From an uncultured Actinomycetes bacterium (GTDB lineage: Bacteria; Actinomycetota; UBA4738; HRBIN12), in assembly GCA_963704725.1 (NCBI GenBank), contig OY969934.1:512001-576000 (forward strand): DNA of 64,000 nt, given 5' to 3'. This document shows, piece by piece, positions 1-64,000 of the stretch (the stretch's first letter is position 1; each line of letters begins with the position of its first letter). Under the pieces are notes generated by a model, which was not told the DNA's origin, made no database searches, and saw nothing but the letters and a program-made list of their open reading frames with translations. Made by a program: the position numbers and the translations under genes.

Positions 1-2
1 GC

Positions 3-359
3 GTCGCGGCCGGTCTCCCGTCGGACTTCGGCTTCCCCCTCGTGGTCGACCCGGCCGACCCGAACGCCGCCTACGTGATCCCGTTGAACTCAGATGGGGA
101 TCGGGTCACGGCCGAGGGACGCGTGCGGGTGTACGAGACCCGCGACGCCGGCCAGAGCTGGACGGCGCGGTCGCGGGGCCTCCCGGAGGCGGGGTATCTC
201 ACGATCCTGCGCCAGGCGTTCGGCCACGACGGCGGCGATCCGCTCGGCCTGTACTTCGGGGCCACGTCGGGCGACGTCTTCGGCTCGGCCGACGCGGGCG
301 CGACGTGGACACCGGTGGCCCGGGGCCTCGCCCCCGTGCTCTCGCTCCGCGTGGGCTGA
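3..359 (+). CDS. BNR/Asp-box repeat beta-propeller protein (sialidase/glycosyl hydrolase-like), 5' truncated by window edge
   Basis: Frame open from base 3 (GLPSDFGFPL...); Asp-box motifs TRDAGQSW and SADAGATW. Confidence 0.8.
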   Translation, partial: VAAGLPSDFGFPLVVDPADPNAAYVIPLNSDGDRVTAEGRVRVYETRDAGQSWTARSRGLPEAGYLTILRQAFGHDGGDPLGLYFGATSGDVFGSADAGATWTPVARGLAPVLSLRVG

Positions 360-391
360 GACCGCCACGGCCCGGCCGGACCCGGCACGCG

Positions 392-423
392 GAAAGGGGC
401 GGCCCGGGGAGGCCGCCCCTTTC
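392..423. terminator. Intrinsic terminator-like hairpin between convergent genes
   Basis: Perfect 13-bp inverted repeat GAAAGGGGCGGCC / GGCCGCCCCTTTC with 6-nt loop. Confidence 0.75.
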
Positions 424-439
424 GGCTGGAGCGGGGAAG

Positions 440-598
440 CTCCTCGTCCTCGTCCTCGTCGTCGCCCTCGCCGGACTCCTCGTCCTCGTCCCCGGGCTCC
501 ATCGAGACGACGGGCTCCTCGGCGCTCGGGACGGCCTCGGCGGGTTGCGTGCCCAGGACCTCCTCGATGTCGTGCTCGAGCGTGATCTCCTCCGCCAC
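440..598 (-). CDS. Small, highly acidic protein (~52 aa); stop codon apparently lost, so the ORF as assembled reads on to 71
   Basis: Strong SD GGAGGGAGG before GTG 598; MAEEITLEHDIEEVLG...EDEESGEGDDEDEDEE; after this the frame runs through the terminator hairpin and antisense to the BNR gene. Confidence 0.55.
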
Positions 599-817
599 GA
601 CCGACCTCCCTCCGTCGGGATCGAACGAATCTCACCCCTCGAAGATGTCGGGACGGGGAACCCGGCGCGGTCTGGCGACGAAGGCTGTGTGGCCGGTCCC
701 GAACCACCGGTCAACCGGCCCGATCGAGGCCGTATCCGCTGCTCGGGAGGGGGCGTCCGCCGCCCGCCGGAGGAGGGAATAGACCTGGTCTCCACGATGT
801 CTACACACATGAGTCCC

Positions 818-847
818 TTTACAGGGCGGCCCGTGCGCGCGTACCAT
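818..847 (+). promoter_or_regulatory. Sigma-70-type promoter for the sigma factor gene
   Basis: TTTACA-N18-TACCAT upstream of ATG 974. Confidence 0.5.
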
Positions 848-973
848 CCGATCGTTGGCCCGGGGGGCCTCGTTTTCTTGCGCCCGGGGCCGTGCCCGCA
901 AGAGTAGGTCCCGAAGCTCTCCGAGGGGCGCAGCTTGCCCGCCGGAGGAGGCTTCGAGGAGGAGAGTGAGTTC

Positions 974-1906
974 ATGCCAGAACCTGCACGGCCGCTCGGG
1001 ACGGATGACGCCGACGATCTGAGGCTGTACCTCGAGGCCGCGGCGCGCGAGCCCCTCCTCACCAAGGAGGAGGAGGTCGAGCTCGCCATCCTGATCGAGC
1101 ACGGCAAGGACGCGGAGGAGCGCCTCCGCGCCGGTCGTCTGCGGTCGGAGAAGTCGATCATGAAGGCGCGCCAGGAGGTTCGGAAGGCCGAGGCCGCGCG
1201 CCAGCGGTTCATCATGGCCAACCTCCGGCTGGTGGTCTCCGTGGCCCGCAAGTACCAGGGCCAGGGGCTGCCGCTGCTCGACCTGATCCAGGAGGGGAAC
1301 ATCGGGCTCATGCGCGCGGTCGAGCTCTTCGACTGGCGCCGGGGCTTCAAGTTCTCGACCTACGCGACGTGGTGGATCCGTCAGGGCATCACCCGGGCGA
1401 TCGCCGACCGTTCGCGCTCGATCCGCCTGCCCGTCCACATCCACGACCGGCTGCGCAAGCTGAACCGCACCCGGTTCCAGTTCGCTCAGACGATGGGCCG
1501 GGAGCCGAGCCGGGAGGAGCTGGCCAAGGCGCTCGACACCACCGTCGAGGAGATCGACGATCTGACCGAGATGGGGCGCCGCGAGCCGCTCTCGCTGCAG
1601 TCGCCCGTCGGCGAGGACACCGAGCTGGGCGACCTGATCGAAGAGGTCGACTCGGACGCGCCGTTCAACGAGGTCGAGGACGCGCTGCTCCGCGAGGAGA
1701 TCGGCACGGCCGTGGACCGGGTGCTCGACGAGCGTGAGCGCCACGTGGTCGCGCTCCGGTACGGCCTCGAGAACGGCCAGCCGCTGTCGCTGCGGGAGAC
1801 GGGCAAGGTGCTCGGTCTGTCGGGCGAGCGTGTGCGGCTGATCGAGCGCGAAGCGCTGCGCAAGCTCCGCGACTCCAACCTGATCTCGGCCGTCGCCGCC
1901 AACTGA
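974..1906 (+). CDS. RNA polymerase sigma-70 factor, RpoD/SigB (group 2-like), lacking region 1.1
   Basis: Region 1.2 (LRLYL...[12 protein letters not shown]), region 2 ([33 protein letters not shown]), region 4 (LSLRETG...[17 protein letters not shown]). Confidence 0.93.
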
Positions 1907-1944
1907 CCGCGGCGCCCTCGGGCGCCGCATCGAGGGGGCCGAGC

Positions 1945-2661
1945 ATGTCCCCGTGGCGCAAGCGAAGGTTGCGGTCCGAGCCCACCGCCGCGGGCGATCC
2001 TCCGGGCTGGATCCGACGGACGGTGTCGATCGCGGTCGACCCCGTGCGGCTCCCCGGCGACCTCGTCGTTCCCGCGCCCGCCAGGGCGGTGGTCGTCTTC
2101 GCGCACGGAAGCGGCTCCAGCCGGTCGTCCCCTCGCAACGTCGCCGTCGCGACCACGCTGAACGGGTCCGGGCTCGCCACCCTGCTGTTCGACCTCCTCA
2201 CCCCGGGGGAGGCGGAGGATCGAGCGCGGGTCTTCGACGTCGACCTGCTCGCGGCGCGTCTGGGGGCGGCGGCCAGGTGGCTCGCCCAGTGGCCCGCCCT
2301 GCGGGACGTCCCGATCGCGTTCTTCGGCGCGAGCACCGGCGCGGCGGCCGCCCTCATCGCGGCGTCGGCGTTCGGCACAGGGGTGTGTGCGGTCGTCTCG
2401 CGCGGGGGACGGCCGGATCTCGCCGGCCCGGCCCTCGAGCGCGTCGTGGCGCCCACGCTGCTGATCGTCGGCGGGGCGGATGCGGACGTCCTCGCGCTGA
2501 ACCGCGAGGCGGCCGCGCGGCTGGCCGGAGAGCACCGGGTCGAGGTGATCGCGGGCGCCGGACACCTGTTCGAGGAGCCCGGGGCGCTCGAGCGGGTCGC
2601 GGAGCTCGCGGCCGAGTGGATCTCGAGCCGGGCCGCGAACGCCTCCGGACGACGCGGGTAG
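1945..2661 (+). CDS. Dienelactone hydrolase-like alpha/beta hydrolase
   Basis: FAHGSGSSR, GASTG nucleophile elbow, VSRGGRPDLA, GAGHLFEEPG. Confidence 0.85.
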   Translation: MSPWRKRRLRSEPTAAGDPPGWIRRTVSIAVDPVRLPGDLVVPAPARAVVVFAHGSGSSRSSPRNVAVATTLNGSGLATLLFDLLTPGEAEDRARVFDVDLLAARLGAAARWLAQWPALRDVPIAFFGASTGAAAALIAASAFGTGVCAVVSRGGRPDLAGPALERVVAPTLLIVGGADADVLALNREAAARLAGEHRVEVIAGAGHLFEEPGALERVAELAAEWISSRAANASGRRG

Positions 2662-2692
2662 GGTTGGGCCCGTCCCCGTCCGAGGAGGCTCC

Positions 2693-2977
2693 ATGCTGCT
2701 GCATCTGTCGATCCACCGACCGGTCGCGGGAAAGGAGCGGGACCTGATCGATTCGATGCACCGGTTCGGTCGTGGCGACGGCCGGCCCATGGAGGGACTT
2801 CGCGACGCGTTCACGCTCCGGGACCGGGAGACGGGGACCCTCGTGGGGCTCACCATCTGGGAGTCGGAGGAGGCGTTCCGAGCCGGGGTGCCGCGGATGA
2901 GGGCGGCGGTCGAGGGCGACGACTTCGCATCGTGGGAGCAGGACGGTCCCGAGGTCTACCTGCTCGAGCCGGTCTGA
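2693..2977 (+). CDS. ABM (antibiotic biosynthesis monooxygenase)-like protein
   Basis: SD GAGGAGG; 94 aa; LTIWESEEAF motif. Confidence 0.7.
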   Translation: MLLHLSIHRPVAGKERDLIDSMHRFGRGDGRPMEGLRDAFTLRDRETGTLVGLTIWESEEAFRAGVPRMRAAVEGDDFASWEQDGPEVYLLEPV

Positions 2978-3483
2978 CGCCGGGGCTCGGGCACGAGCCG
3001 CATCAGCCCCATCGTGAACAGGATCAGCAGCGCGGCGCCGCCCGCCGCGGCGGCCCACGCCGGGGGAGGAACGCCGGCCGCGGGCGCATCGGCGAAGCCG
3101 GGGTCGACCCCGGGGCCGGTATCGGGTGGCGGCTCGAACCGCACGATCCGCAGCGTCTCCCCCCGGCGCTCGACCACGGCGTAGGCTCGCGCCACGGCGC
3201 CGTCCGTACGGACGACCTGGAAGGGAACGAGGAAGGTTCCGCCCGGCCGAGGCCGCGCGTCGCCGACCTCGATCACGTCGAGCTCGCCGGGATCGAGGTC
3301 CTCCCAGCCGGGCAGGACCGTGTCGGAGATCGCCCCGGATGCGTAACGGTCCGGTCGGCCCGCCGCCCCTTGGCTGAGCGAGATCAGCCAGCGCTCGACG
3401 ACGCCCTCGGGCCGCTCGATCCCTCCGCAGGAGGGCACCAGGAGCGCCGTGACGAGGGCCGACGCCAGCCACGCTCGCCTCAC
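2956..3483 (-). CDS. Hypothetical lipoprotein with C-terminal membrane anchor
   Basis: GTG 3483 overlaps the MFS stop (GTGA); signal peptide RRAWLASALVTALLVPSC; C-terminal hydrophobic helix. Confidence 0.6.
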   Translation of the reverse strand: MRRAWLASALVTALLVPSCGGIERPEGVVERWLISLSQGAAGRPDRYASGAISDTVLPGWEDLDPGELDVIEVGDARPRPGGTFLVPFQVVRTDGAVARAYAVVERRGETLRIVRFEPPPDTGPGVDPGFADAPAAGVPPPAWAAAAGGAALLILFTMGLMRLVPEPRRQTGSSR

Positions 3484-4775
3484 GACGCGACCGCCGACGT
3501 GTCCATGGCGACGAGATCCACGCGCCGGGTCTCCGGCAGGTAGCGCCAGGCGATGAACATCGCGCCCGGGACGAACGCGATGATCGCCAGGCTCATGGCG
3601 TCGCCGATCGATCCGATCGGACCCGTGACGTGGTCGCCCAGGATGCCCACGATCAGCGGGGCCACGATCGCCCCCGGCACCTCGAACGCATTGCGGCACC
3701 AGGCGGCCGCGCGGCTCCGGACGTAGGTGGGGAAGAGCTCGGTGGAGAACGCCGACGTCATCGCGACCGAGCCGAGCCCGAAGAAGATCGCGAGGCACAG
3801 GACCGGGAGCATCAACAGCTCGGAGTGGATCTGGAACAGCCAGGTGCCGAACCCGAGCGTCCCGGCCATGTAGATCTGGAACACGGGGATCCTCCCGTAC
3901 CGGTCCATGAGCCGGCCCGCCACGATGAAGCCCACGGCGCCGAGCACGCCGGCCGCCGCCAGGTACAGCCCGGAGGTCGACACCGACATACCGACCTCCT
4001 GCTGTGCGTAGTAGGCCCACCAGAACGAGGCGGCGGCCACGGCCGCGTGGCGGAAGAACGTGAGGAGGCCGACGGCGAGGATGCGCCGGCGGAACGCCGG
4101 CCGCCAGGGCTCCCACACGCTCGTGTGGTCGAGGCGGGCGCTGGCCGGGTCGGCCGCGACCGCGAGGTAGCGCTCGGTCTCGAGCATGCCGCGGCGGCCG
4201 AGGGCGATCAGGCCGAGGGGGATCAGGTTGACGAGGTAGAACGCGCGCCACGACAGCGGTGTCGACTGCAGCCCGATGAACGCGAGCACGCCGACGAGGA
4301 TGCCGCCGAGCGTGTTCATGGACGTGACGATCCCGAGGGCCCGTCCTCGCTCGTGCGTCGGGAAGTCCTCCACCACCATCGTGATGGCGACGGCCCATTC
4401 CGCCCCGAGGAACACCTGCGCCAGGAACTGGGCGCCGGCGAGGAAGACCAGCCCCGGCGAGAGGGCCGTGAGGAAGGCCGAGAGCGTGTAGCCGACGATC
4501 GTGATCAGCAGGAGTCGCTTGCGCCCGATGCGGTCCGCCTGCGCCGCGAGCGCGAACGCCACGACCGCTCCGAGCCCCACGAGCGCCCGGATCCACCCCG
4601 CCTGGGACTCGCTCCCGCCGAGGTCGCCGAGGATGAGCGCGAGGACGAAGGACAGGACGAACGTGTCGTAGCCCTCGAAGAAGGTGGCGGCCGAGAGCAG
4701 GACCAGCAGCTTGCGCCGGTACTGGGGTGGGTGGAGCTCGCGGCCGGCGTCCTCGACGTCCACGGCCGGCATCAT
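3480..4775 (-). CDS. MFS transporter (aromatic acid/sugar porter-like)
   Basis: FFEGYD, ADRIGRK and MDRYGR motif A, ELFPTYVRS, PETR; start may instead be GTG 4763. Confidence 0.9.
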   Translation of the reverse strand: MMPAVDVEDAGRELHPPQYRRKLLVLLSAATFFEGYDTFVLSFVLALILGDLGGSESQAGWIRALVGLGAVVAFALAAQADRIGRKRLLLITIVGYTLSAFLTALSPGLVFLAGAQFLAQVFLGAEWAVAITMVVEDFPTHERGRALGIVTSMNTLGGILVGVLAFIGLQSTPLSWRAFYLVNLIPLGLIALGRRGMLETERYLAVAADPASARLDHTSVWEPWRPAFRRRILAVGLLTFFRHAAVAAASFWWAYYAQQEVGMSVSTSGLYLAAAGVLGAVGFIVAGRLMDRYGRIPVFQIYMAGTLGFGTWLFQIHSELLMLPVLCLAIFFGLGSVAMTSAFSTELFPTYVRSRAAAWCRNAFEVPGAIVAPLIVGILGDHVTGPIGSIGDAMSLAIIAFVPGAMFIAWRYLPETRRVDLVAMDTSAVAS

Positions 4776-4824
4776 GCCCGAGGGCGCCGCACCACGCATC
4801 CGCCGCGGTCGGGGCGGAGCGGCC

Positions 4825-5490
4825 TCATGCCAGCCGGCGAGCCTCTTCGACCTGCCGCCCGATGCTCTCCATGACCAGGTCCGTGAGTCGCTGCGCGTCC
4901 GCCGAGGAGGCGACGGCTCCCTCCGGGACCACCGGCGGGCCGAAGGCCAGCCCGAGCTTCGGCCGCCAGGGGCGGTGGGCGTGGAGTCCCTGCTTCGGGT
5001 ATCGGCGGTGCGTTCCCCAGATGCCCACGGGAACGACGGGAGCTCCCGACGCGATCGCGATCCGGGCCGCCCCCCGGCGCCCTCGCTGCAGGCCCTGCTC
5101 GGGGCGGGGGTTCACCCGGCCTTCGGCGAAGACCCCGGCCAGGGCCCCCGAGCGCACCGTCCGGATGGCCTCGTCGAGCGCCCCCGAGTCGCCCTCGCCG
5201 CGGCGCACCGGGATCTGCCGGTAGGTGCGGAGCGCCCATCCGAACATCCGGGTGCGGAAGAACTCGGCCCCGGCGAGGAATCGGATCATCCGCCGCCGGT
5301 CCCGTCCCACGACGAGCGCGAGCGCGACGCCGTCGAGCGCGCTGATGTGGTTGCACACGACGATGGCGGGGCCGGTCGCGGGCACGTGATCGACGCCGCT
5401 CACCCGGATCCGGAAGAAGACCCGCCCCGCCGCGCCGACCAGTGCCACGCCGAGGCGCCACCACCCGTTGAGCTCGCCGCGCCGGGACAT
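4825..5490 (-). CDS. 1-acyl-sn-glycerol-3-phosphate acyltransferase (PlsC family)
   Basis: NHISALD (HX4D), FAEGR, VVPVGIWG. Confidence 0.88.
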   Translation of the reverse strand: MSRRGELNGWWRLGVALVGAAGRVFFRIRVSGVDHVPATGPAIVVCNHISALDGVALALVVGRDRRRMIRFLAGAEFFRTRMFGWALRTYRQIPVRRGEGDSGALDEAIRTVRSGALAGVFAEGRVNPRPEQGLQRGRRGAARIAIASGAPVVPVGIWGTHRRYPKQGLHAHRPWRPKLGLAFGPPVVPEGAVASSADAQRLTDLVMESIGRQVEEARRLA

Positions 5491-5569
5491 CGCGGCCGGA
5501 TGCTACCCGCGGTCGGAGCGGGCCCGACGGCTAGGATGGCCTGGGACGGCGCACGAACGAGGGGGCGGC

Positions 5570-6751
5570 GTGGAGCCGACGGCCATCGAACGGATCGGCG
5601 CGACCGCAGGCGGGCGGTACGAGGAGTACGTCGGAGCGCTCGAGCGGATGGTCGACGTCGACTGCGGCTCGTACACGCCCGAGGGCGTGAACGAGATCGC
5701 GGACCTGTGCGCGGCGCGCTTCTCCGCCCGCGGCTGGTCCGTCGAACGCCGGCCTCACGTGCCCGCCGGCGGCGAGCCGCGGCTCGGCGACCTCCTGATC
5801 GGTCGGCTCGACGGCTCCGGGGGGCCCCGCGTGCTCCTCATCGGGCACACGGACACGGTGTTCGATCCGGGCACCGCCGCGGAGCGGCCCTTCAAGATCG
5901 AGGGCGACCGGGCGCTCGGGCCGGGGGTCTCGGACATGAAGGGCGGGCTCCTGCTGGGGTTCTTCGCCGTGGAGGTGCTCCAGGAGGCCGGGTTCGACGG
6001 GTTCGGGCGGATCACCTACGTGTGCAACCCCGACGAGGAGATCGGATCGCCGTGGTCGCGGGAGACGATCCGGGCGCTGGCGGCGGAGGCCGACGCGGCG
6101 TTCGTGCTGGAGGGGGCCCGCGAGAACGGCGACATCGTCTCCTCCCGCAAGGGGGTCTCGGACTTCCGGATCGAGATCGTCGGCCGGGCTGCGCACGCCG
6201 GCGTCGAGCCCGAGCGCGGACGCAGCGCCATCCTCGAAGCCGCGTACAAGACCGTGGCGCTCCAGTCCCTGAACGGGCGGTGGCCGGGCGTGACCGTCAA
6301 CGTGGGCGTCGTTCGGGGTGGCACTCGGACCAACGTGGTGGCCGAGCGATGCGCCATCGAGGTCGACGTGCGCTCGCCGCAGGAGGCGACGCTCTCGGCG
6401 GCCGAAGCCGAGGTGGAGCGCATCGCCCGTGAGCACAGCGTGCCGGACGTGACGGCCACCCTGACAGGCGGCGCCTGGCACCGGCCGATGGAGAGGGGCG
6501 AGGGCGGGGCTCGGCTGGCCGCCCTGGCCACGGCGGTGGCCCGCGAGCTCGGTTTCGAGCTCCGGGACGCGGCCACCGGGGGTGCCTCGGACGCCAACAC
6601 CACCTCGGCGGCGGGGGTCCCGACGCTCGACGGTCTCGGCCCGGTGGGCGGCGACGACCACGGGCCTCGAGAATGGATCGATCTGACGAGCGTGGTGCCG
6701 CGAATCGCTCTGTTGAGCGGTCTGATCTCCAGGCTGGACGGGGTGCTCTGA
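5570..6751 (+). CDS. M20 family metallopeptidase (glutamate carboxypeptidase-like)
   Basis: GHTDTV, GPGVSDMKGG, DEEIGS, AHAG, GGASDAN, H near C-terminus. Confidence 0.9.
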   Translation: MEPTAIERIGATAGGRYEEYVGALERMVDVDCGSYTPEGVNEIADLCAARFSARGWSVERRPHVPAGGEPRLGDLLIGRLDGSGGPRVLLIGHTDTVFDPGTAAERPFKIEGDRALGPGVSDMKGGLLLGFFAVEVLQEAGFDGFGRITYVCNPDEEIGSPWSRETIRALAAEADAAFVLEGARENGDIVSSRKGVSDFRIEIVGRAAHAGVEPERGRSAILEAAYKTVALQSLNGRWPGVTVNVGVVRGGTRTNVVAERCAIEVDVRSPQEATLSAAEAEVERIAREHSVPDVTATLTGGAWHRPMERGEGGARLAALATAVARELGFELRDAATGGASDANTTSAAGVPTLDGLGPVGGDDHGPREWIDLTSVVPRIALLSGLISRLDGVL

Positions 6752-6768
6752 CGAGGGAGGGGGCACGC

Positions 6769-7248
6769 GTGGACGTCGGCAGCGTGCGGATCGACAAGCC
6801 GGACGACCTGAACGTGATCGTCGGGCAGTCGCACTTCATCAAGACGGTCGAGGACCTGCACGAGACCTGCGCGCTCGTGCCGGGGATGCGGTTCGGCATC
6901 GCGTTCAACGAGGCCAGCGGACCGTGCCTGGTCCGGCGGAGCGGGAACGACGACGAGCTCGTCGAGGTGGCGGTGGGAGCGGCCCGGGCCATCGGAGCCG
7001 GCCACGTCTTCGTCATCGCGATGCGGGACGCCTTCCCGGTCAGCGTGCTGAACGCGATCAAGGCGGTACCCGAGGTCTGCCGGATCTTCTGCGCCACCGC
7101 GAACCCGCTCGAGGTTCTGGTCGGCGAGACCGAGCTCGGACGGGGCGTGCTGGGCGTGATCGACGGCTCCCCGCCGCAGGGTGTGGAGACGGACCGAGAC
7201 GTCGAGGAGCGCAAGGAGCTCCTGCGGCGGTTCGGGTACAAGCTGTGA
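6769..7248 (+). CDS. Adenosine-specific kinase family protein (DUF355/PAE2307-like)
   Basis: NVIVGQSHFIKTVEDL, AFNEASG, GAGHVF, CATANP, GRGVLGVIDG, C-terminal FGYKL. Confidence 0.88.
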   Translation: MDVGSVRIDKPDDLNVIVGQSHFIKTVEDLHETCALVPGMRFGIAFNEASGPCLVRRSGNDDELVEVAVGAARAIGAGHVFVIAMRDAFPVSVLNAIKAVPEVCRIFCATANPLEVLVGETELGRGVLGVIDGSPPQGVETDRDVEERKELLRRFGYKL

Positions 7249-8378
7249 GCAGGGTTCCGATCTCCCCCGAGTTCCTGCAGGGGCTCCGCGAGGCGCACGA
7301 GACGTATCGGCACCTCGTCGAGGGCATCCCCGCGATCTTGTACGTCGACGCCGTCGACGACGCCTGGACCTGTCTCTACGTCAGCCCGCAGCTGGACACG
7401 GTCCTCGGGATCCCCCCGGAGCGGTGGCTCCGGGACCCGGCGGCGGTGTCGGACCTGATGGATCCACGAGACCGGAAGCGGGTGGCGGCCGAGCGCCGGC
7501 GCTGCAACCGGTCGGGTGAGGCCCTGCGGGCCGAGTACCGGCTGCGAGCCGGCGACGGCAGGGAGGTGTGGATCCGCGACGAGGCGGCGATGGTGCGCGA
7601 CGACGACGGCGGCCCGATGTACTGGCGTGGGGTCATGGTCGACGTCACGGAGCGCCGGGCCACCGAGGCGCGGCTCCGGCGGAGCCTGGCCGATCTGCGC
7701 CGGGCCACCGAGGACCGGCGCCGCCTCCTCATGCGGATCGAGCAGGCACAGGAGGAGGAGCGCCGGCGGATCGCTTCGGACATCCACGACGACTCGATCC
7801 AGGTGGTGACGGCGGCGCAGGTCCGCGCGCAGGCCCTGGCGACCAGGCTGGACGACGGCGACCTGCGGGCCGAGACCGAGGCCCTGCGGGACACCCTCCG
7901 GGAGGCCGTCGAGCGGCTGCGGCACCTCGTGTTCGAGCTTCGGCCTCCCACGCTCGGACGCGACGGCCTCGTCCGGGCCCTGCGCTCGTACGTGTGGGGT
8001 CGCGAGGGGCCGGAGGTCCAGGTGGAGGACGGGCTCGGCTCCGAGCCGCCGGAGGACGTTGCCGCGCTCCTGTTCCGGATCGCACAGGAGGCGATCACGA
8101 ATGCCCGCAAGCACGCCGGGGCCACGCGCATCACGGTGACCGTGCTCTCCGAGCCCGACGCGGTGCGGCTCCGTATCAGCGACGACGGGGCCGGGTTCGA
8201 CGTCTCGGTGGTGGAGGCCCCCGATCCCGGCCACATCGGGCTGGCCGCGATGATCGAGCGCGCCGAGGTGGCGGGTGGCCGCCTGCGGATCGACAGCGTC
8301 CGAGGGGCCGGGACCACCATCGAGGCCTGGATGCCGATCGGGGCGGGGGCGCCGCCCGAGGTCATTCCCGGGTCGTGA
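7245..8378 (+). CDS. PAS-domain sensor histidine kinase (HisKA_3/NarL type), soluble
   Basis: PAS/PAC (YVSPQ, EYRL, VWIRD, DVTERR), ERRRIASDIHDDSIQ, QEAITNARKHA, DDGAGF, GTTI; GTGA overlap with upstream gene. Confidence 0.92.
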   Translation: MSRVPISPEFLQGLREAHETYRHLVEGIPAILYVDAVDDAWTCLYVSPQLDTVLGIPPERWLRDPAAVSDLMDPRDRKRVAAERRRCNRSGEALRAEYRLRAGDGREVWIRDEAAMVRDDDGGPMYWRGVMVDVTERRATEARLRRSLADLRRATEDRRRLLMRIEQAQEEERRRIASDIHDDSIQVVTAAQVRAQALATRLDDGDLRAETEALRDTLREAVERLRHLVFELRPPTLGRDGLVRALRSYVWGREGPEVQVEDGLGSEPPEDVAALLFRIAQEAITNARKHAGATRITVTVLSEPDAVRLRISDDGAGFDVSVVEAPDPGHIGLAAMIERAEVAGGRLRIDSVRGAGTTIEAWMPIGAGAPPEVIPGS

Positions 8379-9435
8379 CCTTGGATGCGCGCATGTACTG
8401 GCCGGGCGTCCGCCCCCGGCTCTGCGCGAGCTTCCACGCCAGGAGCTGCACCGGGATGATCGACACGGCGGACAGGAGCGCCCGGTCCACGTAGCCCGTC
8501 GCGACCGGCCGGGCGCCCTTGGGCGCCTCGCCGTCGGGCGTGACGACGAGCACGTTCGCCCCGGCGTCGACGAGGTCCGCCGCGAGCCCGAGGTCGAGCC
8601 GTCGGGTCTCGGGCTCGGTGGCGAACACGATCGCCGTCATCTTCGGCCCCGCCAGCTCGAGCGGGCCGTGGCGGAACGCGCCGGCCTCGAACGACTCCGA
8701 CACCACGCCCGACTCCCTGAGCACGAGCGCGCCCATCTCGGTGGCGGCGCGGGCCGGGCCGCGGCCGATCACGGCCATGACCTCTCGCTCGCCGTGCCAC
8801 GCCGCCAGGTCGGACGCGAAGCCCTGCGGGTCGTCGAGGAGGCGCTCGGCCGACAGCGCCGCTCCCTCGGCGGCCGTGCGGGTCCGGTCGACCGCGGTCT
8901 CGACGCTGTCGCCGGCGAGGAGCCGCGCCAGTCCCGACAGCGTCGCCATCGCCGCGGCGAACGTCATGGTGGAGGGGCCGAGCTCCTGGCCGACCCGGGT
9001 GTCGATCGTCACGTCGGCCCGCCGGGCCAGCTCGTTCTCGAGCCCGTTCGTGATCGAGACGAGGAACGGCCGGGAACGCTGCTTCGCGATGTCGCTCATC
9101 AGCTTGACGATCTCGGCGCTCGCGCCCGACTGGCTGACGACGACGGCGAGCGCCTGGTCCGACAGGATGGCCCGGCGAAAGTGCAGCAGCTCCGCGGTGT
9201 CGACGAGCAGTGCCGGGACGCCCCGGCCGGCCAGGTCGTTCACCGCGGGGTAGCAGGCGTCGTACGAGCTCCCCATGCCGGTGAACGCGATCGTGCGCGC
9301 GGCGGCGGCGCCTTGGCGGACGCGGTCGAGGTGTTCGCGCTGCTCGACGAGCGACATCGCGGCGCGGCGCATCGCGTCCGGCTGGCCGGCGATCTCGGCC
9401 AGGAAGGGGTCGGAGAAGCCCTCGAGTGATCTCAT
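8362..9435 (-). CDS. Double-SIS domain protein (GlmS C-terminal/AgaS-like; putative amino-sugar phosphate deaminase), copy 1
   Basis: EIAGQP, GMGSSY, VSQSGASAE, FRHGPLE, C-terminal SKVTTRE. Confidence 0.88.
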   Translation of the reverse strand: MRSLEGFSDPFLAEIAGQPDAMRRAAMSLVEQREHLDRVRQGAAAARTIAFTGMGSSYDACYPAVNDLAGRGVPALLVDTAELLHFRRAILSDQALAVVVSQSGASAEIVKLMSDIAKQRSRPFLVSITNGLENELARRADVTIDTRVGQELGPSTMTFAAAMATLSGLARLLAGDSVETAVDRTRTAAEGAALSAERLLDDPQGFASDLAAWHGEREVMAVIGRGPARAATEMGALVLRESGVVSESFEAGAFRHGPLELAGPKMTAIVFATEPETRRLDLGLAADLVDAGANVLVVTPDGEAPKGARPVATGYVDRALLSAVSIIPVQLLAWKLAQSRGRTPGQYMRASKVTTRE

Positions 9436-9441
9436 CGGGGG

Positions 9442-9447
9442 AGTGTA
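9442..9447 (-). promoter_or_regulatory. Leaderless -10 element for SIS copy 1
   Basis: TACACT 6 nt before ATG 9435; no SD. Confidence 0.5.
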
Positions 9448-9456
9448 CGGCGCCGC

Positions 9457-10647
<1,191 letters not shown>

Positions 10648-10649
10648 CG

Positions 10650-11666
10650 CTATCCCTCCAGTCGGCCGGGTCGTCGGGCGAGCAGGTCGTGGGTCAGGGC
10701 GTCTCGCAGGCGCGCCTTGGCGGCCCGCGAAGCGCCCACCCGGTCCAGGCCGAGCAACGCCGCGCCCACGACCGGCGGGGCCTGCAGGACCGTCACGGCC
10801 GCGCGCGGAGCGATCAGTCCGATGCCCTGCCCGATCCGCTCGAAGAACGACGCGAACGGCGTCCGGAAGATGCCGCCCCCCAGGACGACGTGGACGTCGA
10901 GCCGCGACATCCGCAGCCGGCGGATCGCGGTGGCGGCCATCGTGGCGATCTCGTCGGCCTGGCGGTCCACGATGGACCGGGCCACCGCATCGCCGCCGGC
11001 CGCCGCCTCGAACACGAGCGGCGGCAGCTCGGCGACCCGCGCCTCGCTCAGCCGGCCGAAGTACATCGCCTCCATGACCTGGCGGGGCCGGCGCATCCCG
11101 AAGTGCGCCGGGACGGACGTGGCCAGCGCCGTTCGCGAACCCCGGCCGTCCTCCGAGCGCGCGGCGTGCCACAGCGCGGCCTCGCCGATGTCCGAACCGC
11201 CGCCCCAGTCGCCGGCGATCCAACCGAGCGCGGGGAGGCGGTACGTCCTGCCGGTGGGCGAGACCGCCGAGCAGTTGGTGCCGTACCCGCAGACCACGCC
11301 GACGCCCCAGGTCCGTTCGGTGCCGGCTCGGAGCACCGCGAACGTGTCGTTGCGCAGCAGCGTCTCGGCAGTCCATCGCCGTCCGTCCAGTCCCCGAAGG
11401 ATGCGCCGGTCGTCCCGGGGCAGGTCGGCGCCGGCGAGGCAGAACACGCCGAGCGGGGCCAGCGGCCGGACGTCATCCCGGAGCCCGGCCCGGCGCCTCG
11501 CCGCCTCGACCGCGCCGGCGACCGATCCGAGATCCCCGGGCTCGCGCCCGTTGCGCTCGGCCGGCCGCACGCGCGCCGCGCCGAGGACCGTTCCGTCGCG
11601 CCCGATCAGCGCGGCGTCGATCTTCGAGCCGCCGCCGTCGATCGCGAGCACGGCCGGTCTGGTCAC
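10650..11666 (-). CDS. BadF/BadG-type sugar kinase (GlcNAc/GlcN kinase, CsnK-like)
   Basis: [33 protein letters not shown]. Confidence 0.88.
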
Positions 11667-12277
11667 GGCAGGGCCTCGAGCTCGTCGACGGTCACGAAGG
11701 AGGCCCCGGCCTCGGCGAGGCGCGCGACGGCGACCGGCACCGCCCCGCGCGTCGCGGCGGGCCACGAATGCATCAGGACGACGGCGCCGTCGCCGTGCTC
11801 GAGGACCCCGTCGACCACGGCGCGCTCGACGTCGGTCGACGAGTGCGACGGCTCCCAGTCCTCGGGCTCGACGTGCCAGTGGACGTTGCGGTAGCCGAGC
11901 TGGCGGAGCACCCCGAGGACCCGGGGGTCGTCGGACCCGTCGCCGAACGGACAGCGGAACCACGGGCGGGGATCGGCGCCCGTGATCCTGGCGACGTCAC
12001 TTCCCGCCTCGCCGACGTCATCGCGCAACCCGGCGTCCGACAGGCGGGTCAGCCGGGCGTGCGAAGCGGAGTGGTTGCCGATCAGGTGTCCTTCGTCGGC
12101 GATGCGGCGGGCGAGGTCGGGGTTGGCGCTGGCCCATCGCGACTGGATGAAGAAGGTGGCGCGGAGACCGGCTTCGCCCAGCAGGTCCAGGAGCTGATCG
12201 CCGGGGTCCGAGGCGACGAGATGCCGATCGGCGTGCTCGGCGTCGAAGGTGAGCGCCACGCGGAACGGGTCATTCAT
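11663..12277 (-). CDS. Polysaccharide deacetylase (CE4/NodB), cytoplasmic
   Basis: TFDAE (variant motif 1), NHSASH, FRCPFG, EDW, LMH. Confidence 0.85.
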   Translation of the reverse strand: MNDPFRVALTFDAEHADRHLVASDPGDQLLDLLGEAGLRATFFIQSRWASANPDLARRIADEGHLIGNHSASHARLTRLSDAGLRDDVGEAGSDVARITGADPRPWFRCPFGDGSDDPRVLGVLRQLGYRNVHWHVEPEDWEPSHSSTDVERAVVDGVLEHGDGAVVLMHSWPAATRGAVPVAVARLAEAGASFVTVDELEALP

Positions 12278-13337
12278 GGGTCGTCACCTTGGATGCCCGA
12301 GTGTATCCGCCGGGGATCCGCCCGCGTTCGCCCGCCAGTCGCCGCGCCAGGAGCTGGATCGGCACGATCGATGCCGCGGAGCCCAGCAACCGATCCATCG
12401 CCGGAACGGCCACGCCGAGCGCGTCCGGCGGGGCCTCCCCGCCCGGCGCGAGCACCGCCACCGAGGCGCCCGCCCGTACCAGGTCCGCGGCGAGCGCGAG
12501 GTCCAAGGGCCGGGTCTCGCGCTCGGTCGCGATCACGATCGCCGCGAGGTCGGGCCCGGCCAGCTCGAGCGGGCCGTGACGGAACGCCGCGGTGGCGAAC
12601 GACTCCGCCATCACGCCGCTCTCCTTCAGCGTCAGCGCGCCCATCTCCGCGGCGGCTCGGGCCGGCCCGCGACCGAGCACCGCGATCACCTCCCGGTCGC
12701 GGACGACCTCGGTCAGGCGTTCGGCGACGGGCTCGCCGCGCTCCAGGATGGCCTCCACGGCCGTCGCCGCCTGCTCCGCGGCGCTCCGGGCGCGCTCGAC
12801 CGCCGCGGACGGTTCGACCCCGGCCAGCGCTCCCGCCACGGCGGCGAGGTGCGCGAGTGAGGCTCCGAACGTCATCGTCGACGGCCCGAACTCGGCTCCC
12901 GCGCGCGTGTCGAGGCGCAGGTCGGAGCGCTGGGCGAGCTCGTTCGCGAGCCCGTTCGTGATCGAGAGCGTCACGGGGCGCTCGGGACTCCGGACGACCG
13001 ACTCGGCCAGGCGGACGATCTCGGCGCTCTCACCGGACTGGCTCACCGTCACGAGCACGGTCGATGGCCGCAGGATCGCCGAGCGGAAGTGCAGCAGCTC
13101 CGCGGCGTCGACGTGCAGGGCCAGGACGCCTCGGACGGCGAGCTCGTTGACCGCCGGGTAGCACGCGTCGTACGAGCCCCCCATGCCCGTGAAGATCGCG
13201 ACGCGCGGAGGCGTCCGCGACAGCGTCTCGATCGTCCGGACCTGGTCGGAGAGCGCGTCGGCGGCCCGCCGGAGCGCGGCCGGTTGGCCGGCGATCTCGG
13301 CGAGGAATGAGTCAGGAAACTTTCCTAACCATTTCAT
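12270..13337 (-). CDS. Double-SIS domain protein, copy 2
   Basis: EIAGQP, GMGGSY, VSQSGESAE, FRHGPLE, SKVTTHE; N-terminus aligns with copy 1. Confidence 0.88.
   Translation of the reverse strand: MKWLGKFPDSFLAEIAGQPAALRRAADALSDQVRTIETLSRTPPRVAIFTGMGGSYDACYPAVNELAVRGVLALHVDAAELLHFRSAILRPSTVLVTVSQSGESAEIVRLAESVVRSPERPVTLSITNGLANELAQRSDLRLDTRAGAEFGPSTMTFGASLAHLAAVAGALAGVEPSAAVERARSAAEQAATAVEAILERGEPVAERLTEVVRDREVIAVLGRGPARAAAEMGALTLKESGVMAESFATAAFRHGPLELAGPDLAAIVIATERETRPLDLALAADLVRAGASVAVLAPGGEAPPDALGVAVPAMDRLLGSAASIVPIQLLARRLAGERGRIPGGYTRASKVTTHE
13311..13333. promoter_or_regulatory. CsnR-type (ROK) operator 1
   Basis: Palindrome AGGAAA-C-TTTCCT (13314-13326); reverse complement matches 16361-16383 at 20 of 23 nt. 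Confidence 0.8.
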
Positions 13338-13344
13338 CGGGTGC

Positions 13345-13354
13345 AGTGTACGAT
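13345..13354. promoter_or_regulatory. Overlapping divergent -10 elements (bidirectional leaderless promoter)
   Basis: TACGAT (+, 13349-13354) 8 nt before ATG 13363; TACACT (-, 13350-13345) 7 nt before ATG 13337. Confidence 0.55.
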
Positions 13355-13362
13355 GCCCGTTC

Positions 13363-14625
13363 ATGGGTGTGAAGGTGGCCGTCGTCGGCGCGGGAAGCAC
13401 CTACACGCCCGAGCTCGTCGAGGGGTTCGTCCGCCGGGCGGACCGGTTCCCCATCGACGAGCTGGCTCTCCTCGACATCGACCCCGAACGCCTGGCGATC
13501 GTGGGGGGCCTGGCGGGCCGGATGCTCGACCGCGCCGGCTTCGGCGGGCGGCTCGTCCTGACCCGGGATCGGGATGAGGCCGTCGAGGGTGCCGCGTTCG
13601 TCATCGTGCAGCTGCGGGTGGGTGGCCAGGCCGCCCGCCTGCTCGACGAGACGATCCCGCCGAGGTTCGGTTGCGTGGGGCAGGAAACGACGGGGCCCGG
13701 CGGCTACGCCAAGGCGCTTCGGACCGTCCCCGTGGTTCTCGAGCTCGCGGAGGCGGTGGCGCACCGGAGTGCCCCGGGGGCCTGGCTCCTCGACTTCACC
13801 AACCCGACCGGGCTGATCACGCAGGCCCTGCTGGACGAGGGACATCGAGCCATCGGGCTCTGCAACGTGGCGATCAACGTCCAGCGCGACCTCGCCGAGC
13901 GGTTCGGGGTGGAGCCGGAGCGCGTCGAGCTGGAGCACGTCGGGCTGAACCACCTGTCGTGGGAGCGGGCGGTGCGCGTCGACGGCGTCGACCGGCTCCC
14001 CGAGCTGCTGGAGACCGACCCGGCGGGGGTCGCGGACGACTTCCCGGTGGAGCTGGTCCGCGCGCTCCGGGCGATCCCCTCCTACTACCTGCGGTACTAC
14101 TACCTGACGGGCGACGTGCTGGCCCACCAGCGCGAGGGCGGCCCGACGCGGGCCGAGGAGGTCATGGAGATCGAGGCCGGCCTGTTGGAGATGTACCGCG
14201 ACCCCTCGCTCGCCGAGAAGCCCCCCCTCCTGGAACGGCGGGGGGGCGCCTACTACAGCGAGGCCGCGGCGCAGCTCGTCGCCTCGCTGGCGGCGGGGAC
14301 GGGGGATCGCCAGGTGGTGAACGTCCGCAACGAGGGCGCGATCCCCAACCTGGCGGCGGACGACGTCGTGGAGGTGGCGGCGCGGATCGACGCCGACGGC
14401 GCGCATCCGCTGCCGGTCGAGCCGCTCGACGAGGTGATGCTCGGGCTCGTGCAGCACGCGAAGGCCTACGAGCGCCTGACGATCGCGGCGGCCACCGGCG
14501 GCGACCGCTCCGTGGCGCTCTTGGCCCTCATGGCCAACCCCCTGGTCCCCGATTACCCGACCGCGGCGGCGCTGCTCGAGGCGATCCTGGCCGCGAACCG
14601 CGACCACCTGCCGCGCTTCGCGTGA
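13363..14625 (+). CDS. GH4 NAD-dependent 6-phospho-beta-glycosidase (CsnH-like)
   Basis: VGAGSTYTPEL, QLRVGG, GQETTGPGG, FTNP, GLCN, GLNHLSW, RGGAYYS. Confidence 0.93.
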   Translation: MGVKVAVVGAGSTYTPELVEGFVRRADRFPIDELALLDIDPERLAIVGGLAGRMLDRAGFGGRLVLTRDRDEAVEGAAFVIVQLRVGGQAARLLDETIPPRFGCVGQETTGPGGYAKALRTVPVVLELAEAVAHRSAPGAWLLDFTNPTGLITQALLDEGHRAIGLCNVAINVQRDLAERFGVEPERVELEHVGLNHLSWERAVRVDGVDRLPELLETDPAGVADDFPVELVRALRAIPSYYLRYYYLTGDVLAHQREGGPTRAEEVMEIEAGLLEMYRDPSLAEKPPLLERRGGAYYSEAAAQLVASLAAGTGDRQVVNVRNEGAIPNLAADDVVEVAARIDADGAHPLPVEPLDEVMLGLVQHAKAYERLTIAAATGGDRSVALLALMANPLVPDYPTAAALLEAILAANRDHLPRFA

Positions 14626-15890
14626 TGGGCGGGGTCGCGCTGCTCGACGGCGTGGTGGTCGACGCCACCACGAAGGGGTTCCCTCCGGTGCGCGAGCCGG
14701 TTCCGCTGCGGGAGGTCGGGGCGATGGGGTGGACGCTCGAAGACCTGCAGCCGCCGGTCATGGTCCTGCGCGCCTCGGCCCTCGAGCACAACCTCGCGCT
14801 GATGGCGGGCTTCTGCGAGCGCGCGGGGGTCGCGCTCGCGCCTCACGGCAAGACGACGATGGCGCCGCAACTGTGGCGCCGGCAGCTCGACGCAGGTGCC
14901 TGGGGGATCACCGCCGCGACCGCGGTGCAGGCGCGCGTGATGCGCGCCGCCGGCGTCCGGCGCGTCCTGATCGCGAACGAGCTCACCGATCCCGGCTCGA
15001 TCCGGTGGGTGGCGCAGGACCTGCGGGACCAGGGCACGGAGCTCGTGGCCTACGTCGACGGGCTCCGCGGGGTGCGGCTCCTGCAGGACGGGCTCCGGGA
15101 GGCCGGCGCGCCGAGACCGCTGTCCGTCGTCGTCGAGCTCGGTCACCAGGGCGGCCGGACGGGATGCCGCGATCCCGATGAGGCGGTCGAGATCGCCCGG
15201 GCCGTGGTGGGCGCCTCGCACCTGAACCTGGCCGGCGTGGCCGGGTTCGAAGGCACGATCGCCCACGACCGGGAACCGGGAAGCCTCGCCGCGGTCCGCG
15301 CCTTCCTCGACGCGATGCGGCGGCTCGCCGAACGACTCCTCGAGGGTGGTGAGCTGGCGCCGCGACCGATCCTTTCGGCCGGCGGCAGCCACTACTACGA
15401 CCTCGTGGCCGAGCGCCTCGCCCCTGGCTGGCCCGCGGACGAGGAGCCTCTCGTCCTCGTGCGGGCGGGGTGTTACCTCACCCACGACGACGGGATCTAC
15501 GCGTCCGCCACGCCGCTCGCGAACGAGGAGCCGGAGCTTCGGTTCCGGGCTGCGCTCGAGACCTGGGGGGCCGTGCTCTCGCGGCCGGAGCCGGAGCTCG
15601 CGCTGGTGGGGCTGGGTCGCCGGGACGTCCCGTTCGATCAGGGATATCCGCGACCGCTGCAGCTGCGGCGCGTCGGAGGAGAGCTCGAGCCCGTCGACGG
15701 GCGGATCGAGATCCTGTCGCTGAACGACCAGCACGCGTTCTGCCGCCCGGGCGCGGGGGTTCCCGTCGACGTGGGGGATCTCCTCATGTGCGGGATCTCG
15801 CATCCGTGCACGGCGTTCGACCGGTGGCGGGTGATCCCCGTCCTGGACGACGAGGACCGCGTGGTCGACGCCGTGGCCACGTTCTTCTGA
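14625..15890 (+). CDS. Fold-type III PLP enzyme, D-serine dehydratase/D-threonine aldolase-like deaminase
   Basis: APHGKTTM (PLP Lys), GRTG, SAGGS, LNDQH, GISHPCT; TGATG coupling to GH4. Confidence 0.85.
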   Translation: MGGVALLDGVVVDATTKGFPPVREPVPLREVGAMGWTLEDLQPPVMVLRASALEHNLALMAGFCERAGVALAPHGKTTMAPQLWRRQLDAGAWGITAATAVQARVMRAAGVRRVLIANELTDPGSIRWVAQDLRDQGTELVAYVDGLRGVRLLQDGLREAGAPRPLSVVVELGHQGGRTGCRDPDEAVEIARAVVGASHLNLAGVAGFEGTIAHDREPGSLAAVRAFLDAMRRLAERLLEGGELAPRPILSAGGSHYYDLVAERLAPGWPADEEPLVLVRAGCYLTHDDGIYASATPLANEEPELRFRAALETWGAVLSRPEPELALVGLGRRDVPFDQGYPRPLQLRRVGGELEPVDGRIEILSLNDQHAFCRPGAGVPVDVGDLLMCGISHPCTAFDRWRVIPVLDDEDRVVDAVATFF

Positions 15891-15899
15891 CGGCCGCCC

Positions 15900-16283
15900 T
15901 CACGGGACCGAGCGGCGGGCCACGACCTCGATCTCGACGAGGAGGCCGGGCGGCAAGCGCACCCCGACGGTCGAGCGCGCGGGGTACGGCGCCGAGAACC
16001 GCTCGGCGTACGCGCCGTTGAACGCCTCGAAGTCGCCGAGGTCCGCCAGGAACGCCGTGACCTTGACGACGTCGTCCAGCGAGCAGCCCACCGACGCCAG
16101 GCAACGCTCGACGTTGTCGAGCGCCCGCCGCGTCTGCTCCCCGATGCCGCCCTCGACCAACGTCCCGGCCTCGTCCTGGGCGACCTGGCCCGCCGTGTAG
16201 ACGAGATCTCCGGTGATCACGACCGGGCTGTAGGGGAACCTCGGAACGGTGATGCCCTCCGGCTGCCGAGCGTCTCTCGTCAC
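15900..16283 (-). CDS. RidA/YjgF family enamine deaminase
   Basis: SD GGAGGAG before GTG 16283; PYSP, TAGQ, PARSTV, LVEIE. Confidence 0.9.
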   Translation of the reverse strand: MTRDARQPEGITVPRFPYSPVVITGDLVYTAGQVAQDEAGTLVEGGIGEQTRRALDNVERCLASVGCSLDDVVKVTAFLADLGDFEAFNGAYAERFSAPYPARSTVGVRLPPGLLVEIEVVARRSVP

Positions 16284-16325
16284 GTCGAGCCTCCTCCGGC
16301 CGGCCGGGGTGTCGCCCCGCCTGCC

Positions 16326-16355
16326 TTGACTGCGGTCGGGGCGCGAGCGTAGCAT
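16326..16355 (+). promoter_or_regulatory. Sigma-70-type promoter for ROK-ABC operon
   Basis: TTGACT-N18-TAGCAT directly before operator 2. Confidence 0.6.
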
Positions 16356-16360
16356 CCGTC

Positions 16361-16383
16361 AATAGTTAGGAAAGTTTCCAAAC
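16361..16383. promoter_or_regulatory. CsnR-type (ROK) operator 2
   Basis: AATAGTTAGGAAAGTTTCCAAAC upstream of the ROK gene. Confidence 0.8.
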
Positions 16384-16387
16384 CACT

Positions 16388-17611
16388 GTGACCACGGATC
16401 CACCGCTGGGGGGCACGACGGTCGACCAGACGTTCGCCGCGGGGACACCGAGCCTGCTGAGGGCGATCAATGAGCGCTCGGTGCTCGAGTTCGTCCGGCA
16501 GATGGGGCCGGTCTCGCGGGCGCAGATCGCCCGCGACAGCGACCTGTCCAAGCCGACCGTCTCGCAGGCGCTCGCGGCCCTGCTCGAGGCGCGGCTGGTC
16601 CGGGAGGCCGGCCGGTCGAGCGGAGGGCGGGGCCCCGCGGCGGTGCTCTACGAGCTCAACCCCAGGGCCGGCTGGGTGGTGGGCCTCGACGTTGGGCGCG
16701 ACTTCGTGCGGGCCGCCGTGGCCAACCTGTCGGGCGAGATCGTGGCCCGGCGGGACGAGCGAGCCAAGGTGCGGAGCCAGCGGACCCTGATCTCGCAGAT
16801 CGGGGAGATCGCCCACGGCGTCGCGGCGGAGGCCGGCGTCCGGTGGAAACAGGTGACCTTCGCCACCGTGGGCAGCCCCGGCGTGTTCGATCCCGAGACG
16901 GGCCATGTGGCGCTGGCCCACGCCCTGCCTGGGTGGGGCCGGACCGGGCTCGTCCAGGCGGTGCAGGACGAGCTCGGGACGAAGGTGGGCTTCGAGAACG
17001 ACGTCAACCTCGCGGCCCTCGGCGAGCAGTGGCTGGGCCTTGGCAAGGGCGTGGCGAACTTCGTGTACCTGCATGTCGGGACCGGTGTCGGGGCCGGCCT
17101 CGTGCTCCGGGGCGAGCTCTACCGCGGGCAGACCGGATCGGCCGGCGAGGTCGGCTACGTGCCGATCGGCGGTGATCCCCGGCAGCCGGCGCTCCGGCGG
17201 CGCGGGGCGCTCGACGCGGACGCGGGCGACTCCGGCCTGGTGGCGACGGCCCGGCGGCTCGGCATGGCCGAGCCGGTGTCGGCCCGCGCGGTCTTCGCCG
17301 CCGCGCGCCGCGGTGACCCGCTGGCGCTGCGCGTGGTGGCGGTGGAGGCCGGGCGGATCGCGCTGGGGGTGGCGGCGATCGTGCCGATCGTCGACCCCGA
17401 GCTGGTGATCCTGGGCGGCGGGATCGGTCGCAACGGTGACCTGCTGCTCGAGCCGGTGACCCGGGGGGTCCGCGAGATCAGCCCGTTCCCCGTCCGGATC
17501 GAGATCTCACCGCTCGGGGAGGAGGCGACCGTGCTGGGCGCCGTGTGGATGGCGCTCCAGGCGGCCCAGGAGCTGTTGTTCACGAGGACCCGCCGGGCGG
17601 CCGTGTCGTGA
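16388..17611 (+). CDS. ROK family transcriptional repressor (CsnR-like)
   Basis: GTPSLLRAINERS, HTH SRAQIARDSDLSKPTVS, ENDVNLAALGE, GVGAG, AGEVGY. Confidence 0.92.
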   Translation: MTTDPPLGGTTVDQTFAAGTPSLLRAINERSVLEFVRQMGPVSRAQIARDSDLSKPTVSQALAALLEARLVREAGRSSGGRGPAAVLYELNPRAGWVVGLDVGRDFVRAAVANLSGEIVARRDERAKVRSQRTLISQIGEIAHGVAAEAGVRWKQVTFATVGSPGVFDPETGHVALAHALPGWGRTGLVQAVQDELGTKVGFENDVNLAALGEQWLGLGKGVANFVYLHVGTGVGAGLVLRGELYRGQTGSAGEVGYVPIGGDPRQPALRRRGALDADAGDSGLVATARRLGMAEPVSARAVFAAARRGDPLALRVVAVEAGRIALGVAAIVPIVDPELVILGGGIGRNGDLLLEPVTRGVREISPFPVRIEISPLGEEATVLGAVWMALQAAQELLFTRTRRAAVS

Positions 17612-17681
17612 CCGCTTGGGTGGTGAGAGGAGCCGAGGGATGCGTGGGCGTTCCCGGGCATCGACGTGGAGAGGGGGGCCG

Positions 17682-19022
17682 ATGAGACGCCTGACGATCG
17701 CGCTGGCCGCGTTCGGACTGATCGCCGCGGCGTGCACCGCGGGCACCGAGGACGAGGGGGGGCCGTCGCCGGTCGACACGAGTCCCGACGCCTCACACGC
17801 GCCGGTGACGATCTCGATGTGGGTGCCGTTCGCGGGCGCCGAGTACGACAAGGTCGCCACGGTGTTCGACATGTTCCACGCCGAGTACCCGTGGATCACG
17901 GTCGACGTCCGGACGGGCATCGGGGAGAACGACGACAAGGTGCTCGCGGCGATCCGGGCGGGGAACCCTCCTGACGCCGTCATGTCGTGGTCGCTCGACA
18001 GCGTCGGCAAGTTCTGCGCGACGGGAGCGTGGCAGGACCTCGCCCCGTACATCGAGCAGTCGGGGATGGACACGAGTCTGTTCCCGCCGTCCGTCACGCG
18101 CTACACGAGCTACGCGGGAAGTCAGTGCGCGCTCCCGTTCCTCACGGACGCGATGGGGCTGTACTACAACGAGGACCTCTTCGCGAAGCACGGGATCACC
18201 GAGCCCCCGAGGACGATGTCCGAGCTCTCGGACATGGCGAAGGAGCTCACCGAGTTCAATGCGGACGGCTCGATCAAGGTCGCCGGGTTCGTGCCGTGGT
18301 TCGGGTACTACGAGTTCACGCCGCTCGAGCTGTCGATCATCTTCGGCGCGGACTACTACAACGAGGACGGGACCGCGTCGGCCGTGGCCACCGACCCCGA
18401 CTGGCAGAGCCTGTTCGCGTGGCAGAAGGACCTCGTCGACTTCTACGGAGCCGACAAGCTGAAGGAGTTCGTGGCCGGGGCGGGAGACGAATGGTCGGCG
18501 CCGAACGACTTCCAGCGCGGCCGCGTCGCGATGATGTTCGACGGCGAGTGGCGCGTCGCGATGATCAGCGACTTCGCACCGAACCTGAGCTACGCCACCG
18601 CCCCGTATCCGACGCCGGACGGCATGGAGGACCAGTACGGCATCGGCCGGGTGGGCGGCACGATCATCGGCATCCCTCGGGGCTCGGCGCACGCCGCGGA
18701 GGCGTGGCTCCTCGTCCAGTACCTGGCCACGAACACGGACGCCCTCGTCGCGATGGGCAACGCGATCCGCAACGTCCCGACGACGTTCCCGTCGCTCGAA
18801 TCGCCGGATCTCGACGTCACGCCGCAGTTCCAGACGTTCCTCGACATCTTCGCCAACGCCGGATCGCACTACAAGCAGACGAGCGAGATCGGCACGGCCG
18901 ACCAGGACCTCGTCACGGACTTCGGCGCGGATTGGCAGGCGGGCGACGTGCAGGACCTCCAGGCGGGCCTGGCGCAGGTGGCGCAGCAGATCGACGACGA
19001 GCTCGCGGCGGGCGGCGGCTGA
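17682..19022 (+). CDS. Sugar ABC transporter solute-binding lipoprotein (CsnE-like)
   Basis: Lipobox IAAAC; LYYNEDLF, GRVAMMFDGEW. Confidence 0.92.
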   Translation: MRRLTIALAAFGLIAAACTAGTEDEGGPSPVDTSPDASHAPVTISMWVPFAGAEYDKVATVFDMFHAEYPWITVDVRTGIGENDDKVLAAIRAGNPPDAVMSWSLDSVGKFCATGAWQDLAPYIEQSGMDTSLFPPSVTRYTSYAGSQCALPFLTDAMGLYYNEDLFAKHGITEPPRTMSELSDMAKELTEFNADGSIKVAGFVPWFGYYEFTPLELSIIFGADYYNEDGTASAVATDPDWQSLFAWQKDLVDFYGADKLKEFVAGAGDEWSAPNDFQRGRVAMMFDGEWRVAMISDFAPNLSYATAPYPTPDGMEDQYGIGRVGGTIIGIPRGSAHAAEAWLLVQYLATNTDALVAMGNAIRNVPTTFPSLESPDLDVTPQFQTFLDIFANAGSHYKQTSEIGTADQDLVTDFGADWQAGDVQDLQAGLAQVAQQIDDELAAGGG

Positions 19023-19065
19023 GCCGGCGCGGCCCGGAGAGGAGGCTGCGCTCATCGCCGCGACC

Positions 19066-20046
19066 GTGACGGAGGCGACGGCTCGCCCGTCGTTCACCCG
19101 ACGGCGCCCGCCGCGCCGTCGTGCGATCCGCCGCTACGGCGTCGTCGCCCTGTTCATGCTGCCGTGGATCGTCGGGTTCGTCGCGTTCATCGCGTACCCC
19201 ATGGTGGCCAGCCTGTACTACAGCTTCACGAACTACGACCTGCTCTCGGCGCCGCACCTCGTCGGGTTGGACAACTTCCGGTTCATGTTCACGAAGGACC
19301 CACAGTTCTGGCAGGCCATGCGCAACACGATCTGGATCATCTGCGTCGGGCTGCCGCTCGAGGTCGCGTTCGCGCTGCTGACCGCGATGCTCCTGACGCG
19401 GCCGAGGCGGGGCCACCGGGTCTACCGGACGATCTACTTCCTGCCCACGCTCGCCCCGCCGGTCGCCGCGGCGCTCGCGTTCGTCTTCATCCTCAACCCG
19501 GCGTTCGGGCCCGTGAACCAGGTCCTGAAGGCGGTCGGCGTGCACCACCCACCCCTGTGGTTCTTCGATCCGTCCACGTCGAAGTGGGGGCTCGTCCTGC
19601 TCGGCCTGTGGGGGGTCGGCCAGACGATGATCATCTTCCTGGCCGGCCTGCTCGACGTGCCGAGGCAGCTCTACGAGGCCGCCGACATCGAGGGGGCCAC
19701 CGGCCTGCAGAAGTTCCGGTACGTCACGCTGCCGACGATCTCGCCGGTGATCTTCTTCTCGGTCGTGGTCGGCGTGATCTGGGGGTTCCAGTACTTCACG
19801 CAGGCATACGTCGCGAGCTTCGCGGTCGCGGGTGGGGCGCAGAGCGCCGCCGCGTCCAACGTCGGCTCCCCTCAGGGCTCGATGCTCTTCTACTCGCTGT
19901 ACCTGTACGTGAAGGGGTTCTCCGACTTCCGGATGGGCTACGCGTCCGCGATGGCGTGGATGCTGTTCCTGATCACGATGGCCTGCACGGCGCTCCTCAT
20001 CAAGACGTCGCGCCGTTGGGTCCACTACCAGGGAGGCTTCCGATAG
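19066..20046 (+). CDS. Sugar ABC transporter permease (CsnF-like)
   Basis: TM helices; EAA loop LYEAADIEGA; MGYASA. Confidence 0.93.
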   Translation: MTEATARPSFTRRRPPRRRAIRRYGVVALFMLPWIVGFVAFIAYPMVASLYYSFTNYDLLSAPHLVGLDNFRFMFTKDPQFWQAMRNTIWIICVGLPLEVAFALLTAMLLTRPRRGHRVYRTIYFLPTLAPPVAAALAFVFILNPAFGPVNQVLKAVGVHHPPLWFFDPSTSKWGLVLLGLWGVGQTMIIFLAGLLDVPRQLYEAADIEGATGLQKFRYVTLPTISPVIFFSVVVGVIWGFQYFTQAYVASFAVAGGAQSAAASNVGSPQGSMLFYSLYLYVKGFSDFRMGYASAMAWMLFLITMACTALLIKTSRRWVHYQGGFR

Positions 20047-20942
20047 CCACCGTCACGATCCCCAGGGCGACGCGGCCCGCGGCCTCGATCGCGCGGCGGC
20101 CCGTCCCCCCCGACGTCCGGCGGCGGCGGTTCCTGCGCGAGGTGGCGAATCACGCGCTCCTCATCGCCGTGGGGATGATGTTCCTCCTACCAGTGGTGTT
20201 CATCCTGCTCACGGCGGTGATGAACCGCGACCAGGTGCTCGGCGCCAACCTGTGGCCGAGCCCGTTCCGGTGGTCGAACTTCACGCACGTCTTCCAGCGG
20301 ATCCCACTGCTGCGCTACACGCGGAACACGTTCCTGGTCGCGAGCCTGTCCACGGTCGGCGTGGTCGTGTCGTGCATCCCGGTCGCGTACGCGCTGTCGC
20401 GGATCCGGTGGCGGGGTCGTGGGGCCGCGTTCCTGCTGGTGCTCTCGACGATGATGCTGCCGTTCCAGGTCACCGTGATCCCGCTCTACATCATCTTCGT
20501 GCGCTTCGGCTGGATCGGCACGATGAAACCCCTGATCGTGCCGCTGTTCTTCGGGGACGCGTTCACGATCTTCCTGCTCCGGCAGTTCTTCCTGACGATC
20601 CCGGAGGAGCTCTCGGACGCCGCGCGCGTCGACGGCGCGAGCGAGTTCCAGATCATGACGCGCCTGATCGTGCCGCTCGCGAAGCCCGCGATCGCCGCCG
20701 TGGCCCTGTTCCAGTTCCTGTACTCGTGGAACGACTTCTTCGCCCCGCTCCTCTACCTTGGCGAGAACCCGAAGCTGTGGACGCTGTCGATCGGCCTGTC
20801 GGAGTTCCGGCACCAGTTCGGCACGGAGTGGAACCTCACGATGGCGGCGTCGGTGCTGTTCATGCTGCCCGTGATCATCCTGTTCTTCCTGGCGCAGCGG
20901 GCGTTCGTGGAGGGCGTGACGCTCACCGGCGTCAAGGGGTAG
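20043..20942 (+). CDS. Sugar ABC transporter permease (CsnG-like); probable ATA start
   Basis: ELSDAARVDGA, SWNDF, VEGVTLTGVKG; SD GGAGG 6 nt before in-frame ATA 20043 overlapping the upstream TAG. Confidence 0.9.
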   Translation: MATVTIPRATRPAASIARRPVPPDVRRRRFLREVANHALLIAVGMMFLLPVVFILLTAVMNRDQVLGANLWPSPFRWSNFTHVFQRIPLLRYTRNTFLVASLSTVGVVVSCIPVAYALSRIRWRGRGAAFLLVLSTMMLPFQVTVIPLYIIFVRFGWIGTMKPLIVPLFFGDAFTIFLLRQFFLTIPEELSDAARVDGASEFQIMTRLIVPLAKPAIAAVALFQFLYSWNDFFAPLLYLGENPKLWTLSIGLSEFRHQFGTEWNLTMAASVLFMLPVIILFFLAQRAFVEGVTLTGVKG

Positions 20943-21999
20943 CGCGAACGCAGCTCGCGGTCCCGTGATCGGCGAACGCCGGCTGTCCCGCCGCCGTCAC
21001 CCACGCCCAGCGATAGCCGTCTGCGCGCAGGACGAGGCGCAGCACGCCGAACGAGTCGGCCTGGGCCACCTGGAGGTCCACGGGCTGCGGTCCCGGTGGG
21101 ATCGCGTAGTGGCTCCGCCCGCCGGTGCCGACGACGAACTCGCGGATGCCGCGGTCCGGGTCGGAGGCGCCGTCGGGATCCTGGGGGGACCACCGCTGGT
21201 AGTTGTGCGAGTGGCCGTTCAGGACGAGGTCGGCGCTCGCGGCGTGCAGGAGCTGCCAGAGCGGCCGGACGGCGCCCGAGGCGCCGCTGCCGGTCGAGAA
21301 GGAGAAGAGCGGGTGGTGCCAGTACGCGATCGTGCACGGGTAGTCGGCGTCCGCGTGGTGTGCGAGGTCTCGCCGCAGCCAGGCGTACATCACGTTGCCC
21401 GGGCCGGGATCGGCGGGGCCCCGGGCGGGGCCGCAACCCCCCGGCGCGAAGCAGAGCTCCGAGTTGAGCGCGACGAGATGCCAGCACGGGGACCCGGGGC
21501 ACGTCCCGAGGTCGAAGGAGTAGAAGCCCAGGCGCTTGGGCCCCTTGACCGCCCGGCCGAAGTAGCGGAAGTACCCGCCCGGGCGCGACGACGGGTCCTG
21601 GCCGTACTCGTGGTTTCCTGGGACCGGGCTGAGGTTCGCGAAGGCCCGACCCCACGTGGAGTCGAAGTACGCCGCGAAGTCGTCGAAGGCGCCGGTCTCG
21701 TACTGGTTGTCGCCGAGCGTGAGGACGCGGTCCAGGTCGCCGCCCGCGATCAGGTCGGCGGTGTCGTCGTACTGACACACGCCCGGCTCGCGGCGGCCGT
21801 TCGGCGGTCCCTGGCAGGAGATGTCGCCGGCGGCGGCGATCACGAGCCGGTCCGCGCTTCGAGCGGCAGCCGCGGGTGCCCCAGCTCCCGCCACGTCGCG
21901 GGGGATCGGCGCCGCGGCATCCCCCGTCGCGGCTCCGAACGCGACGAGCGCGACGAGCGCGACGACCAGTGCCATCGTCCGGCGTGCCGCGCTCACCAC
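20932..21999 (-). CDS. Secreted calcineurin-like metallophosphoesterase
   Basis: Signal peptide; AAGDI, LGDNQY, PGNHEY, WHHP, GHSHNY, VVGTGG. Confidence 0.88.
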   Translation of the reverse strand: MVSAARRTMALVVALVALVAFGAATGDAAAPIPRDVAGAGAPAAAARSADRLVIAAAGDISCQGPPNGRREPGVCQYDDTADLIAGGDLDRVLTLGDNQYETGAFDDFAAYFDSTWGRAFANLSPVPGNHEYGQDPSSRPGGYFRYFGRAVKGPKRLGFYSFDLGTCPGSPCWHLVALNSELCFAPGGCGPARGPADPGPGNVMYAWLRRDLAHHADADYPCTIAYWHHPLFSFSTGSGASGAVRPLWQLLHAASADLVLNGHSHNYQRWSPQDPDGASDPDRGIREFVVGTGGRSHYAIPPGPQPVDLQVAQADSFGVLRLVLRADGYRWAWVTAAGQPAFADHGTASCVRATP

Positions 22000-22400
22000 A
22001 CCCGGAACATCCCCGGGCGGTCGTCCGGGCGCCGGCCGAAGCCGTAGCGCTCGTAGAACCCCTCCGCATCCCGGGCGGCCATCAGCCCGACGAACGCCCC
22101 CGGCCGGGCCACGCGCTGGAGGTAGCCCATCACCCCGCCCATGATCTGCGCGCCGAGGCCGCGCCCGTGGTACTCGGGCACGACGATGACGTCCTGCACG
22201 TAGAAGTACATGCCGCCGTCACCGACCACACGGCCGCAGGCGACGGCCTCGCCCTCGTGCAGGACGACGCAGGCGTACAGGGAGCTCGAGAGGCCGGTCG
22301 CCAGCCCCTCGTCGGTCATCTCGCCCCATCCGGCGGTCTCGCGGAGCCGACGGTACTCGGGCACCGTCGGCGCGCGCTCGACGAGATCGAACTCCTCCAC
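21993..22400 (-). CDS. GNAT family N-acetyltransferase
   Basis: VIVVPEYHGRGLG motif A; FYERYGF. Confidence 0.9.
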   Translation of the reverse strand: MEEFDLVERAPTVPEYRRLRETAGWGEMTDEGLATGLSSSLYACVVLHEGEAVACGRVVGDGGMYFYVQDVIVVPEYHGRGLGAQIMGGVMGYLQRVARPGAFVGLMAARDAEGFYERYGFGRRPDDRPGMFRVW

Positions 22401-22567
22401 GGAGCGTCCAGTGTAGGACCGACGACGGGCGAGCCCACGCCGGCGGTCGTCTCATGCCGTTGCGCACCGTCGCCGCGGGCCGGAGGGCCCTGCCGGGGCC
22501 CCTCCGGCCGAGCCAACGTGAAGGGTCGGACGCAGGAACCAGACCCGCTGATCAAGGAGGAACGTCG

Positions 22568-23080
22568 ATGACACCCGGAGCCAAGACGGTGCACGAGGCA
22601 CACGAGCCGTTCCAGCGGCAGGTGGGCTCGATCCTGGTCCTGGCGGATGCGGTGGGCACCGTGCCGACGGCGGAGCTCGCCCGGCGGACGGGCGAGCTGC
22701 ACGAGTTCCTCGCGCACAGCCTGATGCCGCACGCGCTGGCCGAGGACTCGATCTTCTTCCCTGCACTGCGCCAGGGATCGGACGACCCCCGGACGGTGGC
22801 CATGACGCGCTGTCACCGCCAGCTGGCGCTGTTCACGGACGAGCTCGAGGCGCAGCAGGCCGTCCTGTCCGACCCCGACCGGGCGCGCGACGCGGAACGG
22901 GAGCTCAAGCGGATCCTCTACGGGACCCACGCCCTCCTCACGACCCACTTCGCGGCGGCCGAGGCGGCCTTCACGGACACGCTCGCCGGCAAGCTGTCGC
23001 CGGCGGAACGCGAGGAGCTGTTCGCGCGCATCGACCGCTATGCGGACGACGTCGCCAAGCTCCTCGAGTTCGGCGGCTAG
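22568..23080 (+). CDS. Hemerythrin/HHE-like domain protein
   Basis: SD AAGGAGG; HALAEDSIFFPAL (HxxxE), MTRCH, degenerate HFAAAE. Confidence 0.75.
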   Translation: MTPGAKTVHEAHEPFQRQVGSILVLADAVGTVPTAELARRTGELHEFLAHSLMPHALAEDSIFFPALRQGSDDPRTVAMTRCHRQLALFTDELEAQQAVLSDPDRARDAERELKRILYGTHALLTTHFAAAEAAFTDTLAGKLSPAEREELFARIDRYADDVAKLLEFGG

Positions 23081-23109
23081 CCCCCTCGATCCCGAGCACC
23101 CCCAACGCA

Positions 23110-23150
23110 GGGCCGTTCGGCCCCCTCGACCCGGGACGGTCTTTCGGTCC
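23110..23150. promoter_or_regulatory. DosR/DevR-like palindromic boxes upstream of the dsrE-tusA-hdr operon
   Basis: GGGCC-GTTC-GGCCC (23110-23123) and CGGTC-TTTC-GGTCC (23137-23150); -10-like TACGGT at 23197. Confidence 0.4.
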
Positions 23151-23236
23151 TCGGTCACAGGTTCCGGCTGTCTCCGCGGCCCGCGAGGCGCGCACCTACG
23201 GTGTGAGTCGAACGACATCAACCAGGAGGTGCCGCC

Positions 23237-23602
23237 ATGGCGGACGAGAAGCTCGTGATCATGCTGACGCACGGCCCGCAGGACGCGGAGCTGGCGACGA
23301 TCCCGTTCGTGATGGGGTGCGCCGCGCTGGCCTCGGACGTCGACTGCGTCCTGGGGTTCCAGGCCGACGCGGTCGAGCTCGTCCACGAGGGCATCGCCGA
23401 CAAGGTCGAGGCGCCGGAGTTCCCGCCGCTCGCCACGCTGTTGTCCACGTTCCGTGAGCTGGGCGGGACGCTGCTCGCCTGCAGCCCCTGCCTGAAGAGC
23501 CGCGAGATCCCGGCGGAGGCCCTGGTCGAGGGCACCGAGGTCGTGGCGGCGGCCCGCTTCGTCGTCGAGCTGACGTCGGCGACCAACACGCTCGTCTACT
23601 GA
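23237..23602 (+). CDS. DsrE/DsrF-like sulfur relay protein
   Basis: SD AGGAGG; ATIPFVMG, ACSPCLKSR, C-terminal TLVY. Confidence 0.85.
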   Translation: MADEKLVIMLTHGPQDAELATIPFVMGCAALASDVDCVLGFQADAVELVHEGIADKVEAPEFPPLATLLSTFRELGGTLLACSPCLKSREIPAEALVEGTEVVAAARFVVELTSATNTLVY

Positions 23603-23632
23603 GGCTCCGCGCGACCACGAAGGAGGAACGAC

Positions 23633-23899
23633 ATGAGCATCGTGCTGACCGAGACGGACCTGTCCGGCATCGAGGCCGGCAAGGTCGTCGACGCCCGTGG
23701 CAGCGCCTGCCCGGGCCCGCTGCTGGAGGCGAAGAAGGGCATCGGCGCCGTGGCCATCGGCCAGGTCCTCGAGATCTGGTCCGGCGACCCGCAGACGAAG
23801 TCGGACATCGAGACCTGGGCCGGCAAGGTCGGGCACGGGTTCCTCGGGGTCGCTCCCGCCGACGGCTACGACCGCATCTTCGTGCGACGGGCCAAGTGA
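23633..23899 (+). CDS. tusA: TusA family sulfur carrier
   Basis: DARGSACPGPLL (CPxP), GQVLEIWSGDP. Confidence 0.9.
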   Translation: MSIVLTETDLSGIEAGKVVDARGSACPGPLLEAKKGIGAVAIGQVLEIWSGDPQTKSDIETWAGKVGHGFLGVAPADGYDRIFVRRAK

Positions 23900-23934
23900 C
23901 CACCCACCGGACCGCGGGAAGAGGGTGAAGCCGC

Positions 23935-24378
23935 GTGTCCGCCGCCCGTGAGGCGGAGGAGACCCCGACCAGGCTGCTGGTCCTGGCCTCGCTCCTGTGC
24001 GCCTACCCCGGGATCGACTCGACCGGGCAGGCGCACATGGACTACCCGGCGAACACGTACGTGCTGCCGACGCCCGATCCGGTCATGTTCCCCGAGACCT
24101 TCTACCTGTACTGCTTCGATCACGGCGTCGACGGGATCCTGATCGCGTCCTGCGGGACCGACAGCCCCTACGAGGGCGCGTACGAGCAGCTCGCGGCCCG
24201 GATCGATCACGTGTACGTCCGGATGAAGGAGCGCGGGCTCGACGTCCGGCGGCTGAAGCTGACGGCGATCTGCAGCGTGTGCTCGAAGGCGTTCGTCAAG
24301 GAGGTCGGCGATCTCGCGGCGCTCGTCGCCGAGCTCGGCCCGGCATGCGACGAGATGCGGGAGGCGGTGCCGGCGTGA
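23935..24378 (+). CDS. MvhD/FlpD-like iron-sulfur subunit (atypical cysteine pattern)
   Basis: CAYPGIDSTGQAHMDYP, GVDGILIASC, RLKLTAICSVC. Confidence 0.8.
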   Translation: MSAAREAEETPTRLLVLASLLCAYPGIDSTGQAHMDYPANTYVLPTPDPVMFPETFYLYCFDHGVDGILIASCGTDSPYEGAYEQLAARIDHVYVRMKERGLDVRRLKLTAICSVCSKAFVKEVGDLAALVAELGPACDEMREAVPA

Positions 24379-25700
24379 GCGACGGCTCGCCGAGGCGGAT
24401 CGAGACCGACGTCCTCGTGATCGGCGCGGGCATCGCCGGCCTCCAGGCCTCCCTCGACCTGGCCGACCAGGGCCACGGTGTCCTGCTCGTCGAGCGCGAG
24501 GCGAGCATCGGGGGCCGGATGATCGCGCTGTCCAAGGTCTTCCCGACCATGGACTGCTCGAGCTGTATCACCACGCCGAAGATGTCGGCGGCGGCCCACC
24601 ACGAGGGCGTGGCCACGCTCACGTACACCGACGTCGAATCGCTCGAGCCGGCGGGAGACGGGTTCGACGCCACGCTCGTCCGCCGGCCGCGGTACGTGGA
24701 CGAGGACGCGTGCATCGGCTGCCGCCTGTGCGAGTACGCCTGCCCGGTCGACGTGCCGCACGAGTTCGACGGCCAGCTGGGGGCGCGGCGCGCCATCTAC
24801 ATCCCGTTCGGCACGGCGATCCCGCAGAAGGCGGTCGTCGACCTGCCGAACTGCATCCTTTGCGGCAAGTGCGAGAAGGCGTGCCCCACGGACGCCCTCG
24901 ACTTCACGCAGGAGCCGGAGACCATCCTGGTGCACGCGTGCGCGGCGGTCCTCACCACGGGCTTCCGGCCCACGCCCACGGGCGCGAAGCGCGAGTACGG
25001 CGGGGGGGTCGCGGCGAACGTGATCTCCGGCCTCGACATGGAACGCTTGCTGTCGCCGAACGGCCCGTACGGCCGGGTGCTTCGCCCCTCGGACGGCAAG
25101 ATCCCCGAACGCATCGCCTACGTGCAGTGCGCGGGATCGCGGGACGAGACGCTCGGCGTCCCGTACTGCTCACGCGTGTGCTGCATGTACGCGATCAAGC
25201 AGTCGATGCTCCTGTCGGGCGCCCTGCCGCTGGCAGACATCACGATCTACTACATGGACATCCGCGCGTTCGGGAAGGGCTACGAGGAGTTCTTCCAGAC
25301 CGCGCGGGCCATGGGCATCGAGTTCGTCAAGGCCAAGGTGGCGCGGATCGAAGAGATCCCCGGCGGCGATCTCCGGCTCCGCGTCGAGCTGCAGGAGGAG
25401 GACGGCCGGATCGCCGACGCCGAGCACGACCTCGTGGTCCTCTCGGTCGGGATCCAGCCCTCGGGCGACGTCCGGCGGTTCGCGCCGGTGGCGACCGACG
25501 CCTACGGGTTCGTCCGCTCGCTCGATCCGGCGCTCGACGTGACGAGCACCGACGTGCCGGGCCTGTTCGCCGCCGGCACGGCCCTCGCCCCGAAGGACAT
25601 CGTCGACACGGTGGCCGAGGCGAGCGCGGTGGCGGTCCGGGTCTCGGGGTACCTGCGAAGAGCGGAGTCGAGGCCGCTCGTGGGGGCGTCCCATGCCTGA
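24375..25700 (+). CDS. HdrA/QmoA-like flavoprotein with inserted 2x[4Fe-4S] ferredoxin
   Basis: GAGIAG, KVFPTMDCSSC, CIGCRLCEYACP, CILCGKCEKACP, CAGSRD..YCSRVCCMYAIKQ, YMDIRAFGKGYEEF. Confidence 0.93.
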   Translation: MSDGSPRRIETDVLVIGAGIAGLQASLDLADQGHGVLLVEREASIGGRMIALSKVFPTMDCSSCITTPKMSAAAHHEGVATLTYTDVESLEPAGDGFDATLVRRPRYVDEDACIGCRLCEYACPVDVPHEFDGQLGARRAIYIPFGTAIPQKAVVDLPNCILCGKCEKACPTDALDFTQEPETILVHACAAVLTTGFRPTPTGAKREYGGGVAANVISGLDMERLLSPNGPYGRVLRPSDGKIPERIAYVQCAGSRDETLGVPYCSRVCCMYAIKQSMLLSGALPLADITIYYMDIRAFGKGYEEFFQTARAMGIEFVKAKVARIEEIPGGDLRLRVELQEEDGRIADAEHDLVVLSVGIQPSGDVRRFAPVATDAYGFVRSLDPALDVTSTDVPGLFAAGTALAPKDIVDTVAEASAVAVRVSGYLRRAESRPLVGASHA

Positions 25701-27534
25701 GTGCCGGATCGGCGTCTACGTCTGTCACTGCGGCGGCAACATCAGCGACGTCGTCGACGTGCAGGCCGTGGCGGACCGTGCCGGCGCGGACGACGAGGTG
25801 GTCGTGGCCCGGCACCTCCCGTTCATGTGCTCCGACGAGGGCCAGTCCTCGATCGAGAAGGACGTCGAGGAGCTCGGGCTCGACCGGGTCGTGGTCGCCG
25901 CCTGCACCCCGAGCCTGCACGAGACGACGTTCCGCCGCGCGGTGTCCCGAGCCGGGCTGAACCCGTACCTGTACCAGCACGCCAACATCCGCGAGCAGGT
26001 GAGCTGGGCGCACGTCCACGACCACGCCGCCGCGACGGACAAGGCCGATCGCATCGTGCGGGCCGCCGTGGCCAAGGCATCGGCGCTCCGCGCCCTGGAC
26101 CGCGTGCGGGTCGCGGCCGTGCATCGCGCCCTGGTGGTCGGCGGCGGCGTGGCGGGGCTCCGGGCCGCGATCGACGTCGCGAGTCGGGGCATGGAGGTCG
26201 TCCTCGTCGAGCGCAGCGCGACGCTCGGCGGGCACGCGCTCCGGCTCGGCCGCGCCTATCCGACCGACGAGCCCGGGCGGGACCTGGTCGCGAGGCTCGT
26301 CGAGGCGATCCGGGCCGAACCGCTGATCGACGTCCGGCTCACCACCGAGGTCGTCGGGGTGAGCGGGTACGTGGGCGACTTCCGCGTCGAGGTGCGATCG
26401 GTCGATCCGAGCCGCAACGGGGACGCGAGGACCGAGGAGGTCGAGGTCGGGGCGATCGTGCTCGCGACCGGGTTCCGTGACTACGAGCCGGCCGAGGGGG
26501 AGTACGGAACGGGGTCCCCGCGCGTCATGACGCTGGCCGCCTACCAGGAGCGCCTGTTCTCCTGCCCCGCGGACGCCGATCTCGGGGCGGTGCTCGGGCT
26601 CGAAGGACCGGTACGCTCGGTCGCCTTCCTCCACTGCGTGGGCAGCCGGCAGGTCGCCGGCGTCGACGAGGTCACGGGAGAGCTCAACGCGTACTGCTCG
26701 CGCGTGTGCTGCACGGCCACGGTCCGGGCGGCGGCCGGGACACGCCGCCGCTTCCCCGGCGTCCGGGTGGTCGACGTCTACCGGGACATCCGGACCTACG
26801 CGCGCGACCAGGAGGCGGCGTACCGGGAGGCCGGCGAGGCCGGGGTCCTGTTCGTGCGGCTCCCCTCGGACGAACGCGCCCGGGTCGAGGCCGCCCCCGG
26901 GGACGATGTCTATCCACTGGTGGTCCGGGCCCGCGACACGCTCACGTTCGGGGCGGAGCTGGAGGTGCCCGTCGACCTCGTCGTGCTGGCCACGGCCATG
27001 GAGCCCGGTGGAGCGGAGCAGCTCGTCGCGATGACCAAGGCGCCCATCGGCGCCGACGGGTTCCTGTTGGAGGTCCACCCCAAGCTCCGCCCGGTCGAGA
27101 GCGCGATCCCAGGGATCCTGCTCGCCGGGACGGCCCGCGGCCCGATGGACATCACCGAGAGCACGACCTCGGCCTCGGCGGCCGCGGCCAAGGTGGCGAC
27201 GCTCCTGGCGCGCGATCACGTCGAGATGGAGCCGTTCGTGGCGCGGGTCGACCCGTCCCGGTGCACGGGTAGCGGGTCGTGCGTTCCGGCGTGTCACTAC
27301 GCCGGCGCGATCGGGCTCCAGGAGGTCGAGCTCGAGGACGGCGTCGTCGCGAAGCGGGCCTACGTGAACCCGGTCGCGTGCAAGGGCTGCGGCGCGTGCG
27401 TGGCGGCGTGCCCGAACGGCGCGATCGACGTCCAGGGATGGGAGATCGGGCAGTACCTCGCCATGGTCGACGCGATCACGAGCGAGCCGCCTGTCGTTCC
27501 GGCGAACGAGGTGGCGGAGGCGGTGACGGCATGA
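25693..27534 (+). CDS. HdrA/QmoB-like flavoprotein with N-terminal Fe-S domain and C-terminal ferredoxin
   Basis: CHCGGNI..FMC..ACTP..HE, ANIREQ, GGGVAG, HCVGSR..YCSRVCC, HPKLRPVE, CTGSGSCVPAC, CKGCGACVAACP. Confidence 0.93.
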   Translation: MPECRIGVYVCHCGGNISDVVDVQAVADRAGADDEVVVARHLPFMCSDEGQSSIEKDVEELGLDRVVVAACTPSLHETTFRRAVSRAGLNPYLYQHANIREQVSWAHVHDHAAATDKADRIVRAAVAKASALRALDRVRVAAVHRALVVGGGVAGLRAAIDVASRGMEVVLVERSATLGGHALRLGRAYPTDEPGRDLVARLVEAIRAEPLIDVRLTTEVVGVSGYVGDFRVEVRSVDPSRNGDARTEEVEVGAIVLATGFRDYEPAEGEYGTGSPRVMTLAAYQERLFSCPADADLGAVLGLEGPVRSVAFLHCVGSRQVAGVDEVTGELNAYCSRVCCTATVRAAAGTRRRFPGVRVVDVYRDIRTYARDQEAAYREAGEAGVLFVRLPSDERARVEAAPGDDVYPLVVRARDTLTFGAELEVPVDLVVLATAMEPGGAEQLVAMTKAPIGADGFLLEVHPKLRPVESAIPGILLAGTARGPMDITESTTSASAAAAKVATLLARDHVEMEPFVARVDPSRCTGSGSCVPACHYAGAIGLQEVELEDGVVAKRAYVNPVACKGCGACVAACPNGAIDVQGWEIGQYLAMVDAITSEPPVVPANEVAEAVTA

Positions 27535-27854
27535 CGGGGCCCGAGACCGAGGTCGAGGCGACCGAGCCCAAGAAGAAGCCCGGCACGATCGGGGCGTACA
27601 AGCAGCGCCACGGACCGGCCTCGCCGGAGCTGCTCGAGCGGGTCCGCGTGCAGAACCACGTGAAGGCCGCGGTGCGCCGCGCGCTCGCCGCCGGCCCGCT
27701 CACGCCGCCGGAGGTCGCCGCGGCCGCGGAGATCTCGCCTCGGGAGGCGCTGTGGACCCTCATCGCGATGCGCAAGTACGGCGTCGTCGTCGAGAACGGA
27801 CAGGAGGGCGACTACGTTCGGTACGCGCTCTCCGGAAAGGACCCGCGCGCATGA
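27531..27854 (+). CDS. Small winged-helix protein embedded in the hdr operon
   Basis: ATGA overlaps at both ends; GPLTPPEVAAAAEISPREALWTLIAMRKYG plus beta-wing. Confidence 0.7.
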   Translation: MTGPETEVEATEPKKKPGTIGAYKQRHGPASPELLERVRVQNHVKAAVRRALAAGPLTPPEVAAAAEISPREALWTLIAMRKYGVVVENGQEGDYVRYALSGKDPRA

Positions 27855-29059
27855 GCGTGGCCGTGGAGGAGCAGCGAGCGCCGGCCGTCAGGATCGGCGA
27901 GAGCCTGATCCCCGAGCTCGAGCGATTCGGGGCCGTCGATGTCTCGGCGTGCTTCAACTGCGGGACCTGCTCGGCCGTGTGTCCCATCGCCGAGGACGAC
28001 GGGGCGTTCCCGCGCCGGATCATCCGCTTCGCGCAGCTCGGCATGCGAGACCAGCTCCTGGCGAGCCACGAGCTCTGGACCTGCTACGGCTGCGCCGAGT
28101 GCACGGAGTCGTGTCCGCGGCAGGCGGATCCCGCCGGGTTCATGGGGGCCGCCCGCAGCTACGCGATCGCGAGCTACGACCGGACCGGCCTCGCCCGGCG
28201 CCTCGCGACCTCCGTCCCGTTCGCGGGCATCTTCATCGGGCTCCTCGTCCTGGTCCTGGCGTCGTTCATGTATACGGCGCATCAGCCGGTGCACGGCTCC
28301 GAGCTCGCCTTCTTCGAGTACGTCCCCGCCTCGTACATCCACGAATTCGGGCTCGTCGTGTTCGGGCTGTTCGGCGTCGCAACCGTCGCAGGCCTCGTGC
28401 AGATGATCCGTCACGTGACCGGGCCGGCGCGCCGGGACGACGCCCCGGACCCGGCCGGCGCCGGCATGGTCGAGGCGGTGCGCTACTCGGTGGTCCAGGA
28501 GTCGCTCGGCCAGCGGCGCTTCCGCGAGGAATGCGCCGACGATCCCGAGGCGTCGGCCCGGCCCTGGTACCTGCGGCGTTGGTTCGTGCACGCCGCGACC
28601 ATGTGGGGCTTCCTCGGCCTTCTCGGGGCCACGCTCGCCGACTTCGCCCTCGAGCTCACGGGCGTGAAGCCGACCGGGACGCAGGTGCCGGTCTGGTATC
28701 CGGTCCGGCTGCTCGGGACCCTCGCCGGCCTGCTTCTCGTGTATGGGACGACGATGATGATCCTCCGCCGGGCCCGCGGTACCGACCGGTCGTCCGCGAG
28801 GTCCACGGTGTGGGACTGGTCGTTCCTGTGGATGCTGTGGGTCGCCGGCCTGTCCGGGTTCGCCCTGGAGCTGGCGCTCTACCTTCCGAGGGCTCCCTCG
28901 TGGGGATACACGACCTTCCTGCTCCACGTCGGCGTGGCGATGGCGCTGGTCCTGCTGGCGCCATTCAGCAAGTTCGCGCACGCGATCTACCGGCCGGTCG
29001 CGCTCGCGGTCTTCCGTCTGCGCGGGGGCGGCCGCTCGCGCGACTCCGCGACCCGCTGA
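27851..29059 (+). CDS. QmoC-like membrane subunit (HdrC-type 2x[4Fe-4S] plus cytochrome b-type TM domain)
   Basis: CFNCGTCSAVCP, CYGCAECTESCPR; several TM helices with His in IHEF, FVHA, LLHV and PFSKFAHAIYRP. Confidence 0.88.
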   Translation: MSVAVEEQRAPAVRIGESLIPELERFGAVDVSACFNCGTCSAVCPIAEDDGAFPRRIIRFAQLGMRDQLLASHELWTCYGCAECTESCPRQADPAGFMGAARSYAIASYDRTGLARRLATSVPFAGIFIGLLVLVLASFMYTAHQPVHGSELAFFEYVPASYIHEFGLVVFGLFGVATVAGLVQMIRHVTGPARRDDAPDPAGAGMVEAVRYSVVQESLGQRRFREECADDPEASARPWYLRRWFVHAATMWGFLGLLGATLADFALELTGVKPTGTQVPVWYPVRLLGTLAGLLLVYGTTMMILRRARGTDRSSARSTVWDWSFLWMLWVAGLSGFALELALYLPRAPSWGYTTFLLHVGVAMALVLLAPFSKFAHAIYRPVALAVFRLRGGGRSRDSATR

Positions 29060-29063
29060 TCCG

Positions 29064-29630
29064 TCACCCGGCCGGCCGCTCGAGCCCATCGAGCGAGCGG
29101 ACCAGGAGCCGCAAGAGCTGCACCCGCTCGCTGGGGGTGAGCGCGCCGAAGAGCTCGGCGTTGGCACGCTCGCTCACCCTCGCTCGCGCGCGCAGCGCGC
29201 GCCGACCGTCCTTCGTCAGATCCAGCGCGTAGCGGCGCCGGTCGCGCTGGTCGCGCCGGCGCTCGACGAAGCCGGCCGCCTCGAGCCAGTCGACGAACGC
29301 GACCAGGTCGCTCGGGTCGAAGCGGAGCCGCTCGCTGGTCTCTCGCTGGCTGGACACTCCGAACTCCTCGAGGCAGGCGAGGATCGCGAAGTGCGGGAAG
29401 CGCATCTGCTCCGCGGGATCCGCGGCCTCGGCGATGCGTTGCTGTCCGAGTCGGAACGCCTGGCGCATCAGCAGGAACATGACGGCGCTCGGGTACCGCA
29501 GCAGGCTCGCCGGGTACTCGAGGGGCGACTCGCCGGGCGAGGCCATCCGCAGGCCCTTGATCGCGCGACGGCGCATCCTCGGGCCCGGACCGACCGCCGA
29601 CTCCGGCGGGGTGGCGGGGTTGACACGCAT
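29064..29630 (-). CDS. MarR family transcriptional regulator
   Basis: SQRE..ERL..DPS, LEAAGFVERRRDQRDRRRYALDLTKDG. Confidence 0.9.
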   Translation of the reverse strand: MRVNPATPPESAVGPGPRMRRRAIKGLRMASPGESPLEYPASLLRYPSAVMFLLMRQAFRLGQQRIAEAADPAEQMRFPHFAILACLEEFGVSSQRETSERLRFDPSDLVAFVDWLEAAGFVERRRDQRDRRRYALDLTKDGRRALRARARVSERANAELFGALTPSERVQLLRLLVRSLDGLERPAG

Positions 29631-29640
29631 GGGAACCCAT

Positions 29641-29680
29641 CCTTATCGTGGGTGATACCCATGATTTACCACGATCAAGG
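29641..29680. promoter_or_regulatory. Putative MarR operator (nested inverted repeats)
   Basis: ATCGTGGGT-GAT-ACCCATGAT (29645-29665) inside CCTTATCGTGG...CCACGATCAAGG. Confidence 0.5.
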
Positions 29681-30707
29681 TTCCGGCGCCACCGCGGAGG
29701 GTCCCGAACCGGGCGCCGAAGCCGCCGCCGGTGGCGAGCCCGTGATCTCGGTCCGGGGGCTGGAGAAGCGATTCGGCGAGCTGGTCGCGGTGGCCGGCGT
29801 CGACTTCGAGGTCTACCGGGGCGAGACGTTCGGGTTCCTCGGCCCCAACGGCGCCGGCAAGACGACGACGATCAACATGCTCTGCACGCTCGCGACGCCC
29901 ACCGCCGGCGCCGCGACCGTGGCCGGGTTCGACGTCCTGCGCGAGCGGGACGAGGTCCGGCGGAGCATCGGGCTCGTGTTCCAGGACACGACGCTCGACT
30001 CCTACCTTACGGCCGAGCGGAACCTGCGCTTCCACGCCGAGCTCTACGGCGTCCCCCGCGCCGAGATCGAGCCGCGGCTGAAGCAGGTCATGGAGATCGT
30101 CGGGCTGTGGGACCGGCGGGGAAGCAAGGTCATGGAGTACTCGGGCGGCATGATGCGCCGGCTCGAGATCGCGCGCGGGCTGCTGCACTACCCGCGCGTG
30201 CTGTTCCTCGACGAGCCCACGATCGGCCTGGACCCGCAGACGCGGTCGCACATCTGGACCTACATCTCGGACCTGAAGAAGCGCGAGGACATCACGATCT
30301 TCCTGACCACGCACTACATGGACGAGGCGGAGAACTGCGACCGCATCGCGATCATCGACAACGGCAGGATCGTGGCGCTCGAGACGCCCGAGGCGCTGAA
30401 GGCGAGCATCGGCAAGGATCGGGTCCAGATCCAGACCCCGGACGACGAGGCGACGATCGCCGCGCTCCGCGACCGGTTCGGGCTCGAGGCCGGCGTGCAC
30501 GAGGACGCCGTCACCTTCTCGGTGGAGTCGGGCGAGCAGTTCGTCCCGCGCCTGTTCGCCGAGCTCGGGATCCCCATCCAGGCCGTGCGGGTGTCCCGGC
30601 CCACCCTGGACGACGTGTTCATGTCGTACACGGGCAAGACGATCCGCGACGCGGAAGGGGAGAACCCGCTCCGGGCCATGGTCAAGGCGTTCCGAAGGAG
30701 GCGGTGA
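29661..30707 (+). CDS. DrrA-type ABC exporter ATP-binding protein
   Basis: [40 protein letters not shown]; start may be GTG 29742. Confidence 0.93.
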
Positions 30708-31594
30708 GGGTGGCCACGGAGACCGCGCGGCGACCGGAGCCGATCGCCTCCGAGGGCCCGGTCCGGGCCGCCCGCCGGGGCCTCGCGCACGAGTTCCGGG
30801 GAGCCAAGATCGTGTGGCACCGCGAGATGATCCGGTTCTGGGAGGACCGCTCGCGGCTGGTGGTGTCGCTCCTTCAGCCGGTGCTCTTCCTGTTCGTCCT
30901 TGGCACCGGCCTGTCGTCGCTGGTCTCCGGAGGGACCGGTGGGCTGTCCCTGCGCACGTTCCTGTTCCCCGGCGTGCTGGCGATGTCCACGATGTTCACG
31001 GCCATGTTCTCCGCCGCCTCCCTGGTCTGGGATCGCGAGTTCGGGTTCCTGCGCGAGATGCTCGTGGCGCCGGTGGGGCGCGGCGCGATCGTGGTCGGCA
31101 AGGCGCTGGGCGGTGCGACGGTGGCCACGGTGCCCGGGGTCGTCATGCTCGCGTTCGCCGGCGCCGTTGGGGTGCCCTACGACCCGGTGTTGTTCGTGAC
31201 CCTGGTCGTCGAGCTGCTCCTGCTTTCGTTCGTCCTGACCACGGTGGGTATCGCGGTGGCCGGTCGTATCAAGCAGATCCAGTCGTTCATGGCGCTCACC
31301 CAGATGTTCCTGATGCCGATGCTGTTCCTGTCGGGTGCCATGTTCCCGCTGTCGAACCTGCCGGGCTGGCTCCACGTGCTGACCCGGATCAACCCGCTCA
31401 CGTACGCCGTGGACCCGATGCGCCGGGCGGTGTTCTCGCACCTCGACGTCTCCGCCGCCGTCCGGGACACCCTGAGCCCCGGCGTGACCTGGGGGTCCAA
31501 GGTCGTGCCCGTCGGCCTCGAGCTGCTGCTCGTCCTGCTGATGGGGGTCGGCCTGCTCGCCGTCGGCATCGCCGAGTTCCGCCGCGCGGAGTAG
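30704..31594 (+). CDS. ABC-2 type exporter permease (DrrB-like)
   Basis: [31 protein letters not shown]. Confidence 0.92.
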
Positions 31595-31674
31595 GGCACC
31601 CCTCGCCGCCGGGACAAGGTCGGGCCGATCGGGCGGTATCCTCCCGGCAAACCCTCGCACAAGGACGGGATCCC

Positions 31675-34125
31675 ACGCGCTTCGGACACTTCGACGACGA
31701 CGAGCGCGAGTACGTCGTCTCGCAGCCGGATACACCGCTCCCTTGGATCAACTACCTGGGGAGCGAGGAGTTCTTCGGCATCATCTCCAACACCGCGGGC
31801 GGCTACGCCTTCTACCGAGACGCCCGGCTGCGCAGGCTGACGAGGTTCCGGTACAACGCGCCGGGCGACGGGGGTGGGCGATACCTGTACGTGCGGGACG
31901 ATGAGACCGGGGACTACTGGTCGCCGTCGTGGCAGCCCACGCAGAGTGACCTCGAGGACTACCGGTGCCGGCACGGGCTCGGCTACACGGTGATCGGCTC
32001 CCGCCGCAGGGGGATCGAGGCCGAGACCTGGTACCTCGTCCCGCTCGGCGAGACGCTCGAGATCTGGAAGACCTCCATCACGAACCACCGTGACGCCCCG
32101 GCCCGACTGTCGCTGTTCAGCGGGGTCGAGTTCTGTCTGTGGGACGCGCTGGACGACGCGACGAACTTCCAGCGCAACTACTCCGTGGGCGAGGTGGAGG
32201 TCGACGGCGGGGTCATCTTCCACAAGAGCGAGTACCGGGAGCGCCGGAACCACTTCGCGTACTTCGCGTGCTCGGCCGAGGTGGCGGGGTTCGACACACA
32301 GCGCGAGGCGTTCCTCGGACCCTACCGAGGGTGGGATCGGCCGCTCGTCGTGGAGACCGGGCGTTCGGGGGGCTCGATCGCCCACGGGTGGGCGCCGATC
32401 GGCTCGCACCACGTGGAGCTCGCGCTCGAGCCGGGCCAGACGCGCGACGTGGTCTTCCTCCTTGGCTATGCGGAGAACCCGGCCGACGAGAAGTTCGACC
32501 CACCGGGGTCGCAGACGATCGACACGCATCGCGTCCGCCCTGTGATCGACCGATACCTGCGGACCGAGGAGGTCGTCCGAGCGATCGGGCGGATCCAGGA
32601 CCGGTGGTCCCAGCTCCTGGAAGCGATGCAGGTCGCCACCCCGAGCGAGCACGTCGACCGCATGGTGAACGTGTGGAACGCGTACCAATGCATGGTGACC
32701 TTCAACCTGTCGCGGTCGGCCTCATCGTTCGAGTCGGGGATCGGGCGGGGGATGGGGTTCCGCGACTCGACCCAGGACCTCCTGGGCTTCGTCCACATGG
32801 TTCCCGATCGCGCGCGGGAGCGGATCCTGGACATCGCGGCCACGCAGCTTCCGACGGGCGGCGCCTACCACCAGTACCAGCCGCTCACGAAGCGCGGGAA
32901 CGACGCCGTCGGCTCCGGTTTCAACGACGATCCGCTGTGGCTGGTGCTCGCGGTCGCCGCGTACCTCAAGGAGACGGGCGACCGGTCGATCCTGGACGAG
33001 GCCGTGCCGTTCGACAACGCGCCCGGATCGGAGGCCCCGCTCCTGGACCACCTGCGGCGCTCCATCGCGTACACGCTCGAGCGCCTCGGTCCGCACGGCC
33101 TGCCGTTGATCGGCCGGGCCGACTGGAACGACTGCCTGAACCTGAACTGCTTCTCGGAGACGCCGGGCGAGTCCTTCCAGACCACCGAGAACCGCGAGGG
33201 TGGGGTCGCCGAGTCGGTGTTCATCGCCGGGCTGTTCGCGCTGGCCGCCGAGGAGATCGCGCAGATCGCCGAGCGCGAGGGGTTGGGCGAGGAGGCCGTC
33301 GAGTATCGAGCCGCTCGCGAACGCATGGCCGCCGCCGTCCGGGACCACGGCTGGGACGGCGAGTGGTTCCGTCGCGCCTACGACTACTTCGGGCGGCCCG
33401 TCGGATCGTCCGAGAACGCGGAGGGCCGCATCTTCATCGAGCCCCAGGGGATGTGCGTGATGGCCGGCCTCGGGCTCGAGGACGGCACCGCCGAGGCGGC
33501 GCTGGCGTCGGTGGAAGAGCACCTGGCGACGCCGCACGGCCTCATGCTGCTCCAGCCGGCCTTCACTCGGTACCACCTCGAGCTCGGCGAGATCGGTTCG
33601 TACCCCCCCGGCTACAAGGAGAACGCCGGGATCTTCTGCCACACCAACCCGTGGGTGATGATCGCGGAGACCCTGGTCGGAAACGGGGATCGCGCGTTCG
33701 ACTACTACCTGCGCATCAACCCGTCGGCGCGGGAGGACCTGAGCGAGGTCCATAGGTGCGAGCCCTACGTCTACGCGCAGATGATCGCGGGCAAGGACGC
33801 GCCCGTCCACGGCGAGGCCAAGAACTCCTGGCTCACGGGGACGGCGGCCTGGAACTTCGTGGCCGTCACGCAGTGGATCCTCGGCATCCGCCCCGAGCAC
33901 GACGGGTTGCGGGTCGACCCATGTGTCCCGGCGGACTGGAATGGATTCCGCGTGTGGAGGCGTCGCTTCCGGGGGGCGATCTACGACATCACGGTGCGGG
34001 TACGGCGCGAGGGCGGCGGGCGCACGTCCCACCTCGTGGTCGACGACCGCCGGATCGAGGGCACGCTGATCCCGCCGGCTCCTCCCGGAGCTCGGGTCAC
34101 GGTGATGGCGACGATCGAGCGATAG
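31675..34125 (+). CDS. GH94 cellobiose phosphorylase; start codon appears as ACG
   Basis: (T)[72 protein letters not shown]. Confidence 0.9.
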
Positions 34126-35458
34126 CGCTCGCCGCACGTTCGGGCGGCCGCGTCGCTCCGTCCTCAGCCAGCGTCGGAGCCGCCCCGACGGCGGGGACGA
34201 CGACACGGACGGAGGTTCCCCCGTCGACGGTCGAGGCGATCTCGAACGAGCCGCCGACCATCTCCACGCGTTGACGCATCCCCAGGAGCCCGTAGTGGTC
34301 CAGTCCGAGCGACCCGGGCCGGTCCGGGTGCATCCCGATCCCGTCGTCGCCGACCTCCAAGTGGACGGAGCCGCCGACGACCCCGAGCGTGACGTCCACG
34401 GACCGGGCCCGAGCGTGTTTGACGACGTTCGCCAAGGCCTCCTGCGCCACCCGGTACAGGACGATCTCGACGGCCGGCTCGAGGCGCAGCGGGAGCTCGA
34501 CGTTCACGTTCGGCTCGACGTCGGAGCCCTCGACCATCGAGCGGACGAGGTCCCGCAAGGCGGTCACGAGCCCGTACTCGTCCAGGATCGGTGGACGGAG
34601 CCCCGTCATGAGATGGCGGAGCGCGGCGATGTCGTCGCGCAGGAGGCGTTGCACCCGGTCGAGCGACTGGCTCGCAGCCGAGCCGTCCCCGCTCTCGATC
34701 CGTCTGCGCGCCGTCTCCAGCCCGATGTCCAGCGCCGTCAGGTGCTGGATCGGGCCGTCGTGCAGCTCGAGCGAGATCCGCTTGCGCTCCTCCTCGAGGG
34801 AGCTCACCGTGCGGTCGAGGAGGCTTCGGCGTTCCGCCTCGAGGCGACGCAGCTCGAGCAGGAGCGAGCGGAGCTCGCCGTCTCGCTCGACGAGCGCCCG
34901 GTTGGCGTCCTCCAGCTCCCCCGAGTACGCCCGGAGCTGCTCCTCGCTGCGGAGCAGCCGGATGCGAACCCGGGACAGGACCTCGCCGACCATGACGCAC
35001 GTCGGGACCACGAGGATGAGCGAGCTGGCATCGGAGGCGAAGTCGCCGGGCAGGAGAAGCAGCGGCAGCAGGTACGAGACGACGAGGAGCGGCGAGGCGA
35101 TCAGCGATGCCCCCGAAGGACGCGTCATGCCGAGCCACACGAAGACGACCACGTAGTAGCTGCTGTAGGAGTACGGCGCGTACCCGTTGAACACGTTGCC
35201 GGCCGAGATGAGTGCCAGCGCGACGGGGAGCAGGACCAGGTTCGTCCGGGGCGGCCAGCGCTCCCACGGCAGGCGCCACACCACCGCGCCGAGAGTGACG
35301 GCGATGCCGCCGACGGACGCCAGGGCGGAGCGGTTGATGTCCGGCGGGCCGGGCAGGATCGCCGCCAGCCCGGCCACCATCCCCCCGCCCACCAGGAACG
35401 CCGAGCCCAGTCGCGGTCCGCTGGGATGGAGCCAGGAGGGCGCGATCGACCTACTCAT
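34097..35458 (-). CDS. Membrane-bound sensor histidine kinase (HisKA_3)
   Basis: N-terminal TM helices; [35 protein letters not shown]. Confidence 0.9.
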
Positions 35459-35632
35459 CCCAGCGTTCCTGTCGGGAGTTCGGGGGTCGACCTTGAGGTG
35501 TCCGATCGGCGGGCGGGCCGAACGCCCCCATCGGACCGGTCCCATCGCACCCCCGTCGCCGCCGGCCCCGGGCGCAGAGTCTGACCGCGGAGCGCGCCGC
35601 ATTCCGGCCGCCTGCTCGAAGCGTGGAGGGAC

Positions 35633-36787
35633 ATGATGAAGATCGGGGACGTCGAACAGGGCAAGCGGGCGGACCTGGCCGGGCCCGGGATCGGCAGCTA
35701 CGAGGAGCTGGACCGCGTGCTCCCCAACGACTACCGCTCGCTGCTCTCGCCGCGCGAGACGCAGGAGGCGATCTTCGAGGTGAAGCGGTTCATCGAGGAC
35801 GCCCTGTGCCGAGAGCTCGGGCTCATCATGGTGCAGGTCCCGCTGATCGTCGATGCCGACTCCGGGGTCAACGACATGCTCGACCGTGACGGGTCCCGGG
35901 GGCCGGTGCAATTCCACATCTCCAACGACCGCGACGTGCACCCCATCGAGGCGCAGGTCGTGCAGGCCGCGACGAAGTGGAAGCGCATCGCGTTGAAGCA
36001 GTTCGGCATGGGCGTGGGCGAGGGCATCTGCACCGACATGCGTGCCGTCCGCAAGGACTACTTCCTGGACCACGATCACAGCGCCTACGTCGACCAGTGG
36101 GACTGGGAGCGCGTCGTCACCGAGGACCGGCGGAACCTCGACGAGCTGAAGAAGGCCGTGCGGGCGATCTGGCGCGTCCTGCGCGGCGTCGAGACGCACG
36201 TCCAGGAGCTGTTCCCGCAGCTCCGCGACGAGCGGTTCCCCGATCTTCCCGAGGAGATCACGTTCCTGCACGCCGAGGAGATCCTCGCGCGGTACCCGGA
36301 CCTACCTCGCAAGCAGCGCGAGACGATGATCCTGCAGGAGCACCCGGCGATCTTCATCGTGGGGATCGGCTGGACGCTCGCCGACGGCTACCCGCACGAG
36401 CTGCGAGCCGCCGACTACGACGACTGGGTGACCGAGACGGTCCTCGGGCGCGACGGGCACCCGATGCACGGGCTGAACGGCGACATCCTCGTGTGGAACC
36501 ACGTCACGCAGCGCCGGCACGAGCTCTCCTCGATGGGCATCCGGGTGAACGCCGAGACGCTCCGCAAGCAGCTCGAGCTCACCGGTCAGCTCGACTGGCT
36601 GACCCTCCCGTACCACCGCGGCATCACGTCGGGGGAGCTCCCCCTGTCGATCGGCGGCGGGATCGGCCAGTCGCGGACGCAGATGCTGCTCCTGCGCAAG
36701 GCGCATCTCGGCGAGGTGAGCGTCACGGTGTGGCCGGCCGTCCTGAAAGACCTGTGCGCCCGACACGGGATCAACGTCATCGAATAG
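35633..36787 (+). CDS. asnA: Aspartate--ammonia ligase
   Basis: KWKR, TDMRAVRKD, HSAYVDQWDWE, RAADYDDW, GLNGDI, ELSSMGIRV, SIGGGIGQSR. Confidence 0.95.
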   Translation: MMKIGDVEQGKRADLAGPGIGSYEELDRVLPNDYRSLLSPRETQEAIFEVKRFIEDALCRELGLIMVQVPLIVDADSGVNDMLDRDGSRGPVQFHISNDRDVHPIEAQVVQAATKWKRIALKQFGMGVGEGICTDMRAVRKDYFLDHDHSAYVDQWDWERVVTEDRRNLDELKKAVRAIWRVLRGVETHVQELFPQLRDERFPDLPEEITFLHAEEILARYPDLPRKQRETMILQEHPAIFIVGIGWTLADGYPHELRAADYDDWVTETVLGRDGHPMHGLNGDILVWNHVTQRRHELSSMGIRVNAETLRKQLELTGQLDWLTLPYHRGITSGELPLSIGGGIGQSRTQMLLLRKAHLGEVSVTVWPAVLKDLCARHGINVIE

Positions 36788-37796
36788 CCGCCGTGCTGTC
36801 GCGGACGACGAGCGAGGTGGCGAGCTCGACCCGGCGGTCGCCGCCGCGACCGAGGACGAGGCGGGCGGCCGTCGCCCCCATCTCGCTCAGTGGCTGCCGA
36901 ACGGTGGTGAGCGGCGGCCAGGCCCACCGGGCCATCGGCAGGTCGTCGAATCCCACGACGCTCAGCTCGCCGGGGACGCCGAGGCCGAGCACGCGCGCGG
37001 CCTCGTAGACCCCGAACGCCTGCAGGTCGCTGCCGGCGAAGATCGCGGTCGGTCGATCGGGGAGCGTCAGCAACGAGCGGCCCTGCTCGTATCCGCTCTC
37101 GACGTGGAAGTCGCCCCACCGGATCAGCTCGGGGTCGACGGCGTGACCCGCCGTTTCGAGGGCGGCCCGGTACCCGTCCACCCGCGCCCGGCTGCACAGG
37201 ATCGTGGCCGGCCCGCCGATCATCCCCACGCGTCGGTGGCCGAGCTCGAGCAGGTACCTCGTGGCGACGAGACCCCCGTTCCAGTTGGTGGCCCCAACCG
37301 AGGGCACGTCCGCCGCCGGCTCGCCCGCCGGGTCCAGGACCACGAACGGGATGCTCCGGGCGCGAAGGGTGCCGATCTGCTCGCGGCTCAGCTCGGACAC
37401 GACGAGGATCACGCCGGCGCCGCGGCGCGATGCGACCACGTCGATCCAGGAGCGTCCGAGCGCCCCCGGGCCCCGCTGCGCCGACACCACCACGCTCAGG
37501 CCCTGCTGGCGCGCCACCCGCTCCACGCCGCGGATGATCTCGATCGCCCAGGGGCTCTCGAGCTCGTTGAACACGAGGTCGATGAGCTCGGCCGTCGGCT
37601 TGCGAGCCGGTGCGCGGCGACGGTAGCCGTGCTCGCGGAGCAGGAGCTCGACGCGGGCCCGGGTCTCGGCGGCGACGTCGGCCCGTCCGTTCACCACCTT
37701 GGAGACCGTCGGGACCGAGACGCCTGCCAGCCGAGCGATCTGGGCGATCGTGACCCGCCCGTCTCCGTTCCCGTTACCGTTCCCGTCCTGCGTCAT
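36777..37796 (-). CDS. LacI family transcriptional regulator (BxlR-like)
   Basis: TIAQIARLAGVSVPTVSKVVNG, SVGATNWNGG, LGHRR, VGFDD, PLTTVRQP. Confidence 0.95.
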   Translation of the reverse strand: MTQDGNGNGNGDGRVTIAQIARLAGVSVPTVSKVVNGRADVAAETRARVELLLREHGYRRRAPARKPTAELIDLVFNELESPWAIEIIRGVERVARQQGLSVVVSAQRGPGALGRSWIDVVASRRGAGVILVVSELSREQIGTLRARSIPFVVLDPAGEPAADVPSVGATNWNGGLVATRYLLELGHRRVGMIGGPATILCSRARVDGYRAALETAGHAVDPELIRWGDFHVESGYEQGRSLLTLPDRPTAIFAGSDLQAFGVYEAARVLGLGVPGELSVVGFDDLPMARWAWPPLTTVRQPLSEMGATAARLVLGRGGDRRVELATSLVVRDSTAAIR

Positions 37797-37798
37797 GC

Positions 37799-37821
37799 TC
37801 GAAAGTTATCAGAACTTTCGA
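37799..37821. promoter_or_regulatory. LacI/BxlR-type operator overlapping the leaderless lacI promoter
   Basis: TCGAAAGTT-ATCAG-AACTTTCGA; minus-strand TAACTT 6 nt before ATG 37796. Confidence 0.7.
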
Positions 37822-37870
37822 AACATGGTGGGACAACGATCTCGGCCCCGAGGCCTGCAGCACGGCTGGA

Positions 37871-37934
37871 TTGACAGGATGCAGGCATGGGTCCAGACTC
37901 CAACGAAAGGTCGGGCCTGAGGGCGAAAGTTTCG
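37871..37934 (+). promoter_or_regulatory. Promoter plus second operator for the ABC-GH3 operon
   Basis: TTGACA-N17-CAGACT (37871-37899); CGAAA-G-TTTCG at 37924-37934. Confidence 0.65.
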
Positions 37935-38008
37935 TGCTCGACCCGATGGACCCGCACATCGGTCGGTGGGCGTCGGCGGGGACGAACGTCGGGGGGAAGG
38001 AGGCCGAG

Positions 38009-39340
38009 ATGAGATCGAGGCGCCGGATCGCGACGCTTGTGGCGGTGATCGCGCTGGTGGGCGCCGCCTGCTCGAACGACGGGGGCGAGGCGCAGGACGA
38101 AGGCCAGGACCAGGGGCAGGGCTCGGCCTCGCCGGAGACGACGGAGCCCGTCACGATCGAGTGGTGGCACATCCAGAACAACGACCCCGGTCTGTCGATC
38201 TGGCAGGATGCGGCGGACGCGTACATGGCCGATCATCCGAACGTCACGGTCAACGTCACGGTCCTGGAGAACGAGGCGTTCAAGGCCAAGATCACGACGA
38301 ACATGCAGGCCGGCGATCCGCCGGACCTGTTCCAGTCCTGGGGCGGTGGTGGATTGCTCGAGCAGGTCAACGCCGGGCTCGTGGCCGACATCACGGAGGC
38401 GGTCGCCCCGTGGGTCGGCGATATCAACGCCGGGGCCGCGAGCATGTACCAGGTGGACGGCCGGCAGTACGGGATCCCATTCGATCTCGGGCTGGTGGGC
38501 ATCTGGTACAACAAGGACCTCTTCGCCGAGGCCGGCATCGACTCGCCCCCCGCCACGTGGGACGACCTGCTCGCCGTCGTCGACACGCTGAAGGCCGCCG
38601 GCATCACGCCGATCGCGGTCGGCGAGGGCGACAAGTGGCCGGGCATGTTCTGGTGGGCGTACCTGTCGATCCGGATGTGCGGCGCCGACGTCATGCAGCA
38701 GGCGGCGTCCGATCCGTCCGCGTTCGAGAACCCCTGCTTCGTGCAGGCGGGCGAGAAGCTGAAGGAGTTGATCGACCAGGAGCCGTTCCAGGACGGCTTC
38801 CTCGCGACCCCGTGGGAGGGCGCGACGGGTGAAGCGGCACTGGTCGCCAACGGCCGCGCCGCCATGGACCTCATGGGCCAGTGGGCGCCCGGCACGATGA
38901 CGGCGAACGCCGAGAACGGCGAGGGCCTCGGCGAGGCGCTCGGGTGGTTCCCGTTCCCGGCCGTGGCGGACGGGGCCGGCGCCCCGACCGACGGGTTCGG
39001 CGGGGGCAACGGCTTCGCCGTCGGAGCCAACGCGCCGCTCCCGGAGACCGTCGACTTCCTGCACTACCTGGTCAGCACCGAGGTCGCGACGGAGTTCGGC
39101 GCGAGCAACAGCGGCATCCTGCCCGTCACGGTGGGAACCGAGAGCTCGGTGACCGATCCGAACCTCACGTCGCTGCTGGATGGGCGGGCGCAGGCGCAGT
39201 ACGTCCAGCTCTACCTCGACCAGGCGTTCCCGCCGGCGGTCGGCCTGGAGCTGAACGACGTCATCCAGACCCTGTACGCGGGCGACTCGACGCCGGAGGA
39301 GGTCGCGCAGGCGATCGCGGATGCCGCAGCAGCAGGCTGA
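38009..39340 (+). CDS. Sugar ABC solute-binding lipoprotein (BxlE-like)
   Basis: Lipobox VGAAC; PDLFQSWGGG, WYNKDLF, MGQWAP. Confidence 0.92.
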   Translation: MRSRRRIATLVAVIALVGAACSNDGGEAQDEGQDQGQGSASPETTEPVTIEWWHIQNNDPGLSIWQDAADAYMADHPNVTVNVTVLENEAFKAKITTNMQAGDPPDLFQSWGGGGLLEQVNAGLVADITEAVAPWVGDINAGAASMYQVDGRQYGIPFDLGLVGIWYNKDLFAEAGIDSPPATWDDLLAVVDTLKAAGITPIAVGEGDKWPGMFWWAYLSIRMCGADVMQQAASDPSAFENPCFVQAGEKLKELIDQEPFQDGFLATPWEGATGEAALVANGRAAMDLMGQWAPGTMTANAENGEGLGEALGWFPFPAVADGAGAPTDGFGGGNGFAVGANAPLPETVDFLHYLVSTEVATEFGASNSGILPVTVGTESSVTDPNLTSLLDGRAQAQYVQLYLDQAFPPAVGLELNDVIQTLYAGDSTPEEVAQAIADAAAAG

Positions 39341-40310
39341 GTTCCCCCTGCCTCGGTTGCGGGTCGCGGCGAGCGGCCCGCAACCGAGGCACCCCCGAAC
39401 ACACGAAGGTCGGAGACGTCGGCAATGGGTGACGATCGCGCTGTTCCTGGCGCCCGCGCTCGGGCTCTATCTGCTGTTCGTGGTGGCGCCGATCGTGCAG
39501 GCGACGTACTACAGCCTGTTCGACTGGAGCGGGCTTGGTCCGATCACGAACTTCGTCGGCTTGGAGAACTACCGGCGGGCGGTCACCGACACGGTCTTCC
39601 TCTCGGCGATCCGGCACAACGGGATCATCATCCTACTCTCGCTGGGGTTGCAGCTTCCGTTCGCGCTGGGGCTGGCGCTGATCCTCAACACGCGCATCCG
39701 CGGGCGGGCGATCCTGCGCCTGCTCTTCTTCGCGCCGTTCGTGGTCTCCCAGGTGGTCACCGGTGTGGTGTGGACGCTCATGTTGCAGCCCCACGGGCTC
39801 GTCGATCGCACGATGGATTCGGCCGGGCTCGGCTTCGCGGTTCAGGAGTGGCTCGCCAACCCGAAGGTGGTCCTCTACACGGTGTTCGTCGTGATCTCGT
39901 GGAAGTACTTCGGGTTCCACATGATCCTGTACCTGACGGGGCTGCAGCAGATCCCCCGCGAGCTGGCGGAGGCGGCAGCGATCGACGGCGCGACGCCGTG
40001 GCAGACGATCCGCTACGTCACGCTCCCCCTGCTCGGCCCGACGATCCGGGTGAGCGTCTTTCTTTCGATCATCGGGTCGCTACAGGTGTTCGACCTCGTG
40101 TGGGTCATGACGGGCGGCGGGCCCGTCCACGCCTCCAACACGATGACGGTCTACCTGATCGACTGGGGGTTCAAGCGGTTCCAGCTCGGCTACGGCAGTG
40201 CGGTGGCGATCATCCTGTTCGTGATCTCGCTCGTGCTCGCGTTCGTCTACCAGCGGGTCGTGATGCGGCGCGACATCGAGGGGGCCGTGACGGCGGTGGG
40301 GGTCCGGTGA
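39321..40310 (+). CDS. Sugar ABC permease (BxlF-like)
   Basis: WKYFGFHM, ELAEAAAIDGA, LGYGSA. Confidence 0.93.
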   Translation: MPQQQAEFPLPRLRVAASGPQPRHPRTHEGRRRRQWVTIALFLAPALGLYLLFVVAPIVQATYYSLFDWSGLGPITNFVGLENYRRAVTDTVFLSAIRHNGIIILLSLGLQLPFALGLALILNTRIRGRAILRLLFFAPFVVSQVVTGVVWTLMLQPHGLVDRTMDSAGLGFAVQEWLANPKVVLYTVFVVISWKYFGFHMILYLTGLQQIPRELAEAAAIDGATPWQTIRYVTLPLLGPTIRVSVFLSIIGSLQVFDLVWVMTGGGPVHASNTMTVYLIDWGFKRFQLGYGSAVAIILFVISLVLAFVYQRVVMRRDIEGAVTAVGVR

Positions 40311-41173
40311 GCGTCATCGCCTCGCCCGTCGCTGCCCGCACCCCGCGGATCCGCGGTGCCGTGGGGCGAGCTCCCATGTACGTGCTCGTGCTCTTGGTCG
40401 CGGGCGCCGTCCTGCTCCCGGTCGTGTACGCGGTCCTAGGCGGGTTCCGAACGACCGGTCAGATCGCCGCCCACCCGGTCGGCTTGCCGAGCCCGTGGAT
40501 CTTCTCCAACTACCTCGACGTCCTCGGCTCGGGCGGTTTCTGGCAGCAGGTCGGCAACAGCGCGATCATCGCCGTGCTCACGGTCGTCATGATCGTCGGG
40601 CTGGCCTCGCTCGCCGCGTTCGTCTTCGCGCGCTTCGTGTTCCGGGGCCGGGAGCTCTTCTACACGTTCTTCACGCTCGGCCTGCTGTTCCCCCTGGCCG
40701 TGGCGATCCTGCCGCTGTTCATCACGGTCCGTCAGCTCGGCCTCCTGAACACGCCATTCGGGGTGGCGCTGCCGCAGGCGGCCTTCGACCTGCCGCTCAC
40801 GATCGTGATCCTGCGGCCGTTCTTCCGCGACATCCCCGGCGAGCTCGAGGACGCCGCCGCGATCGACGGCGCCAGCGCCTTCGAGTTCTTCTGGCACATC
40901 GTCTTGCCGATGTCGCGCCCCGTTCTGGCCACCGTCGCCGTGCTGGGGATCGTGAACAGCTGGAACGCGTTCTTGCTTCCGCTCGTGGTGCTGACCGACC
41001 CGTCGCAATGGACGCTCCCGCTCGGCGTGACGAACTTCTCGACCCAGTACTCGGTGGACACGGCCCGGGTGCTGGCGTTCACGACCCTCTCGATCGTGCC
41101 GACGCTCGTGTTCTACGTCTTCGCGGAGCGACAGCTCGTGAGCGGCCTGACGGCCGGGGCGGTGAAGGGATGA
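40307..41173 (+). CDS. Sugar ABC permease (BxlG-like)
   Basis: ELEDAAAIDGA, SWNAFLLP, GLTAGAVKG; GTGA overlap. Confidence 0.93.
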   Translation: MSVIASPVAARTPRIRGAVGRAPMYVLVLLVAGAVLLPVVYAVLGGFRTTGQIAAHPVGLPSPWIFSNYLDVLGSGGFWQQVGNSAIIAVLTVVMIVGLASLAAFVFARFVFRGRELFYTFFTLGLLFPLAVAILPLFITVRQLGLLNTPFGVALPQAAFDLPLTIVILRPFFRDIPGELEDAAAIDGASAFEFFWHIVLPMSRPVLATVAVLGIVNSWNAFLLPLVVLTDPSQWTLPLGVTNFSTQYSVDTARVLAFTTLSIVPTLVFYVFAERQLVSGLTAGAVKG

Positions 41174-43551
41174 GGGCCGAGTCGCTGCCCCCGCAGGACG
41201 AGCGGCGCTATCTCGACGCGAGCCTTCCGGTCGACGAGCGGGTGCGTGACCTCCTGGACCGGATGACGCCCGAGGAGAAGCTCGCACAGCTCGGCTCGCG
41301 GTGGGTGTTCGAGGTGCTGCACGGGACTGAGTTCGACGCGGCCAAGGCGGCGACGTTGCTCGGCGCCGGCATCGGGCAGATCACGCGCGTGGGCGGCGCC
41401 ACGGACCTCCCGCCGGCGGGCGTGGCCGCGCTCGCCAATCGGATCCAGCGGTTCCTCGTCGAGGAGACGCGGCTCGGCATCCCCGCCATCGTGCACGAGG
41501 AGTGCCTCCACGGCGTCGTCGCGCGTGACGCCGTCTGCTATCCGCAGGCGATCGGCCAGGCGGCCACGTGGGACCCTCCGCTGATCGAGGCCATGGCCGC
41601 GCGGCTCGGCCGGCGGCTGCGCGAGGCGGGCGCCCACCAGGCGCTCGCGCCGGTCCTCGACGTGGCCCGCGATCCGCGGTGGGGACGCATCGAGGAGACG
41701 TTCGGTGAGGACCCCTACCTCGTGGCCGAGCTCGGGACCGCGTACGTCCGGGGTCTCCAGGGCGACGGCCCGATCGGCGAGGATTCGGTGCTCGCCACGG
41801 CCAAGCACATGGTCGGACACGGCGTGCCGGAGGGGGGACTGAACCAAGCCCCCGTGCACCTCGGCCGGCGGGAGCTGCAGGACGTGTACCTGTTCCCGTT
41901 CGAGGCGGCGGTCCGGGCGGAGGGCGTGCGCTCGGTGATGCACGCCTACGACGACGTCGATGGCGTCCCGTGCGCCGCGTCCCGAGAGCTCCTCACCACG
42001 GTCCTGCGGGAGCGGTGGGGCTTCGACGGGTTCGTGGTGGCCGACTACGCCGGGATCCACGAGCTCGTCCGGTCCCATCGCCTCGTCGAGGACCTCGGAT
42101 CCGCGGCGGCGCTGGCGCTCGAGGCGGGGATCGACGTCGAGCTCCCGTCGACCGACGCCTACGGCGCGCCGCTCGTGGAGGCGCTCGAGCGGGGCGAGGT
42201 CGAGCCGGACCTGGTCGACCGGGCGGTCGCCCGGACGCTGCGGGCGAAGTTCGAGCTCGGCCTGTTCGAGTGCCCATACGTCGACCCTCCCGAGAACGGC
42301 GGCCGGTCCGAGGAGGACCGCCGCTTGGCGCGAACGATCGCCCGACGCTCCCTCGTGTTGGTCCAGAACGACGGGACGCTCCCCCTCCGCGACGATCTCG
42401 GCGTCGTCGCCGTGATCGGTCCGAACGCCGACAGCGCCCGCAACCTCCTCGGCGACTACAGCCACGCGGCGCACGTCGAGACCCTCGTCGGGATGCGCGA
42501 CGGGGCGAATCCGTTCGGCTTCCCGATCCCCGCGGATCTGGACCTGGACCCGACCGATGACCTGCGCGGTCGCCCCACGATCCTGTCAGCGATCCGGGAC
42601 CGGGTCTCGGCCGCGACCGAGGTCCGATACGCCCCCGGCTGCACCCTCCGCGAAGGCGGCGACGACCTGATCGACGAGGCCGTGGCCTCGGCGCGCGGCG
42701 CCGACGTGGCCATCCTCGTCGTGGGTGAGCGCTCCGGTCTGACCGACGAGTGCACGTGCGGCGAGGCGCGCGACCGGCTGGACCTGGACCTGCTCGGTCG
42801 GCAGGAGGAGCTCGTTGCCGCCGTGGCGGCCACCGGGACGCCGATCGTGCTCGTCGTGGTCTCGGGCCGGCCCCTGGCCATCGCCCCCGCGGCGGAGCGC
42901 TCCGCCGCGGTGCTCCTCGCCTGGGTCCCGGGGGAGGAGGGACCGTGGGCGGTCGCCGACGTCCTGTTCGGCGACGAAGGGCCGGGTGGCAAGCTGCCGG
43001 TCACGGTGCCGCGCCACGTCGGGCAGGTCCCCATCTACTACGCGCACAAGCCGACGGGCGGCCGGTCGCGCTGGAAGGGGGACTACGTCGACGGATCGCA
43101 CCGGCCGCTGTGGCCGTTCGGCCACGGGCTCTCGTACACGCGCTTCGAGCTCGGGGCGATCGAGCTCGCCCGACCCACGGTCGCGCCCGACGGCGAGGTG
43201 TGCGTCACGATCGAGCTCGCGAACGTCGGCGATCGGGCGGGCGAGGAGGTCGTCCAGCTCTACGTCCGCGACGTCGAGGCGAGCGTGACGCGGCCCGTGA
43301 AGGAGTTGCGCGGGTTCCGCAGGGTCCGGCTGGAGCCCGGCGAGCGCCGCCGCATCACCTTCGGGTTCGCCGTGGAGCAGCTGGCGTTCACGAACCCGGA
43401 GGACGAGGTGGTCGTCGAGCCGGGCCGGGTCGAGATCATGGTCGGAACGTCGTCCGAGGAGCTTCCGCGCTCGGCGGAGGTCGAGATCGTCGGCGAGGTC
43501 ACCCGACTGCCGGAGCGGACGCGGTACGTGACCGACGTCACCGTGGAGTGA
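41170..43551 (+). CDS. GH3 beta-xylosidase/beta-glucosidase (BxlA-like), cytoplasmic
   Basis: EECLHG, RDPRWGRIEETFGEDP, AKH, VADY nucleophile, FGHGLSYT, EVVQLY. Confidence 0.93.
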   Translation: MRAESLPPQDERRYLDASLPVDERVRDLLDRMTPEEKLAQLGSRWVFEVLHGTEFDAAKAATLLGAGIGQITRVGGATDLPPAGVAALANRIQRFLVEETRLGIPAIVHEECLHGVVARDAVCYPQAIGQAATWDPPLIEAMAARLGRRLREAGAHQALAPVLDVARDPRWGRIEETFGEDPYLVAELGTAYVRGLQGDGPIGEDSVLATAKHMVGHGVPEGGLNQAPVHLGRRELQDVYLFPFEAAVRAEGVRSVMHAYDDVDGVPCAASRELLTTVLRERWGFDGFVVADYAGIHELVRSHRLVEDLGSAAALALEAGIDVELPSTDAYGAPLVEALERGEVEPDLVDRAVARTLRAKFELGLFECPYVDPPENGGRSEEDRRLARTIARRSLVLVQNDGTLPLRDDLGVVAVIGPNADSARNLLGDYSHAAHVETLVGMRDGANPFGFPIPADLDLDPTDDLRGRPTILSAIRDRVSAATEVRYAPGCTLREGGDDLIDEAVASARGADVAILVVGERSGLTDECTCGEARDRLDLDLLGRQEELVAAVAATGTPIVLVVVSGRPLAIAPAAERSAAVLLAWVPGEEGPWAVADVLFGDEGPGGKLPVTVPRHVGQVPIYYAHKPTGGRSRWKGDYVDGSHRPLWPFGHGLSYTRFELGAIELARPTVAPDGEVCVTIELANVGDRAGEEVVQLYVRDVEASVTRPVKELRGFRRVRLEPGERRRITFGFAVEQLAFTNPEDEVVVEPGRVEIMVGTSSEELPRSAEVEIVGEVTRLPERTRYVTDVTVE

Positions 43552-43565
43552 GCTCGACCGAAGCG

Positions 43566-43595
43566 GCGAGGCCGCCGCGGTCGCGGCGACCTCGC
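43566..43595. terminator. Hairpin between convergent genes
   Basis: GCGAGG-C-CGCCGCG / CGCGGCG-A-CCTCGC inverted repeat. Confidence 0.45.
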
Positions 43596-43647
43596 GCCAT
43601 CCCTCTGTGATCCGGGTCCGGACGGACCGGATCGCCTCGTTCCGCGA

Positions 43648-44859
43648 CTACGTCGACACGCGGGTCTTCGAGACGCTGGCCTCGGCCACGGAGCCGGGGG
43701 CGATCGCCGCGGCGGGAGCCGGCCGCTTCGCCTTCAGCCCGAACAGGAACCGGATCGCGTTGGTCCGTCGGACGACGAGCTCGTAGAGCCCGAGCGTCAG
43801 GCCGAACGAGACCGTGAGCAGGGCCGCGTACTTCGGCCACAGGCCGAGGTTCCACCGCACGACGACGTACGCCACGGCGATGATCACGGTCTGGTGAAGC
43901 AGGTAGAAGGGGTACGCGCCCTCGTTGGCGTAGCGGAGCACACGGTTCTCACGGTTCAGGAACGCGTGCCCCGCGCCGAGGACCGCCAGCACGCAGATCC
44001 ATGCGTTGATCTGGTAGAGCATCTCGAACCCCGTGAAGGGCAGCGAGTCCTCCGACCATGTGTCGAGGACGCCGGAGTGCTTCACGAGCAGCACGGTCGC
44101 CATCGTGGTGGCGGCGGCCGCGAGCAGCGGCTTCCACGCGCGGTGGACCCGGCCCTCGGCCCGCACGTCGGCGACGAGCAGGAAGCCGCCCACGAACAGC
44201 GCGAGCGAGTAGAAGGGGTTCTGGGGGCCGTCGTCGGGCGCCGGGAGCGCGTTGGTCAGCGCCAGGATCAGCGGCATCGCGAACAGCAGCCACGTGGCAC
44301 GGACGGGGCGCCGGCGCAGGAACGCGAACAGCGGCAGCGCGACGATCGAGAAGATGAACAGGAACATGATGAACCACAGGTGTGCCGGGGTCCATCCGCC
44401 GTAGTAGCCGGTCAGGTCGCCGGAGAAGTCCCAGTACCTCCCGAGCGAGACGTGGCGCCCGTGGAACCACCCTGCCAGGTAGGTCTGCGGCGGGACGATC
44501 ACCGCGATCCCGAACAGGAACGGGATCAGCAGCCGCTTGAAGCGCTCGCCCGCGTACTGGCCGGTGGAGCGATGGCCGAGCGCGAACCACGTGGCCGCCC
44601 CCGCCAGCACGAACAGCAGCGGCATGTGCCACGGCTCGAGCAACGCGATCACGCTCCAGGACAGGGCCCCGCTCCTCGTGGCGTTCTTCACGTAGAAGGG
44701 GTCCCACAGGTCGAACACCCGCGCCGAGTGGAACGGGATCAGCAGGAGCACGGCGCCGATCCGCAGCCAGTCCAGGTCGTGCCGGCGGACCGACGCGCTC
44801 GACCGGGGCGCGGGTCCGGCCGACGTCCGGGCCTTCGGCATCCTCTCCATGGTCTTCAT
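43648..44859 (-). CDS. Acyltransferase-3 family membrane protein (MdoC/OpgC-like)
   Basis: RRHDLDWLR, WHMPLLFVLAG, ERFKRLLIP, HLWF, YPFYLLHQ. Confidence 0.88.
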   Translation of the reverse strand: MKTMERMPKARTSAGPAPRSSASVRRHDLDWLRIGAVLLLIPFHSARVFDLWDPFYVKNATRSGALSWSVIALLEPWHMPLLFVLAGAATWFALGHRSTGQYAGERFKRLLIPFLFGIAVIVPPQTYLAGWFHGRHVSLGRYWDFSGDLTGYYGGWTPAHLWFIMFLFIFSIVALPLFAFLRRRPVRATWLLFAMPLILALTNALPAPDDGPQNPFYSLALFVGGFLLVADVRAEGRVHRAWKPLLAAAATTMATVLLVKHSGVLDTWSEDSLPFTGFEMLYQINAWICVLAVLGAGHAFLNRENRVLRYANEGAYPFYLLHQTVIIAVAYVVVRWNLGLWPKYAALLTVSFGLTLGLYELVVRRTNAIRFLFGLKAKRPAPAAAIAPGSVAEASVSKTRVST

Positions 44860-44941
44860 CCTCTCTGCCTCCCTCGTCACGACTGGCTCGATCGTGGCGG
44901 TTGGGCAGTCGGGTGTCGTCGGAGCCAGGGTCGATTCAGCC

Positions 44942-44957
44942 TCAACCCCCGGGTTGA
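44942..44957. promoter_or_regulatory. Palindrome between acyltransferase and two-component genes (possible response regulator site)
   Basis: TCAACCC-CC-GGGTTGA. Confidence 0.45.
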
Positions 44958-44992
44958 TGTCTGCCTCCGAGCGGCTCCCTACAGTGGGGACC

Positions 44993-46207
44993 ATGGACAC
45001 GCGCGGACCGCTCATGCGGCGCCTCGGCGCCCTGAACCCGCTGGTGGTCGACGTGGGACTCGCGCTCGGCCTGGCGGCGGTGACGCTGATCGAGCTGCTC
45101 ACCGCCCGCGACTGCGGCTGCTTCACCGCGGCGGAAGGCTGGTGGACCGCCGCCTTCATGCTCGCCGAGACGCTCCCGCTCGCGCTTCGGCGCCGCTATC
45201 CGTTCGCCGTGATGCAGGTCGTGGGGTACTCGGCCATCGTCTACGCTCTGCTGCAGATCCCGCCGGACCCATACACGGCGGTGTTCCCGAAGCTGCTCGC
45301 CGTCTACACCGTTTCGGCCTACGCGCGCCGGGAGTTCGCTATCGTCGCCGCCATCATCGTGGTGGTGGCGCTCGTCGTGCTCAACCTGCCGGCGATCGGG
45401 GGGAGCCCGGAATTCGGTGACGTCGTGAACCAGTTCGTCCTGCTGGGCGGGGCCTGGGTCGTGGGCGAGAACACGCGGTACCGGCGGAGGCAGGCGGAGC
45501 TCCTTCGCGAGCGGGCCGAGCACGCCGAGCGCGAACAGCGGGAGCGGGAGCACGTCGCGGCGCTCGAGGAGCGCGGCCGGCTGGCGCGTGAGATCCACGA
45601 CGTGATCGCGCACAGCGTGAGCGTCATCGCCGTGCAGGCGGGAGCGGCCCGGGCCATCGCCGAGCAGCGGCCGGACCGGGCCCGCGAGGCCCTCGGCGAC
45701 ATCGAGACCGTCAGCAAGCAGACGCTCGCCGAGCTCCGCCGGACGCTCGGCGCCCTTCGCGCACCGGCCGACGTGGGCACGTTGGATCCGGCGCCGGGGC
45801 TCGAGCGGCTCGACGAGCTCGTCGAGCAGGTGCGGCAGGCCGGGGTCTCGGTCGAGGTCGATCGCGACGGCGAGCCCAGAGCGCTTCCGTCGGGCGTCGA
45901 CCTGTCCGCCTATCGCATCGTCCAGGAGTCGCTGACGAACGCGGTGAAGCATGCCGGACCCACGACGGCCCGGGTGCGCCTGCGGTACGAGCCCGCCTGG
46001 CTCGAGGTGGTCGTCGACGACGACGGACCGGCGCCCGGGCGCGCTCCGGGGCCGAACGGCGACGAGCCGCCGGGCGGCGGCCACGGGCTGCTCGGGATGC
46101 GCGAACGGGTGTCGATGCTGGGCGGGACGTTCGAGGCGGGGCCGCGCGGGAGCGGGTTCGCGGTCCGGGCGCGGTTCCCGCTCGGGGAGCCGGGGCCGTC
46201 GTCGTGA
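44993..46207 (+). CDS. Membrane sensor histidine kinase (HisKA_3), probably leaderless
   Basis: TACAGT 7 nt before ATG 44993; ERGRLAREIHDVIAH, QESLTNAVKHA, GHGLLGMRER. Confidence 0.93.
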   Translation: MDTRGPLMRRLGALNPLVVDVGLALGLAAVTLIELLTARDCGCFTAAEGWWTAAFMLAETLPLALRRRYPFAVMQVVGYSAIVYALLQIPPDPYTAVFPKLLAVYTVSAYARREFAIVAAIIVVVALVVLNLPAIGGSPEFGDVVNQFVLLGGAWVVGENTRYRRRQAELLRERAEHAEREQREREHVAALEERGRLAREIHDVIAHSVSVIAVQAGAARAIAEQRPDRAREALGDIETVSKQTLAELRRTLGALRAPADVGTLDPAPGLERLDELVEQVRQAGVSVEVDRDGEPRALPSGVDLSAYRIVQESLTNAVKHAGPTTARVRLRYEPAWLEVVVDDDGPAPGRAPGPNGDEPPGGGHGLLGMRERVSMLGGTFEAGPRGSGFAVRARFPLGEPGPSS

Positions 46208-46884
46208 GCATCCGCGTGGTGCTCGTCGACGACCAGGCCCTCGTGCGCTCGGGGTTCCGGATGATCGTCGAGGCGCAGGAGGACATGGAGGTCGTCGGCG
46301 AGGCCGCCGACGGGCGCGAGGCCGTCGAGGAGGCGATGCGCACCCGCCCGGACGTCGTCCTCATGGACGTGCGCATGCCGCACGTCGACGGGATCGAGGC
46401 GACGCGCGCCGTCACGGATCCGTCCAGCGGGCTCGAGTCCAAGGTGTTGATCCTCACGACGTACGACCTGGACGAGTACGTCTTCCGCGGCCTGCGCGCC
46501 GGCGCGAGCGGCTTCCTGCTCAAGGACGTGGCCCCCGAGGAGCTCGTGCGCGCGATCCGCCTGGTGGCCGAGGGTGACTCGCTGCTGTCGCCCTCGATCA
46601 CGCGCCGGCTGATCGAGCAGTTCGTTCGCATGCCCGAGGTTCCGTCGACGACGCCCCCCGAGCTCGACGCCCTCACCGAGCGGGAGCGCGAGGTCCTCAC
46701 GCTGATCGGCCACGGGCTCGGCAACGCGGAGATCGCCCAGCGTCTGTACCTGAGCATGGCCACCGTGAAGACCCACGTGAACCGGGTGTTCGCCAAGCTC
46801 GGGCTCCGCGACCGGGCCCAGGCCGTCGTGCTGGCCTACGAGACCGGCGTCGTCCGCCCCGGGGATCGCGAACCGAACGCCTGA
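46204..46884 (+). CDS. NarL/LuxR family response regulator
   Basis: VDDQ, LMDVRMP, FLLKD, LTEREREVL, TVKTHV, LRDRAQAV. Confidence 0.96.
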   Translation: MSIRVVLVDDQALVRSGFRMIVEAQEDMEVVGEAADGREAVEEAMRTRPDVVLMDVRMPHVDGIEATRAVTDPSSGLESKVLILTTYDLDEYVFRGLRAGASGFLLKDVAPEELVRAIRLVAEGDSLLSPSITRRLIEQFVRMPEVPSTTPPELDALTEREREVLTLIGHGLGNAEIAQRLYLSMATVKTHVNRVFAKLGLRDRAQAVVLAYETGVVRPGDREPNA

Positions 46885-46890
46885 GTCCGA

Positions 46891-47922
46891 TCAGCCGCCG
46901 ACGCGGCTGCGGTAGGCCTCGGTGTCGTAGACCTCCTGATTCACCGGGTCGTGCGCCCGCTCGCCTCGGAGGAACGCCACGGCGTTCTCCGCGGCCATCG
47001 ACGCCATCTTGCCGCGGGTGTCGACCGAGGCGCTCGCGATGTGGGGAACGAGCACGACGTTCTCGATCTCGGCGAGCCCGGGCTCCATGCTCGGCTCCCG
47101 CTCGTAGACGTCGAGTCCCGCCCCCGCGATCCATCCCTCGCGGAGCGCTCGGACCAACGCGGCCTCGTCCACGACGGGGCCTCGGGCAGCGTTGATGAGG
47201 AACGCGCTGGGCTTCATCGTTCGCAGCCGTTCCTCGTCGAGCAGGTGTCGGGTCTCCGGCGTGAGGAGGGCGTGGATCGTGACGAAGTCGCTCTGCGCGA
47301 GCAGGTCGTCGAGGTCCGCCCACTCGGCGTGAGGCGACGCGTCGATCGCCTCGCGCGCGTACGGATCGAAGGCGAGGATCCGCATGTCGAACCCGGTGGC
47401 CCGCTTGGCGACGGCGGCGCCGATCCGACCGTAGCCGATGATGCCGAGGGTCTTGGCCTCCCCGCTCGCGCCCCGGCCGATGTCCGCCCCGAGGAACAGG
47501 TTGGGGCCCCAGATCTTGTACCGGCCTCCGACCATGTAGTTGTGGGCCTGGGGGATCCGGCGGGCCACCGCCATGACGAGCGCCCACGTGAGGTCGGCCG
47601 TGGTCTCGGTCAGCACGCCCGGGGTGTTCGAGACGGGGATGCCGAGCTCGGTGGCCGTGGCCACGTCGATGTTGTCGAACCCCACCGCCATCTGCGCCAC
47701 GCCGAGCAGCCCGGGGTTGGCCTCGAGCACCTCACGGTCGATCGGCTCGGTGAGCAGCGGCAGGAGCACGTCGCAGCTCCGCACGCCGTCGAGCAGCGTG
47801 GCACGGTCGACGCCGGCGTCCTCGACCTCCTGGCTGACGACGAAGCTCACGTCCGCGTCCCGCAGGACCTGCAGGCCGGGCTGGGGGATCTTGCGCGTGA
47901 CGAAGACCTGGACGTCGCTCAT
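46891..47922 (-). CDS. D-glycerate dehydrogenase / glyoxylate-hydroxypyruvate reductase
   Basis: VGFDNID, NTPGVLTETTAD, GYGRIG, NAARG, DVYERE, PHIAS. Confidence 0.92.
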   Translation of the reverse strand: MSDVQVFVTRKIPQPGLQVLRDADVSFVVSQEVEDAGVDRATLLDGVRSCDVLLPLLTEPIDREVLEANPGLLGVAQMAVGFDNIDVATATELGIPVSNTPGVLTETTADLTWALVMAVARRIPQAHNYMVGGRYKIWGPNLFLGADIGRGASGEAKTLGIIGYGRIGAAVAKRATGFDMRILAFDPYAREAIDASPHAEWADLDDLLAQSDFVTIHALLTPETRHLLDEERLRTMKPSAFLINAARGPVVDEAALVRALREGWIAGAGLDVYEREPSMEPGLAEIENVVLVPHIASASVDTRGKMASMAAENAVAFLRGERAHDPVNQEVYDTEAYRSRVGG

Positions 47923-49238
47923 CGGGCGGCTCCCGCCGGCGCGGACCACAGGCGCTCCTCGTCGAGGAACGCGCGGAAGCCGTCGGGGTCGTTCGCGGCC
48001 TTGGCGATCCGGCCCACGCCCTCGTGGAGCCGGTCGAGGCTCGCCGCGATCGAGAGCCGCAGGAAGTGCAGGCCCTCGGCCCCGACGGAGCCGAACGAGT
48101 TGCGGTCCATCGTCGCCACGCCGTACCGATACAGCAGGAACATCTGCAGCATCGCCGAGGGACAGGTCCGTCTGCGCTCCGCCTCCGGCAGCGCGTTCCA
48201 GGCCTCCACCACGCCGAGCCGTTCGCAGATCCCGCCGACGTTGGGGAAGACGTAGAACGCGCCCTTCGGCATCTGGCACGTCACGCCGTCGATCTCGTTG
48301 AGGGCCGGCACGACCCAGTCGCGGCGCTCCTCGAACGCCCGGACCATCTCGCCGGTGGTCACGGCGGTCTCGGGGCTCTCGTACGCGACGCGGCCGGCCT
48401 CCTGGATGAACGGGGGGACGCAGGACACGATGTTGATGTTGAGCTGCTTGAAGATCGCGGCCTCCTCCGGGGTGGGGAGCACGGCCCAGCCCAGGCGCCA
48501 CCCGGTCATGGCGAACCCCTTGGAGTGGCCGCTCACGAGCACGGTGCGCTCGGCCATCCCCTCCTGGCCGACGATCGAGTGGTGCCGCTCCCCGTCGAAC
48601 AGGATGTGCTCGTACACCTCGTCGCTGTAGACGCGGACGTCGGGTCCACAGCGTTCCCGGACGACCCGCGCGATGCCCTCGAGGTCGCTCCGGGACAGGA
48701 CCCCGCCCGTCGGGTTGGAGGGCGAGTTGAGGATGATGACCTTCGTGCGCTCCGTGATGAGCGCGGCCAGCTCGTCCGGCGTGAACGCGAACCCGCGGTC
48801 CTCGGACAGGTGCAGGGGGCGCGGCACGGCGCCGGCGTAGGTCACCCACGACTCGTAGATCGGGAACCCCGGGCTCGGGTAGATCACCTCGTCGCCGGGA
48901 TCGACGTACGTCTGCATCGTGTAGCCGATCGGCGGTTTGGCCCCCGGCGTCACGACGACGCGATCGGGGCCGACCTCGACGCCGCGGGTCTGGGTGACGT
49001 GGCGCGCTACCGCCTCCCGCAGCGCCGGGATGCCCTGTGGGTCGGTGTAGTGGGAGTTGCCCGCGCGGATCTGCGCGATGGCGGCCTCGTTGATGTGGGG
49101 TGCGGAGTTGAAGTCGGGCTCGCCGAGGTTCAGCTTGACGACGTCGACCCCTCGTTCGAGCACGCGCTGGATGTCGACGCCCAGCTTGAACGCGTTCTCG
49201 GTGCCGAGCGTCTCGATCCTCTTCGCCAGCAGCGACAT
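47919..49238 (-). CDS. Class I/II PLP aminotransferase (aspartate aminotransferase-like)
   Basis: GEPDF, NSPSNPTG, SDEVY, SKGFAMTGWRLG, GAFYVFP. Confidence 0.92.
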   Translation of the reverse strand: MSLLAKRIETLGTENAFKLGVDIQRVLERGVDVVKLNLGEPDFNSAPHINEAAIAQIRAGNSHYTDPQGIPALREAVARHVTQTRGVEVGPDRVVVTPGAKPPIGYTMQTYVDPGDEVIYPSPGFPIYESWVTYAGAVPRPLHLSEDRGFAFTPDELAALITERTKVIILNSPSNPTGGVLSRSDLEGIARVVRERCGPDVRVYSDEVYEHILFDGERHHSIVGQEGMAERTVLVSGHSKGFAMTGWRLGWAVLPTPEEAAIFKQLNINIVSCVPPFIQEAGRVAYESPETAVTTGEMVRAFEERRDWVVPALNEIDGVTCQMPKGAFYVFPNVGGICERLGVVEAWNALPEAERRRTCPSAMLQMFLLYRYGVATMDRNSFGSVGAEGLHFLRLSIAASLDRLHEGVGRIAKAANDPDGFRAFLDEERLWSAPAGAAR

Positions 49239-49315
49239 GGAGTCACCTCTCTCGACGTGGATGCGTCCAAGGGTAGTCCCGGCCGACGCCCGTCACCGAA
49301 GGACGTTCGGCCTGC

Positions 49316-50440
49316 TCACACGACCCCGTTCGGCCGTCCCCACTCGGCCGCGAGCATGCTCGCGAGCTCCTCGAGGCCCCGCCCGGCGTCCCCCATGGCG
49401 CGCCGCTCGCCGAACCGCTCGACGAGCGACTCGACCCGAACGCCGTCCGGCCGGACCTCGGCCCGGCCGCACAGGATGACCGCGGGCGTCCCGGCCGCCC
49501 GGGCCGCTCGCACGACACCGTCCGGGACCTTCCCGTGGAGCGACTGCTCGTCGAGCCGGCCCTCGCCCGTGACGACGAGGTCGGCGCGCGCGAGCCGGTC
49601 GGCGAACCCCACCGCCTCCATGACGACCTCGACCCCCGGCCGGAGCTCGGCGCCGAGGAACGCCACCAGGCCGGCGCCCAGCCCACCGGCGGCCCCGGCG
49701 CCGGGCATCTCGCGCACGTCGAGGCCGAGGTCGCTGCGGATCACGTCGGCCAGATGTCCCAGCGCCCGGTCGAGCATCGCCACGTCCTCGGGGGTCGCCC
49801 CCTTCTGCGGGCCGTAGACGGCGGAGGCCCCCTGCGGTCCGGTGAGGGGGTTGTCGACGTCGCACGCCACGAGGAACGTGGCTCGGCGCGCGTTCCCGTC
49901 GAGCGCCGACGCGTCGATCGCGGCCAGGCGGAGCAGGGCGGCCCCCCCGGGCTCGAGCTCGCGCCCGGAGCCGTCGAGGAGGCGGATCCCCAACGCCTGG
50001 GCCATCCCGGCGCCCCCGTCGTTCGTCGCGCTCCCGCCGATGCAGACCAGGACCTCGCCGGCCTCCCGGCACGCCACCCGGAGCAGCTCGCCGGTGCCGC
50101 GGGTCGTCGCGCGCGCGACGTCGCGGCGGTGACCCTGCAGGAGCCTGAGGCCGGAGGCGCGGCTCATCTCCACGACGGCGAGGGGCCCGCGAGCGCGCTC
50201 GATGAGCCCCCACTCGGCGTCCGCCGGGTCGCCGAGGGGGCCGGTGACGGGCACGGTCTTTCGCTCGCCGCCGTACGCGTCGACCAGGACGTCGAGGGTC
50301 CCCTCCCCGCCGTCGGCGAGCGGGACCTCCTCGATCTCGTCGCCCGGTCTCGCCCGCCGCCAGCCGCTCGCGACGGCGCTCGCCGCCTCCGCGGCGGTGA
50401 GGGTGCCCCGGAACTTGTCGGGCGCGACGAGGAGCCTCAT
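49316..50440 (-). CDS. Glycerate kinase (GlxK/GarK family)
   Basis: APDKFRGTL, ADGGEGT, GGSATNDGG, GPQKGA, GAAGGLG, TGEGRLD. Confidence 0.94.
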   Translation of the reverse strand: MRLLVAPDKFRGTLTAAEAASAVASGWRRARPGDEIEEVPLADGGEGTLDVLVDAYGGERKTVPVTGPLGDPADAEWGLIERARGPLAVVEMSRASGLRLLQGHRRDVARATTRGTGELLRVACREAGEVLVCIGGSATNDGGAGMAQALGIRLLDGSGRELEPGGAALLRLAAIDASALDGNARRATFLVACDVDNPLTGPQGASAVYGPQKGATPEDVAMLDRALGHLADVIRSDLGLDVREMPGAGAAGGLGAGLVAFLGAELRPGVEVVMEAVGFADRLARADLVVTGEGRLDEQSLHGKVPDGVVRAARAAGTPAVILCGRAEVRPDGVRVESLVERFGERRAMGDAGRGLEELASMLAAEWGRPNGVV

Positions 50441-50541
50441 GCCGACGCCACGGTACTCCGCGCCGGGAGGGTGCCTGCCCCCGGTGGGTCGGGATCCCGG
50501 CCGGGCCTTCACCGGGGTCGGTTCGTGCCGACGGTCCTTGC

Positions 50542-51750
50542 GTGGAAGCACGCGTGATCCGGGGTCCCGAACGTCCTGCCGTGCCCCCCCTGAGGGCCGT
50601 CCGGGAGGGCGAGCGCGCACCCGCCCGCCCGTGCGCCGACCGCCCGGAGCTGCCCGACACCGAGGAGCAGTTCCGACAGCTGTTCGCCGCCTCGCCCGAC
50701 GCCATCGTGCTCATCGACCCGTCCGACCCCGACGTCTCGTGGCCGATCGTGGACTGCAACGAGGCGGCGTGCCGGATGAACGGGTACGCCCGCGAGGAGC
50801 TGATCGGCCGGTCCATCGACGTCCTCAACCTGACGGAGGGGACGCCGCAGGAGCGGGCGACCTATCTGGCGCGTCTGCAGCGCAAGGGAGTGATCAAGCT
50901 CGAGACGAACCACCGCCATCGCGACGGGCACGTGATCCCGGTCGAGGTCTCAACCTCCCTCGTGGTCATCGGAGGGCGCGAGCTCGTCCTGGGCGTCGAC
51001 CGGGACATCTCCCTGCGCAAGCAGAACCAGGAGAAGCTGCGCGCGAGCTACGAGGCCCTTCGAAGGGCCGACGAGGAGCGCGGCCGGCTGCTGGCGCGTC
51101 TGGTCGCGGGGCACGAGGAAGAGCGCATGCGCGTGGCCGACGACATCCACGACGACTCGGTCCAGGTCCTGACGGCCGTGTCGTTCCGCCTCGCCGCGCT
51201 CCGCTCCCACCTTCCCCAGGACCTGGAGTCGAAGGTGCTGCAGCTCGAGGAGACCGTCGAGCAGGCGATCGCGCGGATGCGGCACCTCATGTTCGAGCTG
51301 CGACCGGCCTCGCTCGACCGCGTGGGGCTCGCCGCCGCGTTGCGCGAGTACGTGGAGCGGATGAGCGGGGACGGCCAGCCGCTCGTCGCCTTCGTCGATC
51401 ACCTGGAGCGCGAGCCGTCACCCGACATGCGCATCCTCCTGTACCGGCTGGTCCAGGAGGCCCTCACCAACGTCCGCAAGCACGCCGGCGCCTGGCACGT
51501 CGAGGTCTCGACCCGTCGCGAGGGCGAAGGGGTGCTCGTCCGCGTGGTCGACGACGGCGTCGGTTTCGACGTCCAGCTGAGACAGACGCCGGGACATCTC
51601 GGCCTCATCTCGATGCGCGAGCGCGCCGAGCTGGTCGGTGGATGGTTCGCGGTGGAGAGCGCTCCCGGGCGGGGCACCACCGTCGCGTTCTGGATCCCGG
51701 ACGCGGCGACCGGACGCCTGGCGCCCCCGAACGGCCGAACGCCCGCCTGA
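50542..51750 (+). CDS. PAS-domain sensor histidine kinase (HisKA_3), soluble
   Basis: PAS (SPDAI..NEAAC..GYAREELIG), DIHDDSVQ, QEALTNVRKHA, DDGVGF; start uncertain. Confidence 0.9.
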   Translation: MEARVIRGPERPAVPPLRAVREGERAPARPCADRPELPDTEEQFRQLFAASPDAIVLIDPSDPDVSWPIVDCNEAACRMNGYAREELIGRSIDVLNLTEGTPQERATYLARLQRKGVIKLETNHRHRDGHVIPVEVSTSLVVIGGRELVLGVDRDISLRKQNQEKLRASYEALRRADEERGRLLARLVAGHEEERMRVADDIHDDSVQVLTAVSFRLAALRSHLPQDLESKVLQLEETVEQAIARMRHLMFELRPASLDRVGLAAALREYVERMSGDGQPLVAFVDHLEREPSPDMRILLYRLVQEALTNVRKHAGAWHVEVSTRREGEGVLVRVVDDGVGFDVQLRQTPGHLGLISMRERAELVGGWFAVESAPGRGTTVAFWIPDAATGRLAPPNGRTPA

Positions 51751-51798
51751 ACTTCCCGGCGGGGACCTGGGCGGCCGTCCCGACATACTGGTCGGGCC

Positions 51799-53152
51799 AT
51801 GGACCGAGACGCCTCGCGGCGCACCCTGCTCGTCGTCCCGCTCGCGATCGCCGTGGCCGTGGCGTTCGCCGACTCCTCGATCGTCGTGCTGGCGCTGCCC
51901 GAGCTCTACGCGCGGTTCGACACCACGATCGCCGGCGTGGCGTGGGTGGTCACCGCGTTCAACGTCGTGGTCGCGATCGGCGCGCTCGCGATCGCCCTCG
52001 TGCCCCGCACCCGCCCGAGGGTGCTGCTCGCCGCGGGATCGCTCCTGTTCCTCGGGGCATCGGTGGCGTGCGCGCTCGCCGGGTCGCTCGGGTCGCTCGT
52101 CGCGGCGCGCTCCGTGCAGGGTGCCGGCGCGGCGCTCCTGTTGGCCGGCGCGCTGCCGGTCCTGCGCGACCTGGCGGGATCTGCCGGGCGCGGAGCCGCG
52201 ATCTGGACGATGGCCGGGAACGTTCGGCGCGGCGCTCGGCCCGGCCCTCGGCGGCGCTCTGACGCAGGCGTTCGACTGGCGGGCGATCTTCGTGGCCCAG
52301 GCCCCGGTCGCCGGTGCCGCGTTGCTCGCCGCGGCGGGCTCGCGCCGCGGGCCCGTCGAGCCCGAGCCCGCGGAGACGCCGCTCGTCAGGACGGTGCGGC
52401 CCAACGTCACGCTCGGCCTCGTCTTCGGAGCGCTGGTCGGTTCGCTCTTCCTCGGCGTGCTGCTGGTCGTCGACGTGTTCGGCTACGCGCCGCTGCGCGG
52501 GGCGGCCGTCGTCTCGGTCATCCCGGCGGCGGCGCTCGCCGTTCGACCGGTCGCGACGCGACTGCCGGACGGGCTCGCGACGCGAGCCGGGGCGGGTCTG
52601 CTCGCGGCGGGCCTGGTGGGCCTGGGGCTCCTGCCTTCGAGCGACGTGGGGTACGCGATCGCGTCGTTCGCGCTGTGCGGCGCCGGGCTGGGTCTGTGCG
52701 TCCCCGGCCTCACCGGGCGGGCGCTCGGCGGGGGCGGGGAGCGAGCCGGCGCCTTCACCGTCGGCCTGCGCCACCTGGGCCTCGTCCTGTCGCTGGCGAT
52801 CGTGGCGCCGGTCCTGGCCGGCGACCTGGTGGCCTCCGCCCACGTCGCGGAGCTCAACGCCACCGCCGCCATCGTCGACGGGCAGATCCCGGCGACGACG
52901 AAGATCCCGCTCGCGCTCGACATCCGCGACGTCCTCGATCGGTCACCGCGAGGCGCGATCCCCGACCTCGCGCCGCCGTTCGAGGCGCACGGGTCGAGCA
53001 CCGACGCGCGGGTCCGGGACCTCCAGGACGACGTCGGAGACACGATCGCGATCGCGATCACCCGGGGATTCCGACCGTCGTTCCTGTTCTGCGCGCTCCT
53101 CGCGGCGCTCGCGATCGTCGTCGCGCCTCAGCGCCGGAAGGACGAGCCGTGA
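51799..53152 (+). CDS. MFS transporter with +1 frameshift near 52219
   Basis: FADSSIVVLALP, ARSVQGAG in one frame; FGAALGPALGG, DWRAIF in the next; extra A in GGGAACG. Confidence 0.8.
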
Positions 53153-53592
53153 AGGGCCGGCCGCTGGCCGTGGTGGCGATGCTCCTCGTGGGTGCGGGGG
53201 CGCTGCTGGTCGTCGAGCTCGCGAACGGTGCGCTCGGCGCCGGCGAGCTCGCCGTGCGCGACCCGTGCGAGGCCCGGCCGTCGTTCCCGGGCTCGGGCCT
53301 GGACGCGACGATCCAGCGCGTCGTGCTCGACGGGATCGACGGCGCCGCGTGCGAGCTTCGGACCTCGCGCGAGGAGCTGCTGCTCTCGCTCGCGACCGAC
53401 GGGCCGATCCGCTGGGACGACGCGACGATCGAGCGGGCGCTCCGAACCGGCCTCCTCGGCGCGATCGACGACGCCGAGAGCCGCGGAACGCTGAACGGGT
53501 TCGTCGCCGCGCTGCTCCGGCAGGTCGCCGAGCGGGCCCCGGTCCAGTGGCTGATCGACGGCGGCCAGGGGATCGCCGGGCTGCTGGGCTGA
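53149..53592 (+). CDS. Hypothetical membrane-anchored protein coupled to the MFS gene
   Basis: GTGA overlap; N-terminal hydrophobic helix; DPC..DGAACEL..SREELLL. Confidence 0.7.
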   Translation: MKGRPLAVVAMLLVGAGALLVVELANGALGAGELAVRDPCEARPSFPGSGLDATIQRVVLDGIDGAACELRTSREELLLSLATDGPIRWDDATIERALRTGLLGAIDDAESRGTLNGFVAALLRQVAERAPVQWLIDGGQGIAGLLG

Positions 53593-53599
53593 GGAAACC

Positions 53600-53993
53600 C
53601 GGGGCCCTGACGATCCGGAGCCGACCGCCGGGCGGAGCCTCGGCCCGCCGGCCGTGGCGTGATGCGCCGTGGCGACGACCCGACATCGTCTCGAGCGAGA
53701 TCGCGAGCGCCACGACGAGCGTCTGGCGTGCCGACGATCAACCCGGCCACGATCAGGCCGAGCGTGAACCACCCCGAGCCCCGAGGCGATCAGGATGAAG
53801 GCGGTCGCTCCGCCGGGCCCGCGACCACCCCGCCGACACGCACATGACCTGACCCGCCACGGCCAGCACGACGATCGCGGATCGCGGGCTCCCGAGCATC
53901 GGCCATCCCCAATCCCGCGACACCGCGAGCGCGATCGCGGCGACCGCCGCCGCCAGGAGCGTCTCGAACCCCGTCCCTCCAGGTGAGCTTCAT
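53600..53993 (-). pseudogene. Small multi-pass membrane protein broken by several frameshifts (3' end approximate)
   Basis: MKLTWRDG / FETLLAAAVAAIALAV..GWPMLGSPR / AFILIASGLG / LGLIVAGLIVG segments lie in different frames. Confidence 0.55.
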
Positions 53994-54295
53994 CGCGTCC
54001 CCCCCGTCTCGGACCCTCGACCCCATGGTCCGGACGCGGCGGGGTCTGCGGCAGGTCCCGTTCGCCCTCGTCCCGGTCGTGACCAACGGGAGAACGACTC
54101 GGGGGCGGGGCGGGTGAACCTGCGGCGTGCGATGGTCAATACGTGCCACAGCGGGCCCGCGCACGTCGATCGTCACAGGAACCTGCCGGCGTGCGCTTCC
54201 CATGACGGCGACCGCTCGCTCTCCTATCTTGAAGGGGACGAACCGCCGCCCGCCGGCCGAGGACTCGGCCCGATCGCGAAAGACGAGGACCGCTG

Positions 54296-56484
54296 ATGAC
54301 CTCCTTCCTCTACCGGCTCGGCCGCGGGGCGGCCCGGCGCCGCTGGCTCACCATCGGGATCTGGGTGGCCGTGGTCGTCGCCATCTTCGGCGCCGGCTCG
54401 GCGCTCGGCGGCAAGCTCACCGACGACTTCAACATCCCCGACGCCGAGTCGCAGCGCGCGTACGACGTGCTCGCCGACCGCTTCCCCTCCGCCTCCGGCA
54501 CGTCGGCGGACATCGTGTTCCACGCCCGGGGCCGGGGGGTCCTGACCGACGACGCGAACGCGGCCGTCGTCGCCGATACCGTCGCCGCGCTCGCCGACCT
54601 CCCGCACGTGCTCCAGGTCACGAACCCGCTCGAGACGCCGGGGACGCTGTCCCAGAGCGAGGAGATCGGGTTCGCACAGGTCGCGTACGACCTGCCCGCC
54701 GATCAGCTCGGCACCGAGGCGTTCACACAGCTCGAGGACGCCGTCGAGGAGGTTCGGACCCCGCAGGTCCAGATCGAGATCGGGGGCGAGTTCGCCTCGT
54801 TCGGCGATCAGCCGGACACCGGGAGCTCCGAGGCGGTCGGCCTGCTCGCCGCGATGGTGATCCTGCTCGTCGCGTTCGGCTCGCTGGTGGCGATGGCCCT
54901 GCCCGTCGGGACGGCGGTGATCGGCCTGGCCACCGGCCTGGGACTCACGATCGTGGTGGCCTCGTTCGTGAACGTGCCCGTGTTCTCCACGACGCTCTCG
55001 ACGATGATCGGGCTCGGCGTGGGGATCGACTACGCCCTGTTCCTGGTCACGCGGTACCGGCAGAACCTGCAGGCCGGGATGGAGCCGCTGCACGCGATCG
55101 GCGTCGCGAACGCCACCTCCGGCCAGGCGGTCCTGTTCGCCGGCGCCACGGTGGTCCTGGCCATCCTCGGCCTGTGGATCTCGGGCATCGCGTTCGTGGG
55201 GATGATGGCCACGGCGACGGCGATCGTGGTGGCGGTGGCGGTGGCCGCGGCGATCACGCTCCTGCCGGCGCTGCTGGGGTTCGCGGGTCGGGCCATCGAC
55301 AAGCTGAGCGTGCACCGGATCCTCCGGCGGGCGGACGCCTCGTCCGAGCGCGAGAACATCTGGGCCCGGTGGGGGCGCCAGGTCGAGCGCCGTCCGTGGC
55401 GGTACTTCACCGCGGCCCTGCTCGTGCTCCTCGATCCTCGCGATCCCGTTCTTCTCGATGAAGCTGGGGATGCCCGACGACGGGACGGCGCCGACGTCGG
55501 AGTCGCGACGCCGCGCCTACGACCTGCTGGCCGAGGGGTTCGGCCCCGGGTTCAACGGGCCGCTGCTGCTCTCGGTGGAGATCCAGGACCCGGCCGCGCT
55601 CGGGCAGGCTCGACGGCCTCGTCGCGGCGCTCGGCGAGGCCGACGGCATCGCGGCGGTCTCGCCCGCGCAGCCCAACCAGCGCGGCGACGCCGCGGTCAT
55701 CCAGGTGATCCCGGCGACGTCGCCGCAGAACGACGCGACGACCACGCTCGTCCACCGGCTGCGCGACGAGGTCATCCCGCAGGCCACGCCGGACGGCGCG
55801 ATCGTGTACGTCGGCGGGCTCACCGCGACGTTCATCGACCTCTCCGAGCGCGTGACGAACGCCCTGCCCTGGTTCATCGGCGCCGTCGTCCTCCTGTCGT
55901 TCCTGCTCCTCATGGTCGTGTTCCGTTCGGTCCTGGTGCCGCTGAAGGCCGCGGTGATGAACCTGCTCTCGATCGGGGCCTCGTACGGCGTGATCGTGGC
56001 GATCTTCCAGTGGGGGTGGGGGCGGAGCCTGCTCGGCATCGAGAACCCGGTCCCCATCGTGAGCTTCGTCCCGATGATGATGTTCGCGGTGCTGTTCGGC
56101 CTGTCGATGGACTACGAGGTCTTCCTGCTCTCGCGGATCCGGGAGGAGTACCTGAAGACCCGGAACAACGTCGAGAGCGTGGTCACCGGTATCTCGACGA
56201 CGGCCCGAGTCATCACGAGCGCCGCGGTCATCATGATCGCGGTGTTCCTGAGCTTCGTGGCGCTGCCCGATCCCATCGCCAAGATGTTCGGTATCGGGCT
56301 GGCCACCGCCGTGCTCATCGACGCCACGGTCGTCCGGGTCGTCCTGGTCCCGGCGACGATGGTGCTGATCGGCGACGCCAACTGGTGGCTGCCCCGCTGG
56401 CTCGACCGCATCCTGCCGAAGATGCACCTCGAGGTGGACGTGGAGGAGCCCGAGGCCGCCCTCGAGCCCGTCTCCGTGCCGTAG
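54296..56484 (+). CDS. MMPL family transporter with two +1 frameshifts (~55432, ~55603)
   Basis: GLGVGIDYALF, SGQAVLFAG, GFGPGFNGPL, FGLSMDYEVFLLSR, DATVVR, NWWLPRWL. Confidence 0.9.
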
Positions 56485-56707
56485 GAGCCCGGGCCGCGAT
56501 CCGAAGACACCCGGAATGGGGTAGATAGCCGGCGCCCGCCGCAAGCCGATGCTCTTGGTAGGCCGGTCGTTCGACCAGGGCCGACCTCCAGCGTCAGGCT
56601 CGGTCCATCCTCGTGATGGCTCGGGTCCTAGGCTTCCCGGGTGCTCGAGCCTGGCGCCGGGGGCCGGCGTAACCGCGCCGGAGCCCTCTGCTAGAGTCCC
56701 GCCCCTC

Positions 56708-57086
56708 GTGGACTGGCGGCTCGAGCTCGTGCAGGTCCCCGTGTCGGACGTCGACCGGGCCAAGGCGTTCTACGTCGACCAGGTCGGCTTCCACGCGGAC
56801 CACGACCACCGAGTGAGACGACGAGATCCGCTTCGTCCAGCTCACGCCGCCCGGATCGGCGTGCTCGATCTCCCTGGCCAGCGGACCGCTCACCGCCGGG
56901 ATGGCTCCGGGCTCGGTGCAGGGGCTACAGGTCGTGGTGGCGGACATCGAGGCCGCCCGCGCCAAGCTCGTCGAGCGCGGCGTCGAGGTCAGCGAGGTCC
57001 AGCACTTCGACTGGGGCTCGTTCGTGTTCTTCAGCGACCCCGACGGCAACGGCTGGGCCGTGCAGGCCATCCCCGGCCGCAGCTAG
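56708..57086 (+). CDS. VOC/glyoxalase family protein with +1 frameshift near 56817
   Basis: VPVSDVDRAKAFY then IRFVQLTPPGS..FFSDPDGNGWAVQ in a shifted frame. Confidence 0.85.
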
Positions 57087-57127
57087 TCTGCGCCAGCCCC
57101 TGCCGCGCTCCCCGCGCCGACGCGACC

Positions 57128-57580
57128 CTAAGGCCCGCCTGCCGACAGCGCCTCCAGGATGCGAGCTCCATTCGCTTGAAGCGACGCAAGTGACTTCTCG
57201 ACGTAGCTGAAGACCGCTCCTTCGTACTCAGACGTTGCCTCGTCTCGCGGCAGGAGGATTGGGTCAAGAGCAGCCACCTCCTCCCCGGTTCCCGTTTCAA
57301 TCGTGAACCGCATGATGTCCCGATCGGTTGCATCAGCGAAGAACGGCCTGCCCCCTGCTGCCAATCGAACGGCATCGTTGGGTGCAACCACGAGAAGGAC
57401 AATGACATCCTCGAACTCCTGCGACTCACTTCGAGTGAACGTAGCGATCATTCGATATGTCTCGTTGCCTGGTGCGTCAGCACCAGCCCCACCAAGGATG
57501 TGAGGATCTTGCGCCCGAACTGTCGCCACTAGCTCGTCAAATGCTGGCTTCAGTCGATCAGTAACCTCCTGCCAATGCAC
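57128..57580 (-). CDS. Hypothetical protein of atypical (lower GC) composition
   Basis: SD GGAGGAGGA before GTG 57580; 150-aa ORF with many A/T-ending codons. Confidence 0.6.
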   Translation of the reverse strand: MHWQEVTDRLKPAFDELVATVRAQDPHILGGAGADAPGNETYRMIATFTRSESQEFEDVIVLLVVAPNDAVRLAAGGRPFFADATDRDIMRFTIETGTGEEVAALDPILLPRDEATSEYEGAVFSYVEKSLASLQANGARILEALSAGGP

Positions 57581-57836
57581 GGGTCCTCCTCCTCCGACGT
57601 GCACTGCTCCTCCGCCACCCGGGCATACATGACTCTGACTGGCTCCCTGGTTAGCAGGTTGGGGCTCGCCAAGGTGGGTCAGTCCCCGGGCGGCAGATCC
57701 TAGGGGATTGTCCTCATGCCGAGCAGCACCGACCGCGTCCACCGGGGTTTCTCGCTGAGGTCGTGCGCCAGCGAGGGAGTCCGGCAGGAGGCCCCCGGCA
57801 CTGTCCAGGGAGCTTGGGGCGTCTCGCCCGGCGTCG

Positions 57837-57865
57837 TTGCCATACCGCGGGACTTGCCGCACCAT
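57837..57865 (+). promoter_or_regulatory. Sigma-70-type promoter for candidate structured RNA
   Basis: TTGCCA-N17-CACCAT. Confidence 0.5.
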
Positions 57866-57871
57866 GGACGG

Positions 57872-58125
57872 CACGAGAGGAAGGAGGTGGTCCAACTGCA
57901 TAGACAGATGGAGACCCTCGAGGTGACTGGCTGCTGAGCCATCCCTCGCGGGCCGGGGCCACCGCCCCGCCCGTTTGCCGGGAGACCGGCAGAATCCAAC
58001 CAGCTCACCGACCTCACGCGCTCCGGTTGGTCTACCGGACGAAGCCTCGACGCAGGCCGAAGCGCACGTGAGGACCGAGTCACCGAACCGGGCCGGGCCC
58101 CGCGCGGGTCCGGCCCGTTCGCGTT
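57872..58125 (+). ncRNA. Candidate structured RNA with embedded small ORF and extended anti-16S complementarity
   Basis: Promoter, AAGGAGGTGGTCCAACTGCA, sORF 57896-57937, several hairpins including a GAGA tetraloop, terminal hairpin 58089-58117. Confidence 0.5.
58089..58120 (+). terminator. Terminator-like hairpin closing the candidate RNA
   Basis: CGGGCCGGGCCC / GGGTCCGGCCCG stem (one G-U pair) followed by TTC. Confidence 0.5.
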
Positions 58126-58223
58126 CGCCGACCGAGGCGCCCGGCCGCCGCCGAACGGTCCGATTGGTCTCCCGATCCTGCCCGACCGGCTCGTAGGCTC
58201 GGGGCGGGGGCCGACCAGGGAGG

Positions 58224-59600
58224 GTGGGGATGACCGCGAAGGCGAAGGAGGGAAGCGCCGCGCGTCCCGCGCGGGGCGGATCGCAGGACCTGTTCTACGC
58301 GTCGGGGGCCACGGCGGAGCTCCCGCGCATCGTCCGCGGTGAGGGCGTCTACCTCTGGGACGACGTCGGCAACCGGTACCTGGACGTGGCCTCGGGCGCG
58401 TTCCTGTCGAACCTCGGCCAGGGCAACGAGCGCGTCCTGCGAGCGATGCACGAGCAGGGCCGGCGGTTCACCTACTCGTACGTGCGCAACACGCGGCACG
58501 ACGCCAACGTCGAGCTCAGCGAACGCCTGGTCCGGCTCGCCGGTCCGGGCTTCGATCGCGTGTTCCTGTGCTCGAGCGGGTCCGATGCGATCGAGGCGGC
58601 CGTGCAGATCCTGCGCCAGCACGCGATCGCGATCGGGCAGCCGCAGCGCCATCGCGTGATCACGTTGATGCCGAGCTACCACGGGGGCACGCTCGCCACG
58701 ATCGGGCTGGGCGGGGATCGCGCCACCCCCGCGGTGTACGAGCCGATGGCGGTGTTCTCCGAGAAGGTGCCGGCGCCGCTCACGTGCCGGGCCGAGAGCC
58801 CGGAGGCGGCGGCCGTAGCCAGCGCTCGGGCGCTCGAGGAGACGATCCGGCGGGTGGGGCCGGAGTCCGTGCTCGCGTTCGTGATCGAGCCGGTCGGGGG
58901 CCAGTCGAGCGGGGCCAACGTGCCCGATCCCGTGTTCTTCGCCGAGGTGCGTCGCATCTGCACCGAGCACGGGATCCACCTGGTGTTCGACGAGATCGTC
59001 TCGGCCTTCCGGACGGGGCGGTTCCTCGCCGCCCACCACCACCCCTCCGCGCTGCCGGACGTCGTCGTGCTGGCCAAGGGGCTCGGAGCGGGCTACGCGC
59101 CGCTCGGCGCCGTGCTCGCCCCGGCCCGGCTCGTGGACCGGCTCGCCGAGACCACCGGCTTCCACGTCACCCGGTCCTCCGACGCCAACCCGATCGCCTG
59201 CGCCGCGGGGAGCGCGGTCCTGGACGAGGTCGTCGAACGCGGGCTCCTCGAGCGCGCCGGGGTGATCGGCGACCGGCTCCGGACCGGGTTGGAGCGCCTG
59301 GCCGCCCGCTCGCCGCTGGTGGGCGAGGTCCGAGGCCGGGGCATGCTCCTCGCGATCGAGCTGGTCCGCGACACGTCATCGATGGAGCGGTTCGATCCCG
59401 ACGTCGACCCGGCCGACCGGGTCCGCCATCACGGCGCTCGCCACGGGCTCCTCGTCTACTCGCGCCGCCAGAACGCCGGCACGTTCGGTGACTGGATCCT
59501 CGTGACCCCGCCGCTGGTGATCACCGAGGACGAGTGCGACGAGCTGCTCCTCGGCCTGGAGCGTGCCGTCGACGACGCCGCGGCCGACCTGCTGACCTGA
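58224..59600 (+). CDS. Class III PLP aminotransferase
   Basis: RGEGVYLWD..YLD, SGSDAIE, SYHGGT, IEPVGG, FDEI, AKGLGAGYAP, RGRGML. Confidence 0.92.
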   Translation: MGMTAKAKEGSAARPARGGSQDLFYASGATAELPRIVRGEGVYLWDDVGNRYLDVASGAFLSNLGQGNERVLRAMHEQGRRFTYSYVRNTRHDANVELSERLVRLAGPGFDRVFLCSSGSDAIEAAVQILRQHAIAIGQPQRHRVITLMPSYHGGTLATIGLGGDRATPAVYEPMAVFSEKVPAPLTCRAESPEAAAVASARALEETIRRVGPESVLAFVIEPVGGQSSGANVPDPVFFAEVRRICTEHGIHLVFDEIVSAFRTGRFLAAHHHPSALPDVVVLAKGLGAGYAPLGAVLAPARLVDRLAETTGFHVTRSSDANPIACAAGSAVLDEVVERGLLERAGVIGDRLRTGLERLAARSPLVGEVRGRGMLLAIELVRDTSSMERFDPDVDPADRVRHHGARHGLLVYSRRQNAGTFGDWILVTPPLVITEDECDELLLGLERAVDDAAADLLT

Positions 59601-59616
59601 CCTCGCTCTGGATCCG

Positions 59617-59937
59617 TCACGACCCTCCGGTCGTGGCCGGCGCCGGTGCCGGCGCGGGAGCCGGAGCGGCCACCGTGCCGCCCGGTGACGACCCGCCACC
59701 GGCGGGGACGTATCTCACCGGTGCGGTCGTCCTCGCGGGGGTGATCACGACGCGCCTCGTGATCTTCTTGACCAGGATCACGGGGCTCGTCGGTCCCGTC
59801 GCCGCGTTCTGCGCGGCGGGCTTGGGGGCCGCGGACAGGGCCACCCACGGGGTCAGGAACGCCAGCCCTCCGGCGATCCACGCCCAGAGGCGGAGGATCC
59901 TCCTGGGTGTTCGGCGACTCGGGGCACGGTCAGTCAT
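59617..59937 (-). CDS. Small membrane-anchored protein with Pro/Ala linker ending in TTGGS
   Basis: TM helix LWAWIAGGLAFLTPWVAL; APAPAPAPAPATTGGS; overlaps upstream stop. Confidence 0.6.
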   Translation of the reverse strand: MTDRAPSRRTPRRILRLWAWIAGGLAFLTPWVALSAAPKPAAQNAATGPTSPVILVKKITRRVVITPARTTAPVRYVPAGGGSSPGGTVAAPAPAPAPAPATTGGS

Positions 59938-60244
59938 CGTGGAAGCCACCCGAGGACTCGCCCTCGCCCTCGCCCTCGTACCCGTCGTCCTCCCCGAACG
60001 AGGCGGACCGCGGAGCCGAGACCTGGGCCGGAGCGGCGATCGTCCTGATCACCGGGGCGGGGTCCCTTCGTGCCTGTCGGTGCACCGTCACGGTGTGATG
60101 GATCGTGCGGACGTGTGGCGCCACCGCGGCGACGGATCCGGCCTGAGCCTGGGGGCCGATGATGCCGCTGGTGAACGCAACGGTCCCCGCGAGCAGCGCC
60201 GAGACGAGGGCCGCGGCGATGATCATGGCTGCACGCTTCTTCAT
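59930..60244 (-). CDS. Small secreted/anchored protein with acidic C-terminal tail
   Basis: SD AAGGAGG; MKKR plus hydrophobic helix; EDDGYEGEGEGESSGGFHDD. Confidence 0.65.
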   Translation of the reverse strand: MKKRAAMIIAAALVSALLAGTVAFTSGIIGPQAQAGSVAAVAPHVRTIHHTVTVHRQARRDPAPVIRTIAAPAQVSAPRSASFGEDDGYEGEGEGESSGGFHDD

Positions 60245-60381
60245 GCTGCACCTCCTTCGTTCATCGGTCCCACGGTACGGACCGGCTCGCTAGCCGGATG
60301 TCAGGCCGCGGTTAACTCACCGCCAAACCTGGACGAAGGGAGACCTTTCGGGAGCGTTGCGTCCGAACGGGGTTCGGCGCG

Positions 60382-61257
60382 TCAGCCGTCGAGGACGCTC
60401 AGGTCGAGCGTCGCAAGGCGCTCGGGTTCGGCGACCATGTCGATCGCCACGATCCTGTCGCCCGTGATCGTGAACTCGAACACGACCTTCGTCTCGCCGT
60501 GCGAGGCCCACACGAGGCCGGCGGCCCCGTTCACGAGCGCCGGGCGCGCGGCTCGGGCCCGGCCCGAGAAGGTCTCGGCCACGACCTTGGCCCCGCGGAC
60601 CTCCTTCGCGACCCCCATCTGCACGGCGGCGAGGTCCGCCCGCAGCACGACGTCCGGATCGAGCACCGCGAGAAGTGCGCCGAAGTCGCCGCTCCGCGCG
60701 GCTGCCAGGAAGGCGGCCACGACCTCGCGCAGCCGGGTGGGGTCAGCGTCGGAGGTCGCGGTCGACCCCCGCACCCGGCGCCGGGCCCGGCTCGCCAGCT
60801 GCCGGGCCGCCTCCGGTGAACGCTCCACGATCGGGGCGATCTCCTCGAAGGGCACGTCGAACATGTCGTGCAGCACGAAGGCGAGCCGCTCGGCGGGCGA
60901 CAGGGTGTCCAGGACCACGAGCAGCGCGAAACCGACCGAATCGGCGACCATCGCCTGGTGCTCGGGGTGGATCGCCTCCTCGGGGCCCACGGCAGGGTCG
61001 GACGCCCGCGCGTCCAGGGGCTCCTCGCGCCGCGACGTCCGCGAGCGGAGCATGTCGAGGCACACCCGCGCGACGACGGTCGTCAACCATCCGCCCAGGT
61101 TCTCGATGCCGCTCGTGTCCGAGCGGCCGAGCCGCAGCCACGTCTCCTGGACGGCGTCGTCCGCGTCGCTGGTCGAGCCGAGCATCCGGTAGGCCACCGC
61201 CCGCAGGTGCGTGCGGTTGGCCTCGAACCGATCCGCCAGCCAGTCGCGCTCGTCCAT
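60382..61257 (-). CDS. ECF sigma factor, ECF41/SigJ type with C-terminal SnoaL-like domain
   Basis: AVAYRMLGS..DDAVQETWLR, WLTTVVARVCLD, ERLAFVLHDMF, RQLASRARRRV, DPDVVLRAD, LVNG. Confidence 0.92.
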   Translation of the reverse strand: MDERDWLADRFEANRTHLRAVAYRMLGSTSDADDAVQETWLRLGRSDTSGIENLGGWLTTVVARVCLDMLRSRTSRREEPLDARASDPAVGPEEAIHPEHQAMVADSVGFALLVVLDTLSPAERLAFVLHDMFDVPFEEIAPIVERSPEAARQLASRARRRVRGSTATSDADPTRLREVVAAFLAAARSGDFGALLAVLDPDVVLRADLAAVQMGVAKEVRGAKVVAETFSGRARAARPALVNGAAGLVWASHGETKVVFEFTITGDRIVAIDMVAEPERLATLDLSVLDG

Positions 61258-61292
61258 GGTCACGTTCCCCCGATCGGGTGGGTCATCCTAGT

Positions 61293-61319
61293 GACGCGCG
61301 AGCACCCGCCCGTGTGACC
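61293..61319 (-). promoter_or_regulatory. ECF41-type autoregulatory promoter
   Basis: GGTCACA-N16-CGTC on the minus strand upstream of the sigma gene (ECF41 consensus TGTCACA-n16-CGTC). Confidence 0.65.
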
Positions 61320-61352
61320 GGCGGGGGTCGTCGGCGTCTCGAGGAGAGGGGT

Positions 61353-62591
61353 GTGAGGGTGAGGGCTGCGATCCCGGCCGTGTACCGGGGGCTGCTGCGG
61401 GATCGTCGGACACGGCGGTTGCTGATCGGTCTCGGGGTCTCCTCGCTCGGCGACGGGATGAGCACGGTGACGATCGCCTGGCTCGCCGTGCGGGTCGCTC
61501 CGGCCGGCCGGCTCGGGGTGTTCGTAGGGCTCGCGGTGGCCGCCTACACGCTGCCCGGCGTGATCGGCGCGCTCGCGTTCGGCAGGTTCCTGCGTGCTCG
61601 CCCCGCCCGAGCGCTGGTGCTCGTCCACTGCCTGCTCAGGACCGGCTTCCTCGGCGCGGTCGTGGTCCTGTGGGCCGCCGGCGCGCTCGCTCCCGCCGCC
61701 TACGTGGCGCTGCTGGCGGGGTCCTCGTTGATGACGGCGTGGGGGAACGCCGGCGAGTACACGATGCTCTCCGAGCTTGGCGGGCCCGAGGGTCGGCTGG
61801 CCGCGAACTCCCTCGCCGGCGCCCAGGTCTCGTTCGCGGTGATCGTCGGGCCCTCGCTGGCGGGGCTGCTCATCGCCTGGATCGGCCCGGGGTGGCTGAT
61901 CGCGATGGACGCCGCCTCCTTCGCCTTCCTGGGCATCCAGGCCTGGCGGACCCCGACGGGCGCGGCGACGAGCGAGCGGCCGGTCGATACGCAGGCGGCG
62001 GAGTCCGGTTTCCGGCTCCTGCTGCGCCGACGCGACCTGCTGAACCTGACGGTGCTCACGTGGATCTTCTTCTTCCTGTACGGCCCGGTGGAGGACGCCC
62101 TTCCCGTCTACGTCGCCCACGACCTGCACGCGCACGCGCAGCTGCTCGGCGCCTACTGGACGGCGTTCGGGGTCGGGGCGCTCGCCGCCACCCTGATCAC
62201 CGGCACGCTCCGCGGCCACAACATCCGGCGGATCACGCTGGCGATCGTGGCCGGGTGGGGAGCGTGCCTGATCCCGTTCGGCTTCGCGCCGGTGGGGGTC
62301 ACGCTCGCCTGCTTCGCCCTCGGCGGGCTGATCTACGGGCCCTTCATCCCGCTCACGTACGCCCAGTTCCAGGCCGCCTCCTCGACGGCCAACCTCCCCG
62401 CCGTCCTTGCCGCCCGCAGTGCGCTCATGTTGGTCTCGACACCGCTCGGCACGGCGATCGGCGGCCCACTCGTCGGCGTCCTCGGCGCGTCGGGGACGCT
62501 CGCCGCATCGGGCGCCGCGACCGTGCTGCTCGCCCTCGTCGCGGGTCTTCTGAGTCGCTCGCGGTCCTCGGCAACCACCGGGAGCGCCTGA
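61353..62591 (+). CDS. MFS transporter (DHA3/macrolide efflux-like)
   Basis: SSLGDG, AANSL, IVGPSLAG, MDAASF; multiple TM helices. Confidence 0.85.
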   Translation: MRVRAAIPAVYRGLLRDRRTRRLLIGLGVSSLGDGMSTVTIAWLAVRVAPAGRLGVFVGLAVAAYTLPGVIGALAFGRFLRARPARALVLVHCLLRTGFLGAVVVLWAAGALAPAAYVALLAGSSLMTAWGNAGEYTMLSELGGPEGRLAANSLAGAQVSFAVIVGPSLAGLLIAWIGPGWLIAMDAASFAFLGIQAWRTPTGAATSERPVDTQAAESGFRLLLRRRDLLNLTVLTWIFFFLYGPVEDALPVYVAHDLHAHAQLLGAYWTAFGVGALAATLITGTLRGHNIRRITLAIVAGWGACLIPFGFAPVGVTLACFALGGLIYGPFIPLTYAQFQAASSTANLPAVLAARSALMLVSTPLGTAIGGPLVGVLGASGTLAASGAATVLLALVAGLLSRSRSSATTGSA

Positions 62592-62609
62592 GCGCGAGTG
62601 TCGCTGAGG

Positions 62610-63206
62610 TCAGAGCGCGGCCACGAACCGGCCACGGAGCGAGAGCGTGAGGATGCCCAGACCCGTCCCGTTCGTGATGTTCCGGCACTCGATCGCGCCC
62701 GCGTAGCCGCGCTCGTCGGCGACCGTGAACGTCACCGTGCACTCTCCCTGTGTGTATTGCTGTCCCGAGACGTACAGGAACCGGTCCTGCACCTCGACGG
62801 TGACGATGAGCCCGCGAGACGTCTCGTGCGATCCGGCCGCGCCGAAGCGCTCGCCCATGATCTGCAGGCTGTTCGCGGCGTTCGCGCAGTTCCTCGCGTC
62901 GCACCACGTCGCCGAGAACGAGTCGAGCGCGGCCAGCGACAGGTCGAGCTCGGTCCGGATGTCGCCGGTGACGGTGAGGTGAGCTCGGCTGGGGCCGAGA
63001 GGCTCCGGTTCGGGCGAAGGCGAAAGCGAGGGCTCGGGTGCAGACGACGTGGACTCGGACGGTGTCGGGGAGATCGTCGGCAAGCTCGTGGGCTCCTGCG
63101 CCGAGGCGGACGACGGGGCCGACTCGAGCGATGAGGAGGGTTCCCCGCAGGCGCTCATCGCGATGAGCAGGAACGCGGCCACGAGCGTCGCCGAGCGTCT
63201 CAGCAC
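62610..63206 (-). CDS. Hypothetical lipoprotein with Ser/Pro-rich linker
   Basis: LRRSATLVAAFLLIAMSAC lipobox; four further Cys in a beta-rich domain. Confidence 0.6.
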   Translation of the reverse strand: MLRRSATLVAAFLLIAMSACGEPSSSLESAPSSASAQEPTSLPTISPTPSESTSSAPEPSLSPSPEPEPLGPSRAHLTVTGDIRTELDLSLAALDSFSATWCDARNCANAANSLQIMGERFGAAGSHETSRGLIVTVEVQDRFLYVSGQQYTQGECTVTFTVADERGYAGAIECRNITNGTGLGILTLSLRGRFVAAL

Positions 63207-63302
63207 AGCTCGAGGCTGAGGGAGCCGATGACGATCGGCGAGGGGCCTTCGCCCCGGGCCGGGTGGGCCGTCGAGGCGTGTGCCCACGGATGTGCGCGAA
63301 CC

Positions 63303-64000
63303 TCACCCGTCCGAAGTGAGGACCCGGCGCAAGGTCTGCGGCGAAGGCGTCGGGTTCTCCCGTCTGGCCGTATTCGCCGCCCAGGAAGCCGCCGTGTCCG
63401 CCGGGGAAGGTCACCGGCGTCGTCCCGAGCCGATCCGCGACCGCGGTCGCAGCGCGGCCGGCCATCGCCGCCCCGCTCTCCGCTCCGATGCCGATGACGA
63501 TGCGGGTCGGCGCCGCGCGCAGGGCGTCGAAGTCGTGCTGGTACGCGAGGCTCGAGATGATGTTCTGCCCGACCAGCGGGTCGTCCCGGAGACGGTCGTC
63601 CTCGGTCGGCAGCCCGAACATCGCCGGATCGGGTGCGGGCCGCTCGGCGTAGTCGACCGGCAACGGGCCTTCGTGGCTGGCGAGAGCGAAGAACTTCGCC
63701 ATCGCCGGCCCGAGGCCCTCGCGGTAGTACGTCTCGCGGATGTCGACGCAGGCGGCCAGCACCTGCTCGCGGTCCGGCAGCGCCTGGCCGGCCGGCGGCT
63801 CGTGTGCGACGAGCGTCCGGACCTGCTCTGGATGGCGGGCCACGAGCGCGAGCGCGTTCACGGCCCCGCCGCTGCTGGCGAAGACGTCCACGGGTCCGGC
63901 GTCGACGGCCGAGATCACCCGGTGCAGGTCGTCGGCGTGCTCGTCGGGCGTGGTCTCGGTGGCGCCGTCGGTCCGCTTGCTCCGGTCCACCCCGCGGGGG
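63303..64000 (-). CDS. Alpha/beta hydrolase, 5' truncated by window edge, +1 frameshift near 63336
   Basis: FASSGGA nucleophile, VAHEPP, FPGGHGGF; natural end LRRVLTSDG* restored by removing one base. Confidence 0.85.

Follow-up and report, generated by a model that had tools for sequence, protein, structure and literature searches.

Sulfur carriers of the TusA and DsrE families, two HdrA-like flavoproteins and a QmoC-like membrane subunit are encoded side by side in an uncultured Actinomycetes bacterium, which raises the question of what kind of redox system these genes specify. It had been proposed from the DNA alone that they fit none of the known Qmo, Hdr and sHdr systems and form a menaquinone-linked, possibly flavin-bifurcating oxidoreductase acting on carrier-bound sulfur. 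This original prediction is followed up here in the window (the whole 64,000-nucleotide stretch analysed, GCA_963704725.1 OY969934.1:512001-576000), in the rest of the host genome and in homologous loci.

Organization of the gene run

Pfam matches, ORF coordinates and start codons bear out a co-oriented run of eight genes, all on the plus strand:

22568..23080, + strand, hemerythrin-domain protein, 170 aa (PF01814, E 9.6e-8)
23237..23602, + strand, DsrE-family sulfur-carrier protein, 121 aa (PF02635, E 2.9e-11)
23633..23899, + strand, TusA sulfur-carrier protein, 88 aa (PF01206, E 5.9e-18)
23935..24378, + strand, MvhD-like protein, 147 aa (PF02662, E 3.4e-14)
24375..25700, + strand, HdrA1, 441 aa (FAD and Fer4 domains; best NCBIfam match an HdrA model)
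25693..27534, + strand, HdrA2, 613 aa (FAD and Fer4 domains; best NCBIfam match an HdrA model)
27531..27854, + strand, small winged-helix protein, 107 aa (predicted fold; ATGA overlaps at both ends)
27851..29059, + strand, QmoC-like subunit, 402 aa (Fer4 families and PF02665)

The start/stop overlaps noticed earlier from mvhD-like to qmoC-like were recovered as a chain of five genes with four overlaps, namely GTGA at 24375-24378 (mvhD-like/hdrA1), 8 nt at 25693-25700 according to the gene coordinates (hdrA1/hdrA2), and ATGA at both 27531-27534 (hdrA2/winged-helix gene) and 27851-27854 (winged-helix gene/qmoC-like). From these overlaps, the winged-helix gene is predicted to be translationally coupled to both of its neighbours. 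An AGGAGG motif precedes the ATG of dsrE and another lies just upstream of the hemerythrin ATG at 22568, the PF01814 score of the hemerythrin protein having been taken on a longer ORF that starts at 22454. Because a gap of 156 nt separates it from dsrE, the hemerythrin gene possibly belongs to a separate transcription unit. Its inclusion in the gene run holds for the window, but in homologous loci it is only an occasional accessory, 14 of 58 TusA-bearing loci having one no more than 4 kb from the module, and in the two relatives of the same family it is located downstream of the qmoC-like gene.

Sulfur carriers and redox subunits

TusA scores 64.9 bits against the PF01206 cut-off of 28.6 and carries its active-site cysteine within a Cys-Pro-Gly-Pro motif; residues D20, A21, R22, C26, P27, G28 and P29 are invariant among 46 sequences, and the Cys-Pro-x-Pro active site (C26, P27, P29) is thereby preserved throughout. 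Both C82 and C85 of DsrE are retained in all 13 aligned orthologues.

Both HdrA1 and HdrA2 show strong similarity to HdrA (E 1e-109 to 1e-122), and in alignments with the HdrA of 5odc they cover different parts of it. HdrA1 corresponds to residues 146-569 and consists of a thioredoxin-reductase-like flavin core with an inserted two-cluster ferredoxin domain, lacking the N-terminal and C-terminal domains, while HdrA2 corresponds to residues 1-235 and 324-656, skipping the insert, and combines an N-terminal cluster domain, the flavin core and a C-terminal ferredoxin domain. Invariant cysteines number 14 in HdrA1 (16 short-form orthologues) and 15 in HdrA2 (29 orthologues), and a D-C-x-x-C motif occurs in 16/16 short-form HdrA1 orthologues versus 0/29 of HdrA2. 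The accessory domains of HdrA are thus split into complementary halves, so that a heterodimer would hold one N-terminal, one C-terminal ferredoxin and one inserted ferredoxin domain. We take the N-terminal domain to be the MvhD-docking domain, the roles of the HdrA domains and the redox-potential argument being assumed by extension from methanogen Hdr.

The MvhD-like protein adopts the MvhD fold, given a TM-score of 0.84-0.89 between its AlphaFold model (pLDDT 89) and 5odc_D; its cysteine pattern is non-canonical. In the MvhD/FlpD family (PF02662) the canonical cysteine set binds an iron-sulfur cluster. The set present in the canonical MvhD of the same genome, to which the MvhD-like protein is 25% identical, is not retained; conserved instead is only a new C-terminal C-x-x-C (C113/C116, both kept in 49 of 51 copies), a pair that the canonical MvhD lacks. 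A recognised sulfur-redox site was found in none of the subunits (no CCG/HdrB domain, molybdopterin or sirohaem), and the C-x-x-C of the MvhD-like protein is no more than a candidate site for sulfur redox chemistry.

The QmoC-like subunit fuses an HdrC-like domain with two 4Fe-4S motifs, its N-terminus matching HdrC, to a NarI-like membrane domain (Fer4 families, PF02665) with about six hydrophobic segments. Eight cysteines are retained in 68-69 of 69 copies, as are H247, H359 and H377 in all 69 and H164 in 64. The winged-helix protein is cysteine-free and has no match in Pfam or NCBIfam; its model (pLDDT 85) resembles ArsR/SmtB/SqrR/MarR-type winged helices in Foldseek (E ~5e-4, TM ~0.5). Its gene was detected by tblastn in 43 of 61 loci, and its profile matches 335 representative clusters at E <= 1e-10.

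Conservation and distribution

Eighty homologous loci were fetched, of which 19 with too little upstream DNA were left out, so that counts rest on 61. Among these, TusA is encoded in 58, the MvhD-like protein in 58, HdrA1 in 59 and an HdrA2-type protein in 60, and a gene for DsrE or a DsrE2-type protein lies within 4 kb in 56 of the 58 TusA-bearing loci. The linkage to tusA and dsrE, on whose conservation the original prediction had been staked, is therefore conserved, with the qualification that the DsrE type seen in the window is one of two interchangeable DsrE-family partners. Other neighbours in the TusA-bearing loci include ArsR-type regulators (37) and rhodaneses (9), and a CoA-disulfide-reductase/rhodanese fusion flanks five loci; an ArsR gene is absent at the window's copy.

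The module is a widespread gene set, with the same gene order across more than 10 phyla. Within the host lineage its occurrence is patchy (0/13 congeners, 2/36 in the family), and the window's module clusters with copies from Chloroflexota. Of the 50 carrier genomes, 6 encode AprA and 6 encode DsrA; the host genome lacks both, which argues that the module is independent of the Apr and Dsr pathways; two genomes possess canonical aprBA-qmoABC together with the module. At one locus, L080, mvhD-mvhG-mvhA hydrogenase genes take the place of tusA and mvhD-like, a swap suggesting that electrons enter or leave at the TusA side.

The rest of the host genome

That hdrB, sat, a lipoyl protein and aprAB are missing from the window was confirmed by whole-genome family searches and gene positions: all four CCG-domain proteins are encoded outside 512001-576000, the only ATP sulfurylase gene is at 691,922, the only GcvH-type gene is at 1,999,984, and AprA does not exceed its cut-off anywhere in the genome. 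Likewise, no hydrogenase was found by Pfam among the selected ORFs of 13183-43551, and family searches found neither DsrA nor DsrC in the host genome. At the level of the genome, absence holds for AprA and DsrA, and the sole GcvH-type gene is remote, but hdrB, mvhAG and sat do exist beyond the window. A complete hdrC-hdrB-hdrA-mvhD-mvhG-mvhA locus is located at 2.47 Mb, and sat adjoins a PAPS-reductase gene as an assimilatory sat-cysH pair. An SQR-like gene accompanied by DsrE2 and TusA elsewhere in the genome makes it plausible that sulfane sulfur is formed in this host.

Relation to known systems

Membership in canonical QmoABC-AprAB, HdrABC-MvhAGD or sHdr-LbpA failed in each case, as had been anticipated. 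The canonical QmoABC of sulfate reducers and green sulfur bacteria shares with the module two HdrA-related flavoproteins and an MvhD-type module, as well as a membrane subunit with an HdrC-like two-cluster domain and a NarI-like dihaem domain. On the other hand, the QmoC-like subunit reaches 200.6 bits against the qmoC model NF038018, below the cut-off of 300; in genomes G002 and G003 the canonical copies score 309.8 and 356.4 bits and the module copies 181.3 and 192.4. It also forms a clade separate from four canonical QmoC sequences, and in the HdrA tree QmoA and QmoB (10 rows) group by themselves at 99% support, none of the 61 other rows, HdrA1 and HdrA2 among them, falling inside; both trees come from rapid searches that include only 4-5 canonical Qmo sequences per subunit. 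Forcing HdrA1 beside QmoA made the tree worse by 41 log-likelihood units (p-AU 0.015). Thus, although HdrB is encoded elsewhere in the genome, a finding that together with canonical grouping would have spoken against a distinct system, the proteins fall outside the canonical Qmo clades. Further differences from canonical QmoABC are that MvhD is a separate upstream gene rather than a C-terminal domain of QmoB, that a winged-helix gene is added, and that the partners are tusA and dsrE, linkage to the APS reductase genes aprBA being absent.

The only published counterpart found is 'type II Qmo'. The accessible text of Neukirchen et al. 2023 (PMC10504309) describes type II QmoAB(C) from Ammonifex degensii and 'Ca. 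Vulcanisaeta moutnovskia', with QmoAB-like proteins that resemble HdrA more than they do the QmoAB of bacteria and that occur both with and without Apr and Dsr; that text mentions no TusA/DsrE linkage. In the tree the HdrA paralogues of the module are likewise placed nearer to HdrA, a likeness by description, the tree itself being free of type II reference sequences.

With HdrABC-MvhAGD of methanogens (PDB 5odc, 8rvu) the module shares HdrA similarity, the MvhD fold and the HdrC-like N-terminus of the QmoC-like subunit, whereas it lacks HdrB with its two CCG domains and a hydrogenase in the operon, has two complementary paralogues instead of a single four-domain HdrA, and possesses a membrane anchor and an altered MvhD cysteine pattern. 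In sHdr-LbpA systems (Hyphomicrobium denitrificans and others), TusA and DsrE-family carriers are encoded beside Hdr-like proteins, according to the available parts of PMC11094781 and PMC6067878. The module shows the same pairing; unlike sHdr-LbpA, it is devoid of sHdrB1/B2 and sHdrC, and the nearest GcvH-type gene, the only one in the genome, is 1.4 Mb away. sHdr is not known to have a membrane dihaem subunit. A long HdrA1 variant, encoded in 28 of 61 loci, has the inserted ferredoxin domain replaced by Fer4_20 and an NAD(P)-binding Pyr_redox_2 module. This resembles HdrL of Desulfobacterium autotrophicum, described in PMC12142623 and PMC2702500 as a fusion of HdrA with a GltD-like module that binds NAD(P)H; unlike HdrL, the HdrA1 of the window is the short form with the ferredoxin insert.

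Proposed function and alternative explanations

The best explanation, which we hold with evenly balanced confidence and which derives from gene content, motifs and predicted folds, is that the operon encodes a membrane-anchored complex of an asymmetric HdrA1/HdrA2 heterodimer, the MvhD-like protein as adaptor and the QmoC-like protein, which would act as a TusA/DsrE-served, quinone-linked and possibly bifurcating sulfane-sulfur oxidoreductase. Such a role on carrier-bound sulfane sulfur would fit the anatomy of the predicted subunits. DsrE would load sulfane sulfur onto TusA as a persulfide, and TusA persulfide and sulfide would be interconverted at the MvhD-like/HdrA entry point or close to it, while electrons would follow two paths through the flavins and iron-sulfur clusters of HdrA. 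The first would start at the C-terminal ferredoxin domain of HdrA2 and reach menaquinone via the HdrC-like domain and both haems b of the QmoC-like subunit; the second would deliver electrons to ferredoxin by way of the ferredoxin domain inserted in HdrA1 or, in genomes with the long variant, would use the inserted NAD(P)-binding module instead. Two such paths suggest a reversible, possibly flavin-bifurcating persulfide/sulfide to menaquinone and ferredoxin oxidoreductase working without an HdrB-type catalytic subunit. The lack of a recognised sulfur-redox site in any subunit and of an ArsR gene at the window's copy weigh against this reading, and an Mvh-like hydrogenase in 30 of 50 carrier genomes makes a partner encoded elsewhere conceivable.

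It is also conceivable, if rather improbable, that the complex is a bifurcating or confurcating redox balancer that connects menaquinone with ferredoxin or NAD(P)H. TusA and DsrE would then not be substrates but would sense sulfane sulfur or have a regulatory or maintenance role. All electron-transfer elements are indeed present while a sulfur-specific catalytic site is absent, and L080 combines HdrA1-wH-QmoC genes with an HdrA2-type gene and hydrogenase genes in the absence of TusA. However, TusA with its invariant active-site cysteine is a near-constant companion, and the DsrE-family, rhodanese and ArsR-type neighbours form a pattern of sulfur trafficking, not of sensing. An unlikely reading is that of a 'type II' Qmo feeding or draining an enzyme encoded elsewhere (the HdrBC of the host's hdr/mvh locus or another reductase), which TusA and DsrE merely supply. 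The architecture mirrors QmoA, QmoB and QmoC, the reported occurrence of type II Qmo both with and without Apr and Dsr (PMC10504309) is in keeping with it, the host possesses hdrCBA-mvhDGA, a QmoC-like gene adjoins hdr/mvh genes in L080 and L097, and an Mvh-like hydrogenase is found in 30 of 50 carrier genomes. Against this, HdrB is adjacent in 0/61 loci, the host's hdr/mvh locus is equipped with its own HdrA and MvhD, AprA was found neither in the host nor in 44 of 50 carrier genomes, 20 of these 50 have no Mvh-like match, and no genes other than those for TusA and DsrE-family proteins accompany the module constantly.

The carriers might instead bring a thiosulfonate, derived from thiosulfate or tetrathionate, or else a persulfide of low molecular weight, the complex reducing the adduct. 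DsrE3A and TusA act as thiosulfate carriers in Metallosphaera, as stated in PMC4175335, and the CoA-disulfide-reductase/rhodanese fusions would be in line with this, but enzymes for thiosulfate or tetrathionate and YeeE-type importers are absent among the conserved flanking clusters, and we regard the proposal as distinctly unlikely. A chance neighbourhood or decaying remnant devoid of joint function, which the sporadic occurrence in the lineage could suggest, is very unlikely and close to negligible: intact reading frames, overlapping genes, conserved cofactor residues and a gene order shared between phyla all speak against it.

Organization of the locus

The locus is intact and belongs to a widespread, experimentally unstudied family of sulfur-carrier-linked Qmo/Hdr-type modules, of which it represents the short, ferredoxin-type form. 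It is located in a single-contig genome of 3.45 Mb, of which the window (GC content of its DNA 0.67-0.76) covers positions 512001-576000. The eight co-oriented genes of the original prediction are all present on the plus strand at the expected positions, bounded by a GNAT gene (21993-22400, minus strand) and a MarR gene (29064-29630, minus strand).

Genes of the module, in window coordinates
22568-23080, plus strand, hemerythrin (PF01814)
23237-23602, plus strand, DsrE (PF02635)
23633-23899, plus strand, TusA (PF01206)
23935-24378, plus strand, MvhD-like protein (PF02662)
24375-25700, plus strand, HdrA1 (FAD and Fer4 domains; HdrA models)
25693-27534, plus strand, HdrA2 (FAD and Fer4 domains; HdrA models)
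27531-27854, plus strand, 107-aa protein (no family match)
27851-29059, plus strand, QmoC-like protein (Fer4 families and PF02665)

The overlaps claimed for mvhD through qmoC were likewise recovered, as GTGA at 24375-24378, 8 nt at 25693-25700 and ATGA at both 27531-27534 and 27851-27854, and the hemerythrin start at 22568 is correct, being an ATG with AGGAGG ahead of it. A gap of 156 nt lies upstream of dsrE, followed by AGGAGG before its ATG. No inverted repeats were found in this gap (23060-23250), and two are held by the GNAT-hemerythrin gap, where a GC-rich, 13-nt repeat at 22478-22509 has arms that are 92% complementary and 6 nt apart. A promoter and terminator scan of 21900-29800, which returned zero terminators and a single promoter-like site belonging to the neighbouring ABC transporter, was uninformative for the operon. 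The MarR gene was considered as a regulator of the operon and rejected: it is probably not the regulator, because it is convergent with the qmoC-like gene and is divergent from, and paired with, the ABC-transporter gene, whose upstream region contains the one promoter-like site that the scan returned (window 29620-29649, plus strand).

The genes neighbouring the operon encode sugar transporters, glycoside hydrolases and regulators. Amid the sugar ABC-transporter and GH3/GH4 genes there is a large gene for a GH94-family phosphorylase (30814-34125, an ORF of 1103 aa), which together with its surroundings is consistent with a carbohydrate-degrading lifestyle.

Conservation and variants of the module

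An alignment of QmoC-like proteins (A1) led to 80 loci in species-representative genomes, which were scored by tblastn with the proteins of the window; 19 of these with less than 6.5 kb upstream were excluded, leaving 61 for the counts.

Module genes among the 61 loci counted
TusA, 58/61
MvhD-like protein, 58/61
HdrA1, 59/61
HdrA2-type protein, 60/61
Winged-helix gene, 43/61 (an undercount, the query being so short)
HdrB, 0/61

The association of tusA and dsrE with the redox genes is thus conserved, as TusA is present in 58/61 loci and four DsrE-family queries placed a DsrE or DsrE2-type gene within 4 kb in 56/58 of the TusA-bearing ones. Flank genes were grouped by clustering ORFs from the flanks only, the clusters then being named by family, and the other neighbours of the TusA-bearing loci include ArsR-type (37/58), hemerythrin (14/58) and rhodanese (9/58) genes. 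TusA is lacking from L066, which has the QmoC-like gene alone, from L097, where that gene stands beside a divergent hdrCBA-mvhDGA set, and from L080, where mvhD-mvhG-mvhA lies between the HdrA2-type gene and HdrA1. The last of these amounts to the same core fed by a hydrogenase. Its order in this Planctomycetales MAG (L080:3260-11143) is HdrA2-type gene, mvhD, an unannotated gap the size of mvhG, mvhA, and then HdrA1, winged-helix and QmoC-like genes.

A long HdrA1 of about 906 aa was found in 28 of the 61 loci (for example L054:5291-8014, L031:5300-8020, L074:5201-7921 and L035:5303-8011), in which Fer4_20 and an NAD(P)-binding Pyr_redox_2 domain replace the ferredoxin insert; in L054 a DsrE2-type gene sits between the mvhD-like gene and the long HdrA1. 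A second module, paralogous and convergent, occurs in two Thermoleophilia MAGs (L092:15562-21124 and L099:14476-20199, minus strand), with TusA, MvhD-like, HdrA1, HdrA2 and winged-helix genes and a short HdrC-like match in place of the full QmoC-like gene.

The TusA/DsrE-tied module occurs in Chloroflexota, Actinomycetota, Acidobacteriota, Bacteroidota, Gemmatimonadota, Armatimonadota, Bathyarchaeia and others. Among 50 carrier genomes chosen from 61 TusA-bearing loci, all of them MAGs of unknown completeness in which an absence reads as 'not found', AprA was detected in 6/50, DsrA in 6/50 and an Mvh-like large subunit in 30/50, and most of the 50 gave no Dsr or Apr match.

Relation to canonical and type II Qmo

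Two genomes, G002 and G003, possess two systems each, namely a canonical aprBA-qmoABC locus (AprA 850 and 877 bits; QmoC 310 and 356 bits, respectively) and a TusA-linked module, the QmoC-like protein of which reaches 181 and 192 bits. The module retains Qmo-like wiring, with TusA and DsrE as partners. A further search among 41 genomes of the order of G002 returned canonical QmoC in one, which is G002 itself. The split between the 4 canonical QmoC sequences and all 73 module rows has 100% support in a quick maximum-likelihood tree of QmoC-type proteins (77 rows). For the shared flavin core, a tree of 71 rows unites QmoA and QmoB, 5 of each, in a single clade (99% support); on the opposite side are 29 rows of module HdrA1, 30 of module HdrA2 (counting the HdrA of L080) and two hydrogenase-linked HdrA. 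Forcing HdrA1 together with QmoA was rejected (p-AU 0.015), a value to be read with the fact that both trees come from quick searches in which canonical sequences were few, and that the tested groups were named after the tree was seen.

A 'type II' QmoABC has been set apart by Neukirchen et al. 2023 (PMC10504309), and the portion of that account available to us contains no mention of TusA linkage. No description of a TusA-MvhD-HdrA-HdrA-QmoC operon was found in the literature searched, a result on which the HdrA-module review of Appel et al. 2021 may bear. Passages in PMC12142623, PMC4911364, PMC8528874, PMC6776052, PMC13490349, PMC13293266 and PMC8780430 deal with other systems, these being canonical Qmo, the YTD cluster, type II sHdr and HdrL with formate dehydrogenase.

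Proteins of the module

The Cys-Pro-Gly-Pro active-site motif of TusA is invariant across 46 aligned orthologues, and two Cys of DsrE are kept in 13/13. The QmoC-like protein matches the NCBI qmoC model from end to end at 200.6 bits, against a cut-off of 300 bits; it has about six hydrophobic segments, eight cluster Cys kept in 68-69/69 sequences, and four His, of which H164 is kept in 64/69 and H247, H359 and H377 in 69/69.

Methanogen HdrA has strong similarity to both HdrA1 and HdrA2, each of which carries complementary parts of it. Compared with chain A (HdrA) of the methanogen HdrABC-MvhAGD structure 5odc, HdrA1 corresponds to residues 146-569, that is, the flavin core and the inserted ferredoxin domain, and HdrA2 to residues 1-235 and 324-656, covering the N-terminal domain, the flavin core and the C-terminal ferredoxin domain, with the insert absent. 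All cluster Cys are invariant within HdrA1 and within HdrA2, and a D-C-x-x-C motif beside the flavin fold is present in short HdrA1 (16/16) and long HdrA1 (13/13) and in none of the HdrA2 proteins (0/29).

The predicted model of the MvhD-like protein (pLDDT 89) superposes on MvhD of the Hdr/hydrogenase complex with TM 0.84-0.89 and an rmsd of 1.8 Å. Its identity to the canonical MvhD of the same genome is 25%, and the canonical Cys pattern is absent. The sole Cys pair kept across module copies is a C-terminal C-x-x-C (49/51), absent from L029, whose copy is broken, and from the hydrogenase-linked MvhD of L080. The 107-aa protein is Cys-free and is predicted to be a winged helix (pLDDT 85), for which the nearest solved folds are ArsR/SmtB/SqrR/MarR-type domains, matched only weakly (E about 5e-4, TM about 0.5); its profile recovered 509 representative clusters at E <= 0.001, of which 335 reach E <= 1e-10, and all are small stand-alone proteins.

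Possible function and mechanism

To our knowledge, known Hdr- and Qmo-type complexes touch sulfur only through HdrB or APS reductase. The parts, cofactor motifs, folds and conserved linkage of the present module are plain; its proteins would form one complex, and the best available reading appears to be the quinone-linked sulfane-sulfur oxidoreductase function originally proposed. In the methanogen Hdr structure the N-terminal domain of HdrA reportedly takes electrons from MvhD, while its C-terminal ferredoxin domain is said to lead to HdrC and the inserted domain to ferredoxin. An HdrA1/HdrA2 heterodimer would have exactly one of each of these HdrA accessory domains on offer. The MvhD-like protein and TusA could constitute one electron input or output, and of two paths one could reach menaquinone by way of the HdrC-like domain and the QmoC-like haems, the other ferredoxin (in the long form, NAD(P)). 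The position of the MvhD-like protein and TusA may be that of a variable redox partner, with which the hydrogenase that replaces both in L080 fits.

With a midpoint potential of about -270 mV, the sulfur/sulfide couple falls approximately halfway between those of menaquinone (about -74 mV) and ferredoxin (about -450 mV), so that reversible bifurcation is thermodynamically plausible. No recognised sulfur-redox site was found in any subunit of the module, and the conserved C-x-x-C of the MvhD-like protein is a candidate for such a site. A more speculative and rather unlikely proposal is that the module represents a new HdrB-independent class of sulfur oxidoreductase, in which this C-x-x-C would receive the TusA persulfide and the asymmetric HdrA1/HdrA2 flavin pair would bifurcate sulfide/persulfide electrons to menaquinone and ferredoxin (NAD(P) in the long variant). 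If true, many heterotrophs of soil, freshwater and the gut would possess an unrecognised energy-conserving link from sulfane sulfur to the quinone pool. Hdr- and Qmo-type complexes occupy a central place in anaerobic energy conservation, and if carrier-bound sulfane sulfur is turned over here, a common route would have been missed by genome-based surveys of sulfur cycling, and asymmetric flavin-based bifurcation would gain a compact model in the module.

Distribution in the lineage and probable horizontal transfer

The QmoC-like gene was found in 0/13 other genomes of the genus, 2/36 of the family and 0/24 from other families of the order. The modules of the two family members are of the short form too, with hemerythrin downstream; seven module proteins are 65-84% identical to those of the window and hemerythrin 43%, and no synteny is shared between the flanks of the window's module and those of the two. 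The QmoC-like, HdrA1 and HdrA2 proteins of the window group with Chloroflexota copies with 100% support, and joining its QmoC-like protein to the main clade of 14 Actinomycetes rows was rejected (p-AU 8e-10, for a group named after the tree was seen). The base composition of the cassette is not distinct from that of the genome. The cassette is read as horizontally mobile, moving between phyla, and the window's module was probably acquired in this way.

Sulfur and heterodisulfide genes elsewhere in the genome

The original prediction listed neither hdrB nor hydrogenase in the window. The genome as a whole does not match that picture and has a complete hdrC-hdrB-hdrA-mvhD-mvhG-mvhA set, outside the window, at 2,473,440-2,479,939. 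This locus (G000:C1:2473440-2479939; L017:7440-13939) combines a group-3c-type [NiFe] hydrogenase with a heterodisulfide reductase in a sugar-degrading, high-GC genome, which encodes three further CCG-domain proteins elsewhere. With the window's copy of the module the family gains a completed genome for the short ferredoxin-type form, a true hdr/mvh locus apart from the module as a comparison, and evidence of cassette movement between phyla.

In the same genome, AprA gave no match above cut-off, DsrA and DsrC were not found, and the sole GcvH-type gene is at 2.0 Mb. The single ATP sulfurylase is read as assimilatory because a PAPS-reductase-family gene adjoins it, and was rejected as a dissimilatory marker. 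A type III SQR-like gene (367 bits against NF049943, under the cut-off of that model) occurs with DsrE2 and TusA at 3.32 Mb (about 3320200-3323300; L019:6193-9312), which points to a second sulfane-sulfur set. Another TusA-DsrE2 pair is located at 97 kb (about 96900-100100; L020:4936-8144), where genes for a nickel superoxide dismutase and its signal-peptidase-like maturation protein lie about 2 kb away.

What the first reader, a model, noticed from the sequence alone, without database searches (positions are those of the whole stretch)
57837..58125. Unannotated ~250-nt structured RNA whose 5' end is complementary to 20 nt of the 16S rRNA 3' end and carries a micro-ORF
Seen: promoter TTGCCA-N17-CACCAT, then AAGGAGGTGGTCCAACTGCA (57881-57900). 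The reverse complement of the conserved 16S 3' end is AAGGAGGTGATCCA(G/A)CCGCA, so the match is 17-18 of 20 and two differences are G-U compatible. This is far longer than an ordinary SD. It precedes CTG-HRQMETLEVTGC-TGA (57896-57937; inner ATG 57908). Hairpins follow: CGGGGC/GCCCCG (57954-57969), TGCCGG-GAGA-CCGGCA (57976-57991), a junction closed by CCTCACG/CGTGAGG (58012-58073) containing TCCGGT/ACCGGA and GCCT/AGGC, and a terminal stem at 58089-58117. GGTGACT(GG) at 57922 can pair with either CCAGCTCACC (58000-58009) or AGTCACC (58078-58084), which is switch-like. Inference: a ribosome-binding or ribosome-sequestering sRNA, a dual-function peptide mRNA, or an attenuator for the downstream aminotransferase. 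I cannot assign it to a known family.
Basis: partly seen in the sequence, partly recalled or inferred. Interest (0 to 1): 0.8.

Follow-up and report, generated by a model that had tools for sequence, protein, structure and literature searches.

The report
Conserved ribosome-engaging small RNA gene
This is a stand-alone gene for a folded RNA of about 250 bases from a known but unexplained actinobacterial family; it carries a full docking site for the ribosome's 16S tail and a 13-codon mini-gene woven into its fold, so it probably works by engaging ribosomes rather than through its peptide.

Summary
Window 57873-58125 (+) is a conserved, structured, self-contained RNA gene with a promoter, a micro-ORF and a terminator hairpin.

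It is not family-less. It is a divergent member of Rfam RF02471 (Ms_IGR-5, an actinobacterial sRNA of unknown function), scoring 31.6 bits against a cut-off of 45. It is tied to full-scoring members by a model built from its own clade.

- **16S complement:** all 50 homologues carry 16-22 contiguous bases complementary to the 16S 3' tail. In the window this is 57878-57894, the only such site in the genome besides the 16S gene itself.
- **Micro-ORF:** 49 of 50 keep a 12-14-codon ORF, and all 50 have a stop at one fixed position. There is no amino-acid-level selection.
- **Fold:** the ORF's 3' two-thirds pair with an anti-SD-like strand and with a hairpin loop (pseudoknot). Both pairings covary.
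- **Context:** flanks are unrelated between genomes, so it is not an attenuator of the aminotransferase.

Most likely it is a ribosome-engaging, translated sRNA whose fold is remodelled by translation. That mechanism is inferred, not shown. Two earlier reports of this scan reached the same reading on other DNA.

The parts
57837..57842 (+). -35-like hexamer TTGCCA
   Evidence: Read. The TTGCC block is conserved in the alignment of 20 order-level homologues. The simple sigma-70 scan does not call it. Its promoter role is inferred from conservation and position.
57860..57865 (+). -10-like hexamer CACCAT (family pattern CA..AT here, TA...T in distant members)
   Evidence: It lies 17 nt after the -35-like hexamer and 7 nt before the first base that aligns to position 1 of the Rfam model. 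Inferred, not mapped.
57873..58125 (+). The RNA gene (inferred transcript of about 250 nt), a divergent member of Rfam RF02471 Ms_IGR-5
   Evidence: cmscan: 57873-58065 matches model positions 1-184 of 184 at 31.6 bits, E = 1.6e-5. DNA conservation of 74-86% in 24 of 40 relatives ends at about 58127. A DNA contig of a relative aligns only over 57860-58125 and is unlike the window on both sides (record 2). The transcript ends are inferred.
57878..57894 (+). 17-nt contiguous complement (two G-U) to the 3' tail of the genome's own 16S rRNA; an extended Shine-Dalgarno
   Evidence: The 16-nt pattern is unique in the genome apart from the 16S gene. All 50 homologues have 16-22 nt.
57896..57937 (+). 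Micro-ORF: CTG start, 13 codons (LHRQMETLEVTGC as translated), TGA stop; in-frame ATG at 57908
   Evidence: In frame 0, 49 of 50 homologues have an NTG start 5-13 nt after GGAGG and 12-14 codons, and all 50 have the stop 15 nt after GAGGTG. The other frames give 6 of 50 and 1 of 50.
57912..57916 (+). 5' strand of pseudoknot PK1 (AGACC, ORF codons 6-7), pairs with 58029-58033
   Evidence: the covarying pair is G-C 21, A-U 14, C-G 5, so 40 of 46 are standard pairs, with 0 of 5000 shuffles as good; pair 43-180 is AU 13, CG 3, other 3.
58029..58033 (+). 3' strand of PK1 (GGTCT) in the loop of hairpin P4a
57922..57930 (+). 5' strand of long-range helix H2 (GGTGACTGG, ORF codons 9-12; itself SD-like)
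   Evidence: pair 83-239 is AU 32, GC 11, GU 4; pair 85-234 is UA 42, CG 4; pair 87-232 is GC 25, CG 6, AU 4, UG 3, UA 1.
58000..58009 (+). 3' strand of H2 (CCAG-C-TCACC, with C 58004 bulged); its TCACC core is shared with the 16S tail
   Evidence: The bulged base varies freely (C, T, A or G) in the alignment.
57949..57973 (+). Hairpin P2 (57949-57957 with 57965-57973)
   Evidence: all 8 pairs show changes on both sides in the 48-sequence alignment.
57977..57990 (+). Hairpin P3 (GCCGG / CCGGC)
   Evidence: Invariant in the order. 4 of 5 pairs change on both sides across the phylum set.
57992..57999 (+). Conserved, predicted single-stranded GAATCCAA between P3 and H2
   Evidence: Near-invariant. 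Unpaired in the models. Role unknown.
58012..58073 (+). 3' domain: closing helix 58012-58018/58067-58073 holding hairpin P4a (58022-58027/58034-58039) and hairpin P4b (58044-58047/58054-58057)
   Evidence: closing helix 5 of 8 pairs with changes on both sides, P4b 3 of 3, P4a 1 of 4.
58086..58127 (+). Terminator-like GC-rich hairpin (stem 58089-58117) and T-poor tail TTCGCGTTCG
   Evidence: 10 of 13 pairs change on both sides. The simple terminator scan does not call it because the tail has too few T. DNA conservation stops here.

Best explanation
Window 57873-58125 (+) is a stand-alone, single-copy gene for a pseudoknotted small RNA of about 250 nt. It is a divergent member of the actinobacterial sRNA family Ms_IGR-5 (Rfam RF02471), whose function is unknown. 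Shown here: its exposed 5' end is complementary to the whole single-stranded 3' tail of 16S rRNA (16-17 nt). An NTG codon follows 8-9 nt after GGAGG and opens a 13-codon frame that ends at a family-wide fixed stop. From codon 6 onward the frame is base-paired to two downstream partners: a hairpin loop (PK1) and an anti-SD-like strand (H2). Inferred: a 30S subunit docks on the extended SD, and the initiation complex fits on the unpaired first five codons with its leading edge against PK1. Elongation through the micro-ORF then has to melt PK1 and H2. Each round of translation would therefore switch the RNA between a closed fold and an open form that exposes the TCACC strand, the GAATCC stretch and the hairpin loop. 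The selected feature is the act of ribosome binding and translation, not the peptide. What the open or ribosome-bound form then does (titrating or parking ribosomes, pairing with other RNAs, or controlling its own stability) is not known. The confidence given is for the whole statement: I put the identity (gene, family, stand-alone) at about 0.9 and the translation-remodelling mechanism at about 0.45.
For: **Family membership**
- Full-length match to RF02471, E = 1.6e-5.
- Model R1, built from this clade, finds 48 of 50 loci. These include 17 of the 19 loci that score above Rfam's cut-off.

**Stand-alone gene**
- Flanks are unrelated in 20 loci at +-1.5 kb and in 11 genomes at +-8 kb, except between close kin.
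- It is found in 110 of 151 genomes of the order, nearly always once.

**Ribosome docking site**
- All 50 homologues have a 16-22-nt tail complement, and the site is unique in this genome.
- The invariant GGTCC at its 3' end does not covary with the ORF partner (C-G 22, C-A 17, C-C 7). The hairpin loop does covary with it. This leaves pairing with 16S as the best reason for the invariance.

**Micro-ORF**
- 49 of 50 keep start, frame and length, and all 50 keep the stop position, against 6 of 50 and 1 of 50 in the other two frames.
- Stops are TGA 23, TAG 23, TAA 4, never TGG. Lengths are 12, 13 or 14 codons only.
- There is no third-position excess: entropy by codon position is 0.97/1.06/0.89 for codons 2-7 and 0.36/0.59/0.37 for codons 8-13.

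**Fold**
- 95.0% of cells are paired against 84.6% in shuffles, and 16 of 26 pairs change on both sides.
- On a MAFFT alignment not fitted to the structure: 94.8% against 89.2%, 22 of 55 pairs, and slid controls of 28-50%.

**Literature**
- Passages seen report ribosome footprints on MS_IGR-5 homologues in M. abscessus and M. smegmatis (PMC4974804).
- Passages seen report discrete transcripts in S. lividans and S. avermitilis (PMC8079986, PMC8780764).

**Weak hint of expression**
- Short contigs of relatives cover 57897-58085 in 3 metatranscriptomes from 3 studies.
Against: - No RNA data exist for this genome, so the transcript, its ends and its translation are all inferred.
- The window's start codon is CTG, as in 15 of 50 homologues. 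A passage of PMC9094748 reports ATG, GTG and TTG but not CTG enriched at mapped start sites in M. tuberculosis. One homologue (L046) has only ATA in frame.
- Single-sequence folding does not predict an especially open SD: mean unpaired probability is 0.29 against 0.35 for the whole RNA.
- RNAalifold prefers a different pairing, SD1 with 58000-58007 and SD2 in a local hairpin with TCCCTC. It cannot be excluded as an alternative conformer because those columns barely vary in this order.
- The same 13-mer AAGGAGGTGGTCC also serves as an ordinary SD of a roughly 50-codon gene elsewhere in this genome. A long SD alone therefore does not imply a special mechanism.
- The stop and start triplets could be kept partly for structural reasons.
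- The sequences are related, so the counts overstate the number of independent events.
Confidence: 0.55

Rival explanations
1. Ribosome clamp or sponge without productive translation. The 16-17-nt duplex with the 16S tail, together with the pseudoknot just downstream, holds a 30S or 70S particle on the RNA. This would park or titrate ribosomes, or mask their anti-SD.
For: - The tail complement is family-wide and unique in the genome.
- Weak start codons are frequent: CTG in 15 of 50 and ATA in one.
- PK1 begins 16 nt after the first base of the start codon (coordinates). From general knowledge of toeprints, that is about where an initiating ribosome ends.
- Ribosome footprints are reported on homologues (PMC4974804, passage seen).
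Against: - A fixed in-frame stop using all three stop codons, and ORF lengths only in multiples of three, are not needed if nothing is translated.
- One sRNA gene per genome is unlikely to titrate thousands of ribosomes unless it is very abundant, and no abundance data exist for this organism.
Confidence: 0.13
2. Ordinary base-pairing sRNA. It acts in trans on mRNAs through its conserved single-stranded parts (GAATCC, the TCACC strand, the hairpin loop), and the SD-like 5' end and the ORF are secondary.
For: - It has stand-alone sRNA architecture with its own promoter and terminator.
- The family was first recovered as an sRNA. The Hfq pull-down origin is known to me only from the reference title seen (Li et al. 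2013); the paper itself is not held.
- Anti-SD-like C/U-rich stretches are typical seeds (general knowledge).
Against: It does not explain the conserved start, frame and stop or the 16-nt tail complement. No target prediction was attempted.
Confidence: 0.15
3. Small-protein gene or dual-function RNA: the 13-residue peptide is itself a functional product.
For: An ORF with a strong SD is conserved across the phylum. The C-terminal ...E-V-(T/A)-x-x is kept.
Against: - Third codon positions are not more variable than the others.
- GAG and GTG are invariant at the nucleotide level, and those bases are paired in H2.
- The N-terminal half and the last three residues differ between lineages.
- At 12-14 residues it is shorter than the dual-function sRNA peptides I recall, SgrT and SR1P. 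Both are named in a passage of PMC11133741 seen.
Confidence: 0.1
4. Cis-acting leader or attenuator of the downstream class-III aminotransferase gene (58224-59600).
For: It lies about 100 nt upstream on the same strand and ends in a terminator-like hairpin.
Against: - No aminotransferase or any other shared gene follows the RNA in the relatives.
- The nearest downstream high-GC3 ORF is on the opposite strand in L013, L015, L017, L018 and L020.
Confidence: 0.02
5. Not an RNA at all: the conservation reflects the 5' end of the minus-strand ORF 57128-57901, or chance.
For: A 257-codon ORF overlaps 57837-57901 on the other strand. A 245-residue form of it is in the protein collection.
Against: - That protein has no relative other than itself among proteins of 141-450 residues and no Pfam match.
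- Conservation in the relatives starts at the promoter and runs to 58127, well beyond the ORF's end.
- Covariation supports RNA helices.
Confidence: 0.01

Closest known systems
Rfam RF02471, Ms_IGR-5 (Actinobacteria sRNA; M. smegmatis IGR-5 = ncMSMEG15794c)
   Same: - End-to-end alignment to the model.
- Same 5' block (..GGAAGGAGGTGGTCC), same GAGGTG.CTG block, same AATCC...CAG.CACC block and same hairpin with a GTCC-type loop.
- Same micro-ORF layout in full-scoring members such as L022-L029.
   Different: - It scores 31.6 bits, below the 45-bit cut-off, and is missed by the stricter whole-genome search.
- In this order the middle hairpins differ, the 3' domain is a three-way junction rather than one long hairpin, and a terminator hairpin lies beyond the end of the Rfam model.
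- None of the papers found by my searches, seen as listings and passages, assigns a function or describes the tail complement, the micro-ORF or the pseudoknot.
Dual-function sRNAs (SgrS/SgrT, SR1/SR1P; named in a passage of PMC11133741 seen, details recalled)
   Same: A stand-alone small RNA that carries a translated short ORF as well as conserved RNA structure.
   Different: In those cases the peptide is a functional protein of tens of residues, and the base-pairing and coding parts are largely separate (recalled). Here the ORF has 12-14 codons, shows no amino-acid-level selection, and is itself the paired part of the fold.
tmRNA (recalled, not tested here)
   Same: A stable, pseudoknot-rich RNA that engages the ribosome and contains a short reading frame whose translation, rather than a free-standing protein, is the point.
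   Different: tmRNA has a tRNA-like domain, no SD and no start codon, and enters stalled ribosomes with SmpB (recalled). This RNA has a full SD and an NTG start, and nothing tRNA-like was seen. The Rfam scans gave no tmRNA match in the window.
Leader-peptide attenuators and regulatory uORFs (general knowledge; PMC12121999 seen in a search listing only)
   Same: A short ORF whose translation remodels downstream RNA structure that ends in a terminator hairpin, with peptide identity largely irrelevant.
   Different: Those control the gene that follows them. Here no gene is consistently downstream.
Extended Shine-Dalgarno usage (PMC13009471, S. aureus; search listing and start of abstract only)
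   Same: SD:anti-SD pairing longer than the classical core.
   Different: This one spans the entire 16-nt tail and is invariant across a phylum-wide RNA family. Whether the full duplex forms on the ribosome is untested.

Membership tests
Rfam RF02471 (Ms_IGR-5) | Bit score at or above the curated gathering cut-off (45 bits) | tested here: not met
   31.6 bits, E = 1.6e-5. There was no hit in the gathering-threshold scan or in the stricter whole-genome search of G000.
Rfam RF02471 (Ms_IGR-5) | Alignment over the whole model with the conserved sequence blocks | tested here: met
   Model positions 1-184 of 184 align to 57873-58065. The 5' SD block, the GAGGTG.CTG block and the AATCC...CAG.CACC block all align.
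Rfam RF02471 (Ms_IGR-5) | Homology chain to members that pass the cut-off | tested here: met
   Model R1, built only from this clade, finds 48 of 50 loci. These include 17 of the 19 loci above Rfam's cut-off, for example L030 at 73.4 bits and L022 at 23.3 bits with E = 0.0018; L027 and L038 are missed.
Rfam RF02471 (Ms_IGR-5) | Shared secondary structure supported by covariation | tested here: met
   with PK1. Note that my structure (H2 plus PK1) differs in part from the Rfam consensus line shown.
Rfam RF02471 (Ms_IGR-5) | Expressed as a discrete small transcript | not testable with these tools
   No sequencing run holds this genome. Only contigs of relatives in 3 metatranscriptomes were seen. 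Family members are reported as transcripts in S. lividans and S. avermitilis (passages seen).
Dual-function sRNA (peptide is functional) | Purifying selection on the amino-acid sequence | tested here: not met
   Entropy by codon position is 0.97/1.06/0.89 for codons 2-7 and 0.36/0.59/0.37 for codons 8-13, over 30 distinct 13-codon ORFs.
Leader-peptide attenuator | A conserved regulated gene immediately downstream on the same strand | tested here: not met

The most novel reading that the evidence does not exclude
Ms_IGR-5 RNAs are dedicated ribosome regulators. The RNA clamps the entire 16S 3' tail with a 16-nt duplex and parks the ribosome against a pseudoknot. Its own anti-SD look-alike strand (..CAG.TCACC) is released only while a ribosome occupies the micro-ORF. 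This would let an actinobacterial cell sense or set the pool of free, initiation-competent ribosomes. One possible use is holding ribosomes in reserve; another is shifting the balance between SD-led mRNAs and the leaderless mRNAs that are common in this phylum (PMC4633059, title and abstract seen).
Probability: 0.18. Interest if true: 0.85.

Novelty: new member of a known kind. Interest (0 to 1): 0.55.

Why it matters
Ms_IGR-5 has been in Rfam for over a decade as an sRNA without a function. It is one of the few sRNAs shared by distant actinobacterial lineages: 43 of 151 sampled genomes of the phylum match the Rfam model, and 110 of 151 genomes of this order match a clade model.

The anatomy found here turns "unknown sRNA" into a concrete hypothesis that can be tested cheaply. 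That anatomy is a complement to the whole 16S tail, a frame-conserved micro-ORF without peptide selection, and two covarying long-range pairings that tie the ORF into the fold. The hypothesis is that the RNA works through the ribosome.

It also shows that Rfam's current model misses a whole order of hosts. The RNA's promoter is overlapped by an orphan ORF on the opposite strand (57128-57901); a 245-residue form of that ORF is in the protein collection and would, by my reckoning, start inside the promoter region.

Tried and rejected
- **Expression in this organism.** No public run holds this genome; the best share of words was 0.10. Laying 3 metatranscriptomes and 1 DNA run gave only contigs of relatives over the conserved core. 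The uncovered flanks say nothing.
- **SD accessibility by partition-function folding of 49 homologues**. Inconclusive: 0.29 against 0.35.
- **Simple promoter and terminator scans.** 0 and 0 sites. CACCAT has too few matches to TATAAT and the tail has too few T.
- **Mobile-element origin.** No match in 72,556 plasmid or 50,697 phage records.
- **Homologues of the overlapping minus-strand ORF.** Only itself (lengths 141-450 only). No Pfam match.
- **The 20-mer as a statistical anomaly.** Fails the reversed-pattern control.
- **Second switch partner AGTCACC at 58078-58084.** Not conserved.
- **A 5' hairpin GGTC (57889-57892) with GACC (57913-57916).** It was included in model R1. Its fifth pair does not covary, whereas the 3' hairpin loop does, so I prefer PK1. 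The two may still be alternatives.
- **RNAalifold's helix of the SD with 58000-58007, plus a local hairpin of 57920-57932 with 57937-57948**. No covariation, and 4 of 19 sequences break at the variable base. Kept only as a possible alternative conformer.
- **Literature.** Li et al. 2013 (PMC3527728) is not held. Supplements are closed; Suppl. Table S4 and Figs S1-S2 of PMC10454040 and Additional file 2 of PMC4974804 may hold expression and footprint data for IGR-5 that I could not see. Searches found no functional study of the family.
- **Earlier notes near this place.** None.
Full report
**What is there.**
- I read 57400-58700.
- The genome has one 16S rRNA gene, which ends ...TGCGGCTGGATCACCTCCTTTCT.
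- Window 57881-57900 is therefore 17 of 20 identical to the reverse complement of that end. Two of the three differences still allow G-U pairs, as claimed.
- The window is G000:C1:512001-576000 of a single 3.45-Mb contig with about 70-78% G+C locally.

**Is it more than chance?**
- The 20-mer alone is not. With up to 3 mismatches it occurs once outside the 16S gene, while the reversed control pattern occurs 3 times.
- The contiguous block is different. 57878-57894 (AGGAAGGAGGTGGTCCA) pairs without interruption, including two G-U, with the last 16-17 bases of 16S.
- The pattern RGRRRGGAGGTGRTCC occurs without mismatch only twice in the genome: in the 16S gene itself and here.
- The shorter 13-mer AAGGAGGTGGTCC occurs twice. 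The second copy sits 1 nt before the ATG of a small ORF of about 50 codons. A long SD is therefore also used by an ordinary gene.

**It is a conserved RNA gene.**
- A DNA search with 57830-58230 in 40 relatives gave 25 strong places (E <= 8e-14, 74-86% identity) in 24 genomes of the same genus, family and order. The matches cover about 57855-58127. The other hits were short GC-rich matches.
- The alignment of 20 homologues shows a conserved TTGCC / CA..AT promoter-like pair, an invariant AGGAGGTGGTCC, several hairpins with compensating changes, and a terminal GC-rich hairpin. Similarity stops after that hairpin.
- GC3 shows no coding signal across 57900-58200.
- The RNA folds better than shuffles: -132.3 kcal/mol, z = -3.91.

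**Known family.**
- The gathering-threshold Rfam scan of the whole window found nothing.
- The permissive scan of 57750-58250 gave 4 matches up to E = 10. The only credible one is RF02471, Ms_IGR-5, 'Actinobacteria sRNA': 57873-58065, model 1-184 of 184, 31.6 bits against a cut-off of 45, E = 1.6e-5.
- The Rfam model finds the family in 43 of 151 sampled genomes of the phylum, 19 of them above the cut-off, and in 0 of 14 control genomes. With its stricter filters it misses this genome.
- I built a model (R1) from 19 sequences of this clade only. It recovers 48 of the 50 loci I held, including 17 of the 19 loci above Rfam's cut-off (L027 and L038 are missed). That closes the homology chain.
- In the order, R1 finds the gene in 110 of 151 genomes (70 of 91 good-quality ones), almost always once.

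**What the papers say (passages seen only).**
- IGR-5 of M. smegmatis overlaps ncMSMEG15794c (PMC10454040).
- An Ms_IGR-5 homologue is RNA-seq-validated in S. lividans (PMC8079986).
- It is one of two sRNA transcription units of S. avermitilis with an Rfam match (PMC8780764).
- MS_IGR-5 homologues carry ribosome footprints in M. abscessus and M. smegmatis (PMC4974804).
- I found no functional study. The original paper is not held, and supplements are closed.

**Not a leader of the aminotransferase.**
- The downstream gene (58224-59600) is a class-III aminotransferase.
- Among 20 loci, flanks of +-1.5 kb share almost nothing: 3 protein pairs by blastp and 6 flank pairs by tblastx.
- Among 11 better-assembled genomes, +-8 kb flanks share nothing collinear except in one same-genus pair, L057/L058.
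- In L013, L015, L017, L018 and L020 the nearest downstream high-GC3 ORF is on the opposite strand.
- A 1461-nt DNA contig from a metagenome aligns only over 57860-58125 and diverges on both sides (record 2).
- There is no match in plasmid or phage collections.

**The micro-ORF is real as a frame.**
- I examined 50 homologues: 20 from the order and 30 from the phylum search.
- In the frame set by the invariant GAGGTG, 49 have an NTG codon 5-13 nt after GGAGG: TTG 26, CTG 15, ATG 4, GTG 4.
- The ORF is 12, 13 or 14 codons long (10, 36 and 3 sequences).
- The stop lies exactly 15 nt after the first base of GAGGTG in all 50: TGA 23, TAG 23, TAA 4.
- The other two frames give 6 of 50 and 1 of 50. 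The one exception, L046, has only ATA in frame.
- Variation is not concentrated at third codon positions, and GAG GTG never varies. Frame, start and stop are selected; the peptide is not.
- A weak point is that the window's start is CTG. A passage in PMC9094748 reports no CTG enrichment at mapped M. tuberculosis start sites.

**The fold.**
- GGTGACTGG (57922-57930, ORF codons 9-12) pairs with CCAG-C-TCACC (58000-58009). Across the family the two strands change together, for example GGTGGCTGC with GCAGCCACC and GGTGACCGG with CCGGTTCACC.
- On the 48-sequence alignment fitted to R1, 95.0% of cells pair against 84.6% in shuffles. 16 of 26 pairs change on both sides, and slid controls give 26-49%.
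- A second long-range pairing links AGACC (57912-57916, codons 6-7) to GGTCT (58029-58033) in the loop of the 3' hairpin. The outer pair is G-C in 21, A-U in 14 and C-G in 5 of 46 sequences scored, with 0 of 5000 shuffles as good. Four sequences were dropped by the automatic hairpin finder, and a few others were mis-picked.
- By contrast, the invariant 5' GGTCC does not follow that base: C-G 22, C-A 17, C-C 7.
- With both pairings written on the MAFFT alignment of 19 full-length sequences, which is not fitted to any structure, 94.8% of cells pair against 89.2% in shuffles. 22 of 55 pairs change on both sides, and slid controls give 28-50%.
- The 3' junction and the terminator stem carry most of the compensating changes in this order.

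**Reading.**
- *Shown:* the gene, its family, the tail complement, the conserved frame, the two ORF-locking pairings and the lack of synteny.
- *Inferred:* the exposed 5' end docks a 30S subunit. The first five codons are free. PK1 starts 16 nt after the start codon's first base, roughly where an initiating ribosome ends (general knowledge of toeprints). Translation must melt PK1 and then H2, and it ends 9 nt after an internal SD-like GAGGTG.
- I therefore read it as a ribosome-engaging, translated sRNA whose conformation is set by ribosome occupancy. What the open form does is unknown.
- Because the 5' GGTCC is invariant yet not explained by intramolecular covariation, pairing with the GGATC of the 16S tail is the best remaining reason for it.
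- A pure ribosome clamp, a classical base-pairing sRNA and a functional peptide remain as rivals.

**Caveats.**
- No RNA data exist for this organism. The metatranscriptome contigs belong to relatives and could include DNA.
- Folding does not predict an open SD.
- The sequences are related, so counts are not independent events.
- Genomes flagged unpublished are included in the tallies. Four of my 50 sequences come from them: L014 = G011, L021 = G029, L039 = G057, L049 = G085. Leaving these four out changes the ORF count to 45 of 46 and alters no conclusion. A1 holds L021, and A3 holds all four.
- Two earlier reports of this scan on other genomes reached the same family assignment and a similar reading. 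I tested the claims independently here.

Noticed in passing
window 57128-57901 (-): A 257-codon ORF of lower G+C (58-63% over 57100-57700) overlaps the RNA's promoter and first 29 bases. It has no Pfam match, and among proteins of 141-450 residues the only relative found is its own 245-residue record. An in-frame GTG at 57580 preceded by GGAGGAGGAGGA suggests the real gene, if there is one, may be only about 150 codons long.
   Followed up: partly
L052 (G000:C1:364500-364900), minus strand, outside the window: The only other exact AAGGAGGTGGTCC in the genome lies 1 nt before the ATG of a small ORF of about 50 codons (MIKEVQCECGFYARG...). The same very long SD is therefore used by an ordinary small-protein gene.
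   Followed up: partly
L053-L063 and L002-L021: A single-copy RNA gene that is 78-87% identical across these 11 genomes of the order sits in unrelated neighbourhoods in almost every genome examined (+-8 kb in 11 genomes). This is unusual for a conserved gene and is unexplained. No plasmid or phage copy was found.
   Followed up: partly
G287 (three places), G009, G060, G236, G250 (two places each); A few genomes hold two or three copies of the RNA gene. In G287, two copies on different contigs have identical scores. Duplication, strain mixture and assembly redundancy were not told apart.
   Followed up: no
window 57992-57999 and 58028-58033: GAATCC between P3 and H2 is nearly invariant across the phylum and is unpaired in every model. 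The 3' hairpin loop repeats the GGTC(C/T) of the 5' SD extension, so both could compete for the same GACC in the ORF.
   Followed up: partly
window 54296-55708 (+) and 56549-57193 (+): Upstream neighbours include an MMPL-family transporter ORF (E = 3.9e-62) and an ORF with weak, sub-threshold glyoxalase-type matches. They share no relatives with the flanks of the RNA in other genomes.
   Followed up: no
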